DNA of 64,000 bases from Mobula hypostoma (Eukaryota), in the NCBI RefSeq assembly GCF_963921235.1, contig NC_086097.1, positions 64,978,001 through 65,042,000 of the forward strand. Direction: 5' to 3'. The notes under the pieces are model-generated. The model ran no database searches. It saw only the letters and a list, made by a program, of their open reading frames with translations, and was not told where the DNA came from. Below, in pieces: positions 1 to 64,000 of the stretch. Both the position numbers and the translations under genes were made by a program. Each line of letters opens with the position of its first letter. Positions within the stretch are counted from its first letter, which is position 1.

Positions 1-29
1 CAAAAAAAAATCTGGCATCTGCAGCTTAC

Positions 30-1395
30 AGGCCAGTTAGCCTGACCTCAGTGGTTGGGAAGATGTTGGAGGCTTTGGGGGACTTGGGGGCACATAATAA
101 AATAAGCTAAAGCCAGTATGGTTTCCTTAAGGGAATATCTTGCTGACAAATCTGTTCAAATTCTTTGAAGAAGTAACAAACAGGATAAACAAGAGAGAGT
201 CAGTGGAGGCTGTTTACTTGGATTTTCAAAAGGCCTTTGACAAGGTGCTGCCATGAGGCTGCTTGACAAGATCAGAGCACATGGTATTACAGGAAAGATA
301 CAAGCATGGATAAAAGATTTGCTGACTGGTAGGAGGCAAAGAATGGAAACAAAGGGGTCCTCATCTGGTTGGCTGCCAGTGATTAGTGGTGTTCTGTAAG
401 GGTGGGTATTGGGACAGCTTCTTTTCACATTGTACGTCAAAGATTTGGATGACAGATTTGATGGCTTTGTGGCCAAGCTGGCAGATGATATGAATATAGT
501 TGGAGGGGCAGGTAGTGTTGAGGAAGCAGGGAGTCTGCAGAAGGACTTAGATAGATTGGGAGAATGGGCAAAGAAGTGGCAGTTGGAATATAGTGCAGGG
601 AAGTGCATAGTCATACATTTTGATTGAATTAATAAAGGCATAGACTACTTTCTTAACAGGGAGAAAATTCAAAACTCAGAGGTGTAAAGGGACCTAGGAG
701 TCTTTGTGCAGGATTCCCTGAAGGTTAATTTGCAGGTTGAGTTAGTGGTAAGGACGGCAAATACAGTGTTAGCATTCATTTCAAGAGGACTAGAACATAA
801 AAGCAAGGATCTAATGCTAAGGCTTAAAAAGGCATTGGTATTGCAAGCAGCTTTGAACCTCTTATCTGAGAAAAGAAATGTTGGCATTGAGGACAGTCCA
901 GAGGAGGTACACAAGAATGATTCCAGGAATGAAAGGGTTAATAAATGAAGAGATTTTGATGGCCCTTGGCCTGTACTCTCTGGAGTTAAGAAGAATGAGG
1001 GGGATCCCATGAAACCTATCATATATTGGAAGACCTAGATATAATGGATGCGGAGAGGATATTTCCTGTAATGGATGAGTTTAGGACCAGAGGGCACAAC
1101 CTCAGGATAAAGGGACGTCCATTTAGAACAGAGATGAGGAGAAATTTCTTTAGCCAGAGGGTAGTGAATCTGTGGAATTCATTGCCACTGGGAGCTGTGG
1201 ATGCCAAGAAATTGGGTATATTTTAGGTGGAGGTTGATAGGTTCTTGCTTAGTCAGGACATCAGAAGTTACGGAGGTAAGGCAAGAGAATGGGGCTGAGA
1301 GGGATAACAAATCAGCCGTGAAGGAATGGCAGAGCACACACAGGATCAATGGGCTGAATGGTCTAAATTCTGTTCCTATGTCTTATGCTCTCATG
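30..1395 (+). mobile_element. CR1 (HER1-like) LINE, 3' part, decayed
   Basis: RT fragments (YLDFQKAFDKV, LFTLYVKDLD..KLADD, WQLEY..KC), TRGHNLRI..FFSQRVVNLWNSLP C-terminus, CR1-type 3' UTR ending ttcctatgtcttatg. Confidence 0.9.
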
Positions 1396-1659
1396 TAATA
1401 TGCGTCCCTAAAGCCATTCATACACAATGCAAGTAAATAACCATGGTCAAAACCTCAGTAATTGACAAATCTGCAGTTCATAATGAAATAGGTGAAGAGA
1501 ACTGATTTGAATTCCCATTTTTATATTTTCAACTCAGTTGGCAAACACTTGAATGCCAGCTCAATTTAAGAGTAATTTTATCAGATTATTAATGCAATAG
1601 ACTAATATTTTCAAAAATTTAACTGTCTGTGAGTTTAGGCGCTTATTGTCTTTTTTTGT

Positions 1660-2103
1660 CTTATGAGGATAGGTTAAGTGAGCTCAAGCTTTTCTCTTTG
1701 GAGTAAAGGAGGATGACAGTAACTTGATGGAGATGTACAAGATGATAAGAAGCATAGATCGAGTGGACAGCCAGTGACCTTTTTCCAGGGCTGAAACGGC
1801 TAATACAAAAGGGTATAATTTTAAGGTGATTGGCAGAATACAGAGGGTGGATGTTAGAGGTATGCTTTTTACACAGAGTGGTGAGTTTGTGGAACACACT
1901 TCCAGGAGCAGTAGTCGAGGTAGTTACATTTGGGATATTTAAGACACTCTTAGATAGGCAAATGAATGACAGCAAAATGGGGGGCTATGTAGGAGGGAAG
2001 GGTTAGATTGATTTGAGAATAGGATAAAAGATTAGGACAACACTGTGGGCCAAAAAGGCCTATACTGTACTATACTGTGCTGTACTGCTCTATGTTCTAT
2101 GTT
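1660..2103 (+). mobile_element. CR1 LINE 3' end (second family, tgtactg/ctatgttctat tail)
   Basis: SYEDRLSEL...FTQSGEFVEHTSR-like remnants; tail matches that of the CR1 at 28667. Confidence 0.8.
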
Positions 2104-2199
2104 ATTACACGAGAAGGTGTATTGTGGTTAGGAGGGGAAAGTAATTTCAAGATAAAATTCAACTACCCATTTATTAAACTGGGTCTCACTGAATTCATA

Positions 2200-3478
2200 A
2201 AGTCATAGAATCGTGCAGAATGGAAACAGAGTATTCTGTTATTCAATAGCCTTCTAAGACTAACCAATTCAAGTGCTTTTCTAGACCCTGCTTCAACCAT
2301 GCTCTCAGGCTGTGCACTCCAGCTACTTGCCACTCCTGAGGTGAAGACGGAACCCCTCATAAACCCTCTAAATCTCCACTCCCTCATCCTAAATCTGTAC
2401 CTTCTAGTTTTATCTATTTCTGAAATGGGGGAAAGTTTCCTAAGTGTGTCTTTTCTATACCCCTCTTAGTTATATATATTTTGCTTGTGACCCCTCATAA
2501 CGTCTCCAGAAACAGTTGCCCGGCTTCTCCAGTCTCTTCTCATAACCAAAATACTCCATCCATTAGAGGCAATAACCTCCCCAGTACTATCACAGCCTTT
2601 CTATGTCAAATTGACCCAAACTGGGTGGAGTTCTAAAGTTATAGGGCTTTATAAGGCTTTACAAACCTCTCTAGCTCTGTATTCAATGTCTTGACTAATG
2701 AAGACTGGTATCACATATGCATTCCTAATCATGTTGTCTAGCTGCGTGTCCACTTTCAAAGATCTATGAACTTGTACTCCAAGGCTCCTCTGATTCTCAA
2801 TACTCCCTAAGACCCTGTGATTTATGGTTTATGTTCTAACCTCATTCATACTTCCAAATTCCATCACCTCACAGTTGGCACACCATCAGCCATTTTCAGC
2901 TCATTTCATTGACACCTCTCTGCTACCTACAACTTCTTACCACACTTTCAGCAATTCCACCAATCTTCACGTCAACTGCGAAGTTACTTACCTTGCCTTC
3001 CGCATCTATATTCAACTCATTCAAGAACATTACAAACACCAAGGATCCCAACACTTATATTTGTGGTACATCACAAGTCACAAGCATTCCATCACAAAAT
3101 CAGCTCTCTGCCATCACCCTCTGTCTCTATTGGCAAGCCAGTTTTGGATCCAGTTTGCCAACTTGTCTGGACCTTTATCCTGACTTCTTAAGGCAATTTC
3201 TCATGTGGAACCTTGTCAAAATCCATGCAAGTCACATCTACTACCCTGCGCTCATCATTACACTTTGCTAACTCTTCAAAGAAGTCAATCAAATTGGTCA
3301 GCAGGAGCTGTCCTTCACAGTCACATTGGCCATCTCCGATTTGTCCATGCCTTTCTGAATGATCATTAATTGTCTCCATCAGAATGTTTCTCAGTATTTT
3401 CTTTAGCACTGATGTTAGATTCATAGATCTATAGTAATCAGGTCATTCTTCAAAAGGGGGGACCGCATTTGCTGTCAT
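2200..3478 (-). mobile_element. old, heavily decayed CR1 LINE
   Basis: minus-strand RT remnants: LTNLIDFFEE..VDVTCMDFDKVPH, GSVFTSGVASSWSAQP. Confidence 0.75.
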
Positions 3479-3639
3479 ACAAATAGATTACTTGGAATCT
3501 GCAGCAGCAATGCTGGCAAAATTGATAACTACCAACACTGACAACAGCACACATTCAGTTACACTTGCATATCCAGACGTTTCTCTCAGAGTTACCCTGC
3601 TCCTCCATTGTATACCCTCTTGTAGCCTACACAGCAGTC

Positions 3640-4090
3640 AAGACATTCTTGTATTTGAGCCAGAAAGGGTGTTATAACCTGGAGACTCAGAAATAAATCT
3701 CTAGGCTATTGCTCAGTGTGGTTCTAACAGCACTGGACTAGTGGCAATGCTGTCTTTCAGATAGGGTGTTCAGCAACGAGACCTGAAACCTTAATTAGGT
3801 TTCTCCCTCCTCAGACGCTGTCTGATTCGCTGAGTACTTCCAGCATTTCTATAACATTTCTGTGCCAAACTAAGACTCTCTGGGGGGCATAAAGAATGCC
3901 AGTATTATGATCAGGAGCAGCAGAGTTATTCCAGGTGTCCTGACCTTTATTTTTTTTCCCCATCAATATGATTAAAAAGATAATTTTTTGGTTATTCTTC
4001 CAGTTGCTTGTTTTTTGCATGTTTGTTTCATGTTTTCCACATTCTAACAGTGATGACACTTTTAAAAATGATTCAGCACTCTTGGATAAA
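3640..4090 (+). mobile_element. ancient Deu-domain SINE (SacSINE1/AmnSINE-like), interrupted by a short Penelope-derived fragment (~3800-3865)
   Basis: degenerate Deu core (gctgtctttcagatagggtgtt; gagcagcagagttattccaggtgtcctgacc; tttccacattctaacagtga), recognised by eye. Confidence 0.5.
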
Positions 4091-4145
4091 ATATGACAAC
4101 TCAACACAGGGACAAGCTTCTCATCCCATCATCTCTGTGCTGACC

Positions 4146-4680
4146 ACAGACCATAAGATGCAGGAGCAGAATCAGGCCATTTGGCCCATCCGAGTCTGCT
4201 CCACCATTTCATCACAGGATTTTATCTCAACCCCTATCTCCTGCCTTCTCCCCGTATCTCTTTATGCCCTGACTAATCAAGAATCTATCAGCCTCTGCCT
4301 TAAATATACATGAAGACTTGGTCTCCACAGCTACCTGTGGCAACAAATTCCACAGATTCACCGCTCTCAGGTGAAAGAAATTCCTCCTCATCTCCATTCT
4401 AACATGGATGTCCGACCATTCTGAGGCTGTGTCCTCTGGTCCTAGACTCTCTCGCCATAAGAAACATCCTCTCTACATCTACTCCATCGAAGCCTTTCAC
4501 CATTGACCATGAGACCAATCCAAACTAATCCCTTCAGCTTGCACATGAACCATATCCCTCCATTTCCTGCTTGTTTGTGTACCTCTCTAAATATTTCTCA
4601 AACATTGTTATCGTAACTTCTTCCAGCACCTCCATGGCAGTGCATTCTAGGCACTGACCTCTCTCTCTGTGAACTCTTCC
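4146..4680 (-). mobile_element. CR1 3'-end fragments (two adjacent)
   Basis: accataagatgcaggagcagaatcaggcc tail and reverse complement of RGHSLRI/NFFxxRVVNLWN. Confidence 0.75.
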
Positions 4681-5429
4681 ATGTGCAGAGACTAAGAAAA
4701 GTTTTATGTAAACGCAAGTTATTTTCTTATCAGTACATTGATCAAACAACAAGCTACTACATATTATTTTCACAGCAAAAACAGTGAAAATATTGTTTTA
4801 TTGAATGAGATGAAACAAAGTTTTTAAAGGCAATCAAAATCAGAATTACAGCTTTAAAACATTTCTGAGGCAAAACATCTGATTTTATATTAGAGCATGC
4901 TCAATCTAAAAACAGTACATTATTTTATCAAATATAAAATGGATATTTTATTAATTTGTTCATGATATGTTAACTTCTCACTTAAACCCATGTAACAGTC
5001 TCAAAATTTATTTTGCTTTCTGTAAAATGTATAAAGAGTAACTGGCCCAGAATTTATGGTGAGTGCTGGGTGTTCTATTTGTGTACAGATATGTGGAAGG
5101 TGTTCTTATTCAGCATGACTATGGGGCAAATTAACCTCAAAGTGCTATCCTCATTCAATTACTGCAACTACGTGCCTTGCTCTTCTAACAGTGGAAGCTA
5201 TTGACGATAATGAGGAGGTAGGAGGGCAGCTGCAGAAATGGCTGCCATTGTGAGTAGATCCCTGCATACCAATGTAAGCTTAAGTGTTTGTTTGTGGGTG
5301 GTACAACTGCTTCTGAGTGCCGTTCTAGATGTTCAAAATTGATGTACGTACCTAAGCAGTTGCAGAATTTCCTCACACCCTGTTCTGAGACATGGATTGA
5401 ATGAAACCGGTTGTTATTCCTGGCTTATC

Positions 5430-6118
5430 GTATACTCATTCTCGCTCCCCTCATACCCCTTTTCTTCTCCTCACCTCCCTCTGGTGCTCCTCCTCCTTCC
5501 CTTTCTCCAATGGTCCACTCTCTTCTGTCAGATTCCTTCTTCTTCAGCCCTTTTCCTCTAGCAACTGTTCCCTCCTAGCTCTTTACTTCATACCCCTCCC
5601 CCACCACCCGGCTTCCCCCTCAGCTGATCTCACCTATCACCTGTCAGCTTGTAGTATTTCTCCTTTCCCCCACCTTCTCATTCTGGTTTCTTCCCCCTTC
5701 CTCTCCAGTCCTGATGAAAGGTCTCAGCTTGGACTGCCAACTGTTTACTCCTCTCCACAGACACAGCTTAACCTGCTAAATTCCTCCAGCATCTTGTGTA
5801 TGTTGCTCTGGATTTCCAGCATCTGCAGAATCTCCTGTAGTTGTTATTCCTGCTGTCTTTTCCACTGAATCCTTTCTTCTCTGCAAGTCCTCCTGACACT
5901 TTAGCACTGAGAGCAGGCGTTCAGACTCCCTCACAAGATTGCGATATTCCACGTGAGTGAAGCGAGAGGCAACCTCCCTTCCTTTTACACTTTACATGAC
6001 GTTATCGCAATCTACTTATGTGTCCTGATGAAGGGTCTCAGCCGGAAACGTTGACTGTTTCCTCTTTTCCATAGATGCTGCCTGGCCTGCTGAGTTCCTC
6101 CAGCATCTTGTGTGTGTC
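5430..6118 (+). mobile_element. Penelope-like element (PLE) pLTR-derived repeats, two copies (5430-5840 and 6020-6118) with hammerhead-like motif
   Basis: pyrimidine-rich tract, then ctgatgaagggtctc..gaaacg..gactg and gatgctgcctggcctgctgagttcctccagca; the same motif recurs at 11.7, 45.0, 47.1 and 51.1 kb. Confidence 0.65.
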
Positions 6119-6119
6119 T

Positions 6120-7030
6120 TTAGTCTCCTGTACCTCGCCCCTCATGGCAGCAATGAGAAGAGGGCAGGTCCTGGACGATGGAGATCCTTAATAATGGATG
6201 CAGCTTTTTTGAGGCATGGCCTTTTGAGAATGTCCTCGATGCTGGAGAGTCTACTGCCCATGATAGAGTTGGCTGAAATTGCAACCCTCCGCAGCTTTTT
6301 CTGATCCTGTGCTGTGGCTCCTCCGTACCAGAAGGTGAAGTTAGAATGCTCTCCACAATACATCTGGACAAATTTGCATCAATATGTTTGGTGTAGGATA
6401 AATCTTCAGCGACGTTGACATCCAGGAACTTGAAACTGCTCACCACAAATTTCATGACGTCCACCCACTGGCCACATTATTAGGCACAAGAGTGGAACCC
6501 ATGTGTTGGCCTTCTGCTGCTGTAGACCATCCACTGTGACATGTTGGCATTCAGAAATGCTCTTTTACTGTTGTAAAGCATGCTTACTTAAGTTACTGTT
6601 GCCTTTCTGTCAGTTTGAAGCAGTCTAGCCATTCTCCCCTGATGTCTTCCATTAACAAAGCATTTTCACCCACAGAACTGTCACTTACTGGATTTTTTTT
6701 TTTGTTTATTGCACCATTCTCTTAACTCTTAAAGACTGTAGTGCCTGAAAATCCCAGGAGATCAGCAGTTTCTGAAATATTCAAACCACCCTGTCTGGCA
6801 TCAACAATTATTCCTTGGTTAAAGTAACTTAAAACACATTTCTTCCCCATTCTGATGCCTGATCTGAGCAACAACTGAATCTCTTGACCATGTCTGCATG
6901 CTTTTATGTCTGGAGTTGCTGCCACGTGATTGGCTGATTAGATATCTGTAATAATGAGTGGTGTACAGGTGTACCTAATAAAGTGGCCACTGCATGTACA
7001 TCAGTGATATCAAACCTGATTCTGTTTCTG
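6120..7030. mobile_element. Rex1/Babar LINE remnant: minus-strand ORF piece (6120-6444) joined to a plus-strand tail that is split by a Tc1 MITE
   Basis: VSSFKFLDVNV.., AQDQKKLRRV..KAASIIKDLHRPG..LFSLLP on minus; acaaatttcatgac..cagtgatatcaaacctgattctg tail on plus. Confidence 0.75.
6462..6996 (-). mobile_element. Tc1-derived non-autonomous element (internally deleted)
   Basis: TIR-like ends cacccactggccacattattagg / cctaataaagtggccactgcatg-TA; Tc1 N-terminus MGKKCVLSYFNQGIIVDARQGGLNISETADLLGFS on minus. Confidence 0.85.
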
Positions 7031-7431
7031 TGGAAGTTAACTAGTGCCAGAAACACCAGTACAAAATAACTTTGTGGTGAATGTTCATTTGATCTATTTT
7101 GTAGGACTGGTTATTGTTGAAGATGATTCATTTTTTAAAAATATCAATGTCATGGACACACACAACTGTTGACTGTGACAGAGGAATCTCTGAAAAATTT
7201 CCTTTCTGTAGCCCAACAGTTTTTCATCTCTTCCAATGAACTTCAATCACTGAATCTTCAGATGGCTTTTATACATGTATTCTTCTGGGCAAACACTGAC
7301 CGTCACTGGTCGTACTATCCATTAATGGTGTACTGCGAGTCCAGAATCCTGGCTGGTATCTGTCTTTTGGTTTTTATTCTTATCTATCCAACTATAATGA
7401 CCTAATCATTTGCCTTGACTTTGATTCCTGC

Positions 7432-7614
7432 TCACACACCATTATCTCTGGAATACTCGCAAACATCCATTCTATTTTGTTCTTCAGTAACTTCATCTGA
7501 AAAGATTGTGTCAGGTTCCATATGCACACCAATGGTACCCACTTCTAGAACAGCACCATCTCTCTCAAGCTCTTTGCTATCTCCGATAAGCATGCTGCTG
7601 GCCGGGTATTCAGT
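7432..7614 (-). other. exon-like open segment (acidic 60-aa peptide), gene unknown, possibly pseudogenic
   Basis: acceptor-like gcattcttctag| then open frame TEYPASSMLIGDSKELERDG...EEQNRMDVCEYSRDNGV*; not assignable to a TE. Confidence 0.25.
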
Positions 7615-8049
7615 CTAGAAGAATGCTAAACTTCTACCAACTGGATGCTGTAAAGATAGTCATTGTCTTCAAAGCCTATTATAAATCCTTATTATAGTAA
7701 CTGAATCCATTCCTTTCCATGACCACTGATCAACACCAAACTAGACAGTTCATTGGCTTGTAACCCTGTCATGATCTTCTAGCCCCAGAATCAATCATCG
7801 CTCACCTGCTACCTGCTCATACGTCCCACTTATTCCCTCAGCTTATCCGCCTCTCAAAGTTTTTCTACCTTTAGAACAAACTATTGCAATGCTTGCCTGC
7901 CTGATAATCCATCTGCATCTTCTGGAAAGTTAAGTCCATGGGAACTTTTGGTGAATCTACTAACATGTTCACATCATCACTCAGTCCACTACTGTACATT
8001 ATCTCCCATTTGGCAATATTTCAGTCTAAAAGAATCACTCTTTCTAATA

Positions 8050-8320
8050 AGTGCCTCTATGTAAGTTTTCACACCCCTTTAATCTAGTTACAGCCTCTAG
8101 TCTCTGAGCTGTACTAGTCCTGGCTCCTTGAGTTTTCCGGATTTTTGTTGCCCTACAATTACAAGACCAGGCCTTCAGCTATCTAACTTCCTTCCCTAGC
8201 CACCCTACCTCTCAACCTGCCTTTCATCTTTTAATATAAACTTAGTCTCTTGAACAAGCTTCCGGTCATCTGTCCTCATAACTACCAAGATGACTGAGTG
8301 TTAAATTTTGTTCAATAATG
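8050..8320 (+). mobile_element. old L2-like LINE 3' remnant
   Basis: gccttcagctatct...ctcttgaacaagcttccggtcatctg resembles L2 3' ends; very decayed. Confidence 0.35.
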
Positions 8321-8824
8321 CAAAATTTGGCACTGTGCCACAACAGCTGATATGAGGACATAAATGTGGTGAGTTTTATGGATAAGCACAGATTTCATTT
8401 ATATACAAGGCTTAGTCTTGTAACATTTTCCAAGATACTTTGCATCCTTGACAAAGCTTGTGCATAAATGAAAGGAGTTGTTAAGTTGCCACTTCATCCT
8501 GCTTTTTTCAAATAAATGATGGCTCCGGATCAGGTAACTTGAGGATCTTTGATCCCACCACCTCTTCATAAAATATCAATATGCTGTTAATTTTTATTGC
8601 AATAATTGGCCCACATTTTCGTATGCAAACTCAGAAGCATTCAACAGGTGTATTGGGATATTTTGTTTCATAGACTTAAACATGTCCATAGAAGATAAAG
8701 TGAGTTTCCACAACAGTTTTCTGTTCTGGTTGGTGCTTCTGGGCTAAAATAACCATAATTAAAATGATATTTTAATGGAGTTATTAAATTATTAATTTCA
8801 ACAAAGTCACATCAAAATAGTTTA

Positions 8825-9450
8825 GATTAGCTTAGACTATGAAGACACGCAGTCCTCTTTTATTGTCATTTAGTAATGCATGCATTAAGAAATGATACAA
8901 TATTTCCTCCGTTGTGATATCACAAAACACAGGACAGACCAAGACTGAAAAAACCGACAAAACCACATAATTATAACATATAGTTACCACAGTGCAACAA
9001 TACCATAACTTGATGAAGAAGTCCATGAGCACAGTAAAAGTTCAAAGTCTCTCAAATGTCCCACATCTCATGCAGACGGGAGAAGGAAGAACTCTCCCTG
9101 CCATGCCGACCACAGTCCGACTCAGTCATCCGAAAACTTCGAGCTCTGATCAGCTCTCCGACACCGAGTACTGAACGCCATCTCTGTCCGAATGATTTGA
9201 CCTCAATCTCGGTCACCAACAGCAGGCAAAGCCAGGGACTTTGAGGCCTACCCTACGAAAGATTCCCGACCACGCAGTAACAACAGCAGCGAACCAGCGT
9301 TTCAGAAATTTCTCCAGATGTTCCTCTGTGCTTTCACATACATCACCATCAAATCAGAATTGTCCACGGCTCCTATTTAACGGATACGATATCATTTTTC
9401 ACCGGAGGGCTGCGCACCCGCAGTGCGCTGCTCTCTGTCCTCCCGCCGAT
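8825..9450 (-). mobile_element. non-autonomous retroelement (~620 bp) with Rex/Babar-like tail and CpG-rich 5' end
   Basis: minus-strand tail atgacaataaaagagg...(aatct)n; GC-rich head ggcgggaggacagagagcagcgcactgcg; no ORF. Confidence 0.55.
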
Positions 9451-9867
9451 TATTATGTTATATGAGCCACTAAGATGGCAAGATCAAAATTAATTAATAA
9501 TTGTGATTTTATTTTTCAGATGGAATTTTAACTTTTGGAAGGGGAAGCACTAATGTTAATGTAAATGATAAAGATTGCATTGTCAAAATCAAATTTCCAC
9601 AATTTGTGTCATTGGTATTTTACCAAGCTGTGGTTATAGCATGACAATTTCCTTACTCTGACTCCAGCATAAGTATAATCTTAGACTCCACACTTTTTAG
9701 ATATTCAAAGGATAACACATCAAAATGCATTGTGATGCTAGCCCAGTTAATTCCATGTGAATTGCTTGTACCTGCCACAAAGAATCTTCTCTCTTTGTTC
9801 TCAGCAAGTGACATCCTTAACCTATTTGCCTCACTGGTCTTCCTGAGCTATACTTAATCCAAATTTA

Positions 9868-11470
9868 CAAATCCCATTTCCAGAAAAGTTGGGATATTTT
9901 CCAAAATGCAATAAAAACAAAAATCGGTGATATGTTAATTCACGTGAACCTTTATTTAACTGACAAAAGTACAAAGAAAAAATTTTCAATAGTTTTACTG
10001 ACCAACTTAATTGTATTTTGTAAATATACACAAATTTAGAATTTGATGGCTGCAACACACTCAACAAAAGGTGGGACAGAGTTAAAATAAGATTGAAAAG
10101 TGCACAGAATATTCAAGTAACACCGGTTTGGAAGACTCCACATTAAGCAGGCTAATTGGTAGCAGGTGAGGTATCATGACTGGGTATAAAAGTAGCGTCC
10201 ATTAAAGGCTCAGTCTTTGCAAGCAAGGATGGGTCATGGCTCACCCCTTCGTACCAAAATTCGTGAGAGAATTGTTAGTCAGTTCAAAAGGAACATTTCT
10301 CAATGCAAGATTGCAGAGAATTTAGGTCTTTCAACATCTACAGTACATAATATTGTGAAAAGATTCAGAGAATTCGGAGACATCTCAGTGCGTAAAGGGC
10401 AAGGTCGGAAACCACTGTTGAATGCAAGTGGTCTTCGAGCCCTCAGGCGGCACTGCCTAAGAAACCATCATGCTACTGTGACAATTATAGCCATCCGGGC
10501 TCAGGAGTACTTTGGAAAACCATTGTCACTCGATACAATCCGTTGCTGCATCCAGAAATGCAACTTGAAACTGTATTACGCAAGGAGGAAGCCATACATC
10601 AACTCTATGCAGAAACGCCGGCGAGTTCTCTGGGCCCGAGCTCATCTCAGATGGACCGAAAGACTGTGGAACCATGTGCTGTGTCAGATGAGTCCACATT
10701 TCAGCCAGTTTTCGGAAAAAACAGGCATCGAGTTCTCTGTGCTAAAAATGAAAACGACCATCCAGATTGTTATCAGTGAAAGGTGCAAAAGCCAGCATTT
10801 GTGATGGTATGAGGGTGCATCAGTGCCCACGGCATGGGTGAGTTGCATGTATGTGAAGGTACCATTGACTCTGAGGCGTATATTAGGATTTTAGAGAGAC
10901 ATATGTTGCCATTAAGGCGACATCTCTTCCCGGGACGTCCATGCTTATTTCAGCAGGACAATGCCAGACCACATTCTGCACGGGCTACAACAGCGTGGCT
11001 TTGTAGACACAGAGTGCGTGTGCTTAACTGGCCTGCTGCCAGTCCAGATCTATCTCCTATTGAAAATGTATGGCACATCATGAAGAGGAGAATCAGACAA
11101 CGGAGACCACAGACTGTTGAGCAGCTGAAGTCTTATATCAAGCAAGAATAGACAAAATTTCCAATTGCAAATCTACTACAATTAGTATCCTCAGTTCCAA
11201 AACAATTAAAAAGTGTTATTAAAAGGAAAGGTGATGTAACACAATGGTAAACATGCCTCTGTCCCAACTTTTGTTGAGTGTGTTGCAGCCATCAAATTCT
11301 AAATTTGTCTATGTTTACAAAATACAATTAAGTTGGTCAGTAAAACTGTTGAAAATCTTTTCTTTGTACTTTTGTCAGTTAAATAAAGGTTCACGTGAAT
11401 TAACATATCACAGATTTTTGTTTTTATTGCATTTTGGAAAATATACCAACTTTTCTGGAAATGGGGTTTG
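9868..11470 (+). mobile_element. full-length Tc1 DNA transposon (DD34E, long ~210-bp TIRs)
   Basis: TIRs 9868-~10080 and ~11257-11470 (caaatcccatttccagaaaagttggg / ccaacttttctggaaatggggtttg); TA at left, CA at right. Confidence 0.95.
10229..11250 (+). pseudogene. Tc1 transposase, disrupted (frameshift near 10684; stops near 10777, 10810 and 11149)
   Basis: MGHGSPLRTKIRERIV HTH region, GRKP, SDESTF, FQQDNARPH and SPDLSPIENVW with 34 residues between D and E. Confidence 0.93.
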
Positions 11471-11649
11471 CAAATAATAGAATAGAAAAGCAAAATATTG
11501 CAGAAGTTGGAAATCTGACATAAAAGTGTAAAATGATGCAAATAGTCAAGATATCAGGCAGCATCTGTGGAGAGAAAAAAAAAGATGTTGCCTTGTACTT
11601 GCAGCACATTCTACAGACCTTAAAGTAAATATCTTCATGGTAAATATGA

Positions 11650-11848
11650 GGAAATGTACAGATGCTGGAAATTCAAGCAACACACACAAAAAATGCTGGT
11701 GAACGCAGCAGGCCAGGCAGCATCTATAGGAAAAGGTACAGTCGATGTTTCGGGTCAAGACGAGGGTCTCAGCCCAAAACATTGACTGTACCTCTTCCTA
11801 TAAATGCTGCCTGGCCTGCTGCATTCACTAGCACTTTTTGTGTGTATA
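11650..11848. mobile_element. Penelope-derived inverted duplication (palindrome)
   Basis: gcagcaggccaggcagcatctatagg..tacagtc is mirrored by gactgtacc..cctataaatgctgcctggcctgctgc. Confidence 0.8.
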
Positions 11849-11974
11849 TCTCAAGGTAAGCTATGTTTTGTCTCTGGGTTCTCTCCAAAAAGACCTCAAG
11901 TTAAGGGAAATAATTGGTGCATATGCAAATTATGCAGATTTCCACATACTAGATATCATTTAACAGCATTTCCA

Positions 11975-12280
11975 CGGTACAGCAGCATTGCAGTTAGCAT
12001 AATGCTACTGTAGTGCCAGCAGTAAGATCAGAGTTCAATTCCCGATGCTGTCTATAAGAGGTTCGCGCATTCTCCCTGTGACCACATGGGTTTCTTGCGG
12101 GTGCTCCAGTTTCCTCCTGCATTCCAAAGGTGCACAGTTAAAGTTTAGTAAGTTGTGGGCATGCTCTGTTGGCACTGTAAGTGTGGCGTCACAATCCTCA
12201 CTAACTTGTTGTGATGCAAATGATGCATTTCACTGTATGTTTTGATATACATTTGACAAATAAAGCTAATCCCTCTTTCT
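11975..12280 (+). mobile_element. tRNA-derived V-domain SINE with Rex/Babar-type tail
   Basis: B-box gagttcaattcc, V domain cattctccctgtgaccacatgggtttc..gggtgctccagtttcctcc, tail catttcactgtatgt..gacaaataaagctaat. Confidence 0.75.
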
Positions 12281-13042
12281 TCCTTCTGTATAGAACAGTA
12301 ATAAAAATGACCACAGTTTCTAATCAGTGCATATTACTGAGATCCCCACAAAAAAAATCAATTATTTCTCTGGTGAAAATTTCACCATTTCTGATTTCTG
12401 CTGCTTTCAGCTATCATATCAGAAGGCCTCTGTGCCCATTCAGTACGAGTTCATTAACAGCATAACCAGAAGAAAAACTCATTTGTTTTAGCTAACATTT
12501 AAAATATTTCACAGTGTGCGAAGGTTTGAAATATACATATACAATTAAATTAGTAGCTAAAATATGATATTTTAACATCAATAAATTTGTTTTACCCTCA
12601 ATAATGCTAATGTTTTGAAATATTTATATGAGGAAACTACAATATGCATAAATAAACATAGTCTACCTCGGGCCTGATAGCAGTCATGGCTAAACAGTTG
12701 AAAATACAAACTTCAAGCAACAAAGTTGCAACTAAACAAACTTTTCAAGATATATAACAGATTGATTTGTTCACAAGTACCTTACATTTATATTGGTTCA
12801 ACTTCTCCAAGGCTGGAGAAGGCTACAGAAGGCTACAGAAAGTGTTATTGATACAACCTTGCTGAATCATTAACAGCAACTTTGGCATTTTTCTATCAAC
12901 CTGCTGAAAGTTCCTGTCACTTTCATGGACTAATGCCAACAGATGTACATTCAACACCAACACAAATTTTAGACCTATATTTTCAGTGTGTTGTGTGGTT
13001 GCAGCAATTGTACAATAGAGGCCTTGAACGTATCTATCTGAT

Positions 13043-14068
13043 TTTAGACTATAGGAGCAGCATCAGGCCCTTTGATTATTGAATCTGCTCTGCTATTCGA
13101 TCATGGCTGATTTATTATCCCTCTCGACCCCATTCTCCTGCCTTCTCCCTGTAACCTTTGACATCCTGACTAATAAAGAACCCATCAACCTCTGCTTTAA
13201 ATATACTCAATTAAGTAGCCTCTACAGCTGAAATTGGCAATGAATTCCACAGATTCACTACCCTCTGGCTAAAGAAGTTCCTCCTCAAGTCTGTTCTGAA
13301 TGAATGCCCTTCTATTCTGAAGATGTGCCCTCTGGTTCTAGATTCACACACTCTAGGAAACATCCTCTCCACATCCAATCTATATTAGCCTTTCAATATT
13401 CGATACATTTCAACGAGATCCCCCCCCAAATTCTTCTAAACTCCAGTAAGTACAGGCCCAGAGCCATCAGATGATCCTCATACATTAACCCTTTCATTCC
13501 CAAAATCTTTCTTGGGAACCTCTGGACCTTCTCCAATGCCAGCCTAAAACTGTTCACAATACTCAAAGTGAGGTCTGACCAATGCCTTATAAAGCCTCAG
13601 CAATTAGATCCTTGCTTTCATATTCTTTCCTTTTCAAATAAATGTATTTATCCTCCTCTATTTAAAAGAAAAGTCCCTCTACCTTCCCACTTATTTCCTC
13701 CTACCAGTTAGCCAATCTTCTACCCATGTTGGCATCTTTCCTGTATTATCTTGTTATGGGCTCTTATCTTGTTAAGCAGCTTCATGTTCAACACCTTGTC
13801 CAACGCCTTCTAAAAATTCAAGTAAACAATATCCACTGACTATCCTTTGTCTATCATGTATTTTATTTCCTCAAAAAATTCCAACAGATTTGTCAGACAA
13901 GATTTCCCATTAAAGAAACCATGTTGTCTTTATCCTATTTTATCATGTGCCTCCAAAGACCCCAAAAGCTCATCCTTAATAATGGACTCCAACATCTTTT
14001 CTATCACTGAAGTCAAGCTAACTGGCTGATAGTTTCCTTTTTTCTGCCTCCTTCCCTTCTTAAAGAGA
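13043..14068 (-). mobile_element. CR1 LINE (3' part); continues at 21591-22752 after nested insertions
   Basis: 3' tail at ~13043; reverse complement of RPVSLTSVI/QHGFFNGKSCLTNLLEF near 13880-14030. Confidence 0.9.
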
Positions 14069-14715
14069 GTGAACCCTCACAAGGCGGAAGGTCCTGATGA
14101 AGTATCTGGTAAAGCTCTGAAAATCTATGCCAACCAACTAGCGGGAGTATTCAGGGACATTTTCAACCTCTCACTGCTACGGGTGGAAGTTCCCACTTGC
14201 TTCATAAAGGCAATAATTATACCAGTGCCTAAGAAGAATAATGTGAGCTGCCTTAATTACTATCGCCTAGTAGCACTCACATCAGAACTCCTGCCTCAGC
14301 AAGGACCTGGACCCATTGCAATTTGCCTATCACCACAATAGGTCAACAGCAGATGCAATCTCACTGGCTCTCCACACGGCTTTAGACCACCTGGACAACA
14401 CAAACACGTGTGTCAGGATGCTGTTCATCAACTATAGCTCAGCATTTAATACCATCATTCCCATAATCCTGATTGAAAAGTTGCAGAACCTGGGCCTCTG
14501 TACCTCCCTCTGCACCTCCCTCTGTAATTGGATCCTTGACTTCCTAACCGGAAGACCACAATCTGTGCGGATCGGTGATAACATCTCCTCCTCGCTGACG
14601 ATCAACACTGGCACACCTCAGGGGTGTGCGCTTAGCCCACTGCTCAACTCTGTGTGGCTAGGAATAGCTCAAGTACCATCTATAAACTTGCTGATGATAC
14701 AACCACTATTGGTAG

Positions 14716-15264
14716 TGTTACGTAACCGGCAACAATGAATATCAATCGAGACAGGTTATATAAAAACAACCAAACATTTATTAAACATGGATATACAATA
14801 AAAAACAAACGAAAACCTTAACCGGAAGTTAACCGCTATGCGGCCGTTCAACAAACCGTCACTCGCTACTGGTTCTTAAAGCGTTAAATGCGAAAACAGT
14901 TCTTAAAGCGGTAAAGTCAGATACAGTTCTTAAAATGGTAAATTCGAAAGTCCAACAGATTTATACGTTCAACTGGGAGAGATTTCTCTGGAGAAGGACT
15001 TCTTTATAGACACGTATAAATCTGTTGGACTTTCGAATTTACCATTTTAAGAACTGTATCTGACTTTACCGCTTTAAGAACTGTTTTCGCATTTAACGCT
15101 TTAAGAACCAGTAGCGAGTGACAGTTTGTTGAACGGCCGCATAGCGGTTAACTTCCGGTTAAGGCTTTCGTTTGTTTTTTATTGTTTATCCCTGTTTAAT
15201 AAATGTTTGGTTGTTTTTATATAACCTGTCTCGATTGATATTCATTGTTGCTGGTTACGTAACA
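14716..15264. repeat. fold-back palindrome of LTR 3' end: 253-bp arms (14716-14968 / 15012-15264), 43-nt spacer
   Basis: left arm is the reverse complement of the right arm with ~5 mismatches; both match 3' LTR 20266-20517. Confidence 0.95.
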
Positions 15265-15271
15265 TAATTTA

Positions 15272-15288
15272 TGGGAGCTCGGCCAGGA
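15272..15288 (+). promoter_or_regulatory. primer binding site, tRNA-Pro-like
   Basis: tgggagctcggccagga vs TGGGGGCTCGTCCGGGA, 7 nt after the LTR-terminal CA. Confidence 0.75.
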
Positions 15289-15396
15289 GATGTTCCGATT
15301 TTCAGTTTAAGTGCTGGTAATTGCCATTTTGATTTGGAAAAGGGAAATACCCATTTTTTTTTAGTTTGATTGGTGTGTGAGTGGTATTCGGCAACA

Positions 15397-16984
15397 ATGA
15401 ATGTTGACGAGTTTATGGATACACCTGACCCGGTGTCTTTAGTGAATGCGAGAAAACCTGAGGTATTGGAGATTGCTAGGAAGTTGGATATTAAGGGAAT
15501 TATGAAGAATACCACAAAGGCTTTAATACAAAGAAAAATTGCTGAGTATTATATTAGTTTGAAAACGTTTGATGATGAGGTGTTAGATAGGTCTCCAATG
15601 AGTAATCTGGAAATGCAGTTACATCTTGAACAAATAAAGTTAAAGCAATTAGAAGCTGATTTGGAAAGAAGTCGGTTAGAAGCTGAAAATAAACAGAAGG
15701 AATTCGAGGCTAGAGGGGCCCATAAAATAAGGGAATTTAAAGAAAGAGAAGCTGAAAACCAGAGGAAATTTGAGCTAGAGATGAAGAAATTAAAGTCTGG
15801 GAATCAGTCTTCTGGTTCTAAGAAACAGTTTATTGCTAGTCGTGAGGTTACTTTGGCTCCTCCATTTAATGAAGCTGAAGTGGACAAATACTTCCAGCAT
15901 TTCGAAACTATTGCTCTGAGATTAAAGTGGCTGAAAGACCAATGGCCAGTGATGTTACAAAGTGTAATTAAAGACAAGGCACAACAAGTTTATACAGCTT
16001 TAAATGCAGAGCAAGCACTGGATTATGATATTGTTAAACAGCATATATTAAAGGCATATGAGTTGGCTCCGGAAGCATATAGAGAAAGATTCAGAAATTT
16101 GAAGAAATCAGTGGAAAAAACTTATGTGGAATTTGCCTATGAGAAATCTGTGTGTTTTGAGAGATGGGTTTCCTCTAAAAATGTGAATAGGGAGTATAAT
16201 AAATTAAAAGAGTTGATTTTACTGGAGGAATTTAAAAGGAGCATTCCAGTAGAAGTGAGAACATACTTAAATGAAAGGGACACTGCTACATTGCAGGAGA
16301 CTGCTAAATTAGCTGATGAGTATGCTTTAATTCATAAGAAATAAATTTTCTCCAGGTAGAACTTTTAAAAGGAAAAATAGCACAGAGAGTCAAGGTAAAC
16401 CAGAAATTAAACCTGAAGTTAGTGAGAAAGGTAAGGATGAAGGGAGACATGTGAAGGAAAGACATTTTGGTATTATTTGTAATTATTGTAAGAAACCTGG
16501 CCATGTAGTAGCTAATTGCTTTCATTTGAAAAAGAAAGAGAAAGAAGCCGTCCCAGATGCTTGTGTGCAGCATATTGAAACACCTGTAAATTCACAGGGT
16601 TTAGAAAATACTAATAAAGACGTGTCAGAGTCTGACCAAGTTAAGAAAGGATATGAGACTTTTATAACAGAAGGATTTGTATCCTTGAAAGAAGGATCCA
16701 ATTCAGTACCAATAAGAATACTTAGAGATACTGGAGCTTCTCCATTACTAATATTAGACAGTATGCTAAAGTTTAGTGATGAGTCTGACATTGGTGAGGT
16801 AAATTATATAAGAGGAGTTGGGAGTGCCGTTATGCCAGTACATTTACATAGAGTAACTTTAAGGTCAGGATTAGTTACAGGGGTTGTTAAAGTAGGATTA
16901 CAATCTAGTTTACCTGTGAGTGATGTTTCTCTTTTGTTAGGAAATGATTTAGCAGGTGGACAAGTTTTTCCTGAAGTACAATAA
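15397..16984 (+). pseudogene. Gmr1 gag (SCAN-like capsid CTD, CCHC knuckle) and protease; frameshift near 16340
   Basis: ILKAYELAPEAYRERFR..LILLEEFKRSIP..AKLADEY; CNYCKKPGHVVANC; ILRDTGAS..LLLGNDL. Confidence 0.9.
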
Positions 16985-17062
16985 GTCCTAATTCTGAGGA
17001 ACCACAGAGGGATTATAACACAGACTCTTCCTGTGTTGTAACAAGAGCTATGGCTAAAAAGA

Positions 17063-18451
17063 TTGATGTACAGGATGAGGTTGTTACCCATGACTGTTCA
17101 AGATTCGAATTTTGAGGATGTATCAGAAACTTTCTTACCTACATTATTTGATCAGAATTTTGGTGGTAAGTCTGACCAGGAAGATTTGACTTTATCGCAG
17201 AAGGAGATGATAGCAGAGCAGGGTAGAGATCCTGAGATAGTTAAATTGAAAGAACAAGCTCTTCCAGATAGTGAAATTGAAAAAGTACCAGTAGGATATT
17301 ATTTTGAAAAGGGAGTATTAATGAGAAAGTCGAGATCGCCTACAATTCCTGCTAATGAGGAATGGGAGGTTAATCATCAGGTAGTGGTTCCTAAATTTTA
17401 TTGAAATGAGATTTTAACTATGGCTCATAGTATACCTTTGGGTGGTCATTTAGGTGTAAAGAAAACTATGAACAAGATTTCTAAACATTTTTATTGGCCT
17501 AGTTTAAGAAAAGATGTGGTGACATTATGTAGAATGTGTCATATGTGTCAAATTGTGGGTAAACCTAATCAAGTTACTCCAGTGGCTCCACTGCAACCAA
17601 TTCCAGTATTTGGTGAGCCGTTCTGAAAAATCATTGTGGACTGTGTAGGTCCTTTGCCAAAAACTAAAACTGAACATCAATATTTATTAACTATTATGTG
17701 CACAGCATCTAGGTTTCCAGAGGCAGTACCTCTTAGGAATATAACAGCCAATACTGTGACAAAGGCTCTTATAAAATTCTTTACTTATTTTGGGTTGCCT
17801 AAGGAAATACAACTGGATCAAGGTAGTAATTTTACGTCTGGATTGTTTCAGCAGATAGTTTATAAACTGGGAGCAAAATGGATTATTTCATCAGCCTATC
17901 ATCCAGAATCACAAGGAGCCTTGGAGAGATTTCATTCTACATTAAAAACTATGATTAGGACATATTGTGTGGAAAATGAAAAGGACTGGGATGAAGGTAT
18001 ACATTTACTACTTTTTGCAGTAAGGGAAGCAGTACAGGAATCATTAGGTTTTAGTCCTTTTGAACTTGTGTTTGGGCATAGAATTTGAGGACCTTTAGCT
18101 TTGTTGAAGGAGCAGTGGATTAGTAAAGAGGTACACACTAATTTGCTAGATTATGTTTTAAAATTTAAAGAAAGATTATATAAAGCTTGTAGCTTGGCCA
18201 AGGAAAATTTAAAATTGGCTCAAGAGAAGATGAAGACTTGGTATGATAAGGAAGCTAGGATGAGGTTACTTAAGCCTGGAGATAAGGTGTTGGTTCTTTT
18301 CCCAATGCAAACGAACCCATTACAAGACAAATTTCATGGTCCTTATGAGATTAAATCTAAGTTAAATGGTGTGGATTATGTAATTAAAAACCCCAGATCG
18401 AAGAAAGACAACAGAGCTGTGTCATATAAATATGATAAAACTGTATTATGA
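17063..18451 (+). pseudogene. Gmr1 integrase (HHCC, DDE, GPY/F), several stops
   Basis: AHSIPLGGHLG..CRMCHMC; DCVGP..DQGSNF..QGALERFH; FHGPYEI. Confidence 0.92.
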
Positions 18452-19451
18452 GAGAGAAGCTGCTACTATGACTGTTGTGATCAATAATGAGTCTGACCTT
18501 GATAAAAACTTCATGGTTGATTCATCTGAAACTCATTTTAAACCCAATATTATTTCAGCCAGGTTACCAAATTCAAAAATTCTAGAAAATATTGATGAAA
18601 AATTAGCTCATTTACAGCCACAGCAGAGAGAGCAGATGAAACAATTAATTTTTAAATATAGAGATTTATTTCCAGTTGTTCCTAGAAGAACCACCGTAGC
18701 TACACATGATGTAGATGTTGGAGATGCAAAACCCATAAAACAACATCCATATCGAATGAACAGGGAAAAATGTGAACTTGCTGAACAAGAAATTAAGTAT
18801 ATGTTAGAGAATGATATTATTAGACATTCTAATTTGAATTGGAGTTCACCGTGTGTTATGGTGCCTAAGCCAGACAATAGTATTAGGTTTTGTACAGATT
18901 ACAGGAAGGTGAATGCTGTGACAAAAACTGATGCATATCCAATCCCTAGGGTAGTTGGTTGTGTGGATAAAGTTGGACAAGCCAAATTCCTTACAAAAAT
19001 TGATTTGTTAAAAGGTTATTGGTGTGTTCCATTGACTGATAGAGGTAGAGAGATTTCAGCATTTGTAACCCCATCTGGGTTATATGAATATAATGTTCTT
19101 CCATTGGGGCTGAAGAATGCACCAGGTACTTTTCAGAGGATGATTAATAGTGTGATTCAGGGATTAAAAGATACAGATGCCTATATTGATGATTTAGTTA
19201 TAGGAAATAATACGTGGAAAGCACATATTACTGCGGTGGAGAAACTATTTGAGAGACTTTCAAAAGCTAACTTAACTATTAACTTAGCTAAAAGTGAATT
19301 TTGTCATGCCACTGTGACTATTAAGGAAAAGGGTTAAGGAACTCAAACTCCAATTTAGTAACACAGTTTAATGTTACAGGAGTACAATATTTTGATCACT
19401 CATTTTAAGGGTAAAGATAACCTGATCGCTGATTGTTTATCTAGGTGTTAA
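18432..19451 (+). pseudogene. Gmr1 reverse transcriptase followed by only the C-terminal tip of RNase H
   Basis: PIKQHPYR..FCTDYRKVN..IDLLKGYW..YIDD..EFCHATVT, then SLMLQEYNILITHFKGKDNLIADCLSRC*. Confidence 0.9.
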
Positions 19452-19650
19452 ATGTACAATGAAAATTTTTTTTGGAGTGGTATTTTAACATTTGTAACAC
19501 TCCTACTGTATATTCATTTGTAAAGTGCTGAAAGATAAGACTGTATATATTGTGTATGTTGTAAATTTTATACCTTTGTATTTTTTTTGTGTAAGTTATT
19601 AATTGTTAAAATTTTGCTCTTTAAGAGACCAAATTTTTTTTGGAGGGAGG

Positions 19651-20517
19651 TGTTATATACCTCAAGGAGATCTTGTGAGAATGATGTAGTGGCCTTTTGG
19701 AGGTCACCTGATGTAATTTTCCCGCCAATGTGAGGTCACGTGATGACATGTTCACCACAGGTATATAAGGAAAGACCTCAGGTGACACAGTTAGTTTTTA
19801 GTTTTTAGTTTTCCAACTAGAACGTTAATGTGTCTCCATTTCTGTTGCATATTTGTCTTATGATGCAGTTTCATTTTTAAAATGGAGTGTTACGTTCTGT
19901 TGCAAGGTACAATAGTGCTGGACTGGCAATTTTTGCTAAATGTGTTGATGTACCTTTTTCCAGTACTATGGGAGAGTGAAGACTTTATCGAAGTTCAGGA
20001 CCCGAAAGATTAAGAGAAGTTGGTATCTTTCGACAGTTTAACAAAGGATCGACCTTATTGAGTCTTCGTTGAAGAAGTAGTGACCTGCATCGAAGATAAC
20101 TCTTGCCAAAAGAGCAAGGAAGTTCATGCAAAGGTTTGCTCTCTAGAAATTAAAGTCAGTTGTTTTAAGCCATTTATATCCTGCATTGTGAATCCTTTGG
20201 ACAGAACCAACAGGAAAGTCGCATCTATGAAGAAATCCTTCTCCAGAGAAGTATCTCCCAATTGAATGTATAAATCTGTTGGACTTTCAAATTTACCATT
20301 TTAAGAACTGTATCTGACTTTACTGCTTTAAGAACTGTTTTCGCATTTAACGCTTTAAGAACCAGTGCCGAGTGACAATTTGTTGAACGGCTGCATAGCG
20401 GTTAACTTCCGGTTAAGGTTTTCGGTTTTTTTAAATTGTTTATCCGTGTTTATAAATGTTTGGTTGTTTTTATATAACCTGTCTCGATGGATATTCATTG
20501 TTGCCGGTTACATAACA
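19651..20517 (+). repeat. 3' LTR of Gmr1 element (867 bp)
   Basis: preceded by PPT tggagggagg; starts tgttatatac, ends tacataaca; TATA-like gtatataagg at ~19761. Confidence 0.92.
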
Positions 20518-21590
20518 TAATTGTAGAATCTCAAGTGGTGACAAGAAGGCATACAGGAGCGAGATATGCCAACTAGTGGAGTGGTGCCACAGCAACAACC
20601 TGGCACTCAACGTCAGTAAGATGGAAGGGCTGAACTAGCCACACAGTTATGTGCATATAGAGAGTAGAGCAGTGGATTAAGCACACACTCTTGAGGTGTG
20701 CCAGTGTTGATCGTCAGCGAGGAGGATATGTTATCACCAATCCGCACAGATTATGGTCTTCCGGTTAGTAAGTTGAGGTCCCAATTGCAGAGTGAGGTAC
20801 AGATGCCCAGGTTGTGGACTTCAGGAAGGGTAAGATGAAGGAACACATCCTCATGGAGGAATCAGAAGTGGAGAGAGTGAGCAGTTTCAAGTTTCTGGGT
20901 GTCAAGATCTCTGAGGATCTAACCTGGTCCCAACATATCGATGTAGTTATAAAGAAGGCAAGATTGTGGCTATACTTCATTAGGAGTTTGAAGAGATTTG
21001 GCATGTCAACAAACACACACAAAAAATTCTATAGGTATACCATGGAGAGCATTCTGACAGGCTGCAACACTGTCTGGTATGGCGGAGGGGCTACTGCACA
21101 GGACTGAAAGAAGCTGCAGAGGGTTGTAAATCTAGTCAGCTCCATCTTGGGGACCAGCCCACAAAGTACCCAGGACATCTTCAGGAAGTGGTGCCTCAGA
21201 AAGGCAGCGTCCATTATTTAAGGACCTCCAGCATCCAGGGCATGCCCTTTTCTCACTGTTACCATGAGGTAGGAGGTACAGAAGCCTGAAGGCACACACT
21301 CAGCAATTCAGGAACAGCTTCTTCCCCTCTGCCATCCAATTCCTAAATGGACATTGAACCCATGAACACTACCTCACCTTTTTTAATATACAGTATTTCT
21401 GTTTTTTGCATGTTTTAAAAAATCTATTCAATATATGTATACTGTAATTGATTTATTTATTTATTTATTTATTATTATTATTTTTATTTATATTTTTCTC
21501 TTCTATATTATGTATTGCATTGAACTGCTGCTGCTAAGTTAACAAATTTCACGTCACATGGCGGTGATAATAAACCTGATTCTGATTCTG

Positions 21591-22752
21591 ACTAATGTCT
21601 CCAGAATATCTTCAGCTACCTCTTTCAGAACCCTGAGGTGCAGTCCATCCGGTACAGGTGACTTATCTATCTTGAGACCTTCAGCTTCCCAAGCACCTTC
21701 TTCTTTGGAATAGCAACTACCCACTGACACTTTTGAATTTCTTGCACACTGCTAGTGTCTTCCATAGTGAAGGCTGACACCCATTACTTTGTCCCCCAGT
21801 ACTACCTCTCCAGAGTCACTTTCCAGTGGCCCAATCTCCATTCTCGCTTCTCTTTACTCTTTATATATCTGAGAAAACTTTTGATATCCCCTTTTATATT
21901 ATTGGGGAATTTCATCTTCCGTCTCCTATTTTTTTTTAGTTGCCTTCCGTTGATTTTTAAAAGCTTCCCAGTCCTCCAACTTCCCATTAATTTTTGCTAT
22001 ATTATATACTCTCTCATTTGTTTTTATGTTGTCTTTAACTTCCCTTGTCAGCCACGGTTGCCTCATCCTCCCTTTAGAATACTTCTTCATCTTTGGGATA
22101 TGTCTATCTTGCACCTTTGAAATTGACCCCAGAAACTACAGCCATTTCTGTTCTGACATCATTCCTGCTAGTGTTTCCTTCCAATCAGCTTTGGCCAGCT
22201 TCTCTCTCATGCCTCTGTAATACTGATACTGTACATCTGACTTTATCTTCTCCCTCTCAAACTGCAGGGTGAATTCTATCATATGATCACTCTGTCCGAA
22301 GAGTTCTTTTACCTTATGCTCCCTAATCAAATCTGGTTCAGCAGCCAATCCAGAATTACATTTCCCTTCGTGGGCACAATCACAGGCTGCTCTAAAAAAA
22401 ACTATCTCCCTCTCTTGTGATCCGGCAGCAACCTGATTTTTCCCAATTTATCTGCATATTGAAATCCACCGTGACTATTGTAACATTGTCTTTTTATATG
22501 CCTTTTCTCTCTCCCACTGTGATTTGTATCCCACTTCCTGGCTACTATTTGGAGGCCCATATATAATTCCTATTAGGGTCTTTTTACCCTTACAGTTTCT
22601 TAACTCTACCCACAAGGATTCTACATCTTCCGATCCTATGTCACCTCTTTCTAAGTATTTGATTTCATTTTTTACCAACAGAGTCACCTCGTCCCTTCTG
22701 CCCCTCTGCCTGTCCTTTCATTACAATGTGTATCCTTTGACATTAAGCTCCG
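21591..22752 (-). mobile_element. CR1 LINE, endonuclease-linker part (continuation of 13043-14068)
   Basis: ESLWVELRNCKGKKTLIGIIYGPP, GQSDH, QPWLTREVKDNIK on minus. Confidence 0.9.
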
Positions 22753-24164
22753 ATGAATACCAACCAACCAGATTGTCAAGGTATATAATAAGGAAAAAAT
22801 TTTTAATCTGAAAAGATCTTTTACTGCTTTATATTTACAATTCATCTTCTCAGGCTTTTGTATAATTTATTTTTTTACTCACTTATTTATAGATCATTAT
22901 CAATACACCTAACTTTAATTACAATTCTGAATATAGCAATGCCAGGTGAAAACCAGATCATGTATTTGTACTGCAGCTAGCAATTTCACTCGTACTGAAA
23001 AGTAATAAAGACAGGCGGTACCCAACTTATACTGGTCAGTTTAAAATCTTGCTCTTCTACCCAAGAAAGTGTTTAGGAATCTGTGCCCATGAATATCATA
23101 ACTGCAAGAAAGAAAGGATATTGACTCAGAGCATCAAGATGTGGAATCAGTCTGGGTGGGGCCAGGAAGTGCCAATAGGCAGAAACCAGTGTACTTTATC
23201 TTTAACCTCCAAACAAATGGCAAGTTAGCAGTGTCCGTGAAAAAGAATTCTACAGGAAACATAAGTTTCTTTATTTTACACAGGGGAGGAATAAGAAATG
23301 GTTCTTAAGATAGGTATGTTGAGAAGCCAATGAGGGAACAGGTCATCCTAGATTGGGTATTGTGCAATAAGCAGAGGTCAGATATCTTGTTTTGTGGGGT
23401 CTTTTCGGAAGATATTTATAAAGAGGAAGCATATAAAGTTGGTTAAACAAGTAGCAGGCCTGACAATTGAGAGAAGTTAAAAAAGTAAAACATGAAATGA
23501 ATAAAAAGGTGTTTGATTAAGAAACCCAGGAAGATGGGGTAAGGGATTTACCTTGTAAGGAACATAAAAGTGGATTGTAAAGCTTTCTACAAATATCTAA
23601 TAAGAAAACAACTGGTGAAGGTAAATCTATTTCCCTTACAGTTAGGAATGGAAGAGTGCATAAAGGCGAATAATGATAAGGCAGACCAATTAAAGAAATA
23701 CTTTAGTTCTGTCTTCATGGAAGAGGATACAAGTAACAATCCCGAACTGCTTGTGGACCAAGTGGCTAATGAAAAGGATATCAATATTAGTAAAACAGAA
23801 AATGTCCAAGAAGCTAACAGAACCAAAAGCCAATAAATTCTCATGACATGAAAATTCGCAGCCAAGCATATTAAAGAAGGTGGCCATGGGAATGATGGAT
23901 GTGTTCATTGTCTATATTTTCATTGATAAGGAAGAATTCCAACAGACAACGAAGAGGCAAATATAACACCTCTATTTAGAAAAGAAGGGAGGGAACACAG
24001 GGATCTATGGGTTGGTTACCCTAATATCAGTGGCAGAGAAATTGCAAAAGTCTAATATAAAGGAACTGATGATATACAGTATAAAGGAATATAAAGGGAT
24101 ACTTAGGGAACATAACAAGGATTAGACAATTTCAACATGGAGTATGAAAAGGAAATAGTATTTG

Positions 24165-24870
24165 AATTGACTTTATTACTTACATCCTTCATTTCTTTAC
24201 GTTACGTCTCAGTCTAAATGTGCAATGTGCAATTTATAGTAATTTATAATAAATATTATGTACAACAGGATAGCCAATATAACATAGAAATATAGTTGCA
24301 CAAGCATGAATTAAGTAGTCTGATGGCCTGGTGGAAGAGTCTGTCCTGGAGCCTGTTGGTCCTGGCTTTATGCTGCGGTATCGTTTCCTGGATGGTAGCA
24401 GCTGGAACAGTTTGTGGTTGGGGTGACTCGGATCCCCAATGATCCTTCAGGCCCTTTTTACACATCTGTCTTTGCAAATGTCCTGAATAGTGGGAAGTTC
24501 ACATCTACAGATGCACTGGGCTGTCCGCACCACTCTCTGTAGAGTCCTGCGATTGAGGGAAGTACAGTTCCCATGCCAGGCAGTGATGCAGCCAGTCAGG
24601 ATGCTCTCAATTGCTCTTAGGATTTGGGGGGCCCATACCAAACTTCTTCAACCACCTGAGGTGAAAGGGGCGCAGTTGTGGCTTTTTTCACCAGATAGCC
24701 AGTAAGTACAGACCACGTGATGTCCTTGGTGATGTTCACCCTCTCAACCCCAGATCCATTGATGTCAATAGGGGTTAGCCGGACTCCATTCCTCCTATAA
24801 TCCATAACCAGCTCCTTTGTTTTTGCGACATTGAGGGAGAGGTTGTTATCTTGACACCTCTGTGTCAGGC
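24165..24870 (-). mobile_element. Rex1/Babar LINE 3' fragment
   Basis: CQDNNLSLNVAKTKELVMDYRR; IESILTGCITAWHGNC; tail aataaagtcaattcaa. Confidence 0.85.
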
Positions 24871-24926
24871 TGATAACTTTGACAAAGTTATGGGAATCTT
24901 TTTGAGAATATAACTCATAGAATAGG

Positions 24927-25175
24927 AAAGGTACGTCGCATCCCGAGTTTCTCCGGTTAGCGGATGATTTCCCTCCACGCCTCTCTGACGTAGTGGGGAA
25001 CCGCGCACAAGGCAAGTTACAGCAGTGGTTTGCCACTGCCTTCTGCCGGGTGAGTTTCCAAAGAGATCACCAGCTCGTAACCCAGCACGGATGGAAAGCG
25101 TGCAGGGGAGCCAGCTGGATTCAAACTCGGGACCTTTCGTCCCGAAGTCCGGCGCTGATGCCACTATGCCACCAG
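24927..25175 (-). mobile_element. tRNA-derived SINE with RTE-type segment, young
   Basis: A/B boxes (tggcatagtgg, gagtttgaatcc), ggcagtggcaaaccact motif, TSD agaatagg(a/c)aagg at 24919-31 / 25176-88; related head at ~54940-55050. Confidence 0.8.
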
Positions 25176-25250
25176 AGAATAGGCAAGGAAAAGCCAGTGG
25201 ATGTATTGTACTTGAATTTTCATAAGTCCTTTGATAAATTTCTACAGAAG

Positions 25251-25520
25251 GGTGGCATGGTAGCATAACAGTTCACACAGTCAGCTGTAAGATTGGGTTT
25301 TGATTCTCCCCGTGACCCCATGAGTTTCCAGCAGGTGGTCTGGTTTCCGCCCACATTCTGGAGAATTATGGTTAGGTTTAGTGAGTTCTGGGCGTACTAC
25401 GCTGGCACTGGAAGTGTGCTGACTCTTGCAGGCTGCCCAGCACAATCCTCGCTGATTTGATTTGATGGAAAATAATGACAGTTTTCACTGTATTTTTTTG
25501 TTTTATGTGTGGCAAAAAAA
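25251..25520 (+). mobile_element. V-domain SINE with Rex-type tail
   Basis: ttctccccgtgaccccatgagtttcc..ggtttccgcccacattc; same tail as the 11975 copy. Confidence 0.7.
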
Positions 25521-25899
25521 TATGAGATTAGTGTGCCAAATTAAAATATATAGGATGGAGTCAGAGGGAATTAATTAATGGCCTGGACTGGAAAGTACCC
25601 ACAGAAGAGCATGGAGGTTGAGTCTCTGATTATGTTTACGAAGGAGTGGATGGATTTCAAGATACAATAGGCATCAATAGGAATGGGGAGAGAGTGGGAA
25701 TATTGCTCTGAAATAGTAAATCAACTAGTATTGAATAATAGAGCAGGTCAGAAGAGCTGAATGAGCTATTCCTGCACTTATTTTCAATGTTGCTGATATA
25801 TAGTCTGAATATTTAAGTAACAACAGAATATTTTCAAAACAGATCCAAAAGAATGCCTGGTAACCCTTCAAAACTAGCTAACATGGAATCATATTCAAT

Positions 25900-27427
25900 G
25901 TGATGTATCACTGGGTTCTGGCTTCCAGATTTCTGACAGAGGTGGCTGAAGTGATCGTGGAGACACTAGTAATGATCCTTCAAGAATCAATTGATTCTGG
26001 CATGGTTCCTGAGGAATGGAAAATTGCAAATATCACTCCATTCTTCAGGAAGGGAGAGAGGCAGAAGAAAGGAAATTATAGGCCAGTTAGTCTGACTTCA
26101 GTGGTTGGAAAGATGTTGTTGATAAGGATGTGTCTTCGGGATACTTGGAGGCATGGTTTCCTTAATGGATTTGCCTGACAAATCTGTTAGAATTCTTTGA
26201 AGAATTAACGAGCGGGATAGACAAAGGCGAATCGGTGGATGCTCTGTACTTGGATATTCAGAAGGCCTTTGACAAGGTGCCCACATGAGGCTGCTTAACA
26301 AGATAAGAGCCCATGGTATTACAGGAAAGGTACTAGCATGGATAAAAGATTGGCTGACTGGCAGGAAGCAAAGAGTGAAATAAAGGGAGCCTTTTCTGAT
26401 GCGCTGCTGGTGACTAGTGGTGTTTCGCAATGGTCTGTATTGGGATTGCTTCTTTTTACATCATATGTGAATGACTTAGATGATGGAATTGATGGCTTTG
26501 TGGCAAAGTTTGTGGACAATACAAAGGAAGGTGCGGGGCCAGGCAGTTTTGAGGAAGTAGAAAGGTTAAAGGAGGACTTAGATTAGGAGAATGGGCAAAG
26601 AAGTGGCAGATGGAATACAGTGTTGGGAAGTTTATGGTCATGCACTTTGGTAGAAGAGGTAAAAGGGTAGACTATTTTCTAAATGGAGAGAAAATTCAAA
26701 AATCTGAGGCGCAAAGGGACTTAGGAGGCCTTGTGTAAGATTCCCTAAAGGTTAATTTGCAGGTTAGGTTGGTGTTGAGAAAATCAAATGTGATGTTAGC
26801 ATTCATTTCGAGAGGACTAGAATATAAAAGGAAGGATGTAATGTTGAGGCTTTATAAAGCCCTAGCGCAGCCTCACTTGGTATATTATGAGCAGCTTTGT
26901 GCCCCTTATCTAAGAAGGATGTGTTGACATTGGAGAGGGTTCAAAGGAAGTTCATGAAAATTATTTCAGAATTGAAAGGCTTCTCATATGAGGAGGTTTT
27001 GATGGCTTTGGGCTTATATTCACTGGAATTCAGAAGAATAAGGGGTGATCTCATTGAAATCTTTTCAATCTTGAAAGGCCTTGATAGAGTGGATTTGAAT
27101 AGCATGTTTCCTACGGTGGGGGAACCTAAAACGAGAGGACACAGTCTCAGAATAGAGGGACATCCTTCTGGAATGGAGATGAGGTGGAATTTCTTCAGCA
27201 AGGAAGTGGTGAGTCTGTGGAATTCATTGCCAAACACAGCTGTGGCAGCCTAGCCATTTGGTATATTTAAGGCAGTGGTTGATAGGTTCTGGTTTAGTCG
27301 GGGCATGAAGGGATACGGGAGAGGCAAGAGATTGGGGCTATAGGGGAAATGGATCAGCCATGATGAAATGGTGGAGCAGACTTGATGGGCCAATGGCCTA
27401 ATCCGCTCCTATATCTTTTGGTCTTAC
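25900..27427 (+). mobile_element. CR1 LINE 3' half, decayed
   Basis: WKIANITPFFRKG..NYRPVSLTS, FVDNTK, LERVQRKF, TRGHSLRI, tail cctatatcttttggtctta. Confidence 0.92.
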
Positions 27428-27525
27428 GGATTACAGTGATGAGAATGAAATGATCTCCATAGTAACTGCCCAGCTTGTCTTCCTAAAATAACATTTGGCT
27501 GAGACCACTATTTTAGTTTCCTTAC

Positions 27526-27858
27526 CAAGTCGGAACCATCTTTCTGTAACATGAGTGCTGCAGCATGGATGTATCTGAAGGGTCTGCAATACATGCTACA
27601 AAGCAGAATCCATGGAATAAAGAGATATGAAACAATATTGAACAGAAAGTTAAGATCATGTACTGAAGTTTGGGAGTTTTGCTGTCTTGAGATTTGGTGT
27701 TGGAAATACAGGTGGAGTAGAGGAAAAAGATGATAGCATCTTTTCAGAATTTTTTGGTGATGTTATCAGGTCATTATCAGGCTTGGACATTGGCACCAAT
27801 TGATCGAAATTAACACTGTAAAAAGCATCCGCAGTATGCTCTTTATACGATCGTTTCA
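27526..27858 (-). other. two candidate exons (27664-27858 and 27526-27595) of an unidentified minus-strand gene
   Basis: acceptors aatctacag| and ctgctttgtag|, donors |gtacat (weak) and |gtaagg; phase-compatible open frame KRSYKEHTADAFYSV...PNFTCIADPSDTSMLQHSCYRKMVPT. Confidence 0.4.
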
Positions 27859-27938
27859 CTGTAGATTCAACACAATCATAGGGTAAATAAAATAACACCA
27901 AAGAAATTCCATTATACTAAATTACATTGTTGCCATAT

Positions 27939-27940
<2 letters not shown>

Positions 27941-27977
<37 letters not shown>
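27941..27977 (+). repeat. (TAA)n microsatellite
   Basis: about 12 tandem TAA units. Confidence 0.95.
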
Positions 27978-27979
<2 letters not shown>

Positions 27980-28666
27980 AATAGTGATAACAAGAACAAC
28001 CAAGTCAGAAATTTCCAATGTACTACAATCTTGATTTAAAATTGTTAATTACACTTGCTCTGAATGCAAATGCAATGTGGAATACACACAGAACAAATTT
28101 AGGCACAGCTTATGGGAAAAAAATCCGCACAAGATAAAAATTGTTCTTCATTATGAACTGATGAACTATTTCCATTTACTGAAGCAAAATATAGAGAATA
28201 TATTTTTCACCACAATATTAATCCTCTCCAGAGACATAGTGTTGTCAATATGGTCAACAGAAAATTGCAATAAAATGCTCTCAATCATATTACCTTGATG
28301 TGCAAGAAAATACAAATATTCCTTGAATATAGAAAGTTAAAATGGAATGAAGAAGGAAATAGGCCTTTCAGTCAAAATTACTTCACCTTCCAAGTCAAGC
28401 AATGGAAACATTATCTCTGGGTTGAACACTGTTATGAAATTTTATTCAGAAGAAACTGCTGCTGCCTGAACAGTGTTAACTTCACTTCCAAAATGTCAAA
28501 GCTAACTAAAAGCCTATTATAAACCCATCCATAAATCAGCTTGAAAAGGTAATTATCATCCTACCATCAGGAAATTCACAGGAAATGTGATTTCCGTGAG
28601 GGAACATTAGACCAGACTGAGCCTCTGGTTACCTGAGTTTAGAAAAATGTGAAACAAAAATCCCAT

Positions 28667-31600
28667 TGAAACATAGAACATAGAACAGTACAGCACAGTA
28701 CAGGCCCTTTGGCCCACATTGTTGTGCCGACCCTCAAACCCTGCCTCCCATATAACCCACCCCAACTTAAATTCCTCCATATACCTGTCTAGTAGTCTCT
28801 TAAATTTCATTAGTGTATCTGCCTCCACCACTGACTCAGGCAGTGCACTCCATGCACCAACCACTCTCTGAGTAAAAAGCCTCTTCTCTAATGTCCCCTT
28901 TGAACTTCCCACCCCTTACCTTAAAGCCATACCCTCTTGTAATGAGAAGTGGTGCCCTGGGGAAGAGGCGCTGGCTATCCACTCTATCTATTCCTCTTAA
29001 TATCCTGTATACCTCTATCATGTCTCCTCTCATCCTCCTTCTCTCCAAAGAGTAAAGCCCTAGCTCCCTTAATCTCTGATCATAATGCATACTCTCTAAA
29101 CCAGGCAGCATCCTGGTAAATCTCCTCTGTACCCTTTCCAATGCTTCCACATCCTTCCTATAGTGAGGTGACCAGAACTGGGCACAGTACTCCAAGTGTG
29201 GCCTAACCAGAGTTTGATAGAGCTGCATCATTACATCGCGACTCTTAAACTCTATCCCTCGACTTATGAAAGCTAACACTTCATAAGCTTTTTTAACTAC
29301 CCTATCTACCTGTGAGGCAACTTTCAGGGATCTATGGACAGGTATCCCCAGATCCCTCTGCTCCTCCACACTATCAAGTATCCTGCCATTTACTTTGTAC
29401 TCTGCCTTGGAGTTTGTCCTTCCAAAGTGTACCACCTCACTTCTCCGGGTTGAATGCCATCTGCCACTTCTCAGCCCACTTCTGCATCCTATCAATGTCT
29501 CTCTGCAATGTTTGGCAATCCTCTACACTATCCACAACACCACCAACCTTTGTGTCATCTGCAAACTTGCCAACCCACCCTTCTACCCCAACATCCAGGT
29601 CATTAATAAAAATCACGAAAAGTAGAGGTCCCAGAACCCATCCTTGTGGGACAGCACTAGTCACAATGCACCAATCTGAATGTACTCCCTCTACCATGAC
29701 CCCCTACCTTCTGCAGGCAAGCCAATTCTGAATCCACCTGGCCAAACTTCCCTGGATCCCATGCCTTCCGACTTTCTGAATAAGCCTACCAAGTGCAACC
29801 TTATCAAATGCCTTACTAAAATCCATATAGATCACATCCACTGCACTACCCTCATCTATATGCCTGGTCTCCTCGTCAAAGAACTCTATCAGGCTTGTTA
29901 GACACGATCTGCCCTTCACAAAGCCATGCTGACTGTCCCTGATCAGACCATGATTCTCTAAATGCCCAGAGATCCTATCTCTGAGAATCTTTTCCAACAG
30001 CTTTCCCACCACAGACATAAGGCTCACTGGTCTATAATTACCTGGACTATCCCTACTAACTTTTTTGAACAAGGGGACAACATTCACCTCCCTTCAATCC
30101 TCCGGTATGATTCCCGTAGACAATGAGGACATAAAGTTCCTAGCCAGAGGCTCAGCAATCTCTTCTCTTGCCTCATGGAGCAGCCTGAGGAATATTCCTT
30201 CAGGCCCCAGGGACTTATCCGTCCTAATGTATTTTAGTAACTCCAACACCTCCTCTCCCTTAATATCAACATGCTCCGGAACATCAACCTCATTCATATT
30301 GTCCTCACCGTCATCAAGTTCCCTCTGATTGGTGAATACTGAAGAGAAGTATTCATTGAGGACCTCGCTCACTTCCACAGCCTCCAGGCACATCTTCCCA
30401 CCTTTATCTCTAATCAGTCCTACCTTCATTCCTGTCATCCTTTTCTTCTTCACATAACTGAAGAAGGTTTCCCTTTACCCTACTCGCCAAGGCCTTCTCA
30501 TGCCCCCTTCTTGCTCTTATCGGCCCCTTCTTAAGCTCCTTTCTTGCTACCCTATATTCCTCAATAGATCCATCTGTTCCTTGCTTCCTAAACCTCATGT
30601 ATGCTGCCTTCTTCTACCTGACTAGATTTTCCACCTCACTTGTCACCCATGGTTCCTTCACCCTACCATTCTTTATCTTCCTCACCAGGACAAATTTATC
30701 CCTAACATCCTGCAAGAGATCTCTAAACATTGACCACATGTCCATAGTACATTTCCCTGCAAAAACATCATCCCAATTCACACCCGTAAGTTCTAGCCTT
30801 ATAGCCTCATAATTTGCCCTTCCCCATTTAAAAATTTTCCTGTCCTCTCTGATTCTATCCTTTTCCATGATAATGCTAAAGGCCAGGGAGCGGTGGTCAC
30901 TGTCCCCCAGATGCTCACCCACTGAGAGCTCTGTGACCTAACCTGGTTCATTACCTAGTACCAGATCTAGTATGGCATTCCCCCTGGTCGGCCTGTCAAC
31001 ATACTGTGACAGGAATCCGTCCTGGACACACTTAACAAACTCTGCCCCGTCTAAACCCTTGGAACTAATCAGGTGCTAATCAATATCACGGAAGTTAAAG
31101 TCACGCATGATAACAACCCTGTTATTTTTGCTCCTTTCCAAATTCTGCCTCCCAATCTGCTCCTCGGAATCTTTGCTGCTACCAGGGGGCCTATAGAATA
31201 CCCCTAGTAGAGTAACTGCTCCCTTCCTGTTCCTGACTTCCAACCCTACTGACTCAAAAGAGGATCCTGCTACATTACCCACCCTTTCTGTAGCTGTAAT
31301 AGTATCCTCGACCAGTAATGCCACCCCTCCTCCCCTTTTCCCCCCTCTCTATCCCTTTTAAAGCACTGAAATCCAAGAATATTGAGAATCCATTCCTGCC
31401 CTGGTGCCAGCCAAGTCTCTGTATTGGCCACTACATCATAATTCCATGTATGTGTCCAAGCTCTCAGTTCATCACCTTTGTTCCTGATGCTTCTTGCACT
31501 GAGGTACACGCACTTCAGCCCTTCTACCTTCCTACCTTTACACCCTTTATTCTGCTTCTCTTTCCTTAAAGCCTCTCTATATGTTAGAATCTGGCTTTCC

Positions 31601-32490
31601 TCCATGCATTTCTTTTACTGCTCTATCGCTCCGGGTCCCATCCCCCTTGCAAATTAGTTTAAACCCTCTCGAACCATGCTAGCAAACCTACCTGCAAGGA
31701 TATTGCTCCCCCTCAAGTCCAGGTGCAACCCATCCAATCTGTACAGGTCCCACCTTCCCCAGAAGAGATCCCAATGATCCAAAAATCTAAAACCCTGCCC
31801 CCTGCACCAACTCCTCAGCCATGCATTCAACTGCCATCTCCTCCAATTCTTACCATCACTATCATGTAGCACTGGCAACAATCCTGAGAATGCCACCCTT
31901 GAGGTCCTGTTCTTCAGCCTTCTGTCTAGTTCCCAAAACTCACACTTCAGGACCTCAGCCCTTTTCCTGCCTATGTCGTTGGTGCCAACATGTATCACGA
32001 CTTCTGGTTGCTTTCCCTCTTGTACCAGGATGTCGTGCACCTGGTCAAAGACATCCTGGACCCCGGCACCCAGGAGGCAACAAACCATACGGGTGTCCTT
32101 CTCACGTCCACGAAATCTCCTGTCTGCTCCCCTGACTAAAGAGTCTCCAATGACGACAGCGCTCCTCTTCTCCGTCCCACCCTTCTGCACCACAGGGTCA
32201 GACTCAGTGCCGGAGGCCCTGCCACCGTGGCTCACAGCTGGTTGGTCATCCCCGCCAACAGTATCCAGGACGGTAAACTTATTACTCAGGGGAATGGCTA
32301 TAGGGGTGCTCTGCACTACCTGTCTACTCACCTTGGCTTCCCCCCGCCCCCGACTGTCACCCAATGACCTGTTTCTGGCAGCCTTGGTGTGACCACCTCC
32401 CTGTAGCTCTCATCTATGACTGCCTCATTCTCCCTTACGAGTAGAAGGTCATCCAGCTGCTACTCCAGATTCCTTACATGGTCTTCCAGA
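28667..32490 (-). mobile_element. near full-length CR1 LINE (ORF1 with SGNH esterase; ORF2 APE+RT, disrupted)
   Basis: ORF1 AVVIGDSLVRG..HVGTND..DGLHL (31654-32364); ORF2 YLSARSIRNK, ETWL, YRPP, GDSDH, NYRPVSL, FADDTK; tail ctatgttctatgtttc. Confidence 0.95.
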
Positions 32491-32789
32491 TTGCTCTACA
32501 GAAACATACAGAATTCTTTTAGGGCATCACAAAGTGGATTCAGGGATGGTGTTTTCTCTGCCTGTTGCATGCTTTGTTGCATCAGGAATGATCTTTAACA
32601 TGAAGACCTTGAAGCTTTGAGGCTACTTAGCTTGAGTCACCAATTTACCATCCAAAAAGTACATCCGCTTTGGCTCAAATATTCTCAATAACTCTGTATT
32701 CACAGGTCTCTGGGGTAGAGAATTCCGAAGTTCACAACCATCTGCCAGGCTTACTTCTGCCTTAAACCAGGGCTTCTGTCCTGTACTGG

Positions 32790-33092
32790 GGTGCCACAAT
32801 ATCATAGCGGTTAGTGTGACTCTATTACAGCTCAGGGTATTGGAGTTCTGAGTTCAACTCCAGCAACCTCTGTAAGAAACTTTGTACGTTCTACCTGTGC
32901 GCGTGTGGGTCTGTTCCGGGTGCTCCGGTTTCCTCCTACAGTTCAAAGATATACTGGTTAGTAGGTTAATTGGTCACTATAAATTGTCCTGTGATTAGGC
33001 GATAGTTAAATCAGTTGCTGGGCGGTGTGGCTTGGTGGACGGGAAGGGCTTGTTCCATGATGTGTCTCTAAATAATTAAAAACAAATAAATA
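32790..33092 (+). mobile_element. V-domain SINE with CR1-type tail (HE1-like)
   Basis: gagttcaactcc B box, gggtgctccggtttcctcc V domain, gggaagggcttgttcc..ctctaaataa tail. Confidence 0.75.
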
Positions 33093-33700
33093 GGTCACCC
33101 CCAAAACAGCTGGATTGGTCAAGAATTATGGGGAATAATTAAGAAAGTTAATCTGAAGCCAATGCTAGATTATGCATGATCTTATTCATTGGTGGATTGT
33201 GCTATAGGAGTTGTATGACCTCGCATGCTCTAATTTCTATGCTCTTATACTGTTATTATATAATTTACCTCTAAGCCTTCCCAAATCCATTTTTAAAGCT
33301 TTCAATCTTTGATTCTATCAGCCTTGCTGCTCAATTCCAATCATTGCACTCTTGATTATAAAGCTTTCCATTCCTCCCCTTGTATCTTCTTTTTGCCTAT
33401 TGTTTACAATCTGTACCCCTTTAGACCTTGAACCATCTGCTAATGGAAATAGCTTTTCTCCACTCACCTTACCTGGAACCTTCATAATACTGCCCTCTGC
33501 CGCAAATCTTTTTTTCGAATTTCTCTGCATCGTGAAGAATAGTTCCAGTTTCCCCATTCTAACCCTGCACTGAAATTCCTCAACTCTGGATCTTCCCAAT
33601 AATTTTATTTTCTGACTAAGATAATAGTTTTAGTGGAAATATAAGGGGGATAGTTAATATGTTTAACATAATGAACACAATCAATAGAAAGAGCTTCTGT

Positions 33701-36700
33701 TGTCAGGCAATGTAGAGGAGGCTTAACTCAAAAGCAGAGCAGCAGAGATGATTCAGCAATGAACAGTAACCTTAATAATAGATTGTGAAAATACTAAACC
33801 ATGGGGGAGTCACAAAATAAGAGCGAACAGTTACTAAACACCCCAGGCAACGAGGTACCTGAAGGCTAGAAGCAATAGGTTGAGGCTGGCTGGCTCAATG
33901 TGAGAATAAGGGCAGTAGATAAGAGTTGGGTTTAAATAGGCTGCAGGACATGAGTGGCAGGTGACTTCTGTTAGCTGGTTGGAAGCTGGGAGATGCCTAC
34001 CTGTGCATGCCTGACAGGATTACCCCCTCCTGTGGCTAGCAGTTGATGGCCCAGGACAATCTGGGTGAGTCCTGTGGAACTCCTCGATAACCAATGAAGG
34101 TGAAAGTGGATGGCACCCAATACCTCCCCTCTGGTCTGTATCCTCCCTAGTTGACCAGGTACTGCACATCCTACCCATGAAGACATGAATTAATCAGCTG
34201 GTGAACTGTGTGCACCAGACCACCTTCAACCATCCTAAGTTTCAGAGGTGCAGGCTCAGATGAGTTAAGTGGTCCATGGACAATGGGCTTGAAGCTGGAC
34301 ACGTGGAAGGTAGATGTGATACTGAGGGATGATGGCAGCTGGAGATGGTAAATGATTGGATTAACACAATGGCAAATCTTGAATTGACCCATGAACCAGG
34401 ACTAGAGTTGTGGGAGTCAGTGCACAGGGGCAAATCTAAGGTGGACAGGCAGACACAGTTCCCAGGCCAGAGTAATCTAGCTGGGCACCGCCTGCAGTAG
34501 GCACAGTTGGCAGCTAGGGTGGCCCTCCATGTCTTCTTCCAAGCATTCTTGCAGCACAAAACCAGGGCCCTGGTAGGTGGGACCACCACTGTTGGGTCCT
34601 CTGTGGGAAACAATTTGTGGGTAGCCATGAAGTACTCCAAAGGGTGACATACCAGTGGCATAGGAGGTGTGTAGATTGTGGGACAGCTCCACCCAGAACA
34701 GATACTGTTTCCATGTGGAAAGGTAGAGGAAGGGGAGCATTGCAGAAAATTCTCCACTTGCTAATTGGCCCTTTCTGATGAGGTGCAGTGGAGGGAATAG
34801 AAGGCTTGCCAGAGGCAGGAGACAAATTGTGGGCCATGGTTTGACACAATGTCTTGAGGGAAGCAATGGAGGTGAACTACATGTTGGAGAATCAGGTCCA
34901 TCATCTCAGCGGCTGAAGGAAGTTTAGGCCGCCTTGGAGAAGTAGTCCCCCAATATCATCATCACCGTGGCCCCACTGGAAGGTTGCAAACCTATAATGA
35001 AATCCATGAGGTGGGACAACAAGCGTCCAGATGCCCAGAGGGATGCTGGTTGGAGGAATTGGACTAGGCACATTGACATCAGGCAGCAACGAATTGATGT
35101 ACATCTGCAATCACTATGGGCCACCGGAACTGGCATTGCAGAATCCTTCATGAGCCTGGATGACCGTGGAGGGGTGAGGAGTGGGCCCTCTGAGGTACCT
35201 CGGAGTGCACGGCTGCAGCAAGTACATGCGGTTGTCAAGAGTGTCGTCTGGAGCAGGCTTCTGCTGTAGGGCCTGGCAGATCTGGTTCTCAAGGTTCCAA
35301 ACGATCAGGGTAAGGATCTGAGAGGATGGAATGATGGGCCGAGGGTCGATCCCTGTTTCAGCTGGGTTGAAATGTTGTAACAGTACGTCCACCATAGTGC
35401 TCTTGGAGCTGGGTCGGTAGGAGAATGAGTTGAATTGCTCAAAGAAGAGGGTGTAGCGGACTGAGGGTGCGGATTGAGTTGGTGGGTCTGTTGTAAGGAT
35501 ATGTGGTTCTGGTGCCCAGCCCAGATCAGGATGGGCCCAGTGTTTCCCACCAGCCAATGTCTCCATTCCTCTGAGGCCCATTAAATGGTGAGAAGCTCCC
35601 AGTCTCCCACTCCATGATGGCACTGTATAGAGTTGAGCTTGCACAAGAAGAAGGCATAAGGGTGTGTCTTCCCATCCGATCCTTATGGGAGAGCATGGCC
35701 CTGGCACCCACGTCAGATCCATCGGAGCTGCATCTCTTCAGCTCCTGAAAAGCATGTCCCGCAGCTACAGAAAATGTTTTCTGTGAGGCAGGTGACTTGG
35801 TCAGGGAGGTGAAAGGAACAGCAATTTGGCCGAGTTCCTGATGAAAGGATGACAAAATTTGTTGAAGCCCAAGAAGCATTGAAGCTGCTTGAGGGAGTGC
35901 AGTTCGGCCATTTAATGACAACACACACTTTCTCTGGTCCATGGTTTTGCCTTGGGGTGAAAGGACGTAACCCAGGAAGTAAATGACTGGGGCGTGGAAC
36001 TGGCATTTCTCTAAGTTGCAGTACTGTTGGTTTTTGAGGAGACACTGAAGGACTGAATGGATGTGACAGACATGGTTTTGGGGGTTCCTGGAGAAGATGA
36101 AGATGTTATTGAGGTAGAAGAACACATACCTGTGTGATGATCTTGTGAAAGAAAGCTTGGAAAATGGCTGGAATGTTGGAAAGTTCAAAAAGCATCAAAA
36201 ATATTCGTAGTGGCCAGTGGGTATTGTAAAAGCTGTCTTCCACTCATCCCTCTGGCCGATGTGGATCAGGTTGTACCACTCCATAGAAACAGTTTGGTGA
36301 AAACCTGGGCCCCAGTGCTCTGTTTCAAATGTGCTACCCATCAAAGGAAGAGGGTAGTGGTTCTTAATCGTGATTTTGTTGAGTGCACAGTAGTCAATGC
36401 AGTGATGGAGACCCCATCTTTCTTTTTGACAAAGAAGAATCCTGCACCAGCTGGGGACTGGAATGACTGTACGAAGCCATGCTGTCGTTCTTTGGAGATC
36501 TACTCATTCATGGCTTGGGTCTCAGGAGTGGAGAGGGAGAACAGATTACGTCAGGGAGGGGTGGTGCCTGGAGGAGGTCAGTTGTGTGGTCTGCGAGCAG
36601 GCTGTGTGCTGACTTCCCTTTTACTGAAGCTGTGGTATTCCTGTGCAAGTTTGGTGAGGTTGAGGCTTCCCTCCATCTCCATGGGTTCATAGGGTGAAGT

Positions 36701-38264
36701 CAGCTGAGGTTGCAGGCGGGTGGTCCGACAGGTTGGTTCCTTAACACACCAGTAAACCTGATGACCAGGTGAACTGAGGGCTGTGAATGCTAAGCCAAGA
36801 TGAGAGGGGTGTTGGGTGCGTTGATGAGGATGTAATGTGCAGAGGCCACGTGTGCACTCTGACTATCCCCGACCCCAAGTGACACCCGTTAACGGCCACG
36901 ATGGGCCATTGTGAAGGGTGAGGGATAAGCTCAGCTGGGAGTCCAAGCTGCACACGTAGAGTCCGGTCCAGAAAGTTGCCTGCTGTTCCAGAGTCTATGA
37001 GAGCCTAGAGCAGTCAGAGTGAGGAGGAGGACAGAGAGAGTGAGTCAGGTTATGGTGCAGGGATGAGGGGTGGGGGGAAGGTATGAGAGAGGGGGTCCCA
37101 CCCTCTACCTGGTGGTGGCGCTTCCCAGGTGTAGTGGACATTTGATGATGATTGGCTGCTCCACAGTAAGTGCACAAGTTGTTTCACCACCGATGCTCAC
37201 GCTCTTGGGGGATTAAGACGGCTCTCCCTAACTCAGTGGGCTCTGGAGGTGTTGCTGATGAGGGTCCTGAAATGGTTCAGGGAATGAACCTGGTTCAGGC
37301 TGGTCACCTGGAGGGTCATTTCATAAGAAGTTTGCCAAGGCAGAGAACCAGGGTGCTGAGACTTTCAAGGAAGGTGGGCATCTCCCAGGTAAACAGCTTG
37401 TCTTTCAAGTGCTCCAAGAGGCTGTGATGGTTAATGGTCCAGCAGCTCTTCTGAATTCCAGCCACACCCTGTCACAAGGGTCCTGAATTCCACGGTCCAC
37501 TCCAGCAGTGAGCATGAGCCTGGACGCAGGCGAAGTATCTGATCCACCAGCTCCCTTCCAAATCCCGGATGGTTGAAAACCCAGCACATCTCAGCAGTGA
37601 AATCCTCATATCTGCTACAAACAGCGGCCTTATTATCCCAATTAGTAGCGGGCCAGGTCAGAGCTCACCCAGTCAAGGGAGAGATGACAAAGGTGATCTT
37701 GGCTTGGTCTGTAAGATACAGAGATGGCTGGAGCTCAAAGTGCAAGACACATTGGGACAGGAAGATATGGCATCAGTTTGGGAACTCATCAAAGCGTATG
37801 GGCACTGGAATCCAGGGCTCTGAGGGAGTAGGTTGATTGGTGTGGGGTTGCTGTATCAAGGCAGAGAGTTAGTTGAGAGGGCGACCAGATGGTCAATGGT
37901 CTCCTGCTGCCTCTGGATCATGTGTTGTTGTCGACAGATGGCTTTCTTCAGGTGAGCAAACTCTGCTGGATTAATCACTAGTTCATCCATCCTGTCAGGA
38001 GATGTAGAGGAGGCTTGACCCAAAAGCAGAGCAGCCAAGGTGGTTCAGTGATGAATAATAACAGACTCCAAAAATAACTTGTCACTAGGGGTCAGAAGGA
38101 AGACTTGGAGCAACTGATTGAGGCTGACTGGTTTGATGGGTGAACAAGGACTGTGGATGAGGAGTGGGTTTAAATAGGCTGCAGGTGATGAGTTGGATAC
38201 GACTGGGAGGTGAGTCCTGTCAGCTGGGTGGAGACTGGGAGATGCCTGCCTGCAAAATCTGACA
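33701..38264 (-). mobile_element. Sushi/Tf1-type chromoviral Gypsy LTR retrotransposon, full structure, heavily decayed
   Basis: LTRs 33701-34016 and 37993-38264 (TGTCA..TGACA), PPT ggagggggtaatcc, TSD tctgt/gctgt; gag, protease ALIDSG, AGFFFVKKKDG, VFFYLNNIFIFS, HLMDFI, chromodomain VQYLVN*GGY.PE..YWVP. Confidence 0.9.
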
Positions 38265-38324
38265 GCTGTAAGACTAATTCTCTCAAGTTCAACTTGCTGA
38301 ACAATGCTTCTCCACGTTCACTGG

Positions 38325-39087
38325 TGTGGTCCTGCATCATGGGACAATGGATGACTCTTTAACTCCTGTCGTTACCTGTCCCATGAGCATGATGTAATTA
38401 TCTCCTGATGTGCATGATGTAATTGTCTCGTGATAGCGGGGTGATGTGATGTCACGTGATGGCATGTTCCAACCAGTATAAAAGGGGAAACCACAATTTG
38501 TTGCATAGTTGCTTTGTTGGGAGTCACAGTCGGTGGTTACGCAATCGTAAAAGGAGTGAGAGAGTGAAGAATTATCAGCTTCGTGCGAACCCAAAGAATT
38601 AGGTAGAAATCAACAGCGTTCTGTGTGTCTTGAAGAGGTTGATGTGAATTGTGGCACACACTTTTGGGTAACCCCTGCATGGTCTCGGGTGTGTGGTGAC
38701 CACCTCCGGCGAAAGGTCAGTTACTTTGAGAAATCATACTCTTCGTGATCTCTTCGGATAAGGCATTTCTCATCTGGAATCTGCGTCCGCAGTTTCGTCT
38801 ATGCTTCAGGAATTGCTCGTTGGTTCGGGAAGTCTCTCCTCTCACTTAATTTATGAATCATATGGACTTATTAAACTACCACCTTAAGACTGTGCTTAAG
38901 TAAGATCTGTTAAGGATTGTCTTTAGGTTCGACTGTTTGATAACTATAGACACATAACACTGTTAACTTCCATTTAAGTTAGTCGTTTGTTTACTTTTCT
39001 ATGTTTCTGAGTAGAGGTTAATAAATTTTGTTGTTTATTTATAAAAACCTGACTCAATTTCATATCTATTGCTACTGGTACATAACA
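38325..39087 (+). mobile_element. solo LTR related to the Gmr1 LTR (5' boundary uncertain)
   Basis: gatgtaatt/gtcacgtgat/tataaaa upstream motifs and 3' end aataaa..ttattt..aacctgactc..attgctactggtacataaca parallel to 19651-20517. Confidence 0.7.
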
Positions 39088-39579
39088 CTGTGAAACATGC
39101 CATTGCTGAATATCACATGCACAATATATTTGTCTCTTCAAGAAGCAAATGGATGGTTTGTGACTATACAAAACTTTTGAAAACTTTGCACAATTACAAT
39201 TAAAAATTGCATTACTCACGACAGAGTTATTGAACAGCCTTTTCTGTTTTGCATCCTTCCTATTTTTGAGGGTGATTGGAACCAGCTGATGATAGCTCGC
39301 ATGAGTTAAAGCTGATCAGCACTAATTGTGCCTCTTAAGTTGCAGATATTCATTGGCACCTATCACCACTGAAGGTTATTTTAAAATTTGCGAAGTTTGT
39401 CTGTAGCCAAGAGTGAATACGGCCATGTGCAACTATGAGCCAGCTGACTTTGAAACAGCATCTTCCTATTGGCATAGTTGCAGTCACAGTAAGCAGTAGT
39501 AAGGCAGGCAAAAATGAATGTAAAGGAGCAGTAATGGGGTAGACAATGATGATTAGTCTTTCACTTAGTCTTCCTTCAA

Positions 39580-42500
39580 AATGGTGCTGGTGTACATTGT
39601 TGACTGTCTGTGGGCTGCAGGAAATTGTACCAGTTTTCCTCTTAAATATACTTCTTTTGAGTTACTTCCGCTGCAATCTGCAGCACGTACAGTAAATTTC
39701 CTCTTAACAATGGATTAAAAATTACATCAACGATCATCAGATCTCCCGATGGACGGTTAAATGTGGAGCAGTTAAGTGCGGTGCCTTTAAGGGCCAATGC
39801 AATGGCCCAAAACGCAGCAGGAGAGGTGGAAGTCAAACCAGGCTGAAGTACAAAGGGATGAGGCCTCCTCCACACAGCATCTTGCTGGCAAATGTGCAGT
39901 GACTGGAAAATAATATTGATGATCTCAGGGCAAGGCTGCTGTATCAGAAGCAGAGGAGGCTGATCTCAGTTGTTTGATGCATTGAGAATTGGTTACCAGT
40001 GAATACACCTGACAGAATACCCAACCAGAAAAGGTTTACAATTACAGTGTGGATCAAACCATGAACTCTGGTAAGAAAAAAGATGGTGGCATGTGCTTTT
40101 TAGTCAATTCTTGTTGGTGTGTGGACATTGGGGTTATGTCAACCTCTTGTTGCCCTGACTTAGAAGACCTGATGATTAAATGTAGACCATTTTATTTGCC
40201 TCAGGAGTTCTCATCTGATCCTGACCACATTTATGTACCATCAGTGGCCAATTATAAGCAAGCCATCTGAAACTGCACAATGTCATCTGCAGCCAAGAAA
40301 CAGCCCTTCCCAATGCATTTCAAATTATAGCTGGCAACTTTACCAGGCCTGTTTGAAGAAATCGCTATCCAATTATCACCAGCACATAACCTGTTGCACT
40401 GCTGCACTACGATACGGAATGCCTATCATTCCTTTCCGAGGACACATTTTGGCAAATTGGACCATCTGGCTGTACTCCTACTATCTGTGTCTTCTCCATG
40501 GATTGGCACCTTGTCACGGTGGAGAAGCTTGTGTGGTCCTGAGAGCTCAACAGCGATGTTGTCTGGAGCTATGCTCCTGGTAGGGTTACCCGTGGTGGTA
40601 AGGTCGAGGGTGAGGTCCCTGACAAAGACCTCAAGGGTGGAACAGGCAGACGAAGTTACTTCAAACTCAAAGCCTGTGAAGGCGGATGACGGCTGCAACA
40701 AATCCAACGGCCCCAATCGTCATGGTTTCCATGCCATTGGAATCAGTTGGTTGATTTGTGAAGTATTGTGTGCTTCTTGGAATGCAACATTAAGTACACG
40801 TTAAACAAATACACGCACAGGCGTCCTCGCTCTGTTTGGAATGAAGACTATCATCCTCGACCTCGAGGGATAGCCACGACGATGACTACCTGTGTGTGCC
40901 TAAAAACAAGGCTCCAGAGATCAAGACAACCAAGAGGTGGTTGCGGGAGGCTGAGGAACATTTACAAAATTGCCTTGAATCAGTGGACTGGGCTGCATAC
41001 AAGAGCTCATCTGAGGATCAGAATGACTACACCAGGGTCGTAACAGACTTTATTAATACAGCTGTAGATAAGTGTGTCCCCATTAAATCATTCAGGGTTT
41101 ACCCCAATCAGAAGCCCTGGATAAAGCATGAAATCTGGAACTTGCTGAGAACCAGATCAGAGGCATTCAAGTCTGAAGATCAAGAATACTACAAGAGGTG
41201 CAGGTATGATCTCTGGAAAGCCATCTTTCAAGCAAAGTGGAATTCCAGACAAGACTGGAATCAACGAGGGGTGTTCGACAGCTATGGCAAGGTTTGAATG
41301 CCAAAACCTCTTACAAAGTTAAATCTTGCAATATAGGGGACGGCAGAGCTTTGCTTCCAGATGAGCTCAATGCCTTCTCTGCTGGCTTTGAATCACCAGA
41401 ACAGGGAGGAACCATCACACGGCCCCATATCTCCCAATGATCCTTTGGTCTCTGTATCTGGAGATGATGTGTGGGCAGCTTTCAAGACATTGAATCCAAG
41501 GGAAGCATTCAGTCCGGACGGAGTACCTGGCCGAGTACTGAAGACCTGTGCTGACAAACTGGCTGGTGTGTTCACAGATATCTTCAACCTCTCTCCCGCA
41601 TTGTGTGGTATTCATTTCTACAAGCAGGCTTCAATTGTACTGGAGCATGGTGATCTGCCTCAATGAGTATTGCCCAGCCGCACTTACATCCACAGTGATG
41701 AAGCGTTTTGAGAGGCTGGTGTTGAAGCATATCGGCTCCTGTCTGAGTGACAACTTGGATCTGCTCCAATTTGCCTACCTAAGCCTCAGATCTACAGCAG
41801 ATACCATCTCATTGGCGCTTCATACATCTGGACAGCAAATCTGCATACATCAGGATGCACTTTATTGATTACAGCTCAGCATTTAACACCACTATCCCCT
41901 CAAAACTAATCAGAAAACTCCAAGACCTGGGCCTCAATATTCTCTTGTTCAACTGGATCCTGGACATCCTCACTTGCGACCCCATTTACTTCGGATTGGC
42001 AAAAGCATCTCCTCCACAATCTCCATCAGCACAGGAACACTACAGGGATGTGTATATAGCCACCAGCTCTACCCGCTTTACATCTATGACTGTGTGGCTA
42101 AGTACAGCTCCAACTCCATATACACGTTTGCTAATGATATGATTGTTGTGGGCTGTATCAAAGGTGGTGATGAATCAGCATACAGGAGGGAGATTTAAAA
42201 TTTGGCTGAATGGTGGAAAAACAACAATCCTTCACTCATTGTCAATAAGATCAAGGAGTTGTTCGTAGACTTCATGAGAGGGAAACCAGAGGTTCATGAG
42301 CCAGAGGATTAAAGGTGGACAGGGTCAGTAACTTTAAATTCCTGGGTGTCACTACCTCAGAGGACCTGTCCTGGACACATTGTAAAAATATTATTCAAGG
42401 AATGCACGAAAAGCACCTCTACTTCCTCGGGAGTCTGTGGAGTTTCAACATGTCATCAAAAACCTTGGCAAAACTCTATATATGTGTGATGGAAAGTGTG

Positions 42501-43035
42501 CTGACTGGCTGCGTAATGGCCCGTGCCTTTGAGCAGAAAATCCTAAAAAAGTTAGTGGATTCACCCTAGTACATCACGTGTAAAACCCTCTCAACCATTG
42601 AGCACATCTACATGAAACATTGCTGTAGAAAAGCTGCAATCATCATCAAAGATCCTCACCAGCCAGGCCATGCTCTTTTCACACTGCTGCCATCAGGTGG
42701 AAAGTACAGGCGCCTCAGGACTCACACCACCAGCTTCAAAAACAGTTACTCCTCAACCATCAGGCTCCTGAACAAAAGAAGATAACTACACTTATTCTAT
42801 TTCTGGTGTTCTCACAACCGATGGTCTCACTTTAAGGGCTCTTTACCGTGTTATTTCATGCTCTCATTATTTATTGCTATTTATTTATATTTGTATTTGC
42901 ACAGTTTGCTGTTCATTGATCCTGTTTACAGTTACTTTTCTATAGATTTGCTGAGTATGCCTGCAGGGAAAAGAATCTCAGGGTTGTGTGTGTACTCTAT
43001 GTACTCTGATAATAAATTTTACTTTGAACTTTGAC
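39580..43035 (+). mobile_element. near full-length Rex1/Babar LINE (APE + RT), decayed
   Basis: [61 protein letters not shown]; tail aataaattttactttgaactttga. Confidence 0.9.
40491..40884 (+). mobile_element. non-autonomous RTE (Expander/Rex3-like) derivative: 5' UTR plus short 3' tail
   Basis: ggcaccttgtcacggtggagaagcttg..ctggtagggttaccc..ctgacaaag resembles RTE 5' UTR; TSD actatctgtgt/actacctgtgt; (gac/gat) tail. Confidence 0.7.
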
Positions 43036-43069
43036 TGTGTGGTTTTGATTTTGATTGGATGTATAAATA

Positions 43070-43769
43070 TGTAAGGGGTTTCTTCTATTATGTGACTGCT
43101 AAGGCTAATAAAATGGCTTCTTTGTTATGTTAAAAATAAAATGGCTTCTCTGTGATGTTAACTGCTGAGACAGTGGTTATCTCTCTAGCAGTTTGTTTGG
43201 GTTATAATTACTGATAAAGAGAATTGTATTCATTTGCTACCCAATTGGGATAGATGGTATTCTTTCTTGTGTGCCTGTAAGCTATTGTTTTCGCGGGCTT
43301 TGGCGCAGAAGACATGGTGCTGTAAGCTGGGCGATGGAACGGACCCCAAGCGGGAATCCAAGGCCCAGGGTCTTCGGTGAGGAGAGGAGACGAGGACAGA
43401 CTCGTGTGGAGCGTCTGGTTGACCACCATGGTTAGTCCCAGGCGGCAGGCCGAGGAGGTCGGAGGGGATCAAATGGTGGAAAGAAGACTCCATTAATTGA
43501 GCCCCAACTGTTGTGCATGAGGTGGCTGAACTTTGATAAGTTTGGTGCCTTTTACTTTCCTTTTATATTGTATCTCTATTACATAGTTCCAAAAAGATCT
43601 ATAAAGTGTAATCATTTAATCGCATATGGGGTACTGTCTCTTAATTGGCATGATGGGGTACGTCACACAGCATCCAGACAAACTTGATTACAGAGTTTGG
43701 CGGGGTGGAAGGCTGTTCCCCCTAGACGGAAGTGAGCTGAGCGAGCCTGAGGCTTACCAGGGGGCTACA
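43070..43769 (+). mobile_element. solo LTR-like element (~700 bp)
   Basis: TGTAAG..CTACA termini, non-coding, inserted at the end of a Rex tail duplication. Confidence 0.6.
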
Positions 43770-44019
43770 TATTGATTTGCTGAGTATGCCTGCAGGAAAA
43801 TGGACCTCAGGGTTGTATGTGGTGACATCTATGTACTCTGATAATAATAAATTTTACTTTGAACTTTGACTATGTGGTTTTGGTTTTGATTGGATGTATA
43901 AATATTGTCAGGAGTGATGATTTGGTTGGATATTTTATTCATGAATTGTGATCAAGCAGACACTGAGATAATCAGCAAGAGAAGGAATGGTGGAATGAAG
44001 AATACTTGTTTCCCTTTAT

Positions 44020-44730
44020 TCACTTAATGAATGTGAACCTCATTGCAAGTCAGCAAATAAACGATCATCCCTAATTGACCTTGAGTACTGAGAGATGTCC
44101 TTTAGCAGCTGCAATGCCAGTGGTGAAGAGAGCCCTGTAGTGCTGTTTGACTGAGTTGCATCATGTTATTCCATCAGGATAGTGAGTGAACTTGAGGATG
44201 GATATTCTTCATGTTGTTACTCCCTTGTCCTTTTGGGTGATAGAGGTGATGGGTGATCCAATTGGTGTTGAAGAATCCTGCTGGGATGCTGCCATACATT
44301 ATGCAGTTGGTACACACTCCAGGCACAGTGCTCTAGGGAATTAGTGTGCTTGATGTGGTGCCATTCAAGAATGCCATTTTGTCCTGGGTGATATCAAGCT
44401 TCTTAAGAGCACTTCTCCCAGTAAGTAGAAAATATTCTTAAGTGTCGTTGAAGCAGCACTTACCGAGCAAGAGGAAAATAAAGGTCTTGACTGTTGTTGG
44501 AGCCATGCAGGCCATCGGAATGTCCTTCAGTGTTATTTGAGATGCACTCATCTAGTCAAGGATACTTTTGGGTCTTGTATGATCTTCATTCATAAAATCG
44601 AGTGGACGATATCATTGAGAGTTGTTGGACCTGCATACATTCAGGCAACTGAAGAACATTCTTGAGTGTTACTGGAACCGCACTCACTCAGACCGGAGAG
44701 TAATATTTCATAACATTCCTTACGTGCCCA
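44020..44730 (-). mobile_element. old CR1/L2-group LINE 3' part containing a degenerate ~45-50-bp tandem array (44395-44710)
   Basis: catccctaattgaccttgag and ccttgtccttttgggtgatagagg motifs; repeated cttgagtgttgttggagctgcactca-like unit. Confidence 0.55.
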
Positions 44731-44904
44731 CAGCTGCAGAAAGACATTGTACAACGAGGAGATATTTCATTCACCAGAAAATATACAAACATATTAACAC
44801 AAAATGTCGCCGTAGGAATCTGTTCCAAAGTTAACACACCCAAAACATGTAAAATTCGTAGAACGTTTAACAAGATAGAGGCTGTGAACCAATCACAAAC
44901 AATA

Positions 44905-45050
44905 GAAAATCTGCTGATGTTGGAAATCCAAGCAACACACACAAAATGCTGGAGGAACTCAGCAGGCCAGGCAGCATCTATAGAAAAGAGTAAACAGTCA
45001 ACATTTCAGGCCGAGACCCTTCAGCAGGATTGGAGAAAAATAACGAGAAG
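44905..45050 (-). mobile_element. Penelope-derived repeat with hammerhead-like motif
   Basis: reverse complement reads cctgctgaagggtctcggcctgaaatgttgactg..gatgctgcctggcctgctgagttcctccagc. Confidence 0.75.
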
Positions 45051-45472
45051 AAAGAGGCTGTGAAGTTATTTACCTTGGATGTAGAATCAGAAGGTAGGGT
45101 CATCATCTAAGGTCTGCTGTATTGGGTTGAGATTGAACCAAGTTTTTTCAATCAATGAATTGAGAATCTTTCCCGTCCTTAGTCCCAGGCAGTTGATCAA
45201 TGAGTACATTCAATACACATAAATTCTTTGTTCAATATATTTTTGAGTGCTAAGGGAATCAGGAGATATGAAGAAAGCTTTTAAAATTAATTGATTTGAA
45301 AATTCAGCTACAATCTTACCGACTGGTTAAATAAAAACATACTGTAGAATACAGAAGAGTACATCACAGGAACAAGCCATTTGGCCCGCAATGTCTGTGC
45401 CAATTATGATGCCAAGTTATACCAAACCTATACCTGCACGTGATCTATATCCCTGCATGCTCATAGAACATA

Positions 45473-45998
45473 CACTCAATGGCCAGTTCATTAGGTACCT
45501 CCTGCCACTAACAATATGTTCATGGTCTTCTGCAGTGGTAGCCTATCCAACTGCCAGGTTTGATAGTTGTACATTCAGAGATGGGTTTTTGCACACCACT
45601 GTTGTATTGCATGGTTATTTGAGTTCCTTTCATCTTCCTGTCAGCTTGAACCAGTCTGGCCATTCTCCTCTGACCTCTCTCATTAACAAAGCATTTTCAC
45701 CCACAGAACTGTCACTCAGTGTTTTTTTTCATACCAACTCTGTAAACACTACTGTGTGCAAAAATCCCAGGAGATCAGCAGTTTCTGAGATACTCATAAC
45801 ACCAGGTCTGGCACCAACAATCAGTCACGGTCAAGGTCATTTAGATCACATTTCTTCCCCATCCTGATGTTTGGCCTGAACAACAACTGAACCTCTTGAT
45901 GATATCTGCATGCTTTTATGCATTGAGTTGCTGGCACATGATTGGCTGATATTAAAGAGCAGGTACACAGGTGTATCTAATAAAGTGACCATTCAGTG
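45473..45998 (-). mobile_element. Tc1-derived non-autonomous element, same family as 6462-6996
   Basis: TA-cactcaatggccagttcattaggtac ... gtatctaataaagtgaccattcagtg-TA; same internal ISETADLLGF segment. Confidence 0.85.
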
Positions 45999-46000
45999 TA

Positions 46001-47500
46001 AAACAGAACAGTACAGTACAGGCCCTTCAGCCCATGATGTTGTGCTGACTCCAACCTACTCCAAGATCAATCCAACCAATCCATTTTTCTTTCATCCATG
46101 TGCCCATTTAAGAGTCCATTACACGTCCCTAACGAATCTGCCTCTATCACCACCTCTCACAGCGTAATCCATGCATCTACCACCCTGCCTGTCTGTCTAG
46201 GTACCATATCCGATGTGGACTTTAGTGACCATGGTTTTCCATATAGATCTATCCTTCATTTTTTGGATGACTTCCATTTCCTCGATGTGTAGCCACCTGG
46301 CTATCTACCACTCACTGCATTAAAAAAACCTGAACTCTCCTGAGTTCAGTCCCACAACTAATGAGGGCCAACACGCCATGCACCTTCTTAACCACTTCGC
46401 GAGTTCTGTGGGCATGAAGCCCAAGATTTCTCTGGTCCTCTACTTTGTTAAGAATCCTGCCATCAACTTTGTATTCTGTTTTCAAGTTTGACCTTTTAAA
46501 GTAAATTACTTCACACTTTTTCATATTGAACTCCATCTCGTACTTCTACACCCAGCTCTGCATCCTATTAATGTCCTGCTGTGAGTGTTGTTAGTGTGAT
46601 GCTATTACAGCTCAGGGCATTCCAGAGCTGGAATTCAATTCCAATGCCACATGTAAGGAGTTTGTACATTCTTGCCATGAACCACATGGGTTTCCTCCGG
46701 GTGCTCTGGTTTCCTCCCACAGTCCCAAGACATACCAGTTACTAGGATAATTGGTCATTGTAAATTGTCATGTGATTAGGCTAATATTAAATAGGTAGGT
46801 TGCTGGACTGTGCAGCTTGTTGGGCTAGAAGGGACTGCTCAGCATTGTATCTCTAAATAAATGAAACAAGTAAATAAATAAATAAAACTTCTACACTATC
46901 CACAACACAACCAACCTCCATGTCATTAGCAAACTTACTAACCCGCTCTTCCACTTCGTCATGTGTGAGTCTAAAAGGCTCTTGAACTCCACTGTCAGGT
47001 TTGCTTCCAATCCCATCCCAGGCCGCACATTCCAGGCATCCCGTTACTCGCTCTGGTAAAAAAAAACTTGCCCTGCACCTCTTTAAACTTGACCTCCTCC
47101 ATCCTTAAAGCCGAAGGCCCTGAGGAAGGGTCTCAGCCTGCAACAACGACTGTTTATTCTTTTCCATAGATGCCGCCTCTCCTCCAGCATTTTGCGTGTG
47201 TTGCTTTGGATTTCCAGCATCTGCAGATTTTCTCATATTTATGCTATGCACTTTAGTATTTTCTATCTGTGTCTCTTGTAAATTTATATACCTCTATCAA
47301 TTCTCCCCTCAGCTTCTGATGCTCCAGAGAGGAAAATGATCTAAGTTTACCCAAATTCGCCTTCTACTTAGTGCTTTCTAATCCAGATGGCATCCTGGAG
47401 AACCTCCTCTGCATCCCCTACGTTTTTTCTGTAAAGGGACGACTGGAGCTCCACACAATTACTGCAAGTGCAGTCTAAGCAGAGCTTTATACAGCTGCAG
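46001..47500 (-). mobile_element. cluster of CR1 fragments with nested V-SINE (46583-46886, +) and PLE repeat (47110-47240, +)
   Basis: MEFNMKKCEVIYF..VEDQRNLG; V-domain and hammerhead-like motifs. Confidence 0.7.
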
Positions 47501-48357
47501 GTGAAATAATATATTCATGTTTCTACTTGAAATATCTATACGTTGCAAATCTTATAGTAAATCCAAAATATTACTATTATTTGCCACACATTCTAGATGC
47601 TTTTAATTAGTTAGCAATTTTAACATGGCCAAAAATTCTGAGTTCTGCACTTTAGGCAGATATAACGTGTATTTTCTTTCTGTCACTTTTCTTGAATCAC
47701 TGAGCATGAGGCACAGTTTCATGAATACTATCCAATGCCTGGAGCATGGGGTTATTAAAGGACAGAAGGAGGCAATTGCATGTATCAATTGCACTTTCCA
47801 GTTACTTCTCCATGCCTGTTCCCTCCCCCGGCCAAGTTTTTCCTAATTTGTTTTGAAAGCCAGAGTTGGAATTGGCTTCCAAGATCCTTTCAGGCATTGA
47901 ACTCAAGAATGTAAGAACACAATTTGTTTTTAATTATTCTCAGGTCAATTCTAGTTCTTCTGCCAGGCACCATTTTCAGGATCTTTTAGTTCTTGATCCT
48001 TTTGCCAGTAGAAATACTTTCTCTTCATTCATTTTGGCTTGACCCTTCATTTAAAAAAATATATATTTCTATTATGTCAACACTTAAAATTTCTCCTCCG
48101 CTCTGAGGAAAGCAAACCCAGCTTCTGCTCAATAGTCTCTCAATAATTTCTGTACCTTTCCTAAGGCTGCTATTGCCTTCCTATCATGCGGAGGTTTTAG
48201 GAATCATCTTAAAATTAAAACTGTTAATTAGAAATCAAGGAAAACAACAGCTCCAGCAGTCCTTGGGAATACTACTGAACACCTTTGTTCCAGCCCTGCC
48301 TCTAAGCCAATGACTTATCCATTTCATTACTATCACTTTATCCTATGGGTTACAAAC

Positions 48358-48597
48358 TTATTGGTGCCCGCTATGAAAAGCCTTTCTCTTCAACCAACTC
48401 CATTGGCCTCGTTGTCCATCTGTGGAGTCGTGCCAGACACTGGTATCCCTAGTGTGAGCTTTGATCCGATGAACAAACAAACGGGCTGGAAGGAGTGATG
48501 CAATGAACAAAACGAAGCCCAATAGCAGCAGGAAAGAAAGTCCAGCTGCATCGCCATCTCTAATCCATGTGCAAATAAAATTCCTTCCTGCTGCTTG
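48358..48597 (-). other. exon-like open segment encoding a hydrophobic helix
   Basis: acceptor ttttattttgaag|; frame contains AAGLSFLLLLGFVLFIASLLPARLF; no clear donor. Confidence 0.25.
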
Positions 48598-48784
48598 CTT
48601 CAAAATAAAACGGTAACTAAACCTCAGATAGTCACTGTGTAAAATTGTGCAACAATGCTGATAAAATCTGCAACAAGACTGAACAAAAGTTAGCTAAAGC
48701 CTTATGTAGTTTCTGTTTTCTAACCAATTAACCTGGCTCACCCAGACGGGCTGAAATCATGTCTGTGTAAGAGGGACGTGTATT

Positions 48785-48935
48785 CAGAGGTTTCAAAGGT
48801 ACATTTAATGTCAGAGAAATGTATACAATATACATCCTGAAATGCTTTTTCTTCGCAACCATCCACGAACACGGAGTGCCCCAAAGAATGAATGACAGTT
48901 AAATGGTTAGAACCCCAAAGTCCCCCCCATTCTAA
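48785..48935 (-). mobile_element. Rex/Babar-type non-autonomous 3' tail fragment
   Basis: tatattgtatacatttctctgacattaaatgtacctttgaaacct on minus. Confidence 0.5.
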
Positions 48936-48999
48936 AGAAAGCAATACAGCTTCACATACTCCCACAAAAAGATGAAATTATGCCATATACCGGTGTGTG

Positions 49000-51050
49000 A
49001 TTAAAAGCAAAAATCCATACGCCGAGCGGCACAGAGAAATAACTTCGTCTTTGTATCGTAAAAGTAGCAAGAGAGCAATTATTCAAAGAAGTTGCTGGCC
49101 AGGTTCGTGCACATAACTTCTGGAACAAATCCTAATATGAGCATATAAACATATTAAATATATATAACATGAACATATAAATTATAATGTAAAAGCCGAG
49201 TCTCTCCAGCATTTGTGTGTGTTGCTAATATGAACATTCTTGAACACAAATACCCAGTCGATCACCGCTCTCGAAATGAAACCACCTGCAAATTTAATAA
49301 AACAGCGACGCCAACTGCTCGCTGTGAAAAGTCGCCCAGACTCTATAACAGCAAACTGCAGGTCGGCGGGACGCAAATCAGTTAGATGTTGTAAGCTGAG
49401 CTGCTGGCAATCACAGTTGGCGGGGAAGAGCAGAAAGTTACCTAATAAAGATTGAGGTAAATTTATTTCAGAAATACATCTAGCACGGATTTGGATCCGA
49501 ACTACACGATAACACGTAGGGGACTGTGCTGTCCTGAGATATTTTTGTGGCAAAAAATAACTGCAAACAATGACAAATATTTTAAGTACAGCAAAGGAAG
49601 AAATTGAGACACAATCATCTTGACAACTCAATGTCGCCCTCTTGTGGTCTGCTCTCCGAGACAAGTGGGAGAAAAGTCACTCATTCCCAAAGTGGCCGGT
49701 TGCATGACAACCGTACTATAAAATAATTCTGTAAGAATTTCCAGATTGCTACTACCTGATATAATTAGTTCCCTCGCGCGCTGCCTTACTCGAAATGGAG
49801 GTGGCCCAATTCCAGCTTATGCAACCACAAGAACCTGACCTTTACCCTATGGAGGCATTTTTTCCACCTCTGTTGTTCCATCCCGAATCCACTTTATGCA
49901 TGAATATGCCTGTTCCAAGAGAAAATGCCTAAAATTATTCCTAGATTTGAACCTGTGCGGTCCATTCACGTTAACGGAAAACTAACAAGAAAAGCTGTTG
50001 GATAAAATTTAAGTATTTGTTCAGTTCTGATGTTTGATACACAAATACAAATCTATGGAAGAGGTCACCTTGTAGTCCAACATTCTTGTGCGTTGTATGA
50101 AAAAAAAGCCTGAACAAAAATCGGGAATTTACTGCATGGATCGCGTAGTCTGCAATTTAGTTTTAGGATTCCCCTGTGCGTCTCCACAGGTCCCGCTGCA
50201 AGCACCGCACATCTGGGTGCCACTTCCGGGATTTTCATTCGCCATCTGCAGGCCACTCATGCAGGAACAGATTCCCAGCGTAGTGTGGAGCAAAACATCT
50301 GGATTATGAACACGCAGACTAGGCAACTCTGTACAGTACCTCATTAATCAATCCGACTGAAGCATTGGGAAATTAACGGTGCAAGGCCAGAGCATGGGAG
50401 TATAAATTATAAAGGTGAATTCAATGTTAAATCGGGCACAGAAAGTGAAGTAAAAATGTATGCGCGCCGGAGAAGAAAGGAACAAGGAAACACAATCTCA
50501 AAGAAAACAAGTATGGTGTTACGGAATAAGATTCTACATCATAATGATTAACTTGCAATACCAGATATATTCACTTGTATCTACCGAACACAAGTTAAAT
50601 GTATACCTGAAGTGACACGAATTTATTGTCTGTGGTCAGTTGACTTCCTGTCTGCCCCATTGCTCCATGCACTTGAATGGCAAGTGAGACAAGCTGATAT
50701 CACCTTTCATTGGCTAATGGCAAAAAACGCACCCAGATAACAATTTACTAATTCCAGCATTGAATCATTTCCCTGACCCGTTTCTATATAAGTAGCAATG
50801 GGTGCTACTCGTCAATTTTGGGGCTTTGACATTGCATCGGGAAGTACAATATTCTTGTCACATTGTGTCCATAAAGATGTGTAAGTTGAACGGTTTAAGT
50901 TATGGGAAATCAATTTATTCTCTTGCCCACAACATCCTCTTGACTCTTGTGGGAAACATGACGATCGAGTTTAAATCAGGATCCGATGAAATCATTGGCA
51001 GCCAATGACCTTGTAACGTTATATTGGTGGAATGAGAGTAAGATTCCAAT
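49000..51050. promoter_or_regulatory. TE-poor, CpG-retaining region (putative regulatory)
   Basis: CpG visibly more frequent than in flanks; no recognisable TE. Confidence 0.35.
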
Positions 51051-51084
51051 TAACCCACTCACCAAAGCCTCATAGGACCTTTCT

Positions 51085-51268
51085 GCAGGTCTGGAGAAAA
51101 AAAGACTGGACTCAGAGTTAGAAGGTGCGGGAGGGGTCTTGCTGAAGGGTCTCGGCCTGAAACGTCGACTGTACTCTTTTCGGTAGATGCTGCTTGGCCT
51201 GCTGAGTTTCTCCAGCATTTTATGTGTATTCCTTAGATTTCCAGCATCTGCAGATTTTCTCTTGTTTA
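51085..51268 (+). mobile_element. Penelope-derived repeat with inverted 5' piece and hammerhead-like motif
   Basis: gtcttgctgaagggtctcggcctgaaacgtcgactg, then gatgctgcttggcctgctgagtttctccagc. Confidence 0.75.
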
Positions 51269-53194
51269 CAAAAAGTGACCATCTATTTTATTTATGCCTC
51301 CATAAGATTAACCCTTGGCCTGCTTCACTCCAGGGGGGAAAAGTTCCAATCTATCCGGCCTCTCCTTATAACTCAAAACCCTTAATCCCAGTAACATTCT
51401 TGTGAATCTTCTCTGCACCTTGTTCAGCTTTTAATGACATTCAGGTATGCTTGATTTTTTTTTGCCTTCTTCAGAGTATTGTGAGCATCATTTTTTATTC
51501 TGAATAAATGTATAGTTGACAAAAGAGCGGAAGCAGCCCCAAAAAAGAGAACCAACAGAAGTTAAGGGCTTTACTCACAGAGCAGATGCAGGGGCTGAAG
51601 ACAGAGTCCACTGTGAGCTGCAAAACCTCAGGGTCTCTAGACTAAACATTACTCCCGTGGACATCTCACAGCACTGTAGCACAAGACTGAAATCTCAGCA
51701 CACTTTATCAGCTTAATACCGTGGGATCACCAGAAACATCAGAAGGTACATGCTTGGCCTCATGAACTTAAATCTGGGAGCTCCCTGCAAGATACCACTA
51801 ATATTGAGGCTCATATAACGATGAGTGCAGCTCAAACAATGGAACTAATACTGAAGATGGAGACGGCAGAGAGCGGGAAGAGGCATCACCTGATAAAGAA
51901 GCCTTGCATAAAAGCAAGGGAGAACTGCATGATGTAGGACATTACAATGCATGGCGGTGAGAGCATTCATCTCCACCTTTCAATGACCAGCTCTATAACT
52001 ATTCTTCCATTTATTTACTTATTTACTTACTGCCCAGCTCTATGCACTCAATTGCAAAGTGAACTGAAGCCTCTCAGTGGTAATCAACTTTGCTGCTCCC
52101 TTCAGCCTGCCCTTCATTTCACTTTGTGGACATACTATGTTGACACCAGAAATGTGGTGACATTTGCAGGCTGCGCAGCACAATCCTAGCTGATTTGCTT
52201 GGATGCAAAACAGTACATCTCACCGTACGCTTTGCTGTACCTGTGACAAGTAACCCTGATCTTTACTGTCAAGCTAACTGTTGCAGAATTGACATTCTGA
52301 CAATGAATAGTAGCTTTCTTTAACACACCAACAGTGCAAAAATTAAATAAGTTACAAACATAATAGTAAATAAAACCTGTTACTGCAATAATTAGTGATA
52401 AAAAGTCTTGAGCAATATTTGATACTAGACTATAAGAACATACTTTAGAGGGAGCAAATCAAAGAAAGAAAAAAATGCCTAGTGAATCTGAAAGGCTTAG
52501 CATGGGGTTTTCCAAGCTCAAGGCCTAAGCTGTTGAAGCTACTTCCATCAGTGGTAGAGCAATGAAAATCAAAGTGGCACATGCAGCCAGAGAAAGTTAG
52601 AGATCTTGCTGGATTGAAAGTGAAGGCACTGACAGAGGAACTCAGGAAAAAAAGAAGTGATCTCAGGGCAGAGCGCCATTTTAGGCCAGAGACCTCCCTA
52701 AATGAGCAACGGGTGAAAGGGACACGGCAAGTTAGAGCACACCCAAAAGTTGGGCACACTGAGAATTTCTTCAATCTACAATTTCTGGTCCCTGGGAGCC
52801 TTACTGATGTGGTGGAAGGATGATGTTGAAAATTCCATCAATAGACGCATTTATATGTTTTCAGTTTTCAGACAGAATGCAGACTTGAGCCTAGAATTTT
52901 CAATGGCAGCCACTAAGCTTGTAATTAAGCGTGACAGGATATGAATATGGCCGGGTCCAACTGCAATATTTCCTCAAAATCGAGTCATAGATTCACACAT
53001 TTGACATATAGGCCTTTTAGCCCAAATCATGCATGTCAAACAAGATGTCTATCCATGCTAGTCCTGTTTGCCTGAGTTAGGACCATATCCTTCTGAACCA
53101 TTTTATCCATGCACCTGGTTAAATGCTTGCTAAGCAATGTAATTGTACCCATTTCTACAATTTCCTGTTTCTCTCTCCCCACTCCATCTCTCAA

Positions 53195-53725
53195 CTTCAA
53201 GTTCAAGTTTAATTGTCACTCGACCATACGCATGAATACAGTCAAACAGAACAGTGTTCCTCCGGGGCCAAGGTGAAAAGCACAGTAACAACAGTCACAG
53301 GCAGCATGCAATATATACAGCACATATAATTACAATAGCAGAAAAACATAGTCACAAAAGATAATATAGCCCAAATCCCTGAGTGTCATGGCCTGTAGCT
53401 TGATGGTGCACGCAATGTTGTCCTGGATCCAAGTTTCTGCAAGAATGAGATTGCAGCAGACTTCATCACATGCTAGGGCAGCTGCAGATGAACGCAATCC
53501 AGCTTGTCTTTCACCAAATGAACACTGGGGGCAGCAGCAGTGGGAGGCTCCAGTACCTGCCCCCAGCCCGGCACAGAATCCAGCAGAGCTTTTGCTCTTT
53601 CCTACAATACCTCCGGCATCTCCTTCCCCAGGTGACTGCAATGGGCGACCTCATGGGGGCCTGGCTCACACAACCAAATCTATGCAGTTCCCACACCAGC
53701 AGTCTCGCCAGTGAACTGGACTTGC
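53195..53725 (-). mobile_element. non-autonomous retroelement with (cttgaa)n tail
   Basis: minus tail gacaattaaacttgaacttgaa; architecture like 8825-9450. Confidence 0.5.
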
Positions 53726-54059
53726 AGTATTCTACATTACCAATGTCCAACAGGATCTTGCATTCTCATTTCCTCTCCACCCAAGTCACTCTCTGTGACT
53801 CTCAAGACATTCAAGAAATATCTGGAAAAACACCATATTGTGTCCTGTTTATCATATGATCTTCAGATTCAATGGGAATCCGAACGTCATACGATCAACA
53901 GTGAGCCAATAGCTGATTGGGTGCAGTGAAACTTGAGGACCTCATGCCCACTGATCCCTCCTGGCTAATGAAGTGTTGTATGTCCAGCGAATCTACTCTG
54001 TTGACGGCCCAGGACACTGCCAGAGCTCATTTCAGAAAGTGATTTGAAAGATATAATAG

Positions 54060-55235
54060 TGTTACTGTGACTATGCCAAGTTCTGCCTTGCAAAGTATTC
54101 AATTAGTGTTATATCTTTTCTGCCTCCTTGCTTTAACACCTGATGAACTCTACCCTTATTTTCCCCATTTGATCTTGTTGTTTGCACATTGAAGACATTT
54201 TGATTCCCGCATTCTTCTCTTCTTCCTTTGTATTACTCTACATCTTTTTTTACATTTGGCCCAGTAATACTTGAGCAGTGAAACAGACATCTGCCAAAAT
54301 CTTTTCCTGCATCTTATTGTCTCTCTCTTTCGGCACAGGCCTTCATTTTGCATGTCCTACCTTTGCCCTTGGATGGAATAGGCCAAAACTATGCTTGACT
54401 CATCTCCTCTTTAGATGCCATCCTTAAGTGAATTGTAGTTTTGCCTACAAATTTTAAAATGCATGATCTCTTTTCTAAATTGGAACATTACCAATTAATT
54501 ATTTTACCCTCTTTTCTCATTATCTTTTTCAGTGGTTAACATAAACCTCCGGATGCAACAATCACTGTTCGATCAATATTTCCCCCACTGACATGCTTTT
54601 CTTGACCCTCCTTGCTCCACAGACCCTGATCCACTAATGCCCCTTACCTCACAGGCTGGTAATTTAACAATACAGAAAAATTATCTGAATGGATCAAAAA
54701 TTCTTCCACCTCCTTACTCATTACATTTCCCTTATTGAACATGGCTGAAACTCATCTTTATCACTTCTCTATGGATTTTGCTCCTCTGCAAATCTGCATC
54801 AATGAATAGCCTCCAAAACACACAAAAATGAAATGCCCCCCCCCCGCCATTTCTTAACTCTTATTTTGTAGGTTTTCTGTGCCTTGTGGCATATCGAGCT
54901 GTAATCTTGGCATTTCTTTAGGATTTTTGTCTGTGTTATGAGGCCGAGCTGCTAGCTTGATGCTCAACCCACACGGATGGAAAGCATACAAGGAGTCAGC
55001 TGGAAACCGGGAACTCTCACCTCAAAGTCTGGTGCACCACTGGCCAGCTGCTTTGTAGGTTGGTGCTCACAATAATTAGGACAGTCACGCCTTCCTTTCC
55101 TTCATTCTCTTTCTTTGTTGAATACTGTATCTTGAAATACTCAGCACCTAGTTCTGCAGTTTTGAGCTCAGTTTCTGTTAATACCACAGGGCCATAATCC
55201 CTTGTGTTTATTTGTGCCAACAGCTTGCCAAATTA
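54060..55235 (-). mobile_element. old CR1 endonuclease-region remnants with a nested tRNA-SINE
   Basis: MAQINTRDYGPVVLTETEL and other APE-like remnants. Confidence 0.5.
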
Positions 55236-55264
55236 TTTTATCCTGCTTTAAGCATTTTCTTATG

Positions 55265-57360
55265 AAGTGATGGCCTTCCTAGTGACAATGGCAAGTGTTT
55301 CTGGGAATAATGCGGAAGGTGCAGGATCAGTTTGTTCCAAAGAGGAAGAAAGATCCTAAGGGGAGTAAGGGGAGGCCGTGGCTGACAAGGGAAGTAATGG
55401 ACAGTATAAAAATAAAAGAGAAGAAGTATAACATAGCAAAGACGAGTGGGAAGCTGGAGGATTGGGAAACTTTTAAAGAGCAACAGAAAGTAATCAAAAA
55501 GGCAATACGTGGAGAAAAAACTAGGTACAAAGGTAAACTAGCCAAGAATATAAAGGAGGATAGTAAAAGCTTCTTTAGGTATGTGAAAAGGAAAATAAAA
55601 TAGTTAAGACCAAAACTGGGCCCTTGAAGACAGAAACGGGTGAATTTATTATGGGGAACAAGGAAATGGCAGACGAGTTGAACAGGTACTTTGGATCTGT
55701 CTTCACTAGAGAAGACACAAACAATCTCCCAGATATAATAGAGGCCAAAGGACCTAGGGTAATGGATGAACTGAGGGAAATTTATATTAGGCAGGAAATG
55801 GTGTTGGATAGACTGTTGGGTCTGAAGGCTGATAAGTCCCCGGGACCTGATGGTCTGCATCCCAGGGTACTTAAGGAGGTGGCGTTAGATTCAGGATCAG
55901 TTCCTGTGGATTGGAGGGAGGCTAATGTTGTCCCTCTCTTCAAGAAGGGAGGAAGAGAGAAAACAGGGAATTATAGACCGGTTAGCCTGACATTGGTGGT
56001 GGGAAAGATGCTGGAGTCAATTATAAAAGATGAAATTACGACACATCTGGATAGCAGTAACAGGATCGGTCCGAGTTAGCATGGATTTACGAAAGAGAAA
56101 TTGTGCTTCACTAATCTTCTGGAATTTTTTGAGGATGTAACTATGAAAATGGACAAGGGAGAGCCAGTGGATGTAGTGTACCTGGACTTTCAGAAAGCCA
56201 TTGAAAAAGTCCCACATAGGAGATTAGTGGGCAAAATTAGGGCACATGGTATTGGATGCAGAGTACTGACATGGATTGAAAATTGGCTGGCTGACAGAAA
56301 ACAAAGAGTAGCGATTAACGGGCCCCTTTCGGAATGGCAGGTGGTGACCAGTGGGGTACCGCAGGGTTCAGTGCTGGGACCGCAGCTGTTTACAATATAT
56401 ATTAATGATTTAGATGAGGGAATTAAAAGTAACATTAGCAAATTTGCCAATGACACAAAGCTGGGTGGCAGTGTGAAATGGGGGGAGGATGTTATGAGAA
56501 TGCAGGGTGACTTGGACAGGTTGGGTGAGTGGGCAGATGCATGGCAGATGCAGTTTAATGTGGATAAATGTGAGGTTATCCACTTTGGTGGTAAGAACAG
56601 CAAGGCAGACTATTATCTAAATGGAGTCAAGTTAGGAAAAAGGGAAGTACAACAAAATCTAGGTGTTCTTGTACATCAGTCACTGAAAGCAAGCATGCAA
56701 GTACAGCAAGCAGTGAAGAAAGCTAATGGCATGCTGGCCTTCATAACAAGGGGAATTGAGTATAAGAGCAAAGAGGTTCTTCTGAAGCTGTACAGTGCCC
56801 TGATGGGACCACACCTGCAGTACTGTGTGCAGTTTTGGTCTCCAAATTTGAGGAAGGACATTCTTGCTATTGAGGGAGTGCAGCGTAGGTTCACAAGGTT
56901 AATTCCCGGGTTGGCGGGACTGTCATATGTCGAAAGATTGGAGCAACTGGGCTTGTATACTCTGGAATTTAGAAGGCTGAGAGGGGATCTTATTGAAACA
57001 TATAAGATTATTAAGGAATTGGACACGCTGCAGGCAGGAAACATGTTCCTGCTGATGGGTGAGTCCAGAACCAGAGGCCACAGTTTAAGAATAAGGGGTA
57101 GGCCATTTAGAACAGAGTTGAGGAAAAACTTTTTCACCCAGAGAGTGGTGGATATATGGAATTCTCTGCCCCAGAAGGCTGTGGAGGCCAAGTCTCTGGA
57201 TGTTTTCAAGAAAGAGATGGATAGAGCTCTTAAAGATAGCGGAATCAAAGGTTATGGGGATAAGGCTGGAACTAGATACTGATTGTAGATGATCAGCCAT
57301 GATCACAGTGAATGGCGGTGCTGGCTCAAAGGGCCGAATGGCCTACTCCTGCACCTATTG
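55265..57360 (+). mobile_element. relatively young 5'-truncated CR1 LINE
   Basis: RPWLTREV, KSPGPDGLHPRVLKE, NYRPVSLT; 3' UTR ggccgaatggcctactcctgcacctattg. Confidence 0.95.
56101..57282 (+). pseudogene. CR1 ORF2 reverse transcriptase region (393-aa open stretch, catalytic FADD changed to FAND)
   Basis: VYLDFQKA, SGVPQGSVLGP, FANDTKL, TRGHSLRI. Confidence 0.9.
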
Positions 57361-58105
57361 ACACCCACAGCTCAAAATGTGCCTAAACTACGAAGCTGCA
57401 TTTGTCTGTACCATGTTCAGCAGTGAATTCCACTGGCAGTAAATCAGAGATAACAATCTTTTAATTCCTATTCTTTCAGCTTTTTCTTCAACTTCTACTT
57501 CTTACTGAGACATTATTCTGCCAGTGTCTATCATTGGTGCCATATCGAGCAGAATGACCGCTGTTGCTCCTCACTTCCCTCAGAAACTTCTGAAGCCATC
57601 TGGAAATATCCTTGTGTGGCACCGCTGAAGTAACATATGAGTCTTCAATCAAATTTGCAGCCATAGAAATTATCAATCTGACTCTCAGACCACTGAATTC
57701 ATTAACATAATAACTTCCCAGAGTATTCCTCCCACACCCCACCCCCTCCATTACAGTTCAGTCAACCATGGTGCCACAGCCTCAGCTCCGGCTTTACTTC
57801 CCAGCAGAATGAAGTCCTTTATAAGTGTTCTGAACTGAATATTGTCTTGAGATTGAGATACACCTTCTGGACCCAAGCACTTTCTACTTGATCTGCTTTG
57901 ACTGCCCAGAACGCGTCCATTGGCTTTTCTACCTGTAGACTGAGCTCTTCCTGGACTGCGTTGTCCATGTCATTCTGAGTGTGGGCAATGCACCCTAGCC
58001 ACCCTGGCACCGATTCAAGATCCAAAGCATGATTTTTTTTCAACAGCGGGCATTTCCTCTTTGTGGTTGTCCAAGATACAATTACTTACTTACACTTAGC
58101 AGTTC

Positions 58106-58294
58106 GGCATCATAGTATTGCAAAAATGTTGGACCAGAGGGTTGGTTGATTTTTTAGTTGGCTATCTGGTCCTGGGTAGTGCTCAAGGTATTACCTGGGC
58201 ATTCAAGTTTTATCATGAGCATTCCCCAGGACCAGATTGCTAACTAAAAATCCAACAGCCCTCTGGTTCAACAGTTTTGTAATACGAAGATGCT
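58106..58294 (+). other. imperfect hairpin, ~80-bp stem, G-U biased
   Basis: ggcatc..gtattgcaaaaatgttggaccagaggg..agttggctatctggtcctggg pairs with cccaggaccagattgctaact..ccctctggttcaacagttttgtaatac..gatgct. Confidence 0.8.
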
Positions 58295-58659
58295 AAGCCA
58301 TTGTGCATCAGTTGTCAAGTTCTCATTAAATTAATCCTATTTATTTATACTGAATGTCTCAGTACAATTCCTTTGTATCTGTCTGAAGTTCATGCTAAGC
58401 AATATAGAGTGACTCGTTGAAGATCACAAAATAAATGTTAAACCATTTTTATGAGTTTGTTGAGGATATCTGCATCATGATACAAAGTGAAAATTTGAAT
58501 ACTGGCATTGGACTTTTCATATCTGGTCTGAAGGAAGATGTCTTACAATGCAGTAGTCATGCCAGACCACACCTTAGGGTAATCTTCTTCCAGCTAATGA
58601 GCATGGCGTGACCAAGCTCCCAACACCACAGCTCAAAAATTTCAGCTGCAGTGTTACAT

Positions 58660-60600
58660 TCAAAGGACAGAATCAAAATCAGGTTTATTGTCACTGATGT
58701 ATGTCATGAAATTTGTTGTTTTGCAACAGTAGTACAGTGCAACACATTTAAAAATTGTGTAAGTTACAATAAGAAATATAAAAATAAGTAGTCTATAAAA
58801 AGCACAAAATAGTGAGATAGTGTTCAGGGGTAAATGGACCACTCGGAAGTCTGCTGGTGAAGGAACAAAACTGCTCCTAAAATGTTGAGTGCAGGTCTTC
58901 AGGCTCTTGTACCTCCTCCCTGATGGTAGTAATGAGATGAGGGCATGTCCTGAGTGATGAGGGTCCTTAATGATGAGTGCTGCCTTCTTAAGGCGTTGCC
59001 TTTTGAAGATGTCCTGGTTGATGGGGGATCTAGCGCCCATGATGAAGCTGACCGAGTTTGCAACTCTCTACAGCTTTTTCCGACCGTGTTTATTGGTGCC
59101 TTCATACCATACGGTAATGCAACAAGTCACAAAATTTTCATGGGGGCATCTGTAGAAATTTGCAAGAGTCTTCGGTGACATATGAAATCCTCTCAAACTC
59201 TTATTAAAATATAGTCGCCGATGAGGCTTCTTCATAATCGCATAAACATGTTGGGCTCCGGGTAGATTTTCAGAGATGCTGATACTCAGGAACTTGTAGC
59301 TGCTCACTCTTTCCCCTGCTGTCCTCGCAATGAGGACTGGTGTGTGTCTTCTCGACTTCTCCTTCCTGAAGTTCAAAATTAATTCCTTGGTCTCGACGTT
59401 GAGTGTAAGGTTTTTTTTAACACTACTCAACCAGCCGATTTATCTCACCCCTGCAGGCCTCCTCATCACGATCTGATATTCTACCCACAGCAGGAGTGTC
59501 ATCGGCGAATTTGCAGATGGCGTTTGAGCTGCGCCTAGCCATGGGCGTAGAGAGAGCAGAGCAGTGGGCTAAGTAAACGTCCTTGAGATCTGCCGGTACT
59601 GATTGTCAGCGAGGTGGGGGTATTATTTCCGATCCGTGCTGACTGTGGTCTCCCGATGAGGAAGTCAAGGATCCAGTTGCAGAGAGAGATACCGAGGCAC
59701 AGGTTTTGAAGCTTGTTGATTAGAACTGAGGTGATGACGTTGTTGAACGCTGAATTGTAATTCTTTATTAATTACAACCTGCCGTTGTAACCAGTGAGAT
59801 TGCTTCCACTGTAGACCGGTTGTGGCGGGAAGCAAATTGCAGCGGGTCCAGGTCCTTGCTCAGGCTGGAGTTAATTCTAGCCATGAGCAACCTCTCAGAG
59901 CACTTCATCCCGGTAGATGTGAGCGTTACTGCGCGGTAGAAGCTGGAGCAGCTCATTCTGCTCTTCTTGGGCACCGGTATGATCGATACCCTTTTGAAGC
60001 AGCTGGGAAGCTCGGATTGATGCAGTCAGTGAGAGACCGAAGATGTCCTTGAACCCTCCCGCCAGTTGGCTGGCACAGGTTTTCAGTGCCCAGCCGGGTA
60101 CACCATCAAGGCCTGGCGCCTTGCGAGGCTTCAGCCTCTTGAAAGATGTTCTGACGTCGTCCCCTGAGACAAAGGTCACAGGGTCACCAGATGCTGCCGG
60201 GATTCGCACAGGTATAGTTTTATACTCCCTTTCAGAGCTTGCATTAGAGGCGTTCAGCTTATCGGGGGGCGAACCATCACAGCCATTTCCTAGGTTTCGC
60301 CTTACAGGAAGTAAAGGCTTACAAGCATAGCTGACATGCATCGATTCTGTCTCCAACTTCACTCGGAATTGATTTTTTCGCTGTTAAGATAGCCTTCCAG
60401 AAATCGGCCCTGGAGCCCTGGATCGCCCGCGCCTTTGCCGCTTCGGCGGCCGCTGATTTGAATCAGATTATCGGAATGTCGCGAGTTTTGCTTGTGCCGC
60501 TCCCCAAACACAGCGGCAAACGCATCGGGCGACATGAACGGCTGAGATGCTCGGGCTTCAGCGCATCCCCGCTCGGTACCACCACAGACAACCCAACATC
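58660..60600 (-). mobile_element. Rex1/Babar LINE, 5'-truncated
   Basis: PRKAPGLDGVPGWALK, LDPLQFASRHNRST, FADDT, YKFLSISISENL, tail aataaacctgattttgattctg. Confidence 0.9.
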
Positions 60601-60649
60601 TCCTTTCCCCACTCCTCTTCTGATCTCTTTGCTTCTTCAATTAAAATCG

Positions 60650-63600
60650 TGACATCTGAAGTTTGAAATTTCAGACGGAATGCTTCTCATCCATAAGTAC
60701 TTGACAAATTACAAATCTATCAAAAGAATAGCAGTTATACGTAATTAATGTGCCCGTTGCATTGCGACGACTCTCCGTAACGGGGCCTTAAGTGCATTGC
60801 CATTAGCTTTCAAGAAAAATCGTACAAATCATCGTTTTGTTTAACTGCGGTATAAAGAGAAAAATAATGACGAATTAATTGGCGACCGAGGTGCGGACAG
60901 ATGCGCGTACACCTTCAGTTAAATAGGGGTAAACCTCGTGGGGATAGAAATGGTTAGCATACTGTTTCCTGATGCAGGGAATCGCTACTTCAAAACCTGA
61001 ATGTTTGCAGAGGAAGGATAAACAACTTGAGCGGCATTTACGATTTGTAGTGTTTAATGATTCTCATCACTTGCTTTGTGTAAAATGCATCAGTGCCATC
61101 ACAAGGCATCAAAAATAATCACGCTAACAGTCAGATTAATTTGGTATTCTTTGTCCTTAAATGTCCTACAGTTTAGCAAATAGTCCTAATGGATACGTTT
61201 AATTCCGCACAAATGTCCCATTAGGAACGCGGATTTCCAAAATAGTTGTTGTCATCGCATCAGAACCGTGTCTTTTGTCTTCATGAAGGTTACAATCTTT
61301 TAAAAGATACCATTGTGCCTTCCGTAAACCATAAAATTGTCACTGGGGACTGATTAAAAAGTTCTGAATTGAAACACTACGGAATTTGTCTGCATCCTAT
61401 TCAGAGTTGACAATGCTTCATTCAACCGAGTACACAAAAAGAGTTTAATGGGGATTCTGTTGGACCTTCTCCAAGCCTAGCTGCATCCATATGGAATACT
61501 CGTAGGACATCAGTATCGACAAAGAGCCCAGGTGACAGCGCCAGCCCCATCCTCTGCCCAACAGGCAGAGCAGACAACACAGGGTCGAGATATTGAATAA
61601 CTTTCATCAAAATGCACGCCTCTTACATTTTACTTTCTCTTGCCAACAACTTTCCCTTTTAGCGCTCGTTAATGGTTATTATGCCGATATAAACTGTTTA
61701 ATTTCCTCATACATCCCCACTGAAATCCACTATTCCTGATAGAGCACAATAGATTACTTTACCATATATATCACGATTGTCGCAATAGCATTAACACCGT
61801 CTATTATAACAGACGCTTCTTAAAACCGTGAACTGAAATGCTTACATTTATTTCACCTACAACGATTTAACGCGATCTGGCAGACAGTTTATATCAACAC
61901 AGTTCTTCACCACGGTTAATATAGATTTTATTACTATAATATTTTCTCGTGTGTGAAAACCGGCATTTTATGGTCGGGACAAAATTTACACCCCCTCGTG
62001 TATGAACTTTGGATAGGTAAAATCTGTGTGAAGTGACGCATCCTTGAAAGAAATTTTAACATTCAGTTGGCTAAAAGTTGGGGGGGCGGGGGAGAAAATA
62101 TCAAACACAAAGGACTACTGGAAAGAACATAAGAGTTTCACCCCCAGAATTCATATAGACACAAGCACACGCTGATCCTAAGATATTTCAGAGTCAATCT
62201 TTATCTCCATCTTGAATATGCAAAATCGTTTGAAACTTCAAATGGGACATTTTTGTCCCAAGTTTCCACCCCATATCCATCCCGCCATACCTTCAAAACT
62301 GGAAACTTTGTGGGGCTTTCCGCTAAATTCTGAACGATGTTTGGTAAACGGCCTTGAACGTACTTCACAGTTCCTTATTTGATAGAAACATCTCGCGAAA
62401 CTTCTGCAGCTTGGCAGAAGCACGACTTGTAATTATTTGTGATATCCTCATTTACTAATGAATAACTATTTTGGGCATGGCTGTCTTTATAATGCAGCGA
62501 AAGTAGAAAATATAAAAATTGTCCCGAAGTTGCGTTCCATTTTTCTACTCGGCAAGCTTTGGGAATCTTTACTTGATGTTACAGCGTTAAAAAAAAAACA
62601 AATTCCCCAAAATAAATTTCGTGTTTAGCGCTTCCACTGCTGGTCTTCTCGCGAAAAGAACAGCAAATGGGGATCTTTATCTGTGGCTGCTACTCTTGCA
62701 TTTTAATTTTTTTTGCAGAGTCCTTTAATAATTATATTTAATCCGTGCGCTGGCAGTCTGTTATCCTTATTATGGCCTGCGGCTAAATATACGAGTTGCG
62801 TTGGTTAGCTTTGTGCCAATGTTTATAAATTTCCATTCCAAATGACTTTGTGTTGAAATGCATGTAACACCTTGGCGGAAAAAATAAAATCCAAAAGAAA
62901 ATCCTCTACTCGCCGCCATGTCGTAGAATGCTGTAACTGGGATCAGATTACCTCTGTGTGTTGTGTAACTTAATCCGAATCCGTTCATAAAAAATGGTTT
63001 ACGATTGTTACACCAAATATCCAACTCTCAGATTGAAAATGAATGGTGTTCAAATAATCACAAACTCAGAAGTTAAGCACTTTGATTTTATTTTTACACT
63101 GATATCAAATATTTTGTTGCTAGTCTTCGAGAATTATGTAGGTAGAATTTTAGTTTCGCGTGACGACGAAGTTTTTCATTGCCATGTGCTGGACTTACCA
63201 GATAGAACATACTCAACGATAACTAGACACAAGTACTTCACAGCGTCCAAAATCCAGAAAAAGAATTAAGTGGCTATTGTACGATATTAATGGCCTTTCG
63301 CTATGAAAAGATACCACCGACATGTTCATAATAGAGATAATGCTTTTGGTTTATAGTGCCATCGTTTTGCTGAATTCCTGCATTATAAACAAACCTGTTT
63401 AATGTCAGAAACAGAATTGCTGTTTTAACGTTAAATGTTAACTTTTGTACAGTCGAAATAGTTTGACCTGTAGAAGGATTAAGAGATTCAAGGTGTCCAA
63501 ATGTATAATGTTGGCATTTAAATTTCAAATTCAAATTCATTAGAAAAAAGTCTCATTTCCAGGCTGAACATTAAAGTAACAACTATTTCATAATTATTTT

Positions 63601-64000
63601 CTATCCACAAAAGAGACACTCGTTCTAACAGCTAGAACGCCAAGTTTCTCAGTGAAAATGCCGAAAACAGCAAACAATAAAATTCTGTTCCATCTGAGGT
63701 AAATTGAAAGGGTTTGTAAAATTTTACACTCGCTTTAGATTATTGCGTTGGAGCTGGTTTAACTAATCTATTGATACATTTTATCAAAATGAATGGGTTA
63801 AATGTTTCGCGCATCAATGAGCTATTTTACACTCCGCTTTGAGAAAACATTTTAAATGACCAATAACGCATTGGCTCGTTGGCCATTAAATCTAATATTA
63901 GATACAAAATACATTGGAATATCTAAGTTGACACATTTTCAAACTAAGATTAAAACAATGTAAATTGTAACTATATCTTACTCCTTAAGACATAAAACTA
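60650..64000. promoter_or_regulatory. TE-free, CpG-retaining non-coding region (putative regulatory domain)
   Basis: more than 3 kb without recognisable repeats; frequent CpG; TAAT/TTTATGG/CCAAT motifs. Confidence 0.45.

Follow-up and report, generated by a model that had tools for sequence, protein, structure and literature searches.

Here we describe an inverted duplication that stands in place of the 5' LTR in a Gmr1-like retrotransposon of Mobula hypostoma, at 14716..15264 of the 64,000-nucleotide stretch analyzed (the window). That the fold-back is a real, single-copy feature of the assembled sequence was confirmed. As to its origin, we lean on balance towards its having formed in reverse transcription, before integration, when a minus strand would have snapped back on itself, been completed with the help of a second RNA and been integrated by two U5 ends.

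In place of two direct full LTRs, the element has a 5' LTR of 253 nt preceded by an inverted copy of the LTR's final ~295 nt (LTR 574-867). This geometry had been proposed, together with most of the features below, by an earlier inspection of the letters alone (the sequence-only reading), and it holds. The two arms align without gaps, are identical at 248 of 253 sites, and enclose a loop of 43 nt (Table 1); the predicted hairpin is far more stable than chance allows (z = -56 against 100 shuffles). The estimate of about five differences between the arms is exact, all five falling within the outer 142 bp (P 0.056), and that of about 15 between either arm and the element's own 3' LTR becomes 16 differing sites and a 1-nt gap upon alignment. 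The conserved TATA region (LTR 112) is missing from the left end, both ends of the element are of the U5 type, and each arm contains a poly(A) signal. The inversion ends precisely at the terminal CA of the LTR, where the host LINE resumes with a 4-bp target site duplication (TSD), and the suggested template switch at a microhomology agrees with the three bases ACG found at the junction. The left arm, right arm, and 3' LTR contain 15, 13, and 10 CpGs, respectively. Thus the arms do keep CpGs lost by the 3' LTR, but the effect is mild: of the 13 CpGs of the lineage the arms retain 12 and 10, the 3' LTR 9, and eight relatives 4-13.

Table 1. Features of the fold-back element, in positions of the window
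Feature	Position	Strand	Remarks
Left TSD, GTAG	14712..14715	+	inside host LINE; 4-nt empty-site overlap; LINE RT frame 14274-14738
Left arm	14716..14968	-	inverted last 253 nt of LTR (3' part of R, poly(A) signal, U5); ends at terminal CA
Single-copy loop, 43 nt	14969..15011	-	extends inverted LTR copy to ~LTR 572; 4 private changes
Fold-back junction, 3-nt microhomology ACG	15012..15014	+	
Right arm, last 253 nt of 5' LTR	15012..15264	+	minority haplotype at 15113, 15114, 15124, 15138; AATAAA 15198-15203
LTR-to-PBS spacer, 7 nt	15265..15271	+	
Decayed primer-binding site (PBS)	15272..15291	+	variant common to L202 and L209
gag with SCAN-like capsid domain, stop-to-stop frame	15370..16344	+	PF02023, E 1.2e-11
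Integrase core fragment (rve), upstream of RT	17627..18088	+	PF00665, E 1.3e-13
RT fragment (RVT_1)	18384..19337	+	PF00078, E 8.8e-30
Polypurine tract	19642..19650	+	
Complete 3' LTR, 867 bp	19651..20517	+	TATA box 19762-19768; common haplotype at 20367, 20368, 20378, 20392, unlike arms
Retained spacer bases TAATT	20518..20522	+	incompletely processed right end
Right TSD, GTAG	20523..20526	+	

The carrier is classified by its domains as a dead Gmr1-like LTR retrotransposon insertion and an aberrant member of that group. Profile matches occur in the order SCAN-type gag, integrase core, RT, and integrase upstream of RT is what we take to be the diagnostic Gmr1-like arrangement; with the full-length 3' LTR, these domains bear out the Gmr1 assignment of the sequence-only reading. 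The PBS, presumably of the tRNA-Pro type, is polymorphic by lineage, the variant of this element recurring in the copies L202, L209, L150, and L218. The SCAN domain is described as related to the Gmr1-like gag capsid (PMC4592553). The coding region is split into separate frames and, near 19320, is ~0.5 kb shorter than in several relatives. The private load of the internal region, 1.41% against a mean of 2.05%, is the third-lowest among 60 copies, a figure biased low because the copies were projected on the fold-back element; it suggests that the element was inserted late. Private changes are spread evenly along the internal region (7-12 per 400 nt), and a younger replacement tract beside the right arm was rejected on this ground.

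At the insertion site, the duplication GTAG is genuine: in each of the two other host-LINE copies that extend across it (2/2), the 4-nt GTAG overlap is seen with nothing else lost. The TSD is intact, but its position requires one correction, as the right copy is separated from the terminal CA of the 3' LTR by TAATT, the first five of the seven spacer bases. An exact 4-bp TSD is found in 16 of 27 intact relatives, and spacer bases are kept at none of 37 intact 3' LTR ends of relatives. A genome-wide search for the spacer-retention pattern gave four matches, a chance-level yield (five for a control pattern); two of them (L229 and L230) look like TSD coincidences, leaving the fold-back locus and the aberrant, 5'-truncated insertion L221. 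The latter (L221:3970-9480) is joined to a different point of its own host LINE, and its 3' end, with the spacer bases kept and a 3-nt overlap with the target, has the form of a repair-type insertion. Around the fold-back element, the host LINE appears to flip orientation ~130 nt right of the insertion, and an inverted LINE segment (143 nt, 88%) lies on either side, at 14507-14651 and 20661-20803.

A search for the junction throughout the genome, suggested by the sequence-only reading, indicates that the structure is unique. The junction pattern has two matches in 3.5 Gb (a control pattern has one), and the second, L031, lies in unrelated DNA and is a chance match; the fold-back as a family trait was rejected. 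Only one of 106 distinct PBS-linked 5' LTR ends adjoins an inverted LTR, namely the fold-back element itself; each of these ends has at least 900 nt upstream, and they include 90 of the matches to the LTR end plus PBS (100 listed of 111 in total) as well as further copies. Neither these ends nor the other junction match revealed a replicating fold-back subfamily, with one junction at several loci. The family has at least 1365 U5 ends genome-wide, most of them outside the examined sample, and among the 94 U5-end matches listed for contig C1 only the fold-back pair, as judged by eye, lies head-to-head within 2 kb. The uniqueness thus refers to 106 PBS-linked 5' ends and 94 matches on C1, in which fold-backs without an internal region are poorly covered.

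Several other rearrangements were met in these searches. A candidate second fold-back, L004, was rejected as a solo LTR nested in an opposite-strand LTR; at L004:900-2603 the solo LTR was inserted into a 5' LTR of its own family that runs on the opposite strand, ~30 nt from that LTR's end, which gives an 800-bp tail-to-tail inverted repeat. A small inversion of LTR bases 23-59 occurs within a 3' LTR (L142:1905-1941), the 5' LTR of L137 holds a 448-bp, 96% palindromic insert, possibly a MITE, and in L146 a polypurine tract precedes the PBS-linked LTR, as in a tandem element with a shared internal LTR. In the window itself, 9863-11475 is a Tc1/mariner transposon whose transposase is broken and whose terminal inverted repeats are 219 bp long (96%). 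At 11682-11845, a common short repeat occurs twice head-to-head, forming an inverted repeat with 80-bp arms that are 4 nt apart.

When the fold-back arose can be judged from the variants of its arms, once those that were inherited are separated from those that are private. The sequence-only reading had taken the arms' greater distance from the 3' LTR than from each other as a sign that the fold-back formed after insertion or that the arms were homogenized by conversion. However, 16 differences between an arm and the 3' LTR are normal for this family, because ordinary 5'/3' LTR pairs differ on average at 15.3 of the last 253 sites (range 5-24; the 37 of 60 elements with both ends complete). Where both arms differ from the 3' LTR, comparison with 102 close copies shows that it is mostly the arms that carry the common letter, the change having occurred in the 3' LTR. 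The exceptions are LTR sites 717, 718, 728, and 742, where the arms carry linked minority letters and the element's own 3' LTR the common ones. All four minority letters occur jointly in 8 of the 168 other copies compared, among them the two LTRs of L202; since the arms served as the search query, this sample is enriched for arm-like copies. The four letters shared by the arms are therefore inherited, not private.

The remaining changes were counted in 224 columns, with six lineage sites and a poorly aligning T-run excluded. The left arm has two private changes, the right arm four, and the 3' LTR five, in addition to three further differences of the 3' LTR in and beside the T-run; the family load over the same columns averages 10 (range 2-24, 134 copies), and the arms may be mildly short of changes. 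None of the private changes is clearly common to both arms, site 796 being off-consensus in both but by different letters. A fold-back formed at one third of the element's age, as the distances used by the sequence-only reading would imply, predicts ~5.5 arm-shared private changes (Poisson P ~0.004 for none, 0.03 if site 796 is counted). This result argues that the duplication dates from the insertion or soon after, and with private counts this even conversion between the arms is not needed; the gap between the two distances is explained by the difference in inherited haplotype together with decay of the 3' LTR itself. In the loop, by contrast, there are four private changes in 43 nt versus a family mean of 1.07 (four or more in 5 of 134 copies), and the arms have 6 in ~460 positions versus 4 in 44 for the spacer between them (Fisher P 0.007). 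This imbalance suggests that the hairpin promoted mutation of its loop or that the arms were to some extent repaired from each other, the counts being too small to decide.

The haplotype difference between the arms and the 3' LTR points to two templates. In 27 intact relatives, the two LTRs of an element always agree at the non-CpG sites 717, 718, and 728; these relatives are the 27 of 47 pairs that passed an 83% identity cut, and only five carry a minority letter, all five in both LTRs. Upstream of LTR 700, the 3' LTR resembles the minority-haplotype copy L008 (a weak tree support of 98/52; the tree of LTR 1-700 is mostly unresolved), and the PBS variant is also that of L202. In the simplest picture, the last ~150 nt of the 3' LTR would have come from a second RNA, and the rest of that LTR, the body, and the arms from the first. 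This family is a recombinant mosaic, as co-packaging of mixed RNAs would predict, so that mixed templates were routine. Recombination between co-packaged family members within R has been shown for Onsen (PMC5668417). A later ectopic conversion limited to a short stretch of the 3' LTR is possible and would yield the same discordance.

Under the reverse-transcription origin that we prefer, a tRNA-primed minus strand on RNA A would have halted ~296 nt into the LTR, near LTR 572, and its 3' end would have paired with a 3-nt match 43 nt back. Reverse transcriptase could then have extended this end, with the strand itself as template across U5, the spacer, and the tRNA, rebuilding the right arm and a PBS tail. 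In the manner of an ordinary second strand transfer, the new tail would have annealed to a full-length minus strand that owed its U5 end to priming on another co-packaged molecule, RNA B, and completion of both strands would have produced a linear DNA with a U5 end on each side. Integrase would have joined both ends with the family's 4-bp stagger, the left one trimmed at CA and the right one keeping five of the seven spacer bases. With the upstream promoter gone, transcription from the element's own 5' end would probably have been impossible, and the copy would have decayed since.

The top strand of the left arm indeed reads like a tRNA-primed minus strand: the inverted copy starts at the primer-proximal end of the LTR and turns at a microhomology with a short loop. 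Because this scheme involves two minus-strand primings, identical arms are expected and a different 3' U5 end is allowed; the arms do appear identical at birth, and the 3' U5 end possibly comes from a second RNA (the control, with five informative pairs, is weak). We infer that one accident covers four facts, namely the two U5 ends, the intact TSD, the identical arms with a discordant 3' LTR, and the abnormal right end. The turn does not lie at the 5' end of the transcript, where strong-stop DNA would end: the TATA box at LTR 112 is conserved in both subfamilies (36/51 and 83/134), which places the turn inside R, the start site being located by the TATA position alone. A TATAAA at LTR 619, at the start of each arm, was rejected as a promoter, as it is not conserved across subfamilies (3/51 versus 117/134). 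Besides this position of the turn and the dead-end status of self-primed products in HIV-1 (PMC6088434), further points count against a snap-back. It is a single case (1/106), with no recurrence in its support; the model does not account for the trimming of only one of the two U5 ends at CA; and the possibly under-mutated arms and over-mutated loop hint at later, hairpin-related repair.

The route put forward by the sequence-only reading, in which two template switches during replication later reshaped a normal provirus, is in our opinion unlikely, if still credible. One switch would have occurred at a 6-nt match between the start of the LTR and the end of the inverted LTR, the other at ACG, with 614 bp deleted and the LTR end duplicated in inverted orientation. 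The first six bases of U3 are the same as the first six of the inverted U5 end, which makes the left junction compatible with such a switch, and the route keeps the TSD. In addition, the arm-arm distance of 5 equals the bottom of the 5'-3' range, and three other copies have 5' ends that begin at an internal TGTT, though without a TSD. Two of these, L233 on contig C45 and L234 on contig C1, are unlinked and both 5'-truncated at LTR 787, and the third, L235, starts at TGTT just beyond the primer site; these truncations may mark a recurrent break or a cryptic end. Nevertheless, the arm-shared mutations predicted from that reading's own numbers are missing, and the retained spacer and the discordant haplotype have to be added as two further rarities, each independent of the other; the route would need both an early date and a separate short-tract conversion of the 3' LTR.

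Somewhat less probable again is an origin at the integration stage, in which integrase would have fixed one U5 end, or the U5 ends of two cDNAs, and host repair would have made the hairpin and joined the rest. Proviruses with one aberrant end, sometimes with extra viral DNA in either orientation, are documented in PMC5041404; the unprocessed right end fits an end untrimmed by integrase, and L221 is an example of a repair-type join within the same family. Such ends are, however, described in that source as usually accompanied by large duplications or deletions, and here the TSD is exactly 4 bp; moreover, the two-donor version predicts a right arm equal to the 3' LTR and a different left arm, the reverse of what is observed.

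An assembly or polishing artefact, by a chimeric fold-back read or by homogenization of the arms, is very improbable although palindromes are error-prone in assembly and the junction is known from the assembly alone, as the arms differ at five sites and have a haplotype unlike that of the local 3' LTR, the loop has private changes, and the inversion stops exactly at the terminal CA, followed by host LINE with a 4-bp TSD. In public data, the 4 of 24 listed runs that were compared with 14300-15060 consist of contigs, dominated by pieces from other LINE and LTR copies, and none of the listed pieces spans either junction.

The sequence-only reading further proposed that the hairpin acts as a silencer of its family. 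The physical premise is sound, for the computed fold indicates an inverted repeat able to form long, near-perfect dsRNA if both arms are transcribed. For the role itself the analysis gave no positive evidence: the promoter region is deleted from the left end, and only transposon-type domains were found in 20 of 24 long frames scanned, with no host gene to supply read-through, a scan that short exons would escape (a GDSL-like match among these frames is, we assume, LINE ORF1). Every sampled copy of the family is decayed: each of the 37 LTR pairs has at least five differences in 253 sites, and private changes amount to 1.2-3.6% in all 59 internal regions besides that of the fold-back element. 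A past or present silencing role thus seems very doubtful to us. We give equally little credence to its fullest form, in which a self-primed intermediate was rescued as a two-U5 insertion late in the family's burst, read-through from the flank made a polyadenylated 253-bp hairpin, and small RNAs helped to shut the family down. If silencing were real, a retrotransposon would have made its own Mu killer; unless small RNAs of the hairpin exist, the biological effect of this single dead copy is probably nil.

If the snap-back scheme is right, the locus is a germ-line fossil of a minus strand that folded back and was finished with a second RNA as template, and two U5 ends are acceptable to integrase. 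Further cases could then be sought by a simple signature: arms identical to each other, a 3' U5 end that disagrees with them, and an ordinary TSD. In any event, dating by arm-to-LTR distances requires that inherited and private variants be sorted first. No two-U5 fold-back provirus was found in the literature searched, mostly main texts outside the subscription journals.

Among known systems, Gmr1-like Ty3/Gypsy elements share with this one the SCAN-like capsid, integrase before RT, the PBS, the polypurine tract, TG..CA LTRs, and a 4-bp TSD, but it differs from them in the fold-back that replaces the 5' LTR, the two U5 ends, and a right end not trimmed to CA. Complex LTR retrotransposon insertions attributed to template switching (Sabot and Schulman 2007, PMC1950507; bioRxiv 10.1101/452573) are similar in their abnormal structure under one TSD, its attribution to events before integration, and LTRs of one element that may have different parents; they contain three direct LTRs, whereas here the extra copy is inverted, and the word "inverted" is absent from the main text of the latter report. 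The aberrant retroviral integrations of PMC5041404 likewise combine one normal with one abnormal end and differ in the host rearrangements noted above. The Y-chromosome palindromes, for which PMC3723533 describes ancestral-biased arm-to-arm conversion, also have arms less diverged than their spacer; here the arms measure 253 bp, and a hypermutable loop would also account for the counts, with no conversion. Maize Mu killer, as presented in PMC1563492, is also an inverted duplication of a transposon end that forms long dsRNA if read through, but it makes hairpin RNA and silences an active element, whereas the fold-back is known from sequence alone. Finally, HIV-1 minus-strand strong-stop DNA self-primes in vitro, and its products are termed dead ends and reported as undetected in endogenous reactions (PMC6088434). 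There, too, the growing minus strand turns back at its 3' end, whose extension then gives a hairpin. The HIV-1 turn lies at the cTAR hairpin of the full strong-stop product; here it lies in the middle of R at a 3-nt match, and the product would have been completed and integrated in the germ line.
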